Of a DNA stretch of 64,000 bases, positions 1 to 64,000 are shown one piece after another. Source of the stretch: Pristiophorus japonicus. Lineage: Eukaryota. The notes beneath the pieces are model-generated. The model saw nothing but the letters and a program-made list of their open reading frames with translations. It was not told the origin of the DNA and did not search any database. The DNA lies in assembly GCF_044704955.1 (NCBI RefSeq), contig NC_091981.1, forward strand, positions 71,734,001 to 71,798,000, given 5' to 3'. How positions within the stretch are numbered: position 1 is the first letter of the stretch; every line of letters begins with the position of its first letter. Position numbers and translations under genes: made by a program.

Positions 1-2310
1 CCAAGGTGGATGACCTCACACTTTCCGACATTGTATTCCATCTGCCAAACCTTAGCCCATTCGTTTAACCTATCCAAATCTCCTTGCAGCCTCTCTGAGT
101 CCTCTACACAACCCACTTTCCCACTAATCTTAGTGTCATCTGCAAATTTTGTTGCACTACACTCTGTCCCCTCTTCTAGGTCATCTGTGTATATTGTAAA
201 CAGTTGTGGTCCCAGCACTGATCCCTGTGGCACACCACTAACCACTGATTTCCAACCTGAAAAGGACCCATTTATCCCGACTCTGCTTTCTGTTCGCCAG
301 CCAATTCTCTATCCATGCTAATACATTTCCTCTGACTCCGCGTACCTTTATCTTCTGCAGTAACCTTTTGTGTGGCACCTTATCGAATGCCTTTTGGAAA
401 TCTAAATACACCACATCCATCGGTACACCTCTATCCACCACGCTCGTTATATCCTCAAAGAATTCCAGTAAGTTAGTTAAACATGATTTCCCTTTCATGA
501 ATCCATGCTGCGTCTGCTTGATTGCACTATTCCTATCCAGATGTCCCGCTATTTCTTCCTTAATAGTTTCAAGCATTTTCCCCACTACAGATGTTAAACT
601 AACCGGCCTATAGTTACCTGCCTTTTGCCTGCCCCCTTTTTTAAACAGAGGCGTTACATTAGCTGCTCTCCAATCCACTGGTACCCCCCCAGAGTCCAGA
701 GAATTTTGGTAGATTATAACAAATGCATCTGCTATAACTTCCGCCATCTCTTTTAATACCCTGGAATGCATTTCATCAGGACCAGGGGACTTGTCTACCT
801 TCAGTCCCATTAGTCTGTCCAGCACTACCTCCCTAGTGATAGTGATCATCTCAAGGTCCTCCCTTCCCACGTTCCTATGACCAGCAATTTTTGGCATGGT
901 TTTTGTGTCTTCCACTGTGAAAACGGAAGCAAAATAATTGTTTAAGGTCTCAGCCATTTCCACATTTCCCATTATTAAATCCCCCTTTTCATCTTCTAAG
1001 GGACCAACATTTACTTTAGTCACTCTTTTCCGTTTTATATATCTGTAAAAGCTTTTACTATCTGTTTTTATGTTTTGCGCAAGTTTACCTTCGTAATCTA
1101 TCTTCCCTTTCTTTATTGCTTTTTTAGTCATTCTTTGCTGTTGCTTAAAATTTTCCCAATCCTCTAGTTTCTCACTAACCTTGGCCACCTTATATGCATT
1201 GGTCTTTGATTTGATACTTTCCTTTATTTCCTTGGTTATCCACGGCTGGTTATCTCTTCTCTTGCCGCCCTTCTTTTTCACTGGAATATATTTTTGTTGC
1301 GCATTATGAAAGAGCTCCTTAAAAGTCCTCCACTGTTCCTCAATTGTGCCACCGTTTAGTCCTTGTTTCCAGTCTACTTTAGGCAACTCTGCCCTCATCC
1401 CACTGTAGTCCCCTTTGTTTCAGCATAATACGCTCGTTTCTGACACAACTTCCTCATCCTCAATCTGTATTACAAATTCAACCATATTGTGATCACTCAT
1501 TCCGAGAGGATCTTTTATGAGGAGATCGTTTATTTTTCCTGTCTCGTTACACAGGACCAGATCCAAGATGGCTTGCTCCCTTGTAGGCTCTGTTACATAC
1601 TGTTCTAAGAAACAATCTCGTATGCATTCTATGAATTCCTCCTCCAGGCTACCCCCTGCGATTTGATTTGACCAATCGATATGTAGGTTAAAATCCCCCA
1701 TAACTACTGCCGTTCCTTTTTCACATACCTCCATTATTCCCTTGATTATTGCCCGCCCCACCATGAAGTTATTATTTGGGGGCCTATAAACTACACCGAC
1801 CAGTGACTTTTTCCCCTTACTATCTCTAATCTCCACCCACAATGATTCAACATTTTTTTCATTGGAGCCAATATCATCCCTCACAACTGCCCTGATATCA
1901 TCCTTTATTAACAGAGCTACCCCACCTCCTTTCCCTTCTTGCCTATCTTTCTGAATCGTCAGATACCCCTGTATGTTTAATTCCCATTCTTGGCCACCTT
2001 GCAACCATGTCTCTGTAATGGCCACCAAATCATACCCATTTGTAATGATTTGTGCCGTCAACTCATTTATTTTATTTCGAATGCTGCGTGCATTTAGGTA
2101 GAGTGTTTTCATCCTAGTTTTTAAACCATGATTTTTAGTTTTTACCCCTCCTGCAGCCCTTTTATATTCAGTGGCCCTTTTTGTTTCTTGCCTTTGGTTT
2201 CTCTGCCCTCCATCCTCAGCATCGCGGATGCTCCAGAGTGAATCCATGTGCAGCTCCAGTGCCGCAATGTGGTGTGACAGGAGCTGCAACTGGATACACT
2301 TCCTGCACAT
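1..2310 (-). mobile_element. CR1 LINE: ORF2 (APE endonuclease + RT N-half) with frameshifts, plus a small ORF1 fragment; runs off the left edge
   Basis: ORF 1420-2310 has APE motifs (YLNARSIRNK, AITETWL, GDFN, SDHN). ORF 238-1398 has RT motifs (KSPGPD, NYRPVSLTS, QHGF, LDFQKAFDKVPH). Confidence 0.95.
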
Positions 2311-2840
2311 GTTAAAAAAGCATATGGATTCCTTGGATCGATGAGGCTAAATCTTTATAAAATGGTTATGTCTCAGCTGGAGTATTGTGGACGATTCTGG
2401 GCACCACACTTCATTAAAGATGTAAAGGCCTTAGAAAGGGTACAGAGGAGGTTTACCAGGGTGTTACCAGGGATGAGGGACTTCAGTTATGAAGAGTGGT
2501 TGGAAAGGTTAGGACTGATCTCTTTGCACAGAGGTGTTTCAAGGCGATAGGTTTTGCAAGGATCAATAACCAGAGGACATGGATTTAAAATCATTGACAA
2601 AAGATCTAGAAGGGATATGAGGAGAATTTTTTTCACTGAGTTTTCAGAATCTGGAACGCTCAACCTGAAAAGGTGGTAGAAGCTGATTCCATAAGTAATT
2701 TTAAAAGGGAGTTGGACAGGTACTTGAGTTTGAGGAACTTGTAGGTATAGACAAAATGTGGGGGCGAGGGTCTAAGCATGACTGCTCTTTCAAAGAATGA
2801 GCACAGGTACTATAAATCTATGTTTCTATAAATCTATGAT
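2311..2840 (+). mobile_element. Old 5'-truncated CR1 3' fragment
   Basis: LEYCGRFWAPH..KDVKALERVQRRFTR, followed by degraded CR1 3' sequence and a (tctatg/tttcta)-like tail. Confidence 0.85.
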
Positions 2841-5459
2841 GTGCAAATTTTGCATATGTGCAGTGTTGAACTGTTGAAAACTTCAAATTGATCAAAAATC
2901 TCTTAATCATAAGATGAGTGAAAATGAGGTGGACATTTGTCACATTTTAGCTCATCCACCTGGACGCATCCTAAAAGCCGCCCCACCCACCTCACAGATG
3001 CCTAGCAACCCGCAGTATTTAAGTTACTTTTTTTTTCCTTCCCTGCCATCCTAAAAGTTCATTCTAAGTGTTTGGATGCAAAATCTTCATGCCAATGATC
3101 CCAAATTTGCCTTTTTAGTTCCCTATGTCCTTGAGTCATGTTCATCTTCAAGTGTTCCAGATTTAACTTTTCGAAACTATTTACTATCTTTTAACTTCTC
3201 CTAACATCCCCTTTCAGTTCACCATGCAGGGCTACAAGTCCTACTTTTCTCCATGATTTTTGAGAATTTTAAAAACTTTGTGGCTCTTCTCTGCACAGTT
3301 TCAGACTTGAATGCCTCCTTTTGTTTCCTGGTAACTAAAACTGGAGATATTGTTCAACATTGGGGCTGGAAATATTTTAAGGGAATCACGGATACATTTT
3401 TGATGGGCAGGGTTATTGATGTCTATTGGAGATGAATATTACTATGATTCTTGGAAATCAGCCTAATGAATGGAAATCAATTGGAATATCTGGGAGGGTA
3501 GAAAGGAGGGAGGGATGAGGTTTGTTTGTAAGTATGTCTGTTGCTCCACCTTGGCTAACCATAGTCTCCTGGAACTTGCTCAATTTCCTTGGGTAGTTGT
3601 AGGAATTTCCCAGCTTTTTTCCTGATATTGGCCACAGTTTTGATTAATTTTTCCGGCCCTAGGATTAGTATTACTAGGGAAGCTGGGGTATGAGATTGCG
3701 CCATCTAATCAGTCAGATCAACATGGATTGGGCCTTTCTTTACATATGCAACAAACTTCAACCTTACTTGATGAGGTAGAATAATGTATTTAAATTTGGA
3801 CAGAAATAAAGAATTTGTAAAGAATGTTGGAGTCGTGTTCCTGACATTTAGATTACAGATCCAGAAACAGAACATGTGCCTTCAGAATGTGCTTCTACAG
3901 TTATCAAATTGTTTCTTTTCTGCACTGCAGTGGATTGACTCAAATTTCATGTGGTGGAGATGTGGCTCCATTCACAACCACCCTTTGCTTTCTCTGGTTT
4001 AGCCAGTTTTCAATAGGGTTCCCAATCCTCTTGGAATGACCAGGAGTCAGGAATTGGTAAGGAGCTCAAATTGGGAGAGGCTCGACAATTGTGGGGACAG
4101 ATGGAGATTAGGGAATGGGAGCTCTGGAAGAGATGGGGCTTTTAATCAGGGATGCTCAATTGGGTGGGTGTAGGTACTAGCATTTCCTGCAGAGCCGAGA
4201 GCAGCATCAGCAAAATGGTGAGTTGGGAGTGGTCCTGCGAAGAGCAGCCTGTAAAGGGGAAACCTGAAGACCTTACTGTGGGTAAATAGTGAAAGATTGT
4301 TTCTACCAGTGGGCCAATGAGAAACCAGGGAATGGATACCAAGGACTCACTTAGAACTAATGGGAAAGGGAGGAGAAAGATTCTTCAACTGAGGGCTATT
4401 AAACTATGGGATTCTTCACCACTTGTGGCGCTAGAGGTAGAGCCCAAATGTTAATTTAAAAAGGGAAAGGGATAAATATTCGAAAAGGAGGAATATCGAA
4501 GTAACTTGGGAATGGGGTTACAGGAGAGAATCGGTTTCAGGGCCGGATGGTCTCCACCTGTGCTATAATTTCTATAATTCTATGAAAACTCTCCTTGATT
4601 GTGACTAAGCCCAGGGAGTGGTTTAGAAATGTTGGTGCTGTGCTGAGTTTTGGACAATGTGCCCTGAGAGAAGAGCCCAAAACACTGCCCTTCGAGAGAT
4701 CTGGGTTGTTCAGGCAGGTGTTTGTACCAGTTGGTTTTAACATGTGAAGTCCAAGTGCAGATCAGATCTGACCCAGTGTCCAAGTTCAGAGTTGTCACCT
4801 TTGAATGGAGTTGTATTCCAAGGAGATGGGAAGAGATATTGGGCCTATTAAAAGTGGCATTGTCTGGGGAGCCTGACCACATCTTTTGTAACTGAGTTAT
4901 TGTATTGCTGTTGGTTGAGGGGTATCTGAGTGGTGCCACTCTTACTACTGGTTTTCAGTTCCACCTCAGTGAGCTACCATTAGTTACAGGTAGCATCAAA
5001 GTTACTCCCACCTCTGGTTTCTCCTCTGTGAATCACTTCCCCACCCTCAGTTTCCCCTTTCCCTTCTTCACCTGCTCATGGGGGACCTCCTGGTTCTTGG
5101 AACTTCACAACAGTTGCTGGTGCAAAACCATGAGCAAAGATACTCAGCTACAGGGACCCAAGATTTATAAGGTAAACGCAATAACATTTGTAAATGTCAT
5201 GTGGTCAGACCTCCAGCAATGCTGCCAACCAGAGCTGATGACCCCTAATTTTCAATCCACCTCAAACTTGCCTGTTCCACTGTTCCTGCCATGTGGACTA
5301 ATCACATGTGTGGCATGGTTTCAAAAGTCTTGTTGACATTTAAATAATCACATCCACTGAATCTGTATTATTAACAAAACCCAACATCTCCTCAAAAATC
5401 TCTGGTTAATTTGTTAGGCAAGACCTTCCTCCAATAAATCAATGCTGGCTCCCCCTCTC

Positions 5460-6310
5460 CATACAGAGAGATATCAATGTATTGGCCAGGTGGCAGAACA
5501 GTGGCAAATGGAATTCAATTCGGATAAGTGTGAGGTCATGCATTTGGGGAGGTCTAATAAGGCAAGGGAATACACATTAAATGGTACGACACTGAAAAGT
5601 CCACATGCAGGTCCACATATCCCTGAAGGTAGCAGACCAGGTAGATAAGGTGGTTAAGAAGGCATATGGAATACTTGACTTTATTAGTCGAAGCATGGAA
5701 TACATGAGCAAGGAGGTTATGCTTGAACTGTATAAAACACTGGTTAGGCCGCAGCTGGAGTACTATGCAGTTCTGGTCACCACATTACAAGAAAGATATG
5801 ATTGCACTGGAAAGGATCAGAGGAGATTTACAAGAATGTTGTCTGGACTGGAATTTTGGCTATGAAGGAAAGATTGGAGATGCTCGGTCTGTTTTCTTTG
5901 GAACAGAGGAAGCTAAGGGGAGATCTGATTGAGGTGTATAAAATTATGAGGCCTCAATAGAGTGGATAGGAAGGACCTGTTTCCCTTTACAGAGGGGTCA
6001 ACAACCAGGGGACATAGATATAAAGTAATTGGGGGGAGGTTTAGAGGAGATATGAGAGGAAATTTCTTCACCCAGATGGTGGTGGGGGTCTGGAACTCAC
6101 TTCACTGCCTGAAAGGGTGGTAGAGGCAGAAAGCTTTCACCACATTTAAAATATACTTGGATGGGCACTTAAAATGTTGTAACCTACGGCTATGGACCAA
6201 GAGCTGGAAAGTGGGATTAGGCTGGATAGCTCTTTGTTGGCCAACGCGGACACGATGGGCCGAAATGTTCTCCTACCGTGCTGTAAATTTCTGTGACTCT
6301 ATGATTCTCT
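5460..6310 (+). mobile_element. CR1 3' fragment
   Basis: WQMEFNSDKCEVMHLG and LYKTLVRPQLEY; tail 'ttctgtgactctatgattct' near 6290-6310. Confidence 0.9.
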
Positions 6311-6349
6311 GCCATACCTTGTCTTTGTCTTTGTTTCACTATCCCCTAT

Positions 6350-6655
6350 TTAAGGAGCTAGAATTCGAGGCAAATAAATTACCAGGCCTTGATCACATGC
6401 ATTCTAGATTGTTAAAGAAAGTTAGAAAGATTCTGACTATAATTTATCATCCTTCTTGGATGCATAAGGACTAGAGGGTAGCAATACAAAATCTCTGTTT
6501 GATTGGAAGATGAGGATAACCCAGGCAAATTATAGGCAAGTTCGTCTTAACGTTAGTTGTGGGCAAACTCTTAAAATTCATAGTTCAAGATAAAATTAGT
6601 GAGCATTTACAAATACATGGGAAAATTGAGGATAGCCAGCATGAATTTGTTGTGC
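6350..6655 (+). mobile_element. Very degraded CR1 RT fragment
   Basis: KLPGLDHMHSRLLKKV and remnants of NYR..SL..V and SQH.F. Confidence 0.6.
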
Positions 6656-7284
6656 CACAACAAATATTAGAATTGCTTTCCTTAGTTTCTTTCTAAAGAT
6701 TCATGGTGCTACATACTTTTCAAATCCTGGGCACTACTCTCATTTTTAATGATTCCCTAAAGGCCTTGACCAATTTCATAGCCACTTTAAGCAACCTTGT
6801 GTGAAGTCCTGCCAGGCCTAGTACTATGAATTCCTTTAACTTTCTCCATTTGCTTGATTTTATTATTTCATTTCTTTCACCAATTCTATTTTCTCTGACC
6901 CCTTTTGAGACATTCCATGTGGGAGAGATTAGTACCATATTGTCACCCTAAATAACAGCAAATGGTATTAGCCTTACTGTTATTTTGACAACAAAATACG
7001 TGCCAATAGAAAAAAAAAGGTCTAAGGATTTGGAGCCAAGGCAGGTGGATGGTAAGTTACAGATCTGCCATGATCCAGTTGAATGGCAGAACAGGTTCGA
7101 GAGGCTGAATGGCCTACTCGTGTCCTTGTGTGCCCATGTTCCTATGTCAGTTGATACCAATTTGATTGTCTTGGCTTTTGCAGCAAGATAACATATTTGT
7201 AGAATCAAACAGCTGGTCAAGATTTCTTTATTTTTTTTCAATCCTGCTGAGTACAACTTTTAATATTTTGCTTATTTCTAAAAG

Positions 7285-7384
7285 GTTGCAGAAATTGAAC
7301 ATGTTCGAGGAGGCAGTTGTCAAGGAACTGAAGAACTTTGAGGAAGATACACAAACTTTGAAGAACTTGGAAGAAGAAACCTTA
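7285..7384 (+). CDS. SYCP2L: SYCP2-like protein, coding exon (C-terminal coiled coil): (R)LQKLNMFEEAVVKELKNFEEDTQTLKNLEEETL
   Basis: Acceptor ttctaaaag at 7284 and donor gtatgt at 7385. The peptide resembles the recalled SYCP2/SYCP2L C-terminal pattern (KLxxF..I..EL.NFE.D.Q.LK.LE.E). Confidence 0.75.
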
Positions 7385-7469
7385 GTATGTGGTCATTTTA
7401 TTTTTAATAAAGTGTACTCTTTCTTCCCACCTACCACATAATAAAGGTTTAATTTCTCTCCAAAAACAG

Positions 7470-7528
7470 AACTTTTGGAAGCAGCAGTCTCTCAAGTTCT
7501 CTCAATTTTATGAAAACCAAGAGCAAAG
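7470..7528 (+). CDS. SYCP2L: SYCP2-like coding exon: NFWKQQSLKFSQFYENQEQ(R)
   Basis: Follows an 85-nt GT-AG intron and is in frame with the previous exon. Donor gtgagg. Matches the recalled SYCP2-family 'FW..Q...F..F...QQR' motif. Confidence 0.75.
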
Positions 7529-7599
7529 GTGAGGTCATGTGTACTTCTGTTGATTTTGTGTATTTTTTTTCTTTTTCTGTGTCCATCTGTCTCGCTGAA

Positions 7600-7960
7600 G
7601 AAAAGCAGCTTACATTCATATAGTGTCTTTAATGTAGTAAAATATGCCAAAGCACTTCACATGAGGGTAATCAGACAAAAATGAGGGTAATCAGACAAAA
7701 AGGAGGAGACAGATTGTTCAAAGAGGTGGATTTTAAGAAGTGTCTTAAGGAGGGCATTCCAGAGCTTAAGGCCTAGACAACTGAAGGCACTGCCACCAAT
7801 AATGGGGTGAAAGAAGACAAGGATGCACAAGAGGCCAGAGGAAGAAACAGAGATCCCAGAGGAGTGTAGGGCTGAAGTATGTTAGCGATCGGGTGAATGA
7901 GATCATGAAGGGACTTGGATCAGAAGGATGAGAATTTTAAATTTGAGGACAGGTGGGCAG
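7600..7960 (-). mobile_element. L2-like LINE 3' fragment; includes an exact 20-bp tandem duplication at 7661-7700
   Basis: Similar to the other L2 3' ends at 30840-31290 and 37430-37800 (aaagaggt..ttttaag.ag, ttccagagctt, gaaggcac). Confidence 0.65.
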
Positions 7961-8569
7961 TCAGATGCCTAGCAAGACCACCTCTTGGGTTGGTGGATCC
8001 CTGCTGCAGTGGTCACTTCTGCTACGTCATCCTGCGAGCTGTTGGAGGTCTTGGGCTAGTAACCAGCATTGATCCATCTCGGAGGTTAAAACTTGACCAG
8101 GGTGTTTGGCCACAGCCAGCATTAATCCACCTGGAAGAAGTCTCCCCACCTAACTGCCTGCTTTCTCCTCCCGGTCACCTATTTTTATACTTTATTTCAA
8201 TGGCCAGAGGGAGGGCATCACCAACAGTCCCGTCCCCTCCTGCTGAAGTCAGCTTCTCCCCTATCTCTGTGCTAGTTTATTGTCTTATTGGCTCCACACT
8301 GTCTTCTCTAGGCACCTGTAGGAGCATCTTGTTTATTCTACCGCTTGGGCTGTCCTCCTTTATCACTTCAAGTATGTGTAGGGAGGTCTTGTCCTTGTTA
8401 ACCTCTAGACCTTTGTTCTTATCAGATCTTCGCTGACATTCCTTTAGCCAGCTTTCAGCTGCTGGGTTGCAAAGCCTGTTTTTCACAGGTTTATTATCCC
8501 TTTATAACTTTAAGATTTCTTTGGATTTAAGACCCAACTTTGCGGTTTAAAGATTTCTTACAATTCTAC

Positions 8570-8830
8570 CCTACATAAACTTGATGTGATCCAATACTTG
8601 GCTGCCCATGTCCTAACCCGCAGCAAATCCCGCTCACCCATCACCCCTGTGCTCACTGACCTACATTGGCTCCCGGTTAAGCAACGCCTCGATTTCAAAA
8701 TTCTTATCCTTGTTTTCACCCCTCCCTATCTCTGTAATCTTCTCCAGCCCCACAATCCCCCAAGCTATCTCCGCTCCTCTATTTCTGCCTTCTTGAATAT
8801 CCCTGATTATAATCACATAACCATTGGGGA
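8570..8830 (+). mobile_element. L2-clade LINE 3' ORF2 fragment
   Basis: AAHVLTRSKSRSPITPVLTDLHWLPVKQRLDFKIL, the characteristic HITPVL..LHWLP motif. Confidence 0.85.
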
Positions 8831-10700
8831 GAGGGGAGAGAGGCTGGAGGGAGGGGATGGGGAGGGGGGGGGGGGAGGAGAGCAAGAGGATGGGGAGATT
8901 GGTGGGTGAGAGAGGGAGAGATCGGAGGGGGGGGGAAGAGAGGTGGTCAGCAACTTGGTGGAGAGGCGGGTAAAGGGTACAGAGAACACTGAGGATGGTG
9001 GAAGAATGTGATCCAGGTCTAAGGTGGGGGGGTTGAGAGCGAGGATATGATCCAGATGGTACGGCACTGTCACGATTAATTTCATATCCAATAAACCTGT
9101 TAACAATCTGTGACCCCCACACACTGTTCCATCTATGGTGGTGGGGGCAGGGGGGTAGAGGTCGGAAACTTTGGGGGGTGGGGGGAGATGTTCATGAATC
9201 TGTGGGGGAGAAACTTGGGCAGGTGAAGATGGTCAGAATTCTAGGTGTGGGGAAAAGTTGTCAGGAACTTGGCCAAGGGGTGGGAGAGGTCAGAAACTTG
9301 AGCGGGTGGTGCGGGGGAAACACAGAAACATAAAAAATAGGTGCAGGAGTAGGCCATTCAGCCCTTCGAGCCTGCACCACCATTTGATGAGATCATGACT
9401 GATCATTCCCTCAGTACCCCTTTCCTGCTTTCTCTCCATACCCCTTGATCCCTTTAGCAGTAAGGGCCATATCTAACTCCCTCTTCAATATATCCAATGA
9501 ACTGGCATCAACAACTCTCTGCGGCAGGGAATTCCACAGGCTAACAACTCTGTGTGAAGAAGTTTCTCCTCATCTCAGTCCCAAATGGCCTACCCCTTAT
9601 CCTAAGACTATGTCCCCTGGTTCTGGACTTCCCCAACATCGGGAACAACCTACCTGCATCTAACCTGTCCAGTCCCGTCAGAATCTTGTATGTTTCTATG
9701 AGATCCCCTCTCATCCTTCTAAACTCCAATGTATAAGGGCCCAGTTGATCCAGTCTCTCCTCATATGTCAATCCTGCCATCTTGGGAATCAGTCTGGTGA
9801 ACCTTCACTGCACTCCCTCAATAGCAAGAACGTCCTCCTTCAGATTAGGAGACCAAAATTTAACACAATATTCCAGGTGAGGCTTCACCAAGGCCCTGTA
9901 CAACTGCAGTAAGACCTCCCTGTTCCTATACTGAAATTCCCTAGCCATGAAAGCCAACATACCAGTTACTGCCTGCTGCACCTGTATGCCAACTTTCAAA
10001 GACTGATGAACCATGATACCCAGGTCTCGTTGCACCTCCCCGTTTCCTAATCAGCCACCATTCAGATAATATTCTGTCTTCGTGTTTTTGTCCCCAAAGT
10101 GGATACCCTCACATTTATCCACATTCTACTGCATCTGCCATGCATTTGCCCACTCACCTAATCTGTCTAAGTCACCCTGCAGCCTCTTAGCGTCCCCCTC
10201 ACAGCTCACACCGCCACCCAGTTTAGTGTTGTCTGCAAACTTGGAGATATTACATTCAATTCCTTCATCCAAATCATTGATGTATATTGTAAAGAGCTGG
10301 GGTCCCAGCACTCAGCCTGCGGCACTCCACTGGTCACTGTCTGCCATTCTGAAAAGGACCCGTTTATCCCGACTCTCTGCTTCCTGTCTGCCAACCAGTT
10401 CTCTATCTACGTCAGTATATTACCCCCAATACCATGTCCTTTGATTTTGCACACCAATCTCTTGTGTGGGACCTTGTCAAAAGCCTTTCGAAAGTCCAAA
10501 TACACCACATCCACTGGTTCTCCCTTGTCCACTCTACTGGTTACATCCTCAATTTCCAGAAGATTTGTTGATCTTAATTTCCCCTTGGGGGGGGGGGGGG
10601 GGGAGGGAAAGGGTCAGAAACTTGGACTGGGGGACGAGGTCAGAAACTTGGATGGAGGGGGGGTCGGGCAAGAACTTCTTTGGGGGGTGGGGGAAGGACT
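8826..10700. repeat. G-rich degenerate minisatellite (GGTCAGAAACTTGG core between G-runs), split by a CR1 insertion
   Basis: Core variants near 8945, 9160, 9231, 9260, 9288, 10611 and 10638. Confidence 0.6.
9320..10570 (-). mobile_element. 5'-truncated CR1
   Basis: Tail 'cacagaaacataaaaaatagg' at 9321; minus-strand RT motifs ISKFADNTKL and PHLEYCVKFWSP. Confidence 0.95.
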
Positions 10701-10959
10701 TGATCTGTGAATAAGCCCTATCTGTTCCAACTGAGCTCTGTTCTGTCTGGAGTCGACAGTCAGAATGGCTCGAATTTGTCTTTGGGTGTGTCTTACCCTC
10801 CAAAGGGACCAATCAGGACTTGTCAAGGGGGCCCAATCAGAGCTTTCGGTGTTGCAAATTAATGCGTCCTATATAAATACAGGTTTGACACTTTTTAATT
10901 TTTGTGAGCTAGCAATAAGTTTTTATGAGACAAGATTGCAATGCATGGGGGAATATCTC

Positions 10960-11600
10960 TGATCAAGGTGCCACATAAAAGGTTACTGCACAAGATAAGA
11001 GCTCACGGGGTTGGGGGTGATATATTAGCATGGATAGAGGATTGGCTAACTAACAGAAAACAGAGCCGGGATAAATGAGTCATTTCCTGTTGGCAAACTG
11101 TAACTAGTGGGATGCTACAGGGATTAGTGCTGGGGCCTCAACTATTTACAATCTATATTCATGACTTGGATGAAGGGATCAAGCATAATGTAGCCAAATT
11201 TATTGATACAATGATAAGTGGGCAAGCAAGTTGTGAAGTGGACACACAGAATCTGCAAAGGGATATAGATAGCTAAGTGAGTGGGCAAAAATTAGGCAGA
11301 TAGAGTATAATGTGGGAAAATGGGAAGTTATCCACTTTGGTAGGAAAAATAAAAAAGCAAATTATTATTTAAATGGGGAAAGATTACAAAATGCTGTGGT
11401 ACAGAGGGATCTGGGGGTCCTTGTACATGAAACACAAAGTTAGCATGCAGGCACAGCAAGTAATCAGGACAGAAAATGGAATGTTGGCCTTTAATGCAAG
11501 GTGGATGGAGTATAAAAGCAGAGAAGTCCTGATCCAACTTTACAGGGCATTGGTAAGATCACACCTGGAGTACTGCGTACAGTTTTGGTCTCAGTTCTGC
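10960..11600 (+). mobile_element. CR1 RT fragment
   Basis: KVPHKRLLHKI; QLYRALVRSHLEYCVQFW. Confidence 0.9.
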
Positions 11601-14122
11601 ATTTAGTTTTAGGGAATGAAGCTGGGCAGGTGGAAGGAGTATCAGTGGAAGAGCATTTTTGTGGCAGTGATCATAATTCAGTTAGTTTTAGCATAGTTAT
11701 GGATCAGGATAAAGATAAAATAGAAGTGAAGGTTCTAAATTGGGAGAAGTCCAATTTTACTAGGTTGAGAAGTGATTTAGCAAAAGTAAACAACAACATT
11801 CAAGGTAAATTAGTGTCAGAGCAGAGACATTCAAGAGGGAGGCACATGGAGTTCAGGGTAAACATGTTCCCACAAAGAAACAGGGTAGAACTGTCAAATT
11901 TAGAGCTGCCTGGATGATCAGGTGCATGCAGGGTAAGATGAGGCAAAAAAAAGCTTATATTAGATATCGAAAGCTCAATACTGCAGAAAGCCTAGAAGAG
12001 TATAGAAAGTGTAGGGATGAAATTAAGAAGGCAATTAGGAAAGCAAAGAAGGGACATGAAAAACTACTGGGAAGTAGAATCAAAGAAAACCTGAAGATAT
12101 TTTATAATTACATAAAGAGCAAGAGGATAACTAAGGAAAGAGTAGGGCCTATCAGGGACCAAAATGGTGATCTGTGTATGGAGGCGGAGGATGTGGGTAA
12201 GGTACTTGATGAATACTTTGCAGCTGTCTTCACAAAAGATAGGGACGATGCAGAGATTGAAGTTAAGGAGGAAGAGAGTTAAATATTGGATGGGATAAAC
12301 ATAGTAAGAGAGGAAGTATTCGGGCGCTTAGCATCTTTAAAAGTAGATAAATCACCAGAGCCGGAGGAAATACATCCTAGGCTATTAAAGGAAGCGTGAG
12401 GAAATTGCAGAGGCTCTGACAATCATTTTCCAATTCTTCCTGGCTACAGGAGTGGTGCCAGAGGATTGGCAACTGCTAATGCTGTACCATTATTTGGCCC
12501 CCTCACCTGCGAGAGAACAGCCCCGCAGGTCGGCAAGTAAAAGAGCTGGAGCAGTGGGCCCTGGGACAGAGTGGCCCCCCGACCTGTGAAAGAACAGCTC
12601 CGCAAATCGGGCTATAAAAGAACTGGAGCAGCATACCACTTCAACCTCCAGCACGAGCTGCTCCAAGGATTTTGAGATGGGCGATGTCATCAAAACCCTG
12701 GTCACTGTTTTGGAGCGTGGGCAGGAACATCGGCAGGGCCCAGGTACAGAGGAGTGGGAAGGTCGGAACGGAGGAGCGGTGAGTGTTTGTGGCGGAGCTG
12801 CGACAGATGATGGTATGGTGCCCAGAAGAGCCGAGGGCCCAGGGTAAGCACGGGCCAGCCCACACTGCGATGTGTGTGCGCACTAGGTCCATGCAGCAGA
12901 GCTGGTCTCCAGTTGTCCTGGTTCAACCCTTGCCACTGGACCAAGATCTAGCTCTGTCAAGCCCGTGTGGTGGCTGGCGTGCAACGGTCACCACACGCTA
13001 AAAAAATCCACGCACAGGCATCTTCCAGTCCCTCAATTGGAGCTCAGGACTGGAACATCGGGTCCTTCATCGAAACACCTGTGAACTCATGGAAGCAAGT
13101 CATCCTCGTTTGAGGGACCGCCTATGATATGATTTAAAAAGGAGGAAGGAATAAACCGAGTAATTACAGGCCAGTTAGTTTAACCTTGGTGTTGGGAAAA
13201 TTATTGGAATCCATTCTGAGGGACAGTATAAACATTCATCTAGAAAGATTAATCAAAGACAGCATGGATTTGTTAAGGGACGGTCGTGTCTGATGAACTT
13301 GATTGAAATTTTTGTGGAGGTAACAAGGAGGATCGATGAGGGTAGTGTGTTTGATGTAATCTACATGGATTTTAGCAAGGCTTTTGACAAGGTCCCACAT
13401 GGCAGGCGGCTGATCAAAAATGAAAAAGCTCATGGGTTCCAAGGGAGAGTGGCAAATTGGAGCCAAATATTTGCTCCGTGGCAGGAAGCAAAGGTTAATG
13501 TTTGACGAATGTTTTTGCGACTGAAAGGCTGTTTCCAGTGGGGTTCCACAGGGCTCTGTACTCCGTCACTTGCTCTTTGTAGTATAATGCTAATGATTTA
13601 GACTTGAATGTAGGGGGCATGAAAAATAAATTTGCAGACGATACAAAAATTAGCCGTGAGGAGGAAAGCTTTAGATTGCAGGAAGAAATCGATGAACTGG
13701 TCAGTTGGGCAGAAAAGTTGAAAATTGAATTCAATCTGAAAAAGTGTGTTAATGCATTTGGGGAGTGGGCAACAAGGCAAGGGAATACACAATAAATGGG
13801 AGGATACTGAGCGGTGTGGAGGATCAGAGTGTAAGTCCACAGATCTTTAAAGGTAGCAGGACAGTTCAATAAGGTAGTTAAAAAGGCATACAGAATGCTT
13901 CCTGTATTAGCCGAGGCACAGAATACAAGAGCAGGGAAGTTATGCTAGAAAAGTATTCAACACTGGTTAGGCCACAGCTTGAGTACTGTGTGCAGTTCTG
14001 GCAACCAAATTACAGGAAAGATGTGATTGCATGAGAGGGTGAGAAGGAGATTTACGAGGATTATTGCCAGGACTGGAAAATTTTAGCTGAGGAAAGGTTG
14101 AATAGGCTGGGGTTGTTTTCCA
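11600..14122 (+). mobile_element. Older CR1 subfamily ORF2, degraded; interrupted by an RTE-derived element
   Basis: GSDHNSVSF, ERVGPIRDQNG, DFSKAFDKVPH, KFADDTKI in successive frames. Confidence 0.9.
12495..13133 (+). mobile_element. Non-autonomous RTE-derived element (RTE 5' region joined to RTE 3' end)
   Basis: 12850-13060 resembles the RTE 5' region at 46080-46250 (reverse complement). Its 3' end 'tggaagcaagtcatcctcg..gagggaccgcctatgat' matches the RTE end at 47833-47880. It splits the CR1 motif gtaccattattt|aaaaaaggagg. Confidence 0.75.
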
Positions 14123-15616
14123 GAAAACATAAGAGAACATAAGAAATAGGAGCAGAAATAGGCCATTTGACCCCTCGAGCCTGTTCCGCCATTTAATAAG
14201 ATCATGGCTGATCTGATCATGGACTCGGCTCCACTTTCCTACCCGCTCCCTATAAACCTTTACTCCCTTATCACCTAAAAATCTGTCTGTCTACGCCTTA
14301 AATATATTCAATGACCCAGCCTCCACAGGGCTCTGAGGCAGAGAATTATACAGATTTGCATCCCTCTGAGAAAAATTCCTCCTCATCTCCATTTTAAATG
14401 GGCGGCCCCTTATTCTGAGACTATGCTCCCTAGTTTTAGTTTCCCCTATGAGTGGAAATATACATCTGATTGCACCTTGTCGAGCCCCCTCATTATCTTA
14501 TGTTTCAATAAAATCACCCCTCATTCTTCTGAACTCTGATGAGTATAGGCCCAACCTACTCAACCTAACTTCATAAGTCATCCCCTTCATCTCCGGAATC
14601 AATCTAGTGAACCTTCTCTGAACAGCCTCCAATGCAAGTATATCCTTCCTTAAATACGGAGAACAAAACTTTACGCAGTAGTCTAGGTGTGGCCTCACCA
14701 ATACCCTGTAAAGTTGTAGCAGGACTTCTCTGCTTTTATACTCTCTCTCCACCTTGCAATAAAGGCCAACGTTCCATTTGCCTTCCTGATTACTTGCTAT
14801 ACCTGCATACTAACTTTTTGTATTTCATGCACAAGGATCCCCAGGTCCCTCTGTACTGCAGCACTTTATAATTTTTCTCCATTTAAATTATAATTTGCTT
14901 TCCTATTTTTTCTGCCAAAGTGGATAACCTCACATTTTCCCACATTGTACTCCATCTACCAAATTTTTATCCACTCACCTTAGCCTCTCTACATCCCTTT
15001 ATAGATTATTTGTGTCCTCCTCACAACTTGGTTTCCCACCCATCTTTGTATCATCAGCAAACTTAGCTACATTACACTCTGTCCATTCATCTAAGTCATT
15101 GATATAGATTGTAAATAGTTGAGGCCCCAGCACTGATCCCTGCAGCACCCCACTATTTACTGTTTACCAACCGGAAAATGACCCATTTATCCCAACTCTC
15201 TGTTTTCTCTTAGCCAATCCTCTATCCATGCTAATATATTACCCCCAACCCCGTGAACTTTTATCTTGTGCAGCAACCTTTTATGTGGCACTTTATCGAA
15301 TGCCTTCTGGAAATCCAAATACACCACATCCACTGGTTCCCCCTTATCCACCCTGCTCGTTACACCCTCAAAGAACTCCTGCAAATTTGTCAAACACTAC
15401 TTCCCTTTCATAAAACCATGCTGACTCTACTTGATTGAATTATGCTTTTCCAAATGTTTGCTTCCAGTATTTTCCCAACGAAGATGTTAGGCTAACTGGT
15501 CTATAATTTCCTGCTTTCTCTCTGCCTCCTTTTTTTTAAATAGGGGTGTTACATTAGCATTTTTCCAATCTGCTGGGACCTCCCCAGAATCCAGGGAACT
15601 TTGGTAGGTTACAATC

Positions 15617-18600
15617 TGTAATGACTCGAGTCTGGTTACTGTAAACTCACAGGTGCAATCTGATCCATCTTTATTCCAGCCCGAGAGTGCATGTGTGACA
15701 AAGACATCCAGCTTATATACAGGTGACCAAGCACACATGCCACATGCGTACATAGAAACATAGAAAATAGGTGCAGGAGCAGGTCATTCGGCCCTTCAAG
15801 CCTGCACCGCCATTCAATATGATCGTGGCTGGTCATGCAACTTCAGTACCACACTCCCGATTACTCTCCATACCCCCTGATCACCTTAGCCGTAAGGGCC
15901 ACATCTAACTCCCTCTTGAATATATCCAACAAACTGGACTCAACAAATTTCTGTGGTAGAGAATTCCACAGGTTCACCACTCTGGGTGAAAAGGTTTCTC
16001 CTCATCTCGGTCCTATATGGCTTACCCCTTATCCTTAGACTGCGACCCCTGGTTCTGGACTTCCCCCAACATCGGAAACATTCTTCCTGCATCTAACCTG
16101 TCCAGTCCCATCATAATTTTATGTTTCTATGCGATCTCCTCTCATTCTTATAAATTCCAGTGAGTATAAGCCTAGCCAATCCAGTCTGTCTTCATATGTC
16201 AGTCCTGCCATCCTGGGAATTAGTCTGGTGAACCTTCACTGCACTCCCTCAATAGCAAGCACATCCTTCCTCAGATTAGGAGACCAAAACTGCACACAAT
16301 TTTCAAGGTGTTCTCTCACCAAGGCCTTGTACAACTGCAGTAAGACCTCCCTGCTCTTATACTCAAATTCGCTCGCTATGAAGGCCAGCATGCCATTTGC
16401 TTTCTTTACTTCCTGTTGTACCTGCATGCCTACCTTCAGTGACTGATACCAGGTCTTGTTGCACCTCATCTTTTACTAATCTGTCACCATTCAGATTATC
16501 TGCCTTCCTGTTCTTACCACCAAAGTGGATAACCTCACATTTATCCACATTATACTGCATCTGCCATGCATTTGCCCACTCACCTAACCTGTCCAAGTCA
16601 CCCTGCAGCCTCTTAGCATCCTCCTCACAGCTCACACTGCCACCCGGCATAGTGTCATCTGCAAACTTGGAGATATTACATTCAATTCCTTTGTCTAAAT
16701 CATTAATGTATATTGTAAATAGCTGGGGTCCCAGCACTGAATCTTGCGGTACCCCACGAGTCACTGCCTGCCGTTCTGAAAAGGACCCGTTTATTCCCAC
16801 TCTTTGCTTCCTGTCTGCCAACCAGTTCTCTATCCACATCAATACATTACCCCCCCAATAGCATGTGCCTTAATTTTGCACACTAATCTCTTGTGTGGGA
16901 CCTTGTCAAAGGCCTTTTGAAAGTCCACTGGTTCTCCCTTATCCACTCTACTAGTTACATCCTCAAAAAAACTCGAAGATTTGTCAAGCATGATTTCCCT
17001 TTCATAAATCCATGCTGACTTGGACCGATCATGTCACTGCTTTCCAAATGCGCTGTTATTACATTTTTAATAATTGATTCCAGCATTTTCCCCACCACCG
17101 ATGTCAGGCTAACCAGTCTATAATTCACTGTTTTCACACTCCCTCCTTTTTTAAAAAGTAGGGTTACATTAGCTACCCTCCAATCCATAGGAACTGATCC
17201 AGAATTGTGAAAAATTACCACCAATGCATCTACTATTTCTAGTGCCACTTCCTTAGTCTGCATCCCAGAGTACTTATCAGGCCCCGGGGATTTATCGGCC
17301 TTCAGTCCCATCAGTTTCCCGAATACCATTTCCTAACTAATAAGGATTTCCCTCAGTTCCTCCTTCTCGCTAGACCCTCGGTTGCCTAGTATTTCTGGGA
17401 GGTTATTCGTGTCTTCCTTCCTTAGTGAAGACAGAACCAAAGTATTTGTTCAATTGGTCTGCCAGTTCCTTGTTCCCCAATTAAGAATTCACCTGATTCT
17501 GACTGCAAGCGACCTACATTAGTCTTCACCTAATCTTTATCGCTTCACATATCTATAGAAGCTTTTGGATTAATTTTTTACATTCCCTGCAAGCTTACTC
17601 TATTTTCCCTCTCCTAATTAAATCCTTTGTCCTCCTCTGCTGAATTCTAAATTTCTCCCATTCCTCAGGTTTGTTGCTTTTTCTGGCCAATTTATATGCC
17701 TCTTCCTTGGATTTAACACTATCCCTAATTTCCTTTGTTAGCCACGGTTCAGCCACCTTTTCTGTTTTATTTTTTACGCCAGACAGGGATGTACAATAGT
17801 TGTGATTCATCTATGTGATCTTTAAATGTCTGCCATTGCCTATCCACCGTCTACCCTTTAAGTGTAATTCGCGAATCTATCCGAGCCAAATCACATCTCA
17901 TACCATCGAAGTTTCCTTTCTTTAAGTTCAGGATCCTCATCTCTGAATTAACTGTGTCGCTCTCCATCTTAATGAAGAATTCTACCATATTATGGTCACT
18001 CTTCCCCAAGGAGCCACGCACGACCAGATTTCTAATTAATTCCCCTCTCGTTTCGCAAGACTCAGTCTAGGATGGCCTGCTCTCTAGTTGGTTCCTCGAC
18101 ATATTGGTCCAGAAAACCATGCCTTATACACTCCAGGAAATCCTCCTCCACAGTATTGCTACGAGTTTAGTTAGCCCAATCAATATGTAGGTTAAAGTCA
18201 CTCATGATAACTGCTGTACCCTTATTGCACGCATCCCTAATTTCCTGTTTGATGCCATCCCCAACCTCCCTACTACTGTTTGGTGGTCTGTACACAACTC
18301 CCACTAATGCTTTCTGCCCTTTGGTGTTTTGCAGCTCTACCCATATAGACTCCACATCATCCAAGCTAATGTCCTTCCTTTCTATTGCATTAACCTCCTC
18401 TTTAACCAGTAACCAATTCACCTCCTTTTCCTTCCTGTCTATCCTTCCTGAATATTGAATACCTCTGAATGTTGAGTTCCCAGCCGAGTCTCCGTAATCC
18501 CAATTACATCATATCCGTTAACAGCTACCTGCACAGTTAATTCGTCCACCTTATTACGAATGCTCCTCTCATTGAGACTCGGAGCTTTCAGGCTCGTTTT

Positions 18601-20000
18601 TTTTTAAACACGCTTTGTCCTTTTAGAATTATGTTGTAATGTGGCCCTTTTTGATTTTTGCCCTTGATTTCTCTGCCCTCCATTCTTGCTTTTTGCCTTC
18701 CTATCTTTTGCTTCTGCCCCTTTTTTTAATTTCCCTCTGCCTCCCTGCATAGATTCCCATCCCCCTGCCATATTAGTTTAACCCCTTCCCAACAGCATTA
18801 GCAAACACTCTGCCTAGGACATAGTTTCCGGTCCTGCCCAGATGCAAACCGTCCGGTTTGTACTGGTCCCACCTCCCCCAGAACCGGTTCCAATGGCCAA
18901 GGAATTTGAATCCCCCCTCCTTGCACCATTCCTCAAGCCATATATTCATCTGAACTATCCTGCAATTGCTACTCTGACTAGCATGTGAGATTATTATCTT
19001 TGAGATCCTACTTTTTAATTTAACTCCTAGCTCCCTAAATTCAGACCTCATCCCATTTTTTACCTATATGCACCACGACAGCTGGCTGTTCACCCTCCCC
19101 CTTCAGAATGTGCTGCAGCCGCTCCAAGACATCCTTGACCCTTGCACCAAGGAGGCAACATACCATCCTGGAGTCTCGTTTACGGCCGCAGAAACGCCTA
19201 TCTCTCCCCTTACAATAAAATCCCCTATCACTATCGCTCTCCCACACTTTTTCCTGCCTTCCTGTGCAGCAGAGCCACCCCTGGTGCCATGGACTGGGCT
19301 GCTGCTGCCTTCCCCTGATGAGCCACCTCCCCCAACAGTATCCAAAACAGTATATCTGTTTTGGAGGGAGGTGATCGCAGGGGACCCCTGCACCTTCCTT
19401 CCCTTGCTCTTCCTGATGGGTCACCCTTTCCCTATCTGGCTGTGTAACCTTTGCCTACGGTGTGACCAACTCAGTAAACGTACTATTCACGACATCCTCA
19501 GCATTGCAGAGTGAATCCATGCGCAGCTCCAGTGCCACAATGTGATCTGTCAGAAGCTGCAGCTGGACATACTTCCTGCACACATAGTGGTCAGGTACAC
19601 TGGAAGCGTCCCTGATTTCCCACATAGCACAGGAGGAGAATGACACAGGTCTGGGCTCTCCTGCCATGACTTAACCCTTAGATTAACTTAATTTGGCAAC
19701 AATGCTAATGGTTTCCTACTGATAAGAAAAGAAGAAAAAGATCAAATACTCACCAATCCACCAGCCAATCACTTACCCACTTGGCTGTGACATCACACTT
19801 CGATTTCTTTTGACTTCCGTGTTTACCTTCTGCCCGTGCCCCTGCACCAGCAGGCTCCTTGAACTCCCGCTGGCTGCTCCTGTGGCCGCTCCCCAACAGT
19901 CGCGCCCTTTTATGGGCCGCCCCTCGAACAGCCCGATGACCAACCGACCATGGCACCCTCTGGTGTCTGGTGACCCCGAAGCATTATGTTATGTATTAAT
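15617..20000 (-). mobile_element. Probable solo LTR (15617-15750 plus about 19940-20000), split by a full-length CR1
   Basis: Starts TGTAA. Contains reverse-strand AATAAA (tttatt) and TATATAA. Layout resembles the LTR at 43119-43383. Possible AATC target duplication; the terminal CA is unclear. Confidence 0.5.
15751..19935 (-). mobile_element. Near full-length degraded CR1 (5'UTR, ORF1 with Cys-rich N-terminus and SGNH esterase domain, ORF2)
   Basis: ORF1 pieces SCAMWEIRDASSVPDHYVCRKY, RAIVIGDFIVRG, EQPAVVVHIG and YKPDGLHL; ORF2 APE/RT pieces; tail catagaaacatagaaaatagg at 15751. Confidence 0.92.
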
Positions 20001-21237
20001 CAATGTATCCACTATCTAGGCAGCCACTTCTTTTAGGACCCTATGATACAGGGGACTTGTCTGCCTTTAGTCCCATTATTTTACTGAATACTACTACTTT
20101 AGTACCTCCACTATTGGGATGTTTTTAGTGTCTTCTACCATGAAGACCGATACAAAATATTTATACAATGTCTCTGCCATTTCCCTGTTCCCCATTATTA
20201 ATTCCCCAGCCTTATCCTCTAGGGAACCAACATTTCCTTCAGCCACTCTTTTCCTTTTTATGTACCTGTGGAAACTCTTACTATCTTTTTATATTTTGTG
20301 CTAGTTTCCTTTCATAATCTATCTCCCCCTCATTTTTTTTTAGTCTTTCTTTGCTGGCTTTTAAAGGTTTCTCAATTCTCTGGCCTATCACTAGTCTTGG
20401 CCACATTATATGCCCTTGTTTTCAATTAGCCACGGATGGTTATCCCTTCTCTTACAGTCTTTCCTTCTCATTGTAATATATTTTTGTGAGAGTTATAAAG
20501 TATCTCCATAAATGTCTGCCATTGCTCATCAACCGTCCCATACTTTGATTTATTTTCCCAGTCCACTTTAGCCAACTCTACCTTCATACCTTTGTAGTCT
20601 CCTTTATTTAAGCTTAGGATACTGGTTTGAGATCTAACTTTCTTACGCTCCAACTGAATTTCAAATTCAACCATGTTATGGTCACTCATTGCTCGAGGAT
20701 CCTTTACTAGGAGATTGTTTATTAATCCTATCGTATTACACAGTAAATGATCGAAGAAAGCCTGTTCCCTGGTTGGTTCTGCAATGTACTGTTAAAGGAA
20801 ACTATCCCGGATACACTCTATGAACTCTACCTCAAGGCTACCCTGGTCAATTTGCTTTGTCCAATCAATATGAAGGTTAAAATCGCCCATGATTATTGCC
20901 GTTCCTTTTTTTACAAGCCTCCATTATTTCTTGATTTATAGTCCATCCAACAATGTAGCTATTGATAGGGGGCCTATAGACTACCAGTGACTTTTTCCCT
21001 TTATTATTCCTTCTCTCCACCCAAGCTGATTCTACATCTTGATCTTCTGAGCCACTATAGTTTCTCACTAATGTACTGATCTCATCCTTTATTAACAGAG
21101 CTCCCCCACCTCCTTTTCCTTTCTGTCTGTCCTTCTGACTTGTCAAACACCTCTGAATATTTAGTTCCCAGCCTTGGTCACCTTGCAACCACATCTTGGT
21201 AATGGCTATCAGATTTGTACCCATTTATATCTATTTC

Positions 21238-21635
21238 ATAGGAGGCTGAGGGAAAATTTAATTGAGGTGTATAAAATTAATGAGCGGCCTAAGTAGAGTG
21301 GATAGGATGGACCTATTTCCTTTAGCAGAGGGGTCACTAACCAGGGGGCATAGATTTAAAGTAGTTGGTAGAAGGATTAGAGGGAAGATGAGGAAATACT
21401 TTTTCACCCAGAGGCTGGTGGTTGTCGTCCGGAACTCACTGCCTGAAAGGGTGGTAGAGGCAGAAACCCTCATCACATTTTAAAAAGTATTTGGATCTGC
21501 ACTTAAAGAGCCGTGATGTACAGGGCTACGGACCAAGAGCTGGGAAATGGGATCAGGCTGGCTAGTTCTTTTCGATCGACACGGACAAGAATGGTTGAAT
21601 GGCCTCCTTGTAATTTATTGTAATTTTCTCTAATT
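21238..21635 (+). mobile_element. CR1 3' end fragment
   Basis: DLFPLAEGSLTRGHRFKV..FFTQR..NSLPERVVEA. Confidence 0.85.
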
Positions 21636-21726
21636 CTAAGATGTGTTGAACTTGGACTGCCATTTTGCAATTCAGTGCAAAGGCAGTCAGAATATTTTTT
21701 GATGACCAATGTGATGAAGATATAAT

Positions 21727-22682
21727 GGGCCATAAATGGTGGTCTCTCCAATTTGCACCTGTAGAGGCCTCGGAAGTACCAGTTTTAGTCGTGCGATACG
21801 CATGCGCCTAAAACCAGCATTTGCGATCTGTCAAAATGTCCTTTGACAGATCATAACATAAGAAATAGGAGCAGGTGATGGCCCCTCGAGCCTGCTCCAC
21901 CATTTTATACGATCTTGGCTGATCCGATCATGGACTCGGGTCCACTTCCCTGCTGCCACCCATAACCCCTTACTCCCTTATCGGTTAAGAAACTATCTAT
22001 TTCACTCTTAAATTTATTCAATGTCCCAGCTTCCACAGCTCTGAGAGGTAGCAAATTCCACAGATTTACAACCCTCTGAGAAAAGAAATTTCTCCTCGTC
22101 TCAATTTTAAATCGCAAGCATCCCTGGGAGAAGGGTCTTTGCGGGTGGAGATTTGGGCTATTTGCCCAGCAAATGTCCTTCAAACTCTTATGCCTGGTAT
22201 AAGCAGGCATAAGGCCTGTTTTTACCAGCGTGAGAGTTTTAATAGAAAAAAATAAATGTTATGACTTATTTTTATATTAAAACTCTGTCTATGAAGGTAA
22301 GTTTATTCTAAACACTATTAAAACATTTTTTTAATTTGAAAAAAATAAATATTTTTCTTAACCATTTAAGTTAATGCAATTTCTATTAATTTAAAATATA
22401 ATTTTTGTTGTATTTGATTTTAGAAGTATTCTCTTGATAGTAATGAGGCTCGGAGCTCCCATTACTATGAATGAGAATATTACATTGTGATTGGTGGTCC
22501 AGACCCACATGATCCTAGGATACGCATACACTCCTGGAAGACATGGGCTCGAATGCTGGACTGTGCATCTCGGCCTGGGAGCGCAATTTTACGTTGCTCT
22601 GGGACCATCAGGTATTTTTGTTAATAAAATTTTGGTCAGAGGCATCTGCCCACAAGATTTCTTTTGACAATTTTCGGGCCAA
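21727..22682. mobile_element. Non-autonomous DNA transposon (MITE, Harbinger-like), carrying a minus-strand CR1 3' fragment at about 21855-22112
   Basis: Imperfect terminal inverted repeats (gggccataaat...attttcgggcc) and internal hairpins; homologous to 29757-30250 and, in reverse orientation, to 35973-36710. Confidence 0.65.
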
Positions 22683-23177
22683 TGGTATCCAGTCGTATAA
22701 TGCGTTTGTGTTAGTTGACCTTAGAACAACTGAGATGAGTCACAGGCAAAAGAACGATTTCTGATCAGTGTGCATTCTGTACCCTTATGCCCATCAGTAA
22801 CTATTGCTTTGGAACCTGGGCTCCATATAGAGTAACTTCACCAATCCCCAATTCAAAACTGCACTCCCTTTTTGTGTGTGACTGCCCACCGGGAATACAA
22901 GATTGGTGAATTTACCATAAAATATATATAATACACAGACTATTTTCATGGCCATGTTAAATAGAATTACAAATTACAGCACAGAAATAGACCATTCAGT
23001 CCAACCAGTCAGTGTCTGTGTTTATGCTCCACACAAGCAAATATTTGGGGATTAAATAATTATGAAAGTCCTTAAGTTCATATGCTTTCTCCAATGAGTT
23101 TTCCTTGTTTGTTGTGAATTGTTCTTCAATTGAAGAATTTGTTTCCTTCTGATATTTTTCTATTTTCCTTTTGACAG

Positions 23178-23256
23178 ACTGAATGCATTGACTTCATCTT
23201 CAGAAGATAAACTAGGGATGTCCAAGGAAATACGAGTCAATACGACTCAAAAAGAG
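23178..23256 (+). CDS. SYCP2L: SYCP2-like coding exon: (R)LNALTSSSEDKLGMSKEIRVNTTQKE
   Basis: Pyrimidine tract plus ttgacag acceptor; phase 2 matches the exon ending at 7528 (AG|A = Arg); open frame; donor gtattt; lies in non-repetitive DNA. Confidence 0.65.
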
Positions 23257-23474
23257 GTATTTTTAAAGAAGTCTGTAAGGACATGCACTGGTTGTGATTC
23301 CAAAATCAATGGTCTCGGCCTTTTCTCAAGATAAACATTGAATTTAATTTTCTTGTGATTTTCTAATTTATTTCTTGTCTGCACCCGTCCCCCCACTTCA
23401 TTATCATATTTATATATGTTTTTGCACATGTCAACCCAAATTCTGCCCTGCAGATCGCACCCTAGCATCACCCC

Positions 23475-23715
23475 GTGTTTTGTTCTGGGATGTGGCCATT
23501 GCTGGCAAGGCCAGCATTTATTGTCCATCCCTAATTGCCCTTGAGCAGGTGGTGGTGAGCCTCCTTCTTAAACCGCTGCAGTCCTTGCGGTGAAGGTACT
23601 TCCATCGTCCTGTTGGGGAGGGAGTTCCAGGATTTTGACCCAGCGACAATGAAGGAACAGCGATATATTTCCAAGTCAGGATGGTGTGTAACTTGGAGGG
23701 GCACTTTGTTCCAGG
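23475..23715 (-). mobile_element. LINE 3' end of a different shark CR1/L2-group family (related copies at 36975-37420 and 54865-54925)
   Basis: [31 protein letters not shown], then 'gggatggacaataaatgctggccttgccagc'. Confidence 0.75.
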
Positions 23716-23896
23716 AAGCAATCACACCTTTTAGGTTAAGCGGTACTTTAGAGTTGGTCAATGGTCAGGGAGAGGATGATGTGACTGCGTCAGGAAGGTA
23801 TGGGGAACTAGGATATAGTAATGGAGGAGCTTCAGCAAGGAGGACTGCAGGGAGGATGGGCAAACTGACCATGACACCGTGGCACAGGAGGCTATT

Positions 23897-26800
23897 CAAG
23901 TACTTGTGCATGAAACACAAAAGGTTAATATGCAGGTAGAGCAATTGATCAGGAAGGCCAATGGAATCTTGGCCTTTATTGCATAGGGGATGGAGTATAA
24001 AAGCAGGGAAGTCTTGCTACAGTTGTACAGGGTATTGGTGAGGGCACACCTGGAATACTGTGTGCAGCTTTGGTTTCCATATTTACGAAATATCCATATT
24101 TACAAGAAATTAGGGATGCATGCAATAAAGGTACAGCAGTTATCCTGGGCGACTTTAATCTTTGGGCTAACCAAACTGGTAGCAGTACAGTGGAGGAGGA
24201 TTTCCTGGGGTATATTAGGGATGGTTTTCTAGACCACTATGTCGAGGAACCAACTAGAGGGCTGGCCATCCTAGATTGGGTGATGTGTAACGAGAAAGGA
24301 CTAATTAGCAATCTTGTGCGAGGCCACTTGGGGAAGAGTAACCATTATATAATAGAATTCTTTATTAGGATGGCGAGTGACACAGTTAATTCGGAGACTA
24401 GGGTTCTGAACTTAAGGAAACGTAACTTCGATGGTATGTGATGTGAATTGGCTCGAATAGACTGGCGAATGATACTCAAAGGGTTGATGGTGGATAGGCA
24501 ATGGCAAACATTTAAAGATCACATGGTTGAACTTCAACAATTGTACATCCTTGTCTGGAGTAAAAATAAAACTGGGAAGGTGGCTCAACCGTGGCTAACA
24601 AGGGAAATTAGGGATAGTGTTAAATCCAAGGAAGAGGCATATAAATTGGCCAGAAAAAGCAGCAAACCTGAGGACGGAGAAATTTTGAATTCAGCAGAGG
24701 AGGCCAAAGGGTTTAATTAGGAGGGGGAAAATAGAGTATGAGAGGAAGCTTGCTGGGAACTTAAAAACTGACTGCAAAATCTTCGATAGAAATGTGAAGA
24801 GGAAAAGATTAGGGAAGACAAACGTAGGTCCCTTGCAGTCAGAATCAGGTAAATTTATAATGGGGAACAAAGAAATGGCAGACCAATTGAAGAAAATACT
24901 TTGGTCCTGTCTTCACGAAGGAAGACACAAATAACGTTCCGGAGATTATGGGGGACCGAGGGTCTAGCGAGAAGGAGGAACTGAAGGAAATCCTTATTAG
25001 CCAGGAAATTGTGTTGGGGAAATTGATGGCATTAAAGGCTGATAAATCCCCAAGGCCTGATAGTCTTCATCCCAGAGTACTTAAGGAAGTGGCCCTAGAA
25101 ATAGTGGATGCATTGGTGATCATTTTCCAACAGTCTATCGACTCTGATCAGTTCCTATGGACTGGAGGGTAGCTAATGTAACACCATTTTTTAAAAAAGG
25201 AGGGAGAGAGAAAATGGGGAATTATAGATCGTTTGGGCTGCCATCAGTAGTGGGGAAAATGTTGAAATCAATTATTAAAGATGAAATAACAGTGCATTTG
25301 GAAAGCAATGACAGGATCGGTCCAAGTCAGCATGGATTTATGAAAGGGAAATCATGCTTGACAAATCCTCTAGAATTTTTTGAGGATGTAACTAGTAGAG
25401 TGGACAAAGGAGAACCAGTGGATGTGGTGTATTTGGACTTTCAAAAGGCTTTTGACAAGGTCCCACATGAGATTGGTGTGCAAAATCAAAGCACATGGTA
25501 TTGGGAGTAATGTGTTGTCATGGATAGAGAACTGGTTGGCAGTCAGGAATCAGAGAGTCGGGATAAACGAGTCCTTTTCAGAATGGCAGGCAGTGACTAG
25601 TGGGGTGCTGCAGGGCTCAGTGCTGGGACTCCAGCTATTTACAATATACTACAATGATTTAGATGAAGGAATTAAGAGTAATATCTCCAAGTTTGCACAT
25701 GACACTAAGCTGGGTGGCGGTGTGAGCTGTGAGGAGGATGCTATGAGGCTGCAGAGTGACTTGGATAGGTTAGGTGAGTGGGCAAATGCATGGCAGATGA
25801 AGTATAATGTGGATAAATGTGAGGTTATCCACTTTGATGGTAAAAACAGAGAGACAGACTATTATCTGAATGGTGACAGATTAGGAAAAGGGGAGGTGCA
25901 ACGAGACCTGGGTGTCATGGTACATCAGTCATTGAAGGTTGGCATGCAGGTACAGCAGGCGGTTAAGAAAGCAAATGGCATGTTGGCCTTCATAGCGAGG
26001 GGATTTGAGTACAGGGACAGGGAGGTGTTGCTACAGTTGTACAGGGCCTTGGTGAGGCCACACCTGGAGTATTGTGTACAGTTTTGGTCTCCTAACTTGA
26101 GGAAGGACATTCTTGCTGTTGAGGGAGTGCAGCGAAGATTCACCAGACTGATTCCCGGGATGGTGGGACTGACCTATCAAGAAAGACTGGATCAACTGGG
26201 CTTGTATTCACTGGAGTTCAGAAGAATGAGAGGGGACCTCATAGAAACGTTTAAAATTCTGACGGGTTTAGACAGGTTAGATGCAGGAAGAATGTTCCCA
26301 ATGTTGGGGAAGTCCAGAACCAGGGGTCACAGTCTAAGGATAAGGGGTAAGCCATTTAGGACCGAGATGAGGAGAAACTTCTTCACCCAGAGAGTGGTGA
26401 ACCTGTGGAATTCTCTACCACAGAAAGTAGTTGAGGCCAATTCACTAAATATATTCAAAAGGGAGTTAGATGAAGTCCTTACTAATAGGGGGATCAAGGG
26501 GTATGGCGAGAAAGCAGGAAGGGGTACTGAAGTTTCATGTTCAGCCATGAACTCATTGAATGGCGGTGCAGGCTAGAAGGGCTGAATGGCCTACTCCTGC
26601 ACCTATTTTCTATGTTTCTATGTTTCTATGTATAATGTGGATAAATGTGGCAAAAACATGAAGGCAGAATTTTATCTGAATGGTGGCAGATTAGGAAAAG
26701 GGGAGGTGCAACGAGACCTGGGTGTCATGGTTCATCAGTCATTCAAGGTTGGCATGCAGGTGCAGCAGGTGGTGAAGCAGGTAAATGGCATGTTGGCCTT

Positions 26801-27940
26801 CATAGCTGGGGGTTTGGAGTATAGGAGCAGGGAGGTCTTGCTGCAGCTGTATAGGGCCTTGGTGAGGCCTCACCTGGAATATTGTGTTCAGTTTTGGTCT
26901 CCTAATCTGAGGAAGGATGTTCTTGCTATTGAGGGAGTGCAGCGAAGGTTCACCAGACTGATTCCTGAGATGGCAGGACTAATATATGAGGAGAGACTGG
27001 ATCGACTGGGCCTGTACTCACTTGAGTTTAGAAGAATGAGAGGGGATCTGATAGAAACATATAAAATTCTGATGGACTGGACAGGTTAGATGCAGGACGA
27101 ATGTTCCCGTTATTGGGGGAGTCCAGAACCAGGGGTCACAGTCTAAAGATAAGAGGTAAGCCATTTATGACCGAGATGAGGAGAAACTTCTTCACTCAGA
27201 ATTGTTAACCTGTGGAATTCTCTTCCACAGAGAGTTGTTGATGCTAGTTCATTCGATATATTCAAGAGCGAGTTGGAGATGGCCCTTTTGGCTAAAGGGA
27301 TCAAGGTGTATGGAGAGAAAGCAGGAAAGGGGTACTGAGGTGAATGATCAGCCATGATCATCATGAATGGTGATGTTGGCTCCAAGGGCCAAATGGCCTA
27401 CTCCTGCACCTATTTTCTATGTTTCTATGAAGGATATACTTGCTTTGGAGACAGTTCAGAGAAGGTTCACTAGGTTGATTCTGGAGATGAGGGGTTTGAC
27501 TTATGATGAAAAGTTGAGTAGATTGTGTGTCTACTCATTGGAATTCAGAAGAATGAGAGGTGATCTTATCGAAATGTATAAGATTATAAGGGGGCTTGAT
27601 GGGTTGGATGCAGAGAGGATGGTTCCACTGTTAGGGGAGACTAGAACTAGAGGGCATAATCTTAGAATAAGGGGCCGCCCATTTAAAACTGAGATGAGGA
27701 GAAATTTCTTCTGAGGGTTGTAAATCTGTGGAATTCGCTGCCTCAGAGAGCTGTGGAAGCTGGGACATTGAATAAATTTAAGACAGAAATAGATAAGGGA
27801 ATAAGGGGTTATGGAGAGCGGGCAGGGAAGTGAACCTGAGTCCATGATCGGATCAGCCATGATCATATTAAATGATGGAGCAGGCTTGAGGGGCCGTATG
27901 GCCTACTCCTGCTCCTATTTCTAATGTTCTTGTGTTCTAA
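23897..27940 (+). mobile_element. Three nested same-strand CR1 copies: outer 23897-24090 + 27430-27940; middle 24100-~25740 + 26629-27429; inner young ~25740-26628
   Basis: The outer copy breaks at tttccatatttacgaaa and resumes at aaggatatacttgc. Three (tttctatg)-type tails at about 26610-26628, 27415-27429 and 27920-27938. Confidence 0.85.
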
Positions 27941-27954
27941 GTATGAGGAGTAAA

Positions 27955-30600
27955 AAGGAATGTGGCAGTGGTAGGTGACAGTATAGTCGGGGATAGATAC
28001 TGTTCTCTGCAGCTGTGACAGGCAGTACTAAAGGTTGAGTTGCCTGCCGAGTGCCAGGGTTAAGGATATCTCCTCATGCCTGGAGAAGAACTTGGAGTGG
28101 GAGGGTGAGGATCCAGTTCTCGTGGTCCACATAGGAACCATCAACATGGGTAGAAGAAGGCTCTGCTGAGCAAGTTTGAGGAATTAGGGCCAAATGAAAA
28201 AGCATAGGGACAAACAGATTAGAGTTTGAAATATGTGGTTCGAAGCGTGGTGTAGGAGAAAGGGGTTTCAGTTCATGGGGCACTGGCACCAGTACTGGGG
28301 AAAGAGGGAGCTGCTCTGTTGGAACGGGCTCCACTTAAACTGGGGTGGGATCACTGTCCTGGTGAATTGAATAATTAGGACAGTAGACAGGGCTTTAAAC
28401 CAATGATGGGGTTTGGGGGTGGTGGGGGAGAGGTTTCAGGAAAGAGTAAATATAAAAGCAGCAAGAGAAATATCAATGCTCGAGAGCAGAGTAGAGTTTG
28501 GGATAAAAGCAGAGTGGAGCAGGAAGGCACAGAGTGAAGATAATAGAGCATCAATGACTACGGTGACATCAGGGAAAAATAGAAAAAAGTCAAGGCACTA
28601 TCGATGAATGTGCGAAGCATTCACAAAAAAATGAATTAATAGCACAAATAGAAATTAATAGGTTTGGGAGACATGGTTGCAAAGTGACCAAGGTTGGGAA
28701 CTAAATATTCCAGGATACTTAACCTTTAATCGAGATCGGCCTGATAATAAAAGATGGGATAAAGACCGTAGAAAGAAAGGATCTTGCCTCGGAAAATCAA
28801 GAAATAGGATCAGTTTGGTTGGAGCTCAGAAACAGCAAGGGACAGAAAACATTGGTGAGAGTTATTTATAAGCCCCCTCAAACAGTAGTTGTACTGTAGG
28901 GCAGAGTATAAATCAGGAAATTCGAGGTGCAAGTATCAACAGTAATACAGTAATCATGGGGGACTTTAATCTACATATAGACTGGGCAAACCAAATTTGC
29001 AGAAATAGTATGGAAGACGAATTCATGGAATGTTTTCTAGATCGGTATATTAAGGAACCAACTAAGGAACAGGCTATTTGAGATCTAGTATTGTGCAATG
29101 AGAAAGGGTTAATTTATAACCTTGTAGTAAAAGGGCCTTTAGGAAAGAGTGACCCAGAGTTTTATACTAAATCTGAAACTAGGCTCTTAAATCTAAACAA
29201 AAGAAACTATGTAGGTATGAGGGGCGAGTTGGCTAAGGTAGATTGGGAAACCATATTAAAAGGTATTATGGTAGACAAGCAATGGCTAATATTTAAAGAA
29301 TTAATACATAATTTACAGCAAATATTGATTCCTTTAAAGGCACAAAAATCCTATTGGAAAAGTGGTCCAACCGTGGCTAACAAGAGAAGTTAAAGATAGT
29401 ATTAGACCAAAGGAAGAGGCTTATACTTTTACCAAAGAGTAGTAAGCCTGAGGATTTTAGAATTCAGCAAAGGAGGACCAAGAAATTGAGAAGGAAAGAG
29501 AAAAAAGTATATGAATAAATTAGCAAGAGACAAAAACAGATAGTAAATGTTTCTGTAGGTATGTAAATAGGAAGAGATCAGTGAAAGTAAACGTAGGCCC
29601 ATTAGAGGCAGAGACAGCAGAAATTATAATGGGCAATAAGGAAATGGCAGAGCTATTAACAAATACTTTGTATCTGTCTTTACAGTAGAACACACAAAAA
29701 ACATTCTGGAAATAGCGAAAGTGAGGAATTTAAAGAAATCAGTATAAGTAAAGATAGGGCCGTAAATTCCGGTCTCGCTGGGTCTGTACGAAGTGCGGCC
29801 CCGCACAGACCCGGCAAGGCCTCACAAAAGCCGTTTGTTTTCTAGATTTCTCTAAACTGATCCTCTGCATTCCTGGACATTCACACGAGAGAGTTTGGGC
29901 TATTTGCCCAACGAATGTCCTTCAAACTTTTACACCTGGTAAAAGCAGGTGCAAAAGCTTACTTTTATCAGCGTAAGAGTTTTAAAACACACAAAAATTA
30001 CATTTAAACATTCATTTTTACATTAACAACCCTGTCCATTAAGGTAAGTTTATTTTATAGTGATTAGTGGTCCAGGCCCACATGACTCCAGCATACGTAC
30101 CTGAAAGACATCCTCCCATGCGCTGCGCAGCGAATCTAAGCCTCCGACCGGGATCTCTACATTCCTCCGGGACCACCAGGTACTTTCGTAGATTTTTTTC
30201 GGATCGGAGGGGTTTGTACGAAGGAAGCCTTCGACCACAATTTTCCCCCGTAAAAGGGAAGAAATAGGGTAGATAGTGAGAAACTATTCCTGCTGGTTGG
30301 GGAGTCTAGGACTAGGGGTCATAGACTACAAATTAGAGCCAGACCTTTCAGGAATGAAATTAAGAAACACTTCTACACAAAGAGTGGTAGAAGTTTGGAA
30401 CCTCTTCTGCAAATGACAATTGATGCTAGATCTTGATGTTAGCTTTAAATTTGAGATTGATACGTTTTTGTTAACCAAAGGTATGCAAGGGTATGGGCCA
30501 AAGGTGGTATATGGAGGTAGGTCGCAGATCAGCCATGATCTCATTGAATGGCGGAACAGGCTCAAGGAGAGAAATGGCCTTCCAATATTCCTTTTTCCCC
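27955..30600 (+). mobile_element. Degraded CR1 (ORF1 esterase, ORF2 APE, internally deleted 3' end), interrupted by a MITE
   Basis: VVGDSIV and DPVLVVHIGT; QSDQGWELNIPGY and MCNEKGLI; 3' end at 30265-30600. Confidence 0.8.
29757..30250. mobile_element. MITE copy of the same family as 21727-22682
   Basis: Termini gggccgtaaattccggtc / gaccacaattttccccc; shared internal motifs (tttgggctatttgccca, gggaccaccaggta). Confidence 0.65.
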
Positions 30601-30839
30601 AGGTATGATGGCAGTTAAGTTACAACCATCCTACCTTGTAGCAGTAGTATTCCTTGACCAACTGATTGCAGGAAATAAGCTTGATGGTGACTTGATAGTT
30701 GGATTTCTTCCATCATCCTTTTGCTGTTATGAAATACATGATCCCACCTATTAATAGGAGAGACTAGCCCAGCAGAGAAATACTGGCATTATAGCCCATC
30801 CTATCAATCTATAGCACTGCACATTGGCATACTGCCATA

Positions 30840-31290
30840 TTACAACAACAATCTCCATTTATATATCGCCTTTAATGTAGTAAAATGCTCCATGGTGCTT
30901 CACAGGAAAAATTTGACATGAGCCACATGAGGTATTGGGACCAGTGACCAAAAGCTTGGTCAAAGTGGTAGGTTTCAAGGAGCATCTTGAAAGAGGAGAG
31001 GTGGAGAGGCTTTGGGAGGGAATTCTGGAGCATAGAGCTTAGACAACTGAAGGCACAGCCGCCAGTGCAGGGGCAAAGGGAATCGTGGATGCATAAGAGG
31101 CCAGAATTAGAGGACAGCAGAGTTCTGAGAGTCATAGCACTGGAGGAAATTCAAGATTGTGAGGGGTGAGGCCATGATAGGATTTGAACACAAGGATGAC
31201 AATTTTAAATTTGAGGCGTTGCCGGACCGAACATAGACGTGATGAGTGAACGGGACTTCGGGCGAGTCAGGGTACGGGCAGCAGAGCTTT
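30840..31290 (-). mobile_element. L2 LINE 3' fragment
   Basis: GGCAFSCLSSMLQNSLPKPLHL..FKMLLETYHFDQAF; (TTG)n tail seen as acaacaacaa at 30842. Confidence 0.8.
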
Positions 31291-31481
31291 TACATCACCA
31301 TATCAATTGTTGATTGGTTCGTTAATGTTTTGACAGAGCTCACTGTTTGATGTTTTAGTAATCATTTACATATTTCTAAATGGGGACTGTTTGTTGAAAC
31401 AACACAAACTTTGAGTGTATATTGGTTCATAATTTTAGACTTTTTCTTGATAACTCTGCACTATTTTATTCTTGTGAACAG

Positions 31482-31523
31482 AATGAAGGACAGCTAGCCA
31501 GCATGAAAGAGACTTCACATTGA
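31482..31523 (+). CDS. SYCP2L: SYCP2-like terminal coding exon: NEGQLASMKETSH*
   Basis: Acceptor attcttgtgaacag; phase 0 matches the previous donor; TGA at 31521-31523; followed by an AT-rich UTR-like region with poly(A) signals. Confidence 0.55.
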   Translation, partial: NEGQLASMKETSH

Positions 31524-31815
31524 TTACTTTGGATAAGTGAAACCATCTTTTCATTTAAAAATAAAATGGAACTTGAGTACCAGAGAAAAGGAGTCTTGTT
31601 TCAGAAGTAAATGATGAACTACTATATTGTGTTCTGAATACCAATAATGATCATGCATGTCTCATTTTCGTTCATGTGAGTGTTAAAATATTATGCATGC
31701 ACTGTTATTTCTGTATTATTAGACTAATGCTCAAATACAAGAATAAATGAGTATTAAGCAATATAAAATTTTTTGTATTGATTTCAAATAAATTGTTTAC
31801 AAAATAGATTAAAAA
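31524..31815 (+). terminator. 3'UTR with candidate polyadenylation signals
   Basis: AATAAA at about 31560, 31742 and 31787. Confidence 0.5.
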
Positions 31816-32015
31816 ATTAACCTGTTGGAACTGTGGAAAGTTGGAATGCACCTCTATAACTATAACCAGCTTTGTGGCAAAAGACTTATCCCAACCATAT
31901 TATCAAGGAGGCACCAAGCACTTTCCAACAGGGATAGATGAAGAATCTGATGGAAATTTGCCCCTGATTATTGTTGCACAGATCTTTTAGATGATTTCAA
32001 AACCGCATTGTGTAT

Positions 32016-35000
32016 TAGAAACATAGAAACATAGAAAATAGGTGCAGTAGGCCATTCGGCCCTTCTAGCCTGCACCGCCATTCAATGAGTTCATGGCTGA
32101 ACATGCAACTTCAGTACCCCATTCCTGCTTTCTCACCATACCCCTTGATTCCCCTAGTAGTAAGGACTTCATCTAACTCCTTTTTGAATATATTTAGTGA
32201 ATTGGCCTCAACAACTTTCTGTGGTAGAGAATTCCACAGGTTCACCACTCTCTGGGTGAAGAAATTCCTCCTCATCTCGGTCCTAAATGGCTTCCCCCTT
32301 ATCCTTAGACTGTGTCCCCTGGTTCTGGACTTCCCCAACATTGGGAACATTCTTCCTGCATCTAACCTGTCTAACCCCGTCAGAATTTTAAACGTTTCTA
32401 TGAGGTCCCCTCTCATTCTTCTGAACTCCAGTGAATACAAGCCCAGTTGATCCAGTCTTTCTTGATAGGTCAGTCCCGCCATCCCGGGAATCAGTCTGGT
32501 GAACCTTCGCTGCACTCCCTCAATAGCAAGAATGTCCTTCCTCAGGTTAGGAGACCAAAACGGTACACAATACTCCAGGTGTGGCCTCACCAAGGCCCTG
32601 TACAATTGTAGCAACACCTCCCTGCCCTTGTACTCAAATCCCCTCGCTATGAAGGCCAACATGCCATTTGCTTTCTTAACCGCCTGCTGTACCTGCATGC
32701 CAACCTTCAATGACTGATGTACCATGACACCCAGGTCTCTTTGCACCTGCCCTTTTCCTAATCTGTCACCATTCAGATAATAGTCTGTCTCTCTGTTTTT
32801 ACCACCAAAGTGGATAACCTCACATTTATCCACATTATACTTCATCTGCCATGCATTTGCCCACTCACCTAACCTATCCAAGTCGCTCTGCAGCCTCATA
32901 GAATCCTCCTTGCAGCTCACACTGCCACCCAACTTAGTGTCATCCGCAAATTTGGAGATACTACATTTAATCCCCTTGTCTAAATCATTAATGTACAGTG
33001 TAAACAGCTGGGGCCCCAGCACAGAACCTTGCGGTACCCCACTAGTCACTGCCTGCCATTCTGAAAAGTACCCATTTACTCCTACTCTTTGCTTCCTGTC
33101 TGACAACCAGTTCTCAATCCATGTCAGCACACTACCCCCAATCCCATGTGCTTTAACTTTGCACATTAATCTCTTGTGTGGGACCTTGTCGAAAGCCTTC
33201 TGAAAGTCCAAATATACCACATCAACTGGTTCTCCCTTGTCCACTCTACTGGAAACATCCTCAAAAAATTCCAGAAGATTTGTCAAGCATGATTTCCCTT
33301 TCACAAATCCATGCTGACTTGGACCTATCATATTACCTCTTTCCAAATGCACTGCGATGACATCCTTAATAATTGATTCCATCATTTTACCCACTACCGA
33401 TGTCAGGCTGACCGGTCTGTAATTCCCTGTTTTCTCTCTCCCTCCTTTTTTAAAAAGTGGGGTTACATTGGCTACCCTCCATAGGAACTGATCCAGAGTC
33501 AATGGAATGTTGGAAAATGACTGTCAATGCATCCACTATTTCCAAGGCCACCTCCTTAAGTACTCTGGGATGCAGTCCATCAGGCCCTGGGGATTTATCG
33601 GCCTTCAATCCCATCAATTTCCCCAACACAATTTCCCGACTAATAAGGATTTCCCTCAGTTCCTCCTCCTTACTAGACCCTCCGACCCCTTTTATATCCG
33701 GAAGGTTGTTTGTGTCCTCCTCAGTGAATACCGAACCAAAGTACTTGTTCAATTGGTCCGCCATTTCTTTGTTCCCCGTTATGACTTCCCCTGATTCTGA
33801 CTGCAGGGGACCTACGTTTGTCTTTACTAACCTTTTTCTCTTTACATATCTATAGAAACTTTTGCAATCCGTCTTAATGTTCCCTGCAAGCTTCTTCTCG
33901 TACTCCATTTTCCCTGCCCTAATCAAACCCTTTGTCCTCCTCTGCTGAGTTCTAAATTTCTCCCAGTCCCCGGGTTCTCTGCTATTTCTGGCCAATTTGT
34001 ATGCCACTTCCTTGGCTTTAATGCTATCCCTGATTTCCCTTGATAGCCACGGTTGAGCCACCTTCCCTTTTTTATTTTTACGACAGACAGGAATGTACAA
34101 TTGTTGTAGTTCATCCATGCGGTCTCTAAATGTCTGCCATTGCCCATCCACAGTCAACCCCTTCAGTATCATTCGCCAATCTATCCTAGCCAATTCACGC
34201 CTCATACCTTCAAAGTTACCCTTCTTTAAGTTCTGGACCATGGTCTCTGAATTAACTGTTTCATTCTCCATCCTAATGCAGAATTCCACCATATTATGGT
34301 CACTCTTCCCCAAGGGGCCTCGCACAACGAGATTGCTAATTAATCCTCTCTCATTACACAACACCCAGTCTAAGATGGCCTCCCCCCTAGTTGGTTCCTC
34401 GACATATTGGTCTAAAAAACCATCCCTTATGCACTCCAGGAAATCCTCCTCTACCATATTGCTTCCAGTTTGGTTAACCCAATCTATGTGCATATTAAAG
34501 TCACCCATTATAACTGCTGCACCTTTATTGCACGCACCCCTAATTTCATATTTGATGCCCTCCCCAACATCACTACTACTGTTTGGAGGTCTGTACACAA
34601 CTCCCACTAACGTTTTTTGTCCTTTGGTATTCTGCAGCTCTACCCATATAGATTCCACATCATCCAAGCTAATGTCCTTCCGAACTATTGCCTTAATTTG
34701 CTCCTTAACCAGCAATGCTACCCCACCTCCTTTTCCTTTTATTCTATCTTTCCTGAATGTTGAATACCCCTGGATGTTGAGTTCCCAGCCCTGATCATCC
34801 TGGAGCCACGTCTCCGTAATCCCAATCACATCATATTTGTTAACATCTATTTGCACAGTTAATTCATCCACTTTATTGCGGATACTCCTTGCATTAAGAC
34901 ACAAAGCCTTCAGGCTTGTTCTTTTAACACCCTTTGTCCTTTTAGAATTTTGCTGTACAGTGGCCCTTTTTGTTCTTTGCCTTGGGTTTCTCTGCCCTCC

Positions 35001-35068
35001 ACTTTTCCTCATCTCCTTTCTGTCTTTTGCTTTTGCCTCCTTTTTGTTTCCCTCTGTCTCCCTGCATT
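32016..35068 (-). mobile_element. Young CR1 with a complete ORF2 (APE + RT) broken by one frameshift; ORF1 missing (5'-truncated)
   Basis: ORFs 33450-35012 (520 aa) and 32111-33502 (463 aa) overlap at a 5-bp deletion near 33480. KFADDTKL is intact and the tail is (tttctatg)n. Confidence 0.97.
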
Positions 35069-35972
35069 TGGTGAGGTGCCCTGACTTGAATCCATGAGAA
35101 GGGGAGAAAGTGCCTTGTCCAGTCTCTGCTAACCCACAATCATGATTCCTGTAATGCTATGTGTCACTTTGATCATTTTGAATTCCCATGATTCAATGTG
35201 ATGGTCATACATTTTAACTAGTATAGGGAGTGGTGAAAGTATAAGGAATTTATACTTATTAGTAACTGCTTCTTAATGCAATGTGTGAAACAGAGATTGG
35301 GTGCAGGCTGGAGGTTTAGACCTGGATTTTCAATGGGATTGTGCCTCTATCAGGGAAGAACTTCTGTCCACGCTAGAGATGCTCCTTGATGCCATCTAAA
35401 TTTCCAACCTCCACCAGTAAATTGCATAAAAATGAGCCAAGAGTTTCTGCAGTAAACATTGGAAAAGGTAACTGTGAGCAACCTGAAATATTTCTGAGAT
35501 TGCTGGAGGTTGTGCACAGCCTTATTGACCATTACTCCTCCTAGAGCCCCTCCCCCTTCCTTTCTGGTGCCTAATTAGCCCTTAATATTTAAATGTATAT
35601 TGGAACTGACTAGTAACCTGGAATTGGATAAATACAAGAGTTCTGGTGGTCATTATAGGTTCTATTTATATTTCAATTAAAACTACTAAAATTGAGCTGC
35701 AAACCATTAGAAAGCTTTGGAGCTATGAGCAGTATCTGAGCTGGAAATCAAACTTAAGGTATGGAATTTTTAAGAGGACAGTCTCGAGGGATGAGTAACC
35801 TAGCAAAATCTCGACCATGTTGGCTGAGTAATGATGTCAAAAATAAAATCACATTGAGCTAACAGTCATCCAAGACTTGGTTCATGATAACAAATGATTA
35901 TTGTAAAAAAAACAATAGGAATACAGATTATAGCTCACATGAGTTCCAAATAAATTTGACTAGTTAATTACT

Positions 35973-36710
35973 GGCCCAGAAATCCCGATCGAGGCCTTCC
36001 TGTGGGCAAACTACTGAAAAAAGGAAAAAAAAATGCGCACTTAACTGAAGGTGCTGTCCCGCTCGAACTTCCGATCCTGAGACCTTCACTCCCTACGCAT
36101 CGGAGCACATGCACGTTGGGACGTCCGTATGCTGGAGCTGGAGTGGGCAGCCAATCAAAGTACAGTATTTTCTCATTATAATAATGGAAACTCCGTAAGT
36201 CGGAGTTTCCATTATTATGAATGAGAAAACCCCCCCAAACACACACAACACTAAAAAAAAATAGAAAAATACTTTACATATTTAAGATTCATTTAAATTA
36301 AATTTCTTTTTTAAAAAGTCGGGAAAATATATATTGTTTTTTTAATTGTCTTAAAATAAACTTATAGTAGTGAGGAGGGTTTTTAACAACAAAATATGTT
36401 TTCATGTGTTTATTTAATTTTTAATGTTTATGCATGTTTTTAAACACTTGCGCCTGTAAAAGTAGGCTATACGCCTGCTTTTTCAGGTGCAAGATTTTTT
36501 AGGACACAGGATGTGTAAATATTGCAAATCTTACCCTTGCAAATGTCCTCGCTCCCGATATGCACGAGATCTGTCAAGCCAGAAACTTGACAGATCGGAA
36601 AAGCCGGTTTTCAGCGCATGTGCATTGCGCACTGAAAATCGGCTTTTCCGATGCCTTCCCGGGTCCGTAGAAACTTCTTACGGACCTGGGACATCGGAAT
36701 TTCAGGCTCA
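35973..36710. mobile_element. MITE copy (best preserved) with three internal hairpins
   Basis: Termini ggcccagaaatcccgat / atcggaatttcaggct; inverted repeats at about 36178-36218, 36568-36596 and 36594-36652. Confidence 0.7.
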
Positions 36711-37424
36711 CTGTACTAAAGGTCAAATATGCCCTTTTAAAGGACTGTTCAAAGGCATGGTTAAATTAGTTCACAAATTAAGGCTGGGCACATTTCCACA
36801 TTTATTCCATTTAGCTTGAGAGCCTATAACCTTTTAAAGCTCAGTAAGAAATTTGAAGTCGGATGTGATGTGCCCTGGAATCAAGGAAATCGGTTAGGCT
36901 ACAGAGTAAAAGTATTTACAAGTTCATAAATAAAGGAGGTATCTCTGATTTTTATTTTATATATTTGTTTTTGAAATGTGGATGACGCTGGCAAGCCTGC
37001 ATTTATTGCCCATCCCTTGTTGCCTTGAAGTGGTAGTGGCAGGCCTTCTCTTTGAACTGATAGTCTTTGTGGTGGTCGTGCTCCCATAGTTGTGTTAGAA
37101 AGGAAATTCCAAGCTTTGACACAGTGATGAAGGAACAATTGTGTACATCTAATTCAAAATGGTGCATGATGTGGAGGAAACTTGTCGATGCTTTTCCTTG
37201 CTCTTGTCTTGGTAGAGTTTGCAGGGGAGGGAGGTGCTGTCAAAGTAAACTTTGTGTTTTTGCTACAATGTATCCTGTGGATCATACATACTGTAGCTCC
37301 ATTATGCCAACGATGGTGTGAATATTTAATCCAGTAATGTGCACCAATGATACAAACGGTACTGTCTTAGAGGGTGTGCAGCTTCTTATGTTGTGGATGC
37401 AACTATCAAGCAAGTGCTGAGTAT

Positions 37425-38220
37425 AACGATTTGCCTTTATATAGCACCTTTAGCAAAAACATCCCAAGGCACTTCACAAAAGCATTTTCAAACAGAATTT
37501 GATGCCGAGCCACATTGAGAGATATTAGGGCAGTTGATTAAAAGCTTGGTCAAAGAGGTATGTTTTTAGGAGCGACTTAAAGTGACTGGGTGAAGAGCTT
37601 TAGGGAGAGAATTCCAGCACTTAGAGCCTAGGCCGCATAAGGCACGGCTGCCAGTGGTGGAACGATGAAAATCAGAAATACGCAAAAGGCCAGATTGGTA
37701 GGAGTGGAGCAATCTTGGAGGGTTGTAAGACTTGAGTTTAGAGATGGGGCAGGGCAAAGCCATAGAGGGATTTGAAAATGAGGATTTTAATTTTAAAATC
37801 CAGGTTTTGCTGGACCAGAAGCCAATATCAAAAGGGTGATGGATGAAGTGGACTGGGTGTGAGTGAGGATGTGGGTAGAGTTTCAGATGAGCTCCATTTT
37901 ATTTAGGGTGGAAGATAGAAGACCAGCATTGAAATAATCCAGTCTAGAGTTAATGAGGCGTGGATGAGGGTTTCAGCAGCAGATGAACTGAGGCATTGGT
38001 GGAGACAGGCAATATTGTGGAAGTTGAAGTGGGTGATCGACATGTTGAAGGATGAGAAGGGATTGTTTACCATGGTCATAGTCACATAGGATAGCAGTTG
38101 TGACTGATGAGGGCCAGTTCAGCACTGTGGCAGGGCCGGATACCTGATTGGGGGTTTCAGACTTGGAAATTGGGAAAGTTGGGCACAAATTTGGGAAGCA
38201 ACATGTTCAAGGACATTCGA
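37425..38220 (-). mobile_element. L2 LINE 3' fragment
   Basis: FHNIACLHQCLSSSAAETLIHA; GSRALCGLGSKCWNSLPKAL. Confidence 0.8.
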
Positions 38221-38539
38221 GAGGTGTTAAGGGTGCTAAAGATACTTTGTGCTAATGTAAGCTTAAAACGAGCTTAGCTTTGTAGGCCATGCCAGTACAG
38301 ATAGAATGACATCTTGAAGTCTATTTGTCTTTGCAGCTGCACAGGAAACAGGAGGATTTGACATGTTTATGATGGTTAGATGCCTGTAAGCTCTATATAA
38401 TGGGGAGGAGTATATAAATAAGACAAACATCATTCTATTATGGCCTTGCAATAGGTTATTATATATTATGTACCTTTCAAGTTAAAGAATTATAGCTCCA
38501 ATAAATGAAAAACCATTTTCTGGGAACTTAGCCTGTTTG

Positions 38540-39343
38540 TGTTGGGAGATATTTAATGTGGAATTGATGGGGATACTGGAAGGAAGGGTCCGTAAGCCCT
38601 TTGCATCATCTCTCCCTCGCCCTGATTAAGTGAAATGATACCCAGGACAGTCCCGATATGGGGTATTGAACCGAATATAGTGGGGTTTACATGTGCAGCT
38701 GTGATGTCAGAAACCCAAGTATTGGTAGCTTGTGGATTCGCGCTGGAATCAGACTCACCCCTCAGTAGTATGAATGTGCAGAGGTGGGGATTAGACCAGA
38801 TAAATTATGTTTATCTACAGATAGGCACCTATTGCTTCACCACTTGTGCTAAATCATACCAACATGGGCAGGATGAATGTCCAATAGATTATCCTACCTT
38901 TAGCTTTAAACCCACACAAACGGTCTGAATAAGCAGCAAAGCCCTCCTACCTGTAATAATTCACATTACTGAACTAAGAGTGAACTTTTCAATGCAAGCA
39001 GAAGCCCTGAGAGTAGTGGTTAACTTTGGACATCCAATTTCACCCTTATCCCTAAATCTTCAAGCCATTAAAGAAAGACCTTCAACTTCACAAGTACACT
39101 TGGTTCAGTTGCAGCAAAGCAATGATAGAACGCAGAGAGATTATGGCCCTAGGGAGTACCAGCTGGTGGGAAACCACATATAACGTGAGACAACACCCAT
39201 TGTATCGAATGATTTATATGGCAATCTTACCTATCCAAATTATGATTGTCATTTATCTTCGTGATTATGATGTGCTATCTGGGGATGTAATATATAAAGT
39301 TTCTAGGCGCGCTATGACTATGCATAGCTTAGATTTACAGTAA
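38540..39343 (+). pseudogene. 3' half of a retroviral env (Cys-rich region, heptad repeat, WW membrane-proximal motif, TM), degraded
   Basis: WEIFNVELMGILEGRVRK is homologous to 56984-57037. It continues YCFTTC..CP, then LQAIKE..LQQSND/IMALGSTSWWE and a hydrophobic MIYMAILPIQIMIVIYL. Confidence 0.65.
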
Positions 39344-39412
39344 TGCTTGTCAAAGTGGATTAGGGAAGTCGACGAATCAATATTTAAAACATTTCATCCT
39401 TGAGGTGGGGCT

Positions 39413-39782
39413 TGTAAGAAAGACTGGTATTAGTGATTCGTATATATATTCAATTTGTAGTCATTGACCAAATTAATCTTGCCCATGATTCTCTGTGGGC
39501 ATGGGAATGTTAGAGGATGCTCCACGCAAAAAAGCAGTTTTGACGAGGCTTGAATAACAAGTAGCCACGTGCTGCGAGTCTAGGTCAATTTCTTATAATA
39601 AAGCAACACTAACAGGATAAAGGAGCTCAAATAAGGCAGATTCCGAGGAGATGAAGGAATTTGTAAACAATTTAACATGGACAAAGTAGGGTTGATGACC
39701 ACTCCTGCCTTCAATAATTTTCCAAGATACCAGCTCTGGTTTGAGTGACGACTGGTATTTTGTTCATTGGTATCAGTTAACA
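39413..39782 (+). repeat. Putative LTR of provirus 1, preceded by a PPT-like tract
   Basis: gaggtggggct|TGTAAG ... TTAACA lies between the env end and gag. No second copy in the window and no clear PBS, so the boundaries are tentative. Confidence 0.4.
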
Positions 39783-39989
39783 AGGTGATTTTGTTAAAAG
39801 ACCCTGGCCAATGAACCTTCGATAAGAAATTGGTTAAAGCAACGATACGCAAAGGATACCTTCGCACAGACGACGTCACCTCTGTCCGGAAATTTCCAGA
39901 GATCAGAGACTGAGAGCTTTTGTTCAGCTATTGCCTTTTGTTAAGTATACTACTACTGTAAGTTTAATACATCTTTATCTATTGCTCAA

Positions 39990-42110
39990 AACATGGACAA
40001 GACACCATTAGACAGCCTAAGAACCTTTTAAAAAGCTGTACAAACTGGCACCCCAGATGGGACCAAGACAAAGCAGTTCGTATTGTGTAATAGATCGGTT
40101 GCCACACTCGAGGAAGGATTAACCACTAGTGGGGAATGCCCGTGGATTGTGTGCTAATAGTTTTGATTTTCGAGGTTTGTGAAGAAAATGGCCAGTAAGA
40201 GTTTGGTTAACGCGTATAAGACAAATTAGGCAAAGGTACCTGTGAGGATGAAGTACAGTTATTAGTGATGGAATGTTTAACTAAAGGAGACAGAGTCCCC
40301 TTTGAAGAATTTATTCAGGAACGTGAGAGTTTAAAAATTTTAAAGATAAGACTATGAGACTACTTGCCTATGCGGTATCTTATTGTGCTCAGAGAGATGC
40401 TGAGTACTGTAAGAAACAAAGTAAAGAGATAGAAGAGCTAAAAGAAAAAGTCAGGAGTTAGACTTAAAGGAACAGCAAGAACTGGAGGTGGAGGACCTAA
40501 AAGGAAAGCAAGTTCAGGAGGTGGGAGATTTGAAACGGCGAATTACCGACTTAAAGAGCCAGACCTCTCGAGCTGCGGTAGTTCTGCAACAGAGTGTGTG
40601 TGCGATCCAGGCAGGGAGCGCTATGCATGAACTAAAATAAACTAAGCAAGCATTACATTCTTGTGCGATCTACTAGATGCCAGAGGCGCCCTAAGGGAAG
40701 CTCTCCAGCGCCTTTAGAGAGACGGATCACACTCCGTGTAGGTTGAAGATATAGGAACTAGATGGGAAAGCTAGAAACATGGGAGGCTGTTGTAGCTGCC
40801 GTCACTGCCAGATCATATGTTTCAGCATTAGGGGCATCGGGCAGAGGTGAAGTGATAGACTGGGATGCCCTGGAAGGAAAGGCATATCAGCACAGCCGGC
40901 AGGATGGTTGGGGAGATCCCGGAGTGTGACTCAACAATAGTAAAGGACAGGCCTCTGAGTGTCATAGTTAGCACCCAGGCCTATAATGACAAAGGGGAGG
41001 ATCCCTCTTCCGAGAAGCGCTCCGTTCCCCTCAATGCTTCCGAATTACAGGCTTGTGTTAATGAGTTAGGCCCTATAACACTATCTGACTGCCCCATCGA
41101 TGTGAAGGTTCGATGGGACGCCTGGAGGACACAACGAATGCTGATTTGAAACGCGTCCTCCTCGCCAACCCTAAGATACGGCAAAATCTTCCGTTTCTGG
41201 TTTATAATATCGACACGACCTCAAAAGAGGTCATGGAGTCCATTCAGGAACAGTTAGGCATTAAAAGCATGGATATGGCCAATAAATTTCATCAAAACAC
41301 ACGGGGACCAGTAGAATCACCCATATATTCAAGAAGGAGTTAGATATAGCCCTTACGGCTAAAGGGATCAAGGGGTATGGAGAGAAAGCAGGAAAGGGGT
41401 ACTGAGGTGAATGATCAGCCATGATCTTATTGAATGGTGGTGCAGGCTCGAAGGGCCGAATGGCCTACTCCACCTATTTTCTATGTTTTTATGTTTGTAG
41501 GGATAGGCTCTACGTGGTTTATACTGGAACACAAGGGGTTGCCTGTGACTCTGAAGAGGAAGGGATGGACCAGTGGCTGTTCAAGAAACAATTCTTGAAT
41601 GGTTTACAGAACTCATCGAATGGGACACAATCTCAGCCGAGACTCAGTGGGCTGAGCTGTTTCAGACCACCAATCATGCATAGACTTTTGCCAGGGAGGA
41701 GTGTAGACCGAAAAATCCTATTGGTGTGGTAGACCGGCCAGCATTTAGGCCCTCTGCACCTCCTATTCCGCATTGATTCGAGTGAAATTGTTACAACCGT
41801 GGGATACCTGGACACCAGTCTAAAAACCTCAACAACAGGGCCAACGGTACCCGCCCTTTCGAGGAAATCCACCCTCGTACGTGACAAAACCCGCTAATCC
41901 TCTGGAGACCAAGGTAGATCAATGGCCGGAGAAATGAGTAAATGAATAGCCATATTAAACACCCACTTGGTCACAAGGGCCAATCCAGTGGCGACCGTTT
42001 CGCATCCGTCTGGGAAACAGCCACAGGGATCCCAGGCGATGTCACAATGAAGGGGACAGGCCCCCTCGTGATCAGAAGTGGGGTTCCGATGTGATTTTAA
42101 CAGGCGACCA
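39990..42110 (+). pseudogene. gag remnant of provirus 1 (coiled-coil N-region, capsid-like region)
   Basis: KEIEELKEKV and EVEDLKGKQVQEVGDLKRRITDLK; VPLNASELQACVNELG; GPVESP|RDRLYVVY..FKKQFLNGL across a CR1 insertion; sits directly upstream of the protease. Confidence 0.65.
41324..41477 (+). mobile_element. Short CR1 3' end inserted in gag
   Basis: aagggatcaaggggtatggagagaaagcagg...tttctatgtttttatg. Confidence 0.9.
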
Positions 42111-43118
42111 GAAATTATGATTGTTTTACGGGGACGGGAAGAGGGTGGGGGGAACAACAAATTATGCTTATTGATATCGGCTCATCCGTTACCATCATCC
42201 ATACCCCACACCCTGAACGCCATGCTGCGGCGGGCAAAGGCTGCTTAACGTTACGAGGCTTTGATGGGAGGGCAACCTCTGCTCTTAAGGGAGAAATGAT
42301 AACTTTGTGCGTGAACGGGATTGATTTGACTGTTGATGACCCTGTCATGGTGACAACTCCTGACAGGAGGGGTATATTGGGAAGTGATGTTTTGGAAGGG
42401 TACGGGCCAATTATTGATTACAATCTTTGGATTGGGACAGGAGGTAGTGAACTGGTCAAAATATCGGATGCCCACTCCGTATTTGCGATTAAGAGGACTT
42501 GTCTGTACGAGATGCCAGATCACCCAGATGAGCAGGTCAGAGTATTATTTCAAATGCACTCACCCGCATTCACCACTAGCGAGCATGATTGCGGTTGAAT
42601 GGAGGGTGAGGAGATGAATAATGGCCGTCCCCCACTCCTTTGTTAAACAGTACCCAATTCCCAAAGAAAGTCATCCCTATATTCGAGATGTCATCGAATC
42701 CCTTTTACAACAAGGCATTCTGAGAACTGCCACTTTCATGACCAATTCACAGGCTTGGCCAATTCGGAAGCCGGACGATAGCTTGAGGCTCACTATTGAT
42801 TACCAAAGCCTTAACAAGGTTACGCCTATGTTAAGGATGCTCCAACTTTACTTTCAGAACTCCCAAAAGGCTTTAAATACTACTCCACGATAGACATTGC
42901 AAACGGCAATGTCTATCGTGGAGTATTCCTGTTAGAACAGAGGATCAATATAAATTTGCTTTCACCTTTGAGGACCAGAGTAACACGGGGACGTGCCTAC
43001 CCAAGGCTTCCACAATGCCCCCACCATCTTCCATACCAGAATGACACGGATTCTGATAGCTTTTTCTAAGCCCCAGTGCCTGCTTCTGTATGTCGCTGAT
43101 TTGTTACTGGCGACCAGG

Positions 43119-44040
43119 TGTAGTGTATGCAGGCACCTTTTGGTAATGACTCCACGAGGCAGGGTATGGTATTTAAACTGTGTAGACTGTACTCCTTTAT
43201 TTGCAGCTCCTTGAGTGAGGACACCAAGCTGTGAGCTCCCTTTTATATTGGGTTACCCGCAGTGTGTAGGTAATCCTTTGGTCTCAAGCAGCAGCATCCT
43301 CTGGTGTACAGTAAGGTGTGTACAGTGTAAGGTACATTCAGTGTTACAGACATCATATAACAATACAAGCATGCATACATAACAACACTCCCCCTAAGCA
43401 TTTTTGAAGTCCTTATTGTAATGACCTGGGAGGTGATCAGTAGTGGGCTATGGGAGGTTGTGGTGAGGGTTGTGTGGGGGCCAGGTGTGATCCCTGTACT
43501 TGAGACTGGCCTCATACATTCCTCCCTCCCCACCCTCACACACAGACCATGTGGGTGCTACTGTTGTGGGATCTCTCAGTGGGGTAGTCATTGCAGCAGT
43601 GGGTAGGGTGCATACTCTGTGATGTGGGTAGTTGTGTGGTGGTGGGCAGGGCCACAGGACTGTCTGGGCACCTTTTTCTCCAATTGGAGTTTCTGGCCAT
43701 CTCGGTTTGCCAGGAAAGCTGGAGGGTATTGGCCTCTCGCTCCTGGTGTTGGCCCTTGTGACCAGGGAAGTGTAGGGCTGGTCTGGGGCAGGTTGCCAGT
43801 GGTGGTGGCTGTGCTGCCCATTGACACAAATTGCTCTCTGACGACATCACAGTCACCCTGCAGAAAGCAATTCAAGTGAGCCAGGCCTACATGGCTTTGG
43901 TCGGTGACTCCAGACGAATACTAACCCAGGACTCTAAACCGGCGAGTGAAGTGCACCGCATGGCTACTTCTAAAGGCAGAAATGCTGCCGCGAGTCACGC
44001 AACCTAAGTCCGTCACATGGGACAAACCAGATGGCCCCAT
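43119..44040 (-). mobile_element. Gypsy-like LTR element fragment inserted in RT: LTR 43119-43383, PPT and short internal region
   Basis: TG...CA bounded ~265-bp segment with minus-strand TATA and AATAAA; minus-strand PPT agggggagtgt abuts the LTR; interrupts pol right after YVADLLLAT. Confidence 0.7.
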
Positions 44041-45233
44041 GCTGGTGCTGTGGAGGAAACCACAGGGCCCACCAAGGCCCACCTGACAAAAACAAGATAG
44101 ACATCATCCAACGGCTCCCGCTTCCTGTGTCCAGACAGTGCTACGATCGTTTTTGGGAATAGTGGGATACCAGCATAATTTTATTCCCGGATTTGCAGAA
44201 CTTGCAAAGCCCCTCTATGAACTGTTGAAAGGAAAGGAGGATCAAGTCTCCTCCCTATGGGGGCCAGATCACACCGCCGCAGTTGAGAAATTGAAACAAG
44301 CTGTTATGCAGACTACATGTCGCCTGACCCGATACAACCATTCCATCTCGAGGCCGCATCTACTGACCATAGTCTGACTGTGGTCTTATGTCAAGAATGA
44401 TCAGATAGGTTATAACCTGTAGCCTATGCTTCACAGGTTTTGCAGGGGCCAGAAACAATATATTCAGCCTTTGAGCACCACCTATTGGTGACATTCTGGG
44501 CCACTCAACACTTTACCTACATCATAGGCTTCCAGAGGGTTATCTTGCATTCCCCTCACACCCCACTGAACCTCTTTATCAAACCAAGCGATTGTTTGAT
44601 CTAATCCCAATGCATTAGTAAATGGACTTTGTAACTATTAAAACGGGACATTGATATAACCTCCAAACAGACTACTCTTTTACCATAGATACTTGCATAA
44701 GAGGGACACCCTCACAAGTTTCCACTGCCCTTAATAGACTTTAATTCCCATCCTGTTTTGCGATCGCCAATAGGAGGAGCCTCTGAAGTATACATGGATG
44801 GTTCCTCCTATCACATACAGGGCTCACCCCATATCAGTTGTGCTGTGGTCCTCCCTGAAAAAACTCTCAAGTTTAAAAGTAACAAACATTCAAGCCAATA
44901 TGCAGAGATTTTGGCCCTCCTCATTATCATTCAAGAAACTTCTGAGTACCCGGCGAACATTTGGTCTGACTGCCTATGCCATCAATGCTATGCTGTCCCT
45001 TCCCCTCGACCAAAAGAACTCCTACTTCTCATCAGATGGTAGACTCATGGGCCATGGCTATGTCTCTGGTGGCAGGCTTTGAAGGCACGCCGAAAGCCCT
45101 GTCATATTGGCAAGGTTAATGCCCATAAGAGAGACCAGTCCACTCACGCCCTCTGGAAGATGTAGCTACTAGAGAAGCAGCCCTGATAGGTAATCCCCTC
45201 CCTTTACAACTTGAGGTGGTAGTCCCAGTTGTC

Positions 45234-48115
45234 ATGGTTAGCGAAGGAGCGGCGAGAGATTGTAGAGGGACATGATCGGGGCCTAGGGGAGGCATGAGTT
45301 CAGGGCCAGCGGCCCAGGGGCAGCAAGGACCAGCCCACACTGCGATGTGTGCGCATGCGGAGTTCCGTCCAGCAGTCGTCGGCTCCTGTCACGGCGTGGG
45401 TAATGCGCACATCCTTGCGATCCATGATGATGACATAGTTGAGCAGGTGCCAGTGTTTGGAGCGAGGGTGTTGCCATGATGCCTTGTATTTGTCCCTCAG
45501 GTGGAACAAGGTGTTGGTGATGACAAGTTCATGCTCAAGACATTTTGTCAGGAGTAGGGTACCGTTGGAGTTGGCTTTCCCTACCCCCCTCTGCGAATCA
45601 TGCCTCCCCAGGTCTGTGTCCTTGCTGACCCTGGCGTTGAAGTACTGAGGAGGATCAGTTTGTTGCCTGCGGGGACGCAAGACAGGGATGTTTCGAGGTT
45701 GGTGTAAAAACCCTCTTTGGCCTCATCAGTTGCATCGAGTGTTGGGGCATACGCACTGATGGCTGTGGCGGACTGGTTCCAGGAGAGAGTGAGTCGAAGA
45801 GTCATGAGGCATTCGTTAACACCACAGGGGGAGTCTTTGAGGCGATTAACCAGCTTGTTTTTGATGGCGAAGCCGACTCCGTGGAGGCGGCGTTCTTCCT
45901 CTAGTTTCCCTTTCCAAAAGAAGGTATAACCTTCACCTTGTTCCTTGAGCTGGCCTTCCCCTGCCCACTGGGTCTTGCTTAGGGTGATGATGTCGATATC
46001 AAAGCATCTTAAGTTCCCGGGAAGCTATGGCGGTGCGGCATCCCGGCCCATCGCTATTGGGGTTGTCCATGAGGGTCCTGACGTTCCAGGTCCCAAACTT
46101 CATGTTAACGGACTGGAAGATGCCTGTGCATGAGTTCTTTTAACGTGGGGTGGTCGTTGCACACCAGCAACCACACGGGCTTAGCTGAGCAAGATCTTGA
46201 TCCAGTGGCAAGGGTTCCAAGACGACTGGAGACCAGGTACTGCTACATGGGCTTAGTTGCCTACGGCGAGATATTGGCCTCAGGTTCGGCGCTGGGTAGC
46301 GCCCTTGGTGGTAGGTGGTCCAAGGCCTGGTTGGGGACAGGCATTGGGAGGATCAGTGGCTCACTGGAGTTCAGGGTGGGAGGGCAGGGGGGGTCACAGC
46401 CATGGAACTCACCACGTGTTGGAGGAGGAGGCCAGGTCACCAGTGGGGGCAGAGAGTTCCAGTCGTCGTTGAGGAGGAGGTTGTCTGTCGACATGGGAGG
46501 TCCAGCCGTCGTTAAGGGGGCCCAGGCTCCGTCATGGAGGAGAGGCCCATCTGCCATCACTGGAGATGTTTCGATCAGATCACCACTGGAGTTGGGGCCT
46601 ACCGCAGGCTTCCCACCCCAACGGAGTTCGTCGGGGGATGTCGGAGGTCGCAGGAGGTCGCCGGGGGTTGTCGGAGGCTGTTCTTGGCCAGCAGTGGGGT
46701 GGGGCCTTGGGTATTTGCCCATAGGTGGCCTTGACTGCGATGAAGAATTCTCACACATCACGGTTGTCAGCCAGCTGATGTATCTCCTGTGCTTTCTCCA
46801 TCCCGGATTTTTTGTTGGACCTCAGCCTTGAGCCGTCTGTAATGCTGCTTCCAACCTGCGCTGTCTCCAGGTCAGGTCCAAGACCCCCCCAACCTCTGTC
46901 GTCGAGCTACAGTACGCGGACGATGCCTGCGTCTGCGCACATACAGAGGCTGAACTCCAGGACATAGTCGACATATTTACTGAGGCGTACGAAAGCATGA
47001 GCCTGACGCTAAACATCTGTAAGACAAAGGTCCTCCACCAGCCTGTCCTCACCGCACAGCACTGCCCCCCAGTCATCAAGATCCACGGTGCGGCACTGGA
47101 CACCGTGGACCACTTCCCATATCTCGGGAGCCTCCTATCAACAAGAGCAGGCATCGACGACGAGATTCAACACCGCCTCCAGTGTACCAGTGCCGCCTTC
47201 GGCCGCCTGAGGAAACAAGTGTTTGAAGACCAGGCCCTCAAAACTGCCACCAAGCTCATGGTCTACAGGGCTGTAGTAATACCTGCCCTCCTGTATGGCT
47301 CAGAGACATGGACCATGTACAGCAGACATCTCAAGTTGCTGGAGAAATATTATTAACGATGTCTCTGCAAGATCCTACAAATCTCCTGGGAGTACAGGCG
47401 CACCAACTTCAGTGTCCTCATCCAGGCTAACATCCCCAGCATTGAAACACTCAATCAGCTCCGCTGGGCAGGCCACATAGTTCACCTGCCAGACACGAGA
47501 CTCCCAAAGCAAGTGCTCTACTTGGAACTCCTTCACGGCAAACGAGCCAAAGGTGGGCAGTGGAAATGCTACAAGGACACCCTCAGCCTCCCTGATAAAG
47601 TGCAACATCCCTACTGACACCTGGGAGTCCCTGGCCCAAGACCGCCCGAAGTGGAGGAAGTGCATCTGAGAAAGCGCTGAGCACCTCGAGTCTCAATGCC
47701 GAGAGCATGCAGAAAGCAGCGGAAAAATCTTGTGGCAAACCAGTCTCACCCACCCCTTCCCTCAACGGCTATCTGTCCCACCTATGGCTCTCGTATTGGA
47801 CTGTTCAGCCACCAAAGAACTCACTTCAGGAGTGGAAGCAAGTCTTCCTCTATTCCGAGGGACTGCCTGTGATGATGATGATGTGTGCGCACTCGGTCCG
47901 TGCAGCAGAGCTGGTCTCCAGTCGTCTTGGGTAATCCTTGCCACTGGACCAAGACCTTGCTCTGTCAAGCCCGTGTGGTGGCTGGTGTGTAATGGCCACC
48001 ACATGTTTAAAAAAAAACACGCACAAGCATCTTCCACCCTTCAGGATGTAGTTCAGGTCTTTCATTGAAACACCTGTGAACTCATCCTTTTTTGGCATGG
48101 GACTGCCTATGACTG
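45234..48115 (+). mobile_element. Non-autonomous RTE-derived element (45234-45355 + 47880-48115) split by an RTE LINE
   Basis: The two halves rejoin to match 12800-13130. Confidence 0.75.
45356..47879. mobile_element. RTE-clade LINE with an inverted 5' part (45356-~46820, minus: 5'UTR + APE) and a sense 3' part (~46830-47879: RT C-half, (GAT)n tail)
   Basis: Minus strand: ISAYAPTL, NSNGTLLL..LVITNTLF..WQHPRSKHWHLLNYVI. Plus strand: LQYADDA, LNICKTKV, FPYLGS, LLYGSETW. 12-bp TSD gatgtgtgcgca at 45344-45355 and 47880-47891. Confidence 0.9.
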
Positions 48116-49944
48116 ACTGGTTAATTCAGCTCTCAATCTGGCTTCCCTTCAGAAAGAGTATAGACACCATCAGTTGGTCATCAATTGGCATGAACAAGGT
48201 GAATCCTTACCGGCACCCACTGCATGGGCCTCCAAAACCCTTCTTATCACAACTGGTACACAACCATTACTTATGTATCAACATGCCGCAGATAAGTGCC
48301 CGACTGTCTGTATTCCCCCAAAACTGGCAGATGAATTCTTGTTCCTATTTCACTCCCACCCAGTAGGAAGTCATTACTCGGCAGAAGTCACTTTTGCAAA
48401 AATTATCTCCATGGCCTGGTGGTCTAATATGAAGGAACTGTAAATTTAAGTTTCACAATGCATTCCTTTTTTACAGCAGAACCCCTCCCCTTGTTCCAAC
48501 CATGCCCTCCTTCAAAGCCAGCCAGGCCTTGATGGGCCCTGGACTCATGTTCAAATTGATTTTATTGGTCCACTCTCACTATCGCAGGGTAATTATAAAT
48601 ATGCCTTCGTTATCATCGACCAGTTCACTAAATGGATCGAGGCCTTCCTGTCCAGATCCAATACTGGGCTTGTTGCAGCCAAGTATTTATTGAGTGCGGT
48701 GTTCTGTAGGTCAAGTTGCCACTTCAAGTTGATAGCAATCGGGGCACCCACTTCACTGGTGAAGTTTTTACCAAATTACAGGAACTTATAGGAATTACAC
48801 ACAAGCTACATATAGCCCATCATCCCCAATCGTCCAGGATTGTAGAAAGAGAAAATCGTACATTGAAATCCATGTTAGGGAAAATGTGTACAGAACACCC
48901 CACTCAATATGTTACTGATGTGTTTGATGGCAATTCGGTCCATGCCATATAGGACCACGGGGCTATCACCTTACCAGGCAATGACTGAGAGGTTGATGAG
49001 GATTACAGATCATCTGACTTTGACTGGCATTACCCCCCTCATGCAACAACCACTGATAGTCGGAGCACACAGTGGAGGATATATATGAAGTTAACCGACA
49101 CGTGACAAAGAATTTAGGAAATCTAAAACCCAAATCAAGAAATACTTTGACAAGAAGGTTCGACCTTTTGAGTACCAGATAGGTGACAATGTCATGGTGT
49201 TAAATTGTGGGAAAAAGGACAATGTGTTTGCTCCCAAATGGAAGGGACCCTATTTGATCGTGGATACATTGAATCCAGCCATGTATCTGGTTCAGTACCC
49301 TAAAGGGGGAGTCGAAAAGAAGAAAGTAACTTAAGTGGTACCACTTAAATCAGTTAAAGACTGTGAAAGAATAAATACTGCACTCTGTGGGGTCAAGTTT
49401 CGGCCTGAGTTGCTCCAATTTTTTTGGAGCAACTAGTTTAGAATGGAGTATCTTAGAAATTGCAATTCTTGGCATTTAGTTTGCTCCAGTTCTAGTCAGT
49501 TAGAACAGTTTTATTTTGGAACAGATTTTTTTTCAAAAGGGGGTGTGTCCGGCCATTTACACCTGTTTTGAAAGTTTAGGCAGTGAAAACGTACTCCAAA
49601 CTAACTTAGAATGGAGTAAGTCTAGATTTAAGCCAGTGACTCGACGGCAGCCCAACAACAACGGCAGCAAGCAGCCTTCGAGCTGCGGTGCTTCAGGCAG
49701 GCCTTCCTTTCATGTAGGAGACAGGGGAGGCGTCAGTGTCTCGACAGCAGCCAAAGACACAGCAAGCAGCCTTCGAGCTGCGAGGGTAACTGAGGCCATT
49801 CGGTCACGGGATAGGGGCGGCTGCAGTGGCTGACGGCGGCCGAAGACACAGCAAGCAGCCTTCGAGCTGTGAGGGAGGCTGAGGCCATTTGGTCAGGGAC
49901 AGGGATGGGCAGCCAGATAGCCAGTTTGAAACTTAAATTTGTAA

Positions 49945-50289
49945 TTGCAGAATGGGTGCTGCATTGTCAACACCACGAGGAACATCATAGCCCGTAGGCT
50001 GATGGGCAGGAGACCTTACCCACGTCGACAATATCGAGCCAGGCACTCGTACCTGGACATGAGTGAGGCTGATTGTGTCAAAAGGCTGTGTTTCCGCAGA
50101 AAAGATGTCGTTGAGATCTGTGATATGCTGAGAGCAGATTTGCAGCCCAGAAGCAGAACGCCAACTGCCTTGTCTGTTGAAGTAAAGGTAACAGCTGCCA
50201 GAGGTCGGAGGAGGGCCATCCATCGTGCCCCTTTTACGATTGCTCGAGCCTTGCGCCAGCAGCTCATCCGTGAACACTTCAACTACTGA
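49945..50289 (+). pseudogene. Harbinger transposase remnant: N-terminus joined in frame to the extreme C-terminus
   Basis: YLDMSEADCVKRLCF..LQPRSRTPTALSVEVKVTAA, then directly ARALRQQLIREHF; no DDE core. Confidence 0.75.
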
Positions 50290-50799
50290 TGCCTGAGGGC
50301 TCTGCGACCACTGTTGCGCATGGACATGTTTATTCTTTGGAGTTGTTCCTATGTTGTGTTGTGTTAATGGAAGATGATTCAGTTTTAATTAAAAAATATT
50401 TTATTGAAAAGTTAACGTTACTGTAATAAAATATTTGTTGTACGAAACTTTACTTTTTAATATGACTCCTGAAGATCACTTAAAAACTTTAAGATCACTT
50501 ATAAACTTGTAAAGTTACAGATCAATTTCAATGTGAAAAATATCACACTCTTAAGATCACTTAAACTTCAAGATCACTTTTAGGTGCATAATTAAATAAG
50601 TTACAAAAAGTGAGAGCATTTACACTATAAGATCACTTAAAAACCCTAAGATCACTTATAAGTTGTAAAGTTACAAAACTTACTAAACAATTTCAATTTG
50701 AAAAACGCTACTACAGCTACATCAAGAACAAGAACAAAAGCAGCAAAGAAAGGCTGCAACCATGTCTCATCCATATTTCAGTGAATGTTCACTTCCTCA

Positions 50800-52277
50800 T
50801 GGGGGTGTCATTTGATTGGCAGGGATGTGTGCCCTTATTGCAGTAGCTACCTACCTGATGGCCTGTGCCATCATTGGCATGCCCTCCCTGACGGCCTGTG
50901 CCATCACTTGCACTCTCTCAGACTTTCCCTCCCTAAGTTCCCGTGTCATTACTGCTATTTCTCCGTCAGGTCCGTCATCTCTTCACCCACTGCACTGACG
51001 CTACCGATGAGTGCTCGTGTAAGCTCATTGGTCTCCATACCTAATGCCACAACTAGAGCCGCATCTATTGTACGCTGCATCTCAGGAGAGCGTGTCTCCA
51101 ATCTCCTTCTCCTCTGCCAGGGTCTGCCTCGCGGCACCACTGCACTGGGAGGCGTGGGCAGGGACGGTGGGACGCTCGGTGTTCCAAACGGCACCACTAC
51201 ACAGGGAGGTGCGGGCTGGGATGGTGGGACGGTTGGTGTTCCAAACGGCACCACTACACAGGGACGGTGGGACGCTCGGTGTTGCAGACGGCAGTACTAG
51301 AGAGAGAGGCATGGGCTGGGATGGTGGGATGCTCTGTATTCCAGACGGCAGTACTAGAGAGAGAGGCGCGGACTGGGACGGTGGGGTGTTCGGTGTTCCA
51401 GACGACAGCACTCGAGTGCGAGCCGTGGGCTGGGATGGTGGGTGAATGGGTATAAACTGCTCCATTATATCACCAGCACCACTGGGATCCACAACGCCGG
51501 AATCAAAACCATGGAAGGTGGAACCAGAACCTATGCAAGAGGGAGGCGCAGGCTGGGACGGTGGTGCACTGGCTGTAAACTGCTGCATTACACCAGCAGC
51601 ACCACTGGAACCCGCAACATCGGAATCAAAACCATGGAAGGTGGAACAACCTTCTTCTTCTTCTTCTTCTCCTCCTCCTCCAACTACAACTACAACTACA
51701 ACAACAACAACATAGCAGACCAGGCAGCAGGTTGATTTGAAGGGCCACGATGCATTTTCAAGACTTACCCTCTTCCTCGCGTGCGGGCCCAGATGTGCTG
51801 TACTGATTGCTTTTCTCCATGTACGACTCATCATAGCAGCTACCCTCTATTCCAAGGGTGTCAGTGGATGTAGATTGGGCGTCCCTCCTCCTGTTCAAGT
51901 TGCTTCTCTTTTGTTGTGGGCCAATTTCTTCTGCAAAGAGTAAAATATAACTTTTTACAGAGTGCGTCTTTCTGCAGGGTGGGACATACAGATAGTCACG
52001 ATACGATTACATTAAAAAATGAAATATTACTTACACTAACTACTTGATCAAGGTCATGCCATTTCTTTTTACACTGGCTTTCAGATCTCATAGTATGCAC
52101 CACTGCGCAGTAATCTTCTACAACTTGGTTCCAGCGTTTCTTCATTTCTTTAGGTGGCACTTTTATGCGACCTTTGTTGCTGGTATCTAGCTCCTGCCAT
52201 CTATGCTCAATGACGTTGACTAATATCTCCACTTCCTCATGCAAGGAATTCTTTGTTCTTGGTGGACGTTGTTCCAT
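50800..52277 (-). pseudogene. Harbinger Myb/SANT-like DNA-binding gene: exon 1 52277-52035, GT-AG intron 52034-51931, exon 2 degraded
   Basis: EEVEILV..RW..KKRWNQV..RSESQCKKKWHDL|KKLAHNKREAT*TGGG; donor gtaagt, acceptor tttgcag. Confidence 0.8.
51130..51712. repeat. Tandem ~60-bp and ~120-bp repeats plus a compound microsatellite (TTC/CTC/AACTAC/AAC) inside the Harbinger Myb gene
   Basis: Repeated gggacggtggg..gttcca.acggca; two copies of taaactgct..accagca.cactgg..ggaatcaaaaccatggaaggtggaac; microsatellite at 51651-51711. Confidence 0.9.
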
Positions 52278-54267
52278 TGCTGTATTGAATTGACAGTCTT
52301 ATGTTTCAAAACACATAGTCCTTAATTTGCATGTACCTATGCAGCACCTGTTCTGGAAGTTTAGCAATGAAAAGCAGCACTCACTGATTTCAGCAGGTAA
52401 TTTATTCAACAATGCTGCTAAAAGCACTCCTTCAGACACCAAGAAATCAACAAAATTCAATCCCAAGCCTTTCCAGAGGTCCACAAGACAAATCAGCACT
52501 TTTCTTTAAGTTCCTTTAAAAATGGCCGAGTGCCAATATTTCTGGGCTACTGCGCGTGCACGCACACTCCAATGCGCACGCGCAGGGCTGCCGGCATGAC
52601 GTTCCCTCATTTGACTTAGCCCCGCCCCCCCTCCACTTACAGAATCGGCACAACTCTGTGGCACCGCCCCCCGCTGCTGTCTGCGCGTCGCGCCGAGCTC
52701 CCAGAGACCAGCAAGGAGCCCGAGAATTACGAGGTAGATTTTTGTTGCGCTTTCAGGCGTGAAAAACAGGCGTCCATGTCGGGGCTGTGCCGTTCTAGGC
52801 GTGGCCCAAAACTTGACCCCTTTATTCCTGCAGGTGGCCAAAATGATGTGAATCAGACGCATAATGGGACTTCTGATACTTGTTGCTGTTACCAACCAGT
52901 TCTCAAATATTATCATCATCCGGAAAGGAGTCAAGATGCCAACCAACAATATGCCATTGTTAGAATGGTGAGCGGCTTCAGGAGATGGATGCAATATGAC
53001 TGTGTACTGTGTTTATTGTGAGCACGAAAATAAGACTGATTGGACTTTGAATATATGGCCAGAGAAGGTGAAGGAATTAAAATAAAGTGTCTATGTGTAC
53101 TGGCTTCTGTAAGAATATAGCTTGAGGCAAGCGATAACTCCAATTTCATCAGCTTGCGTCAACTGCAACACCAAGAAATATGGCCAAAGATCAGGGCTTC
53201 AGTTTCCAAATCCTTTATTATGCACGGTGAACTGTAGGAATACAAAACAAGAAACACCACTAGATTTCTTGCAGTACACCATCAGGAACAATACAATGAT
53301 TCAAGAACAATCCAATAAAGCATCAATAAAGAGAAATTACTTAATTAACTGTGGTTCTGGAGGGGTCACATTAACAGAGGTCTAATTCCTAACTAACAAG
53401 TTAAACTTTAGCAGCAAAAGGTCTGACTGTGTGCATGTTTTTTTCATCACTCTCTCCCGACTCCAAAGGGCGCTACCCTGTGACAGGAAACGCTGCACCA
53501 GACTACGATGTCTCAGTGTCTCAAAGTGGCTCAGAGACCATCACACTATGTACTAAAGACAACGTTCAAGTAACCCCAGAGTTTCACTTAGGAAAAGGAA
53601 CGTTTGTAGATCCAGGATTTGGGTTCAATGAAATGGTTAAGATTACACTAAATAGTTTGGGGATCTCATATTTGGGACAGCACTTGAATACACTGAATTG
53701 CCTAAAATAGGTAACAGACACAGGGGAATGGTAGGATGCTATAATGCAGAGCTAGGGGGACACATGCAAGGAAAATACAACAGTTTGAAATCGGGGGAAG
53801 AACAGAGAAGATAATATTGCAAAGGAGAAGCGACAAGCATAAAAAATGAGAGGTGCCCATTATTGACAAAGGGACCATCAAACCATTTGGTTGTCACCCG
53901 TAGCTATCAGCAATTGTATAGTGATGTTCGGTATGAAATTATTCTCGTAATTTTTAATTTTACAGGTATTCCCTTCCCCAGAAATTTATGTCCTAAAGGA
54001 TACCATGGATACTAATGTGAGGAAAATGGTAAAGGATTTTTTGGATAAGAACCATGCACAAGACAAATGGGGTTCATGGGATATCGAAAAAACTTAACAT
54101 TTCAGGTTATAATAGCAGCCATTTGAGAATGAAAAGAGGCCTGGGGGAATGGATAGTTATAGGAGCCACTGCAGGAACTGCTGCCTTGAACAGAGTAGAT
54201 ATAGAGACTATGTTGGAACATGACGAGATAATGAGACAGCTGAAAGGCCTTCTATCTGGCATGAATT

Positions 54268-56652
54268 AAGAACATAAGAAATATAAACAGGAATAGGCCA
54301 TACCACCCCTTGAGCCTGCTCCGCCATTCAATAAGATCATGGCTGACCTGATATTGGACTCAGCTCCACTTCCCTGCCAACTCCCCATAACCCCTTATCC
54401 CCTTATCGTTTAAGAAACTGTCTATTTCTGACTTAAATGTATTCAATGTCCCAGCTTCCACAGCTCTCTGAGGCAGCGAGTTCCACAGTTTTACAACCCT
54501 CAGAGAAGAAATTTCTCCTCATCTCTGTTTTAAATGTGCGGCCCCTTATTCTAAGATCATACCCTCTAGTTCTAGTCTCTCCCATCAGTGGAAACACCCT
54601 CTCTGCATCCACCTTGTCAAGTCAAGTTTTTTTGAAGGTGAAAAAAAAGCACCTCCGACAGTGGAGCACTCCCTCAGTACTGTGCTGGAATGTCAGCATA
54701 GATTTTTGTCCTCAGGTCTCATGAAGTGGGACTTGACCCTCAACTTTCTGACTCAGAGGGAAGGGTGCTACCAAATGAGCCATGCTGACTCATACCTACT
54801 ATTTGGAGGTGCATTACTTGAGATGTAGTAAATATTTGTATTTGTAAGCACATTTTGTAAGTCTTGCCATCTATTGCCCATCTCTAAGTTGCCCTGAGAA
54901 GATGGTGGTGGGCCTCCTTCTTAAATTTTATACGTTTTGATAAGATCACCTCTCATTCTTCTGAATTCCAATGAGTAGAGGCCCAATCTACTCAACCTTT
55001 CCTCATAAGTTAACCTCCTCATCCCCGGAATTAACCTAGTGAACCTTCTCTGAACTGCCTCCAAAGCAAGTATATCCTTTCATAAATATGGAAACCAAAA
55101 CTGCACGCAGTATTCCAGATGTGGCCTCACCAATACCTTATATAACTGTAGCAAGACTTCTCTGCTTTTATACTCCACCCCCTTTGCAATAAAGGCCAAG
55201 ATTCCATTGGCCCTCTTGATCACTTGCTGTACCTGCATACAATCCTTTTGTGTTTCATGCACAAGTACCCCCAGGTCCTGCTGTACTGTGGCACTTTGCA
55301 ATCTTTCTCCATTTAAATAATAACTTGCTCTTTGATTTTTTTCTGCCAAAGTGCATGACCTCACACTTTCCAACATTATACATCTGCCAAATTTTTGTCC
55401 ACTCACTTAGCCTGTCTGTGTCCTTTTGCAGATTTTTTGTGTCCTCCTCACACGTTGCTTTTCCTCCCATCTTTGTATCGTCAGAAAACTTGGCTACGTT
55501 ACACTCAATCCCTTCTTCCAAGTCATTAATATAGATTGTAAATAGTTGGGGTCCCAGCACTGATCCCTGCGGCACCCCACTAGTTACTGGTTGCCAACCA
55601 GAGAATGAACCATTTATCCAAACTCTGTTTTCTGTTAGGTAGCCAATCTTCTATTCAAGCTAATATATTACCCCCAACCCCGTGAACTTTTATCTTGTGC
55701 TGTAACCTTTTATGTGGCACCTTCTCAAATGCCTTCTGGAAGTCCAAATACTACATCCACTGGTTCCCCTTTATCCACCCTGTTCATTTCATCCTCAAAG
55801 AACTCCAGCAAATTTGTCAAACATGACTTCCTCTTCATAAATCCATGCTGACTCTGCCTGACCGAATTTTGCTTTTCCAAATGTCCTGCTGCTGCTTCTT
55901 TAATAATGGACTCCAACATTTTCCCAACCTCAGATGTTAGGCTAACTGGTCTATAGTTTCCTGCTTTTTGCCTGCCTCCATTTTTAAATAGAGGCATTAC
56001 ATTTGCAGTTTTCCAATCTACTGGGACCTCCCCAGAATCCAGGGAATTTTGGTAAATTACAACCAATGCATCCACAATCCCTGTCACTACTTCTCTTAAG
56101 ACCCTAGGATGCAAGCCATCAGGTCCAGGAGATTTATCTGCCTTTAGTCCCATTATCTTACTGAGTACCACCTCCTTCGTGATTGTGATTGCGTTAAGTT
56201 CCCTCTTCCACCCCCCGCCCCATAGCCCCTAGACTATCCACTGTCGGAATATTGTCTGTGTCCTCTATCATAAAGACTGATACAAAATATTTGTTCAGAA
56301 TTTCTGCTATCTCCATGTTCCCCATTACTAATTCTCTGGTCTCGTCCTCTAAGGGACCAACATTTACTTTTGTCACTTTTTTCCTTTTTATATACATATA
56401 GAAACTCTTGCTATCTGTTTTTATATTTTTTGCTAGTTTACTTTCATAGTCTATCTTCCCTTTCTTAATAATTTTTTTAGTCGTTCTTTGCTGGCTTTTA
56501 ATAGCTTCCCAATCTTCTGTCCTCCCACTAGTTTTGGCCATTTTGTATGCCCTTGTTTTTAATTGGATACCGTCCTTTATTTCTTTAGTTAGCCACGGAT
56601 GGCTATCTTTTCTCTTACACTCTTTCCTCCTCACTAGAATATATTTTTCTGG
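54268..56652 (-). mobile_element. 5'-truncated CR1 inserted in env
   Basis: Tail aagaacataagaa at 54268; RT motifs in ORFs 55080-56634. Confidence 0.93.
54640..54790 (-). mobile_element. tRNA-derived SINE with a Deu-like domain (SacSINE1-like), partial
   Basis: Minus strand: A-box tggctcatttgg, B-box-like ggtcaagtccc, then gtactgagggagtgctccactgtcggaggtgc. Confidence 0.7.
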
Positions 56653-57037
56653 AATGAGAGAGATTCAGACACCATACAGCAGTTAGAGAATGTGCTGATA
56701 ATCACACGAGACGAAACTAAAATATACGGACAAATTCAAGGCCATTTTAACAATGCAACAAGAGGGATCAATAAAACAGCAAGACATCTCGAGAGTTATG
56801 GTATCTCAATTTAGGGGAGTTATATGATGGATTAAGTAATGGCAAGATTAGGTGAAATAGAACGCAACCGGGTCCCCTCATTCGTCGACAATTCCATGAT
56901 TAGGAAATGGCTTCATTATGATAGTATATAATGTAAATCATTCCTGTATTGCTGTGGCTGCCACAGATGCACAAGATGAGACTTGGGATGTATTTCAGGT
57001 CAAATCGATAGGGATACTGGAAGGAAGGGTCCACAAG

Positions 57038-58598
57038 AGCCCCGCCTGTCCTTCTACAGGTGCTCCTTTCCACCGAGGATAATGAGGTGGAGGAGGAGCC
57101 TGCAGCACTGTCATCTTGCATTCCTGCGACCACGTTCTCACCCAGCAAGGAAGCAGCGGGACCAGGCTCCTTGCAGCAGAGCACCCTAAGTGGTTCCATG
57201 CCTGCGCTGACCCCACGGAGGTTGGTTCGGCAAGGTCGCACTGCTTCAAGACAGGCAGATGTAAATATGGACGTAGTGGAACTGTCCAGAACGAGCGTCG
57301 ACATAGGTCGAGAGCTCCTCCAGGCAATGGGCAGGTTAACTGGCCACGTTACTGCTCTGACCGCGATAGTCTCGCAGGAAATGCCATGGATGGTAGCGGT
57401 GATGGAGAGAATAGCCGAGTCCATGGATGCCAGGCGGCAACCAGTGGTCCCGGAATATGGCACTGCACCCCAAGGTGCCGTACTGCCATTGCCACCGACA
57501 CGTGAGTCAGGAGGAAGCTCTTGCTTCTGACTCGGAGGACGTTTTTTTGGAAACATCCTCTCCATCTTCAGCCCCATCTTTGAATCTGCCGTCACCCGCC
57601 ACACAGCAGCATCACTCGAGGTGCCCTGCTACAAGGCGGCTTGTAGTTTGTACAAGGGGAGTGGGGGGTAAAGGAAAAGAGAGGCGTGGCCGCAGGTAAG
57701 GAGGGTGGGGTTTATTATTATTGTTATTTAAAAATGTGTTGACTGTTGGGTGGTGGTTTGTTATATTTATAATTGTTTTTTAAAGTATGTTGTTTTTATT
57801 ATTGTTAGTTGGTATTTAAAACATTTTCATGGCGGAGTGGGGCTACATGGGTGTTTGCTGTTAATAACATTTGTTCTTTATAAAATTTTCATTGTTGGGG
57901 TGGGGGTTTGTTGCAAAAAAAATTGTTTAACACATTTCTAATCATTAACATTTTTTTATTTAACTTAACTTGCAGTGTCTTCAAATAGCAGCAATGTTAA
58001 GCATATACAAAGTTTGCAAACACTGGCCAGGCCAGGAAAGGCAAGGATGAAATGTAATGTAACACAACTGTAATTGTAACTGCCACCAACATAACGAAAA
58101 GCGTTCATTTATGAGCTGCAAACACAACAGTCTTGCAGCTGCAGAACTACTACCAACGTTATTTCAAGTAAAGCATTAAGTTATGAGCTGCTGACGTAAC
58201 AGTCTTGTAACTGCGTAATTACCACGGGGCTTTTCCTGCAGTCTATGGTGGGGTGGGGGCATGGTTTTAACACCAGCCTGGTTGTCCTCACCGAGGACCT
58301 TGTCCACCTCCTCATCCTTCTCTTCTGTCTCTCCTCTCTCCTGAAGTGGACCGGCAGTCCCATCTGGCAATTCTTGTCCCCTCCTGATAGCTAAGTTATG
58401 CAACATGTAGCACACCACAATGAACTGAACGACCTGCTCAGGGTGATATTGTAAGTCACCTCCTGAGTGGTCCAGCCATCTGAAGTGCTGCTTAAGCACT
58501 CCAATTGTCTTTTTGATGATATTGCATGTGGCTATGTGGCTTTCGTTGTAGCACTTCTCAACATCCATCTGGGGGTTCATCAGCCAGCTAGCAAGGCC
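57038..58598. mobile_element. Second Harbinger fragment: Myb-gene 3' exon (+, ~57058-57700) convergent with transposase C-terminus (-, 58176-58598)
   Basis: GLASWLMNP..EKCYNESHIAT.NIIKKTIGVLKQHFRWLD.SGG.LQY.P..V..F..VC..LHNLA is a HARBI1-type C-half; acceptor ttctacag at 57059. Confidence 0.8.
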
Positions 58599-58599
58599 A

Positions 58600-59416
58600 T
58601 GGGGTAGAACCTCCACCTTTGAGGTTATCGCTCAAAAATGGGTGTTATTTCCGGCGTGGGCAGTAAAAAAGGTTTTTCAGATCATCGGCTTCTCGCCCAT
58701 TCTCAAAACACTTAGTTTACATTTTTGAAAATGTGTGTTACCATGAGCGATATCAAGTGGGCGGTAGCGTTAAATTATTTTGACCTTCTGCTGTAAAGTG
58801 TAGCCATCCTTAGCAACTTTAGAGCTTCACAGCAAGTAGACAAACAAAAAGTAGCTGTTAACAGCCACATATTTGACAAAATTTGCCCTATAATGGAGGA
58901 GGCATCACAGCATGCTATGGAGACTGAAGCTGGAGAGAGCAGTGAGGTGGGAAGGAGCACATTGGAGGCCGCAAAAGAGCCAGGAGGTTCTCAGATGAGG
59001 CAAATGCCTCCCTCCTGCAGGAGGTCGAGTCACGCTGGGGTGATTTGACATGGGTGGGGGGGCATGGGAAGCCCACCCCAAAGGCCTACCAGAGCAAATA
59101 GACCAAAATAGCAGAGGTGGTTTCATCAGCGACCAACAAGGTGCGTGAGGGCAACCAATGCCGCAAACGATGGAACAACCTTGTGGGATACGCAAGAGTA
59201 AGTATTACATTGAATTACATGTATTTATGTATTTATATAATTTGATTTGTAACAGTCATGAGTGACTATCATCAGATGTGAGGTCTTTCACTTTTACCGG
59301 GAATGTTTTACTCAAAGCCTGCGGTGATGGTGTACGTCTTTAGGTAAAGAATGATAATCATAATAATCATGATTACATCTGTTGGTTATGTGTTGTATCA
59401 GTATCTGCGACAGAAC
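58600..59416 (+). mobile_element. Third Harbinger left end with a Myb/SANT exon (~58893-59197); LTR element inserted in its intron
   Basis: Starts ggggtagaa; RARRFSDEANASLLQEVESRW..REGNQCRKRWNNLVGYAR, then donor gtaagt. Confidence 0.7.
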
Positions 59417-60106
59417 TGTTGTAGGAGGTAGGCACCTTTAGAATATACCAGAATACTAGGCATTAGGCACCTGCTAGATATATCTAAACGCATATAAGTT
59501 TAAAGTGGCCACACATAAAATGGCTGCCCAGGCATGATGGGAAATCAGGTAGTCAAGCTGTGAACTGTTGAATGTTCAATGACCGAGCAATAACCCTGTG
59601 AGGCCCACTATAGGAATGCCTTGGATGCAGGATAAGAATAATGAGGAGAGAACCCATCTCCCATATTCAAGGCCATAAACCAATTAATTCCCCAGGAAGA
59701 AAGAGATAAGAGAACCCATCTCCTGTAAACAAGGTTATAAACTAATTATTTCTCCAAGAAGAAAGAACTAGTGAGAGAACCTATATCAATCAGCCCAAGC
59801 TGACAAAAGACGAACACATGGTTCCTGAGACATAAGGGGAATTCTATTGGGTTAAAATAACCTATATGTAATCTATAATCATTGTGATTGGCTTGTGTCC
59901 AGCCGTGATGGGCTGTGTAGCTGTAGTAAACTGTTTTGTAACTGTTGTGAAACATATAAAGGTGCATGTAATCCTTTGTTCTGTGAAGAGAAACCTGGAT
60001 ACGGTCCTGAGTTTTTCCTTCCCGCTGAGCGTAATAAAAGCTGCTTCAGCATTGGAACCGACCCTGAGTGTTGAGTGATTCTTCTAAGAAAACACTAACG
60101 CTAACA
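59417..60106 (+). repeat. 5' LTR of element 2
   Basis: TGTTG...CTAACA; TATA-like catataaa at about 59953; AATAAA at 60033; ~63-bp U3 repeats; PBS 1 nt downstream. Confidence 0.85.
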
Positions 60107-60107
60107 A

Positions 60108-60125
60108 TGGCGTAGTCGACGGGAT
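60108..60125 (+). promoter_or_regulatory. Primer binding site, tRNA-Ser
   Basis: TGGCGTAGTCGACGGGAT matches 16/18 to the complement of the recalled vertebrate tRNA-Ser 3' end (TGGCGTAGTCGGCAGGAT). Confidence 0.85.
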
Positions 60126-60162
60126 TTCCCGGAGTCGCTGGACGCCCTTGGAAAAAACCCGG

Positions 60163-62693
60163 GTGAGTATAAAAAACAATTTTTAAGTATAAAGGGTGCG
60201 GAAGGTGGAAGCTGGTTGATCGACATGAGGAGACGGTCTAATATCTCAAACGCCTAGCCTGAGCCTGAATTAAGAGGACTTTTGTCCCACGTGACGGCCA
60301 GGAACCAAGTAGGCGTAGGGAACACACTTAGACCGTGGGATCGTGATACCGAGAGACATCTTCCGGACCCAGTAGTGTAATTTGAAATACCCCGGGATAG
60401 AACCAAGCGGTGTACAGCGGCTAACGGAATCCAAACCTGTGAACAGGGTCGGACCAACGGGCTGAGCGGTGGTAGGTAGTCGTTAAGGATACGTAGAGCA
60501 CTGCGGGAATTGCTTAAACGCGTTTTTAAGAATTGTATAAGTTTGTGCAACAGCAGAACTTGTGACCTGACAGTAGCCAAGAGACAGTTTACTACAAGTC
60601 GCGCTAGAAAGAAAGCGGACCTCTGAGAGTAGATTCCTAACGGTAGTAGTCCTACCCAGGAATGGCCATGAAAACAAGTAAACTCGAGTGGGGACCAGAA
60701 GGGTCGCTTACCCGCCACCTGGCGGAAAAACAAAAGAAGCTAATTGAAAAAAATGATTAAAGCAGGGTGGAATCCTCAGGAATTAGTTATGTGAGGAATT
60801 ATTTAGATAAAACTACGAATTCCCTGAAAGGTCATGGATCCAAAAATAGAGCCGGCCAAAACAAGAAGAGAGACTGTTGTAAATGTCTGATCGTTGAGTG
60901 AGAAGTGTCTGTGTGATTTTTGACTGCAGAATGAATTTTTTTATGTTTTCATGTTCCGAAAGTCTGGTTGGAAGAGGAATGCAAGTGTCTGTTTATTTTA
61001 GAAACAGAGTGAAAGTCTTTTTTTAAACCCTTTGTAATGTTGTCCTGTATGTGGGAAGTTTTAAGACATTTAAGTTAGAAACGCAGGTGTGGATTTATTC
61101 GGATGATAAGTTACGGAGCTAGGAAAATAAACAAATAAAGAATAGGTTTGTTGAGCAAAATATTTATTTGACATGCTCACTTACTTGCCGAAAGAAAACA
61201 TGCAATGATTGATTGGGCTGAAAGACATAAATTTAGTCTCGGAGTGAGATAAAGAATGCTTTAAAAAAAGAGCTTCTAAAAAAAAAAAGTTTTAATTAAA
61301 GATTGAAGTTACAAAGTTTGAATTGGGATTTTGAGATATTCAGAGAAGGCACAGGAAATACTGAGGTGGATTTAAAAAAAAAAAGAAAAAGATTAAATTA
61401 AATCTGATCAGGTCAAACTCCTGGGCAAGTGGCGAGCTATCTGCGAAGGTGTAAAAGGAACTTTTGGAAAATGTTAAAAAAAAAACAGCAAGCTTTAGTA
61501 ACGACTTTGAAACTGGAGCATTTTGAGATAACGAAAAAGCACTCAAACTCTCAAAGATGGACTTCATTCCAGTTATGGAGAAAAAGAAAAAGATAAAGAC
61601 GCCACTTTGAAAGTAAACAAATGATTTTAAATTAACAACTTTATGGAGTTACGAACCCTCCGTGTAAAATACAAAACCTAATTTGAAGAAAGAAAAAAAA
61701 GATGTAACGGACTAAATGGAAAAAGACATAACTTACTAAATACTAGTTGATGTTTGCTGTGAAAAAGATATTGGTTTAATTAGAAGAGGAAAAAAAAAAA
61801 TTGGAATAAGTAAAAAACACTCTACATGGATTCGAATTTTCAATTATGAAAAAGTTTCAATGCAGTTTGAAAAGATTTCCAAAATGGACAGTGTTTATCA
61901 AAAATGTCCCGAACAGTCTAAACAAGCAGGAGGGTTTTGAAGATAACGAGGAGAAAGAGAGAAATAAAAAAAAACAGAATTGAATTTCAGTAAACAAAAT
62001 TGCTATTGTATGTGTGGTCTTGTTTTAAAACAATTAAAAAAAAAAAAAAAATTCTTTGGCAAGTACTTGAATTAGAAGTTAAGAAAACATTGGAGTTTAC
62101 TCTAATGATTTATGCTGTTTTTAACGGATTCCTAATTTCGAAGCCAGTTTTGAAGGCACAAAGACTTTTTTTCAGATGATTACGTGAAGTCACGTAATGA
62201 CATCGGGTCTTCTTACAAACCTGTAAAGGAGTTAACCCTTTCCATTGACAGCCGTGTTATACTGAACATTATTAATTTGGATTTCTTAATAGGAAAAAAA
62301 AAAGACTCACCTAACAGAGGAAACAAAAAATAAAAACAGAACTAGCTTATGTAATAATGCTTGCCTGATACAAGAAAGAAATAGATATTCAATAAAACAA
62401 ATTGAAGAGTTAAAAGCTAAGATAAACAGGCTGGAAGAGATAACAGGACAAGACGGATAGTGCGCAGCCATAGCACCATCACCTCTGGCAATAGAGCCAA
62501 TGTACCCCACGGTGGGTAGGTGTAGTCCACAAACCCAACCTAACGGTAAAGCAGACAGCGATGTTTGGAGGAATAGCTTTGGCCTTGGTCATAGGAGTTT
62601 GGGTAATATTTAAGTGGGTAAAGACACGGGCGCACGCCCTACAGATTCAGCTCGAAATGGTTCGATTATAACCTTGTGCTTCTGATTTTGCAG
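60163..62693 (+). promoter_or_regulatory. Predicted env intron: donor GG|GTGAGT at 60163 to acceptor TTCTGATTTTGCAG| at 62693
   Basis: Consensus donor just after the PBS and consensus acceptor. The first ATG after the acceptor (62781) opens the env signal peptide. Confidence 0.6.
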
Positions 62694-62780
62694 GGTGACA
62701 GGGACACTCGTAGAGCAAAAAACTTAACCCCTGGTGACGACCAGGCCGTCTGTTTAAAATTACAGATAATACTTACCGGA

Positions 62781-64000
62781 ATGGGAATACGAACGGCGCT
62801 ACTCGTAATATGGATAGCCCTGCGACATACACGAACCCTGGGCAACACCGACGGACAGCAGAGCACGCTGGAAATAAACAATTACATGAACTATGGAGTG
62901 TTGTTCAATTTGACGGACGGAATATGTGTTCCAGCGACTAAGGATTGGAGCAAGGACAGAACTTATTTTAATGCATGGTTACAAGTGAATCCTAATAAGG
63001 ACCGGGTATGTGTACAGTGCTCCACGGGTATAAGGAGCAGCTGCATTAAACGGAGGGATGTCAAAGGGCCCGATGAATGTACTTTCGGCATAATTTGTGC
63101 GCCTCCGGGACAATCCCAGCAATCAGTCATCCGCAAGAAGGGAATGGGGCTGTGTGGGTATTACGAGGAGGCGGGGGTGGCTGCAATATCATTGTATGTA
63201 TGTTTCTCACCCCCTCCAACACCGCGCCCCATAAGAATCACTACATTGCCCGAGGAACTGCCTTGCCCCATAACTACGAAGGGACCAGAGAATGGGATTG
63301 TAATGTACAGCGAGGGGGAACTGTTGTATGATAATGTTAGACATGAAATTGTGCCTGTTCTGATCAATATTTCAGGCATCCAGATGCTGGAATACTGTAC
63401 AGAACAGTCAAGGAAGATGTACAATGTATTAAGTAAAGTTGTCATGCAGCAGGCTGCCGATGAAATGGGTGCCAGTAGGTTCCGGGGACAGGGGTTAGCC
63501 CCAGGATGAAGAGGGAAATAGTTAATGATGTTGCTACCGTTTTCAATACAGATACCTCCGTAGTGAACTCGATAGACATACAAGGATTAAATGAGAGGGT
63601 GGAGCAAAACCAGGAAGACCAGGCCAACCTAGGAAAGGAGGGTGCCAAAATCCAGTTGGATGGCATCTCAGTCCTGGAAGCTCACGCTAAAACCATCAAT
63701 CACCTCATTGATAGAGAACAATAAAGCAAAGACAGGGGCAACTCTGTCATGCTTATGGTCTGTGGATGGTGGGACAGATCCGCCACAACCTCGACCAGAT
63801 CCAACGCGGGGAAGTACCCGATTGGATAGACAGTTCACATTTAGCTCAGTTGGCGAACCAAAGGGGGACACTGGATAATTGTACTCTGAAGGGACTGACC
63901 CGAGTATACCCCGCAATTCCAGATTGCCATGGGTAGGACTACCGGGATAGGGATAGTCCTGTTGATCCCTATAGCAACGCCGGACTCAGGGCCGTTCCCC
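62781..64000 (+). pseudogene. env of element 2 (frameshifts/stops near 63500, 63720 and 63935); runs off the right edge
   Basis: Signal-like MGIRTALLVIWIAL; Cys-rich domain; Pro-rich linker; CPITTKGP..LYDNVRHEIVPVLINISGI; RMKR then EIVNDVATVFN..; CHAYGLWMVGQIRHNLDQIQRGEVPDWID. Confidence 0.85.

Follow-up and report, generated by a model that had tools for sequence, protein, structure and literature searches.

Gag-less and pol-less satellites of an endogenous retrovirus in Pristiophorus japonicus: a multi-copy family, likely copied in trans, that probably carries env as a passenger

Endogenous retroviruses (ERVs) that parasitize other ERVs are known as pairs from cattle, koala and mouse, all of them mammalian snapshots. 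The bovine D-type of ERVK[2-1-LTR] is described as a defective element in which LTRs, primer site and parts of gag and env are kept around a swapped, unalignable centre; it outnumbers the competent class 85:15, and the two recombine in the flanks common to both, with linkage peaking beside the junctions. For such a family the cattle work predicts extinction, driven by the defective elements (PMC10924933). Koala recKoRV1 is reported to combine a 5' LTR and gag leader, a foreign centre, and the 3' env and LTR of its helper, whose integrase it uses (PMC6112702). Lokiretroviruses, in turn, are characterized by an F-like env (signal peptide, RXKR site, coiled coil, TM) and a dual RNase H, and the host list given for them names no cartilaginous fish (PMC7947760).

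Here, we analyse an element at the end of a 64,000-nucleotide stretch of the Pristiophorus japonicus genome (the window), for which a first-pass annotation had proposed a bipartite system: pol-less satellites supplying an alternative envelope to lokiretrovirus-like helpers. We consider it highly probable that the element is a gag-less and pol-less derivative of an ERV of the same genome, likely copied in trans, with env as a passenger and a lineage that followed successive helpers. Neither a shark env-only satellite nor a long-lived ERV satellite was found in the literature within our scope (most subscription papers and Repbase fell outside it).

Anatomy of the window copy and of its full-length relatives

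The element (locus L009, all features on the forward strand) spans 59417-65677 (6261 nt), its 3' LTR lying beyond the window end. A 4-nt target-site duplication (GAAC, 59413..59416; right copy after the 3' LTR, beyond the window) precedes a 690-nt 5' LTR (59417..60106) with TG...CA ends, a TATA-like motif at 59955 and the polyadenylation signal AATAAA at 60033. The partner LTR (C5:71798988-71799677, window-equivalent 64988-65677) shows 3 differences over 690 nt, and the LTR is as well formed as first described. The primer-binding site (60108..60125) pairs at 16 of 18 nt with the 3' end of host tRNA-Ser(AGA), in keeping with the original tRNA-Ser assignment; this two-mismatch form is found in 40/57 young copies and 8/16 helpers, the fully tRNA-matching form in 13/57 young copies, and no tRNA in the host genome matches the two-mismatch form exactly.

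The splice donor annotated downstream of the primer site was recovered as predicted donor 1 (CGG|GTGAGT, 60160..60168, exon end 60162; based on consensus and conservation), its junction (60162|60163) being kept in 86 of the 91 copies where the site was read, and also in helpers. It lies in a helper-homologous leader (60126..60661, ~92%, CpG not depleted) that, judging from its position, likely contains the packaging signal. A second predicted donor within it (60468..60477, exon end 60471) reads GTAGGT in all 69 copies with matching context (117 examined). A remnant of the gag frame (60650..60785) corresponds to the first 45 codons of the helper's 469 and has a frameshift within an A-run; it is followed by a foreign, non-coding, A-rich middle segment (60786..62561, 40% A) that replaces gag-pol and serves as family marker, and by the 3' half (62562..62692) of a small predicted membrane ORF of the helper, inside which the 3' junction falls. 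The predicted env acceptor (TTTTGCAG|G, 62677..62694, AG end 62693) agrees with the annotated one and is the same in helpers; a broken env begins, as had been stated, at the first ATG past it (62781), and runs through 64000 to approximately window-equivalent 64850. The ~2.5 kb originally described as devoid of pol motifs indeed lack pol similarity, but they hold leader, gag remnant, foreign DNA and half of a membrane ORF. A tblastn search with helper Pol revealed nothing resembling protease, RT, RNase H or integrase on either strand of the 6261-nt element (best E 0.61); this includes the region downstream of env beyond the window, where the presence of pol would have refuted the bipartite idea.

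Full-length members of the same family (hereafter helpers), 9.4 kb long and ~91% identical to the satellites, were found in this genome. They carry gag, pol and env: a Gag with zinc knuckles and a Pol (PR-RT-tether-RNaseH-IN) in one frame split by one stop, a 66-codon predicted single-pass membrane ORF between pol and env, and an env of 707 codons ending ~140 nt before the 3' LTR, with no accessory ORFs after it. Their LTR pairs are 0-0.9% apart; the terminal 8 and 6 nt, primer site, donor and acceptor are alike in helpers and satellites, and polypurine tract, LTR ends and leader are likewise common to both. The helper found for the satellites is the full-length form of the same family and not a lokiretrovirus-like element. 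The window's own 'provirus 1', formerly put forward as helper, was rejected, being old and only 21-61% identical to helper Pol over short pieces. None of 11 helper copies examined has the U3 start of the window sub-family, whose LTR matches theirs at only ~85%, and none is therefore taken as its immediate helper.

Unlike lokiretroviruses, the helpers have a Pol that scores much higher against MLV chains (405 bits) than against foamy (205) or Ty3 (204) ones, and an RT that nests inside the retroviruses beside class I (91.2/85), not sister to other retroviruses, in a tree rooted on gypsy-like RT, built without lokiretrovirus RT and with its two deepest forks unsupported. Their RNase H best matches gammaretroviral sequences, and their integrase matches the MLV integrase C-terminal domain (E 0.003). 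The F-like env and the dual RNase H (tether plus RNase H) are lokiretrovirus-like traits, although the former is also present in SnRV- and WDSV-type env and the latter is, to our knowledge, common to all retroviruses. The helper Env is homologous to that of the snakehead retrovirus (SnRV) group (hhalign probability 92%) and of walleye epsilonretroviruses (probability 95%), the top BFVD match being WEHV-1 Env (E 5.6e-14); the arrangement of gag and pol in a single frame with one stop between them is another likeness to these viruses. The helper differs from the SnRV group in having no 3' accessory ORFs and an RT only 38% identical, and the trees disagree on a sister relation: RT grouping reached an SH-aLRT of 86 in a quick tree and is absent from the outgroup-rooted one. 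The best viral RT match (38% identical) is a 10,688-nt record (L129), the length also given for SnRV (PMC12193657). Reference sequences bearing on helper placement are found in the supplements of PMC7947760 and PMC4422223. With these helpers, which are young, have open frames and carry a conserved small membrane ORF, the F-type env in fish orthoretroviruses reaches past lokiretroviruses and foamy viruses.

A pol-less family with a foreign middle segment

The satellite 5' junction occurs 892 times (junction counts 892 vs 154), which rules out a one-off deletion. The independence of these insertions is evident from 16 loci picked by LTR match, all with LTR pairs at a spacing of 5.9-6.5 kb, 0-4 differences between the two LTRs, and their own 4-5 nt duplications, one locus being a tandem pair. 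A run of 40 successive junction copies along contig C1 includes 38 that lack pol and have an env cover of at least 0.90, and 2 with helper pol. Of 40 sampled 'gag-continuous' matches, full length was confined to the 15 exact ones, which represent 11 distinct insertions; the others are 24 older pol-less, env-bearing copies and one 5' fragment. The suspected multi-copy family of pol-less, env-bearing satellites is therefore real: its gag-less and pol-less members number several hundred to a thousand, and the window copy is a young one among them.

Three age classes of satellites are apparent, with LTR pairs 0.15%, 1.9% and 5% apart. LTR pairs are identical in 18/54 young copies and 3.8-7.0% apart in ancient ones (17 of 21 measured); the latter have the same middle segment as the window copy and lack pol in 20/21 cases. 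Target duplications of 4 nt were recorded in 26/47 young satellites versus 1/10 helpers (Fisher p 0.013), a difference that possibly reflects a second integrase.

The middle segment (~1.8 kb) is unrelated to helper sequence and has a CpG o/e of 0.67, close to that of viral coding DNA (0.71-0.77) and unlike that of the window (0.37). It matched nothing in the helper, the window or the fetched proteins, nor, as weak evidence, in a protein database, and the ESM Atlas gave no source either (best 0.77). A profile built from the segment matched one further locus only, an ancient family member, and a genome search with that copy brought up only family members among the best 40 of 6214 candidates. No convincing RNA structure was detected (1 of 29 segments below z -2). 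Ancient copies are 78-90% identical to the window copy in the middle segment and 68-81% in env, but as the ancient set was chosen by likeness to the middle segment, the apparent conservation of the latter is inflated. The segment is the marker of one satellite lineage.

A broken env with an imported selection signal

The satellite env is ordered as signal peptide, Cys-rich N-terminal domain, Pro-rich linker and paramyxovirus-F-like body; the earlier reading as fusion-protein-like was sound, since this body resembles Mononegavirales F, even though Pfam gave no match and no solved structure matching by sequence was found. 'Lightly damaged', in turn, was too lenient: the window env frame closes after 242 codons at a furin-type site, and the gene carries frameshifts near helper codons 240, 328, 400 and 468 plus one in-frame deletion. 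Satellite and helper env are 93-95% identical in amino acids, hence the supposed alternative envelope is the helper's own gene. It is open from the ATG in 13/17 helpers but in 2/57 young and 0/24 older satellites (2/81 in total), counts that exclude 14 loci repeating another insertion and four with tandem, long or cut env (L084, L107, L062, L074). As 54 of the 57 young copies have a lesion in common with another copy, the damage was inherited from a broken master; in the window sub-family the shared sites build up stepwise (1, then 2, 3 and 4). In both young copies with an open frame the early length change was inherited, and each has a further, private one. A slippage or editing site behind the early lesion was ruled out, the lesion being a single inherited duplication-type event.

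In env trees (a quick method, applied to recombining sequences) helpers are interleaved with satellites. Both alleles occur in both classes at 60/242 common env sites, and near-fixed differences are confined to the first 400 nt, beside the junction. In 37 young copies frameshifted before codon 100, downstream shared variants have an N/S of 0.16 versus 0.50 for singletons, and 80 of these 138 shared variants are also present in helpers. The selection signal cannot stem from protein made by these copies, as it persists behind an inherited early frameshift; the low env dN/dS is imported by recombination. Shared variants absent from sampled helpers also have a low ratio (0.24-0.29 vs 0.50-0.65; p 0.025 and 0.003), which we ascribe to unsampled helper lineages. 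Ancient satellite env groups with ancient helpers (support 1.0): the same middle segment and 3' junction run through three age classes, and env follows each period's helper. We caution that low dN/dS and intact splice sites can make an env-only LTR element mimic an env donor or a co-opted fusogen when its selection signal is imported; of the co-option (as fusogen or restriction factor) once suggested for this locus there was no sign.

Mechanism, alternatives and known systems

We infer co-packaging, trans-mobilization and the order of events as follows. In a single origin, gag-pol would have been replaced once by an unrelated segment. Satellites, being pol-less, must borrow Gag-Pol; in this copying in trans, intact relatives would provide the Gag and Pol that package their RNA, reverse-transcribe it and integrate the copy, acting on the LTR ends, primer site for tRNA-Ser, leader and polypurine tract common to both. 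The env would be a passenger: template switching in mixed particles would replace it repeatedly with the helper's env, which would then break anew, as a gene that acts in trans is dispensable in cis. Points that weigh against this explanation are the U3 start and LTR by which the window sub-family differs from the helpers, the uneven frequency of 4-nt target duplications, the low ratio of env variants absent from sampled helpers, and the quick method behind the env trees. The satellite lineage, which now far outnumbers the helper, has likely tracked successive helper forms over a long time, hitch-hiking on intact relatives through several waves of that virus. A bolder version seems rather doubtful to us: the middle segment might be a selfish, heritable defective-interfering RNA core that outlived several helper generations over tens of millions of years, re-armed with each helper's LTR and env by recombination, conserved by winning packaging, and braking intact proviruses to a few dozen against about a thousand copies of its own.

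That satellites give a working alternative envelope to Gag-Pol helpers is very unlikely. The retention of env length, both donors and the acceptor in nearly all copies, the low N/S of shared variants and the two open frames would fit this reading, as would one contig of run X1 that joins donor 2 to the env acceptor; spliced copies of this join, or of that from donor 1, are absent from genome DNA. However, X1 is of unrecorded run type and its contig may derive from a helper, and the 60162-62694 join was not among the joins listed for three contig runs of unrecorded type. Moreover, the reading fails because env is the helper's own (and mostly open there), because it is broken in 79/81 satellites, mostly by inherited lesions (length changes burden even the two open copies), and because the low N/S, imported by recombination, persists behind the frameshift. 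An even fainter prospect is a nascent restriction factor, in the form of a secreted 242-residue surface fragment from the window sub-family that would block the receptor: the first frameshift, at the furin-type site, leaves signal peptide and N-terminal domains and is common to 14 young copies, yet 6/11 copies of the sub-family are broken earlier (frames of 14-148 codons), and the copies are very young.

A less likely addition, compatible with the passenger explanation, is that RNA cis signals (for export, packaging or genome length) help to keep the env region, and perhaps some of the middle segment, over and above its renewal by recombination. Env cover is at least 0.9 in 37/38 young (one young copy exactly 0.90) and 24/25 older pol-less copies with a dead frame, the middle segment of ancient copies is closer to the window copy than their env, and in SnRV the 3' coding region is reported to include a cis-acting element (PMC12193657). 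Against this, ancient env cover ranges from 0.19 to 0.92 (partly a detection effect), in older copies as much as half of the middle segment is lost, no strong fold was found in it, its conservation is inflated by the choice of the ancient set, and fewer replication rounds explain slower change equally well. DNA-level duplication or assembly repeats, as opposed to retrotransposition, are a scarcely credible source of the family: tandem arrays exist (C9, with a 5.26-kb period; a triple LTR on C5) and one helper insertion is present five times with the same flanks, but most sampled copies by far have flanks and target duplications of their own, and this, together with the LTR identity in 18/54 young ones, refutes such an origin for most copies, so that its only effect is a lower copy count.

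Trans-complementation with env as a passenger would make the element work like the parasites with a swapped centre known from mammals. With the bovine D-type it shares the swapped centre, the kept LTRs and primer site, an outnumbered helper and recombination in shared flanks; unlike that betaretroviral and recent element, which keeps env portions only, the shark satellite retains a whole env with its acceptor, and its one centre spans three age classes. The layout of recKoRV1, with helper ends around a foreign centre, is similar as well, but its centre derives from PhER, it has an env tail only, and it is less than 50,000 years old and present in tens of copies (PMC6112702). Mouse ETn/MusD and the non-autonomous mysTR relatives of deer mice resemble it in the swap of internal sequence for non-homologous DNA, in trans-complementation and in waves of non-autonomous amplification, and differ in being without env (PMC10089650). 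In the shark, the coexistence of one satellite lineage with the helper appears to span three age classes or more, so that the long-term outcome of such a pairing becomes testable in one genome.

The window element and its probable helper retrovirus

The endogenous retroviral copy that starts at 59417 crosses the window boundary, its 3' part lying outside. In the assembly it measures 6261 nt, and its LTR (59417-60106) is paired with a second LTR 5571 nt downstream (3 differences between the two; target duplication of 4 nt). The primer site, splice donor, splice acceptor and env start codon placed by the first-pass annotation were all confirmed in position, as was the absence of pol, no Pol similarity being found over the entire 6261 nt. 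At 16 of 18 positions it agrees with the 3' terminus of host tRNA-Ser(AGA) genes (ARAGORN call at 4 of 6 loci), as far as the primer site is concerned. Two forms of this site (60108-60125) occur, both of them in full-length relatives (helpers) and in pol-less copies (satellites); the more frequent form departs from tRNA-Ser(AGA) at two positions, and a search for an exactly matching tRNA gene found none.

Family copies with long env frames led to 9.4-kb helpers that carry gag (469 codons, with zinc knuckles), one stop, a same-frame pol (~1180 codons: protease, reverse transcriptase (RT) with YVDD, tether, RNase H and integrase) and env. Their ends are related to those of the window element: the 5' end is shared up to gag codon 45 (92%), the next 1.78 kb of the window element (the middle segment, 60786-62561) has no likeness to the helper, and the helper 3' end then resumes (91-94%), starting within a small membrane ORF. 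This ORF (66 codons between helper pol and env; window remnant 62562-62692) has one predicted membrane span. Of 27 helper copies examined, 19 have it open at the 66-codon length; it is recognisable in ancient helpers (40-79 codons) and is likely a real accessory gene. Full-length helpers are few: 40 sampled from 154 'gag-continuous' matches comprised 15 exact, full-length ones (11 distinct insertions), 24 older pol-less copies and 1 fragment. An RT search gave about 90 whole-RT matches at >=88%, a count that takes in recombinants and decayed copies.

Among solved structures MLV was closest to helper Pol, and among viral contigs L129, a 10,688-nt record equal in length to SnRV as given in a portion of PMC12193657. 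Helper RT grouped weakly with L129 in one tree and stood beside class I in another. We call the helper a putative SnRV/class-I-adjacent fish orthoretrovirus rather than the lokiretrovirus-like element proposed earlier; the trees included no lokiretrovirus sequence.

The env had been described as fusion-protein-like, and the structure modelled for one natural helper env (pLDDT 65, pTM 0.38) agrees, with 129 paramyxo-/pneumovirus F matches in the PDB at E<=0.001 (best 5.6e-7; TM scores low). Its overall best match was walleye retrovirus Env (5.6e-14), and profile comparison linked helper env with env frames in L129 and in L143 (another sequence record). An F-like env thus does not imply a lokiretrovirus (for general background on F-like retroviral env, see parts of PMC12583693, PMC11468914 and PMC10435555). 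Env relatives in the protein database number five, from Mustelus and Chiloscyllium, which makes a shark host likely; remoter ones come from other cartilaginous fish and frogs. At residues ~38-142 helper env has a beta-rich, Cys-rich N-terminal domain and a Pro-rich linker, with the F-like body after them; in this low-confidence model that part is a candidate receptor-binding domain.

Amplification, splicing and neighbouring repeats

That many independent insertions share the pol-less structure was borne out: each of the 16 loci picked from an LTR search had an LTR pair and fell in one size class, the 5' junction pattern occurred 892 times (control 0), and 38 of 40 consecutive junction copies on contig C1 lacked pol and kept env (2 had helper pol). 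Because the 892 occurrences take in tandem and assembly repeats, we put independent insertions at hundreds. One satellite tandem array (G000:C9:228403812-228480855) has at least 12 units of 5.26-kb period. Target duplications of 4 nt were seen in 26 of 47 young satellites against 1 of 10 helpers, and both duplication lengths occur inside a single near-identical sub-family. A second amplified non-autonomous class (loci L062, L074 and L164-L171, with about 30 further members in the RT search) combines the satellite 5' half and a partial middle segment, without gag, with nearly whole helper pol (94-99%), a broken env and near-identical LTR pairs.

One contig of run X1 (run type not on record) joins 60471 to the env acceptor at GT-AG sites, a joined form absent from the genome DNA. 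This single contig, whose source is a diverged helper or satellite copy, points to the use of a second donor in the family's splicing to env.

The window also contains the old and broken retroviral pol and F-type env remains of a distant relative (38700-39140, 42160-49380 and 53680-54270; the first-pass 'provirus 1'), with best matches to shark, frog and coelacanth proteins, and dense LINE-type reverse-transcriptase fragments (1-56600, both strands). The tRNA-Ser 3' motif has 1188 matches genome-wide and occurs in long tandem arrays of 1.95-kb period (G000:C23:18567909-20452539).

Condition of the satellite envelope

The satellites had been proposed to supply an alternative envelope, and the env variants shared among young copies, taken alone, would favour this (N/S 0.13-0.28 vs 0.65 in singletons). 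An early frameshift near env codon 70 is, however, present in 37 of 57 young satellites, many older ones and no helper, and past it, where the protein cannot be selected, N/S of shared variants remains 0.16; the low ratio is thus not evidence of selection on the satellite protein, and the support it lent to envelope donation falls away. Moreover, 13 of 17 helpers keep an open env frame, as against 2 of 57 young satellites and 0 of 24 older ones. At least one lesion is shared with another copy in 54 of 57 young satellites and in 23 of 24 older ones, whereas helpers have none in common. In the window sub-family the 5' env is helper-like (99%), and four shared frameshifts have since been gained stepwise. 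We consider it very improbable that satellites donate envelopes. Helpers also carry 80 of the 138 shared variants of copies with the early frameshift, which were probably imported by recombination, but variants unseen in helpers are likewise synonymous-skewed (N/S 0.24-0.29), so that import requires unsampled helpers.

The satellite env is mosaic: helpers fall amid satellites in env trees, env and middle-segment distances of young copies correlate weakly (rho 0.29), and chimaeric copies with 99% helper pol exist. We infer that helper Gag would co-package satellite RNA, which helper RT would copy from a tRNA-Ser primer and helper integrase insert, while template switching would swap LTR and env, seldom the junction-proximal part. 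Because switches would rarely reach that part, the early env lesion would stay linked to the centre; satellite env would thereafter decay unchecked.

Age of the lineage and known counterparts

An ancient satellite was found with a middle-segment profile, and its class by searching with that copy. All 21 ancient copies have the middle segment and a gag stub (no pol in 20), and their env is 52-77% identical to present-day env. LTR-pair divergence is ~5% in ancient, 1.9% in older (intermediate) and 0.15% in young satellites, and 0.4% in helpers. Env groups by age (ancient satellites with ancient helpers, intermediate with intermediate, young with young), and the 3' junction lies inside the same small ORF in every age class. 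At 2.2e-10 per site per year (a rate that PMC4422223 assumes and itself doubts), 5% corresponds to about 110 million years; we claim only tens of millions for the satellite lineage. Over the ancient-young span the middle segment retains 78-90% identity vs 68-81% for env, in an ancient set selected by that segment; its slower change is not decisive, because of this selection and because fewer replication rounds would suffice. That the middle segment is a selfish, heritable core outliving successive helpers is a possibility that we hold to be rather doubtful.

The literature searched yielded neither a shark case of such a satellite nor a satellite core persisting across several helper generations. 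The feature is real, and the system is of a known kind, its history being unusually long and traceable. Portions of PMC8672886 describe zebrafish elements bearing env but having lost RT. The present satellites show the same parasite-of-helper pattern as the cattle ERV, MusD/ETn and KoRV/recKoRV, as far as sections of PMC10924933 (cattle, naming the other two as sharing it) describe it, with which excerpts of PMC6112702 (recKoRV) and PMC10089650 (ETn/MusD, mysTR) agree.
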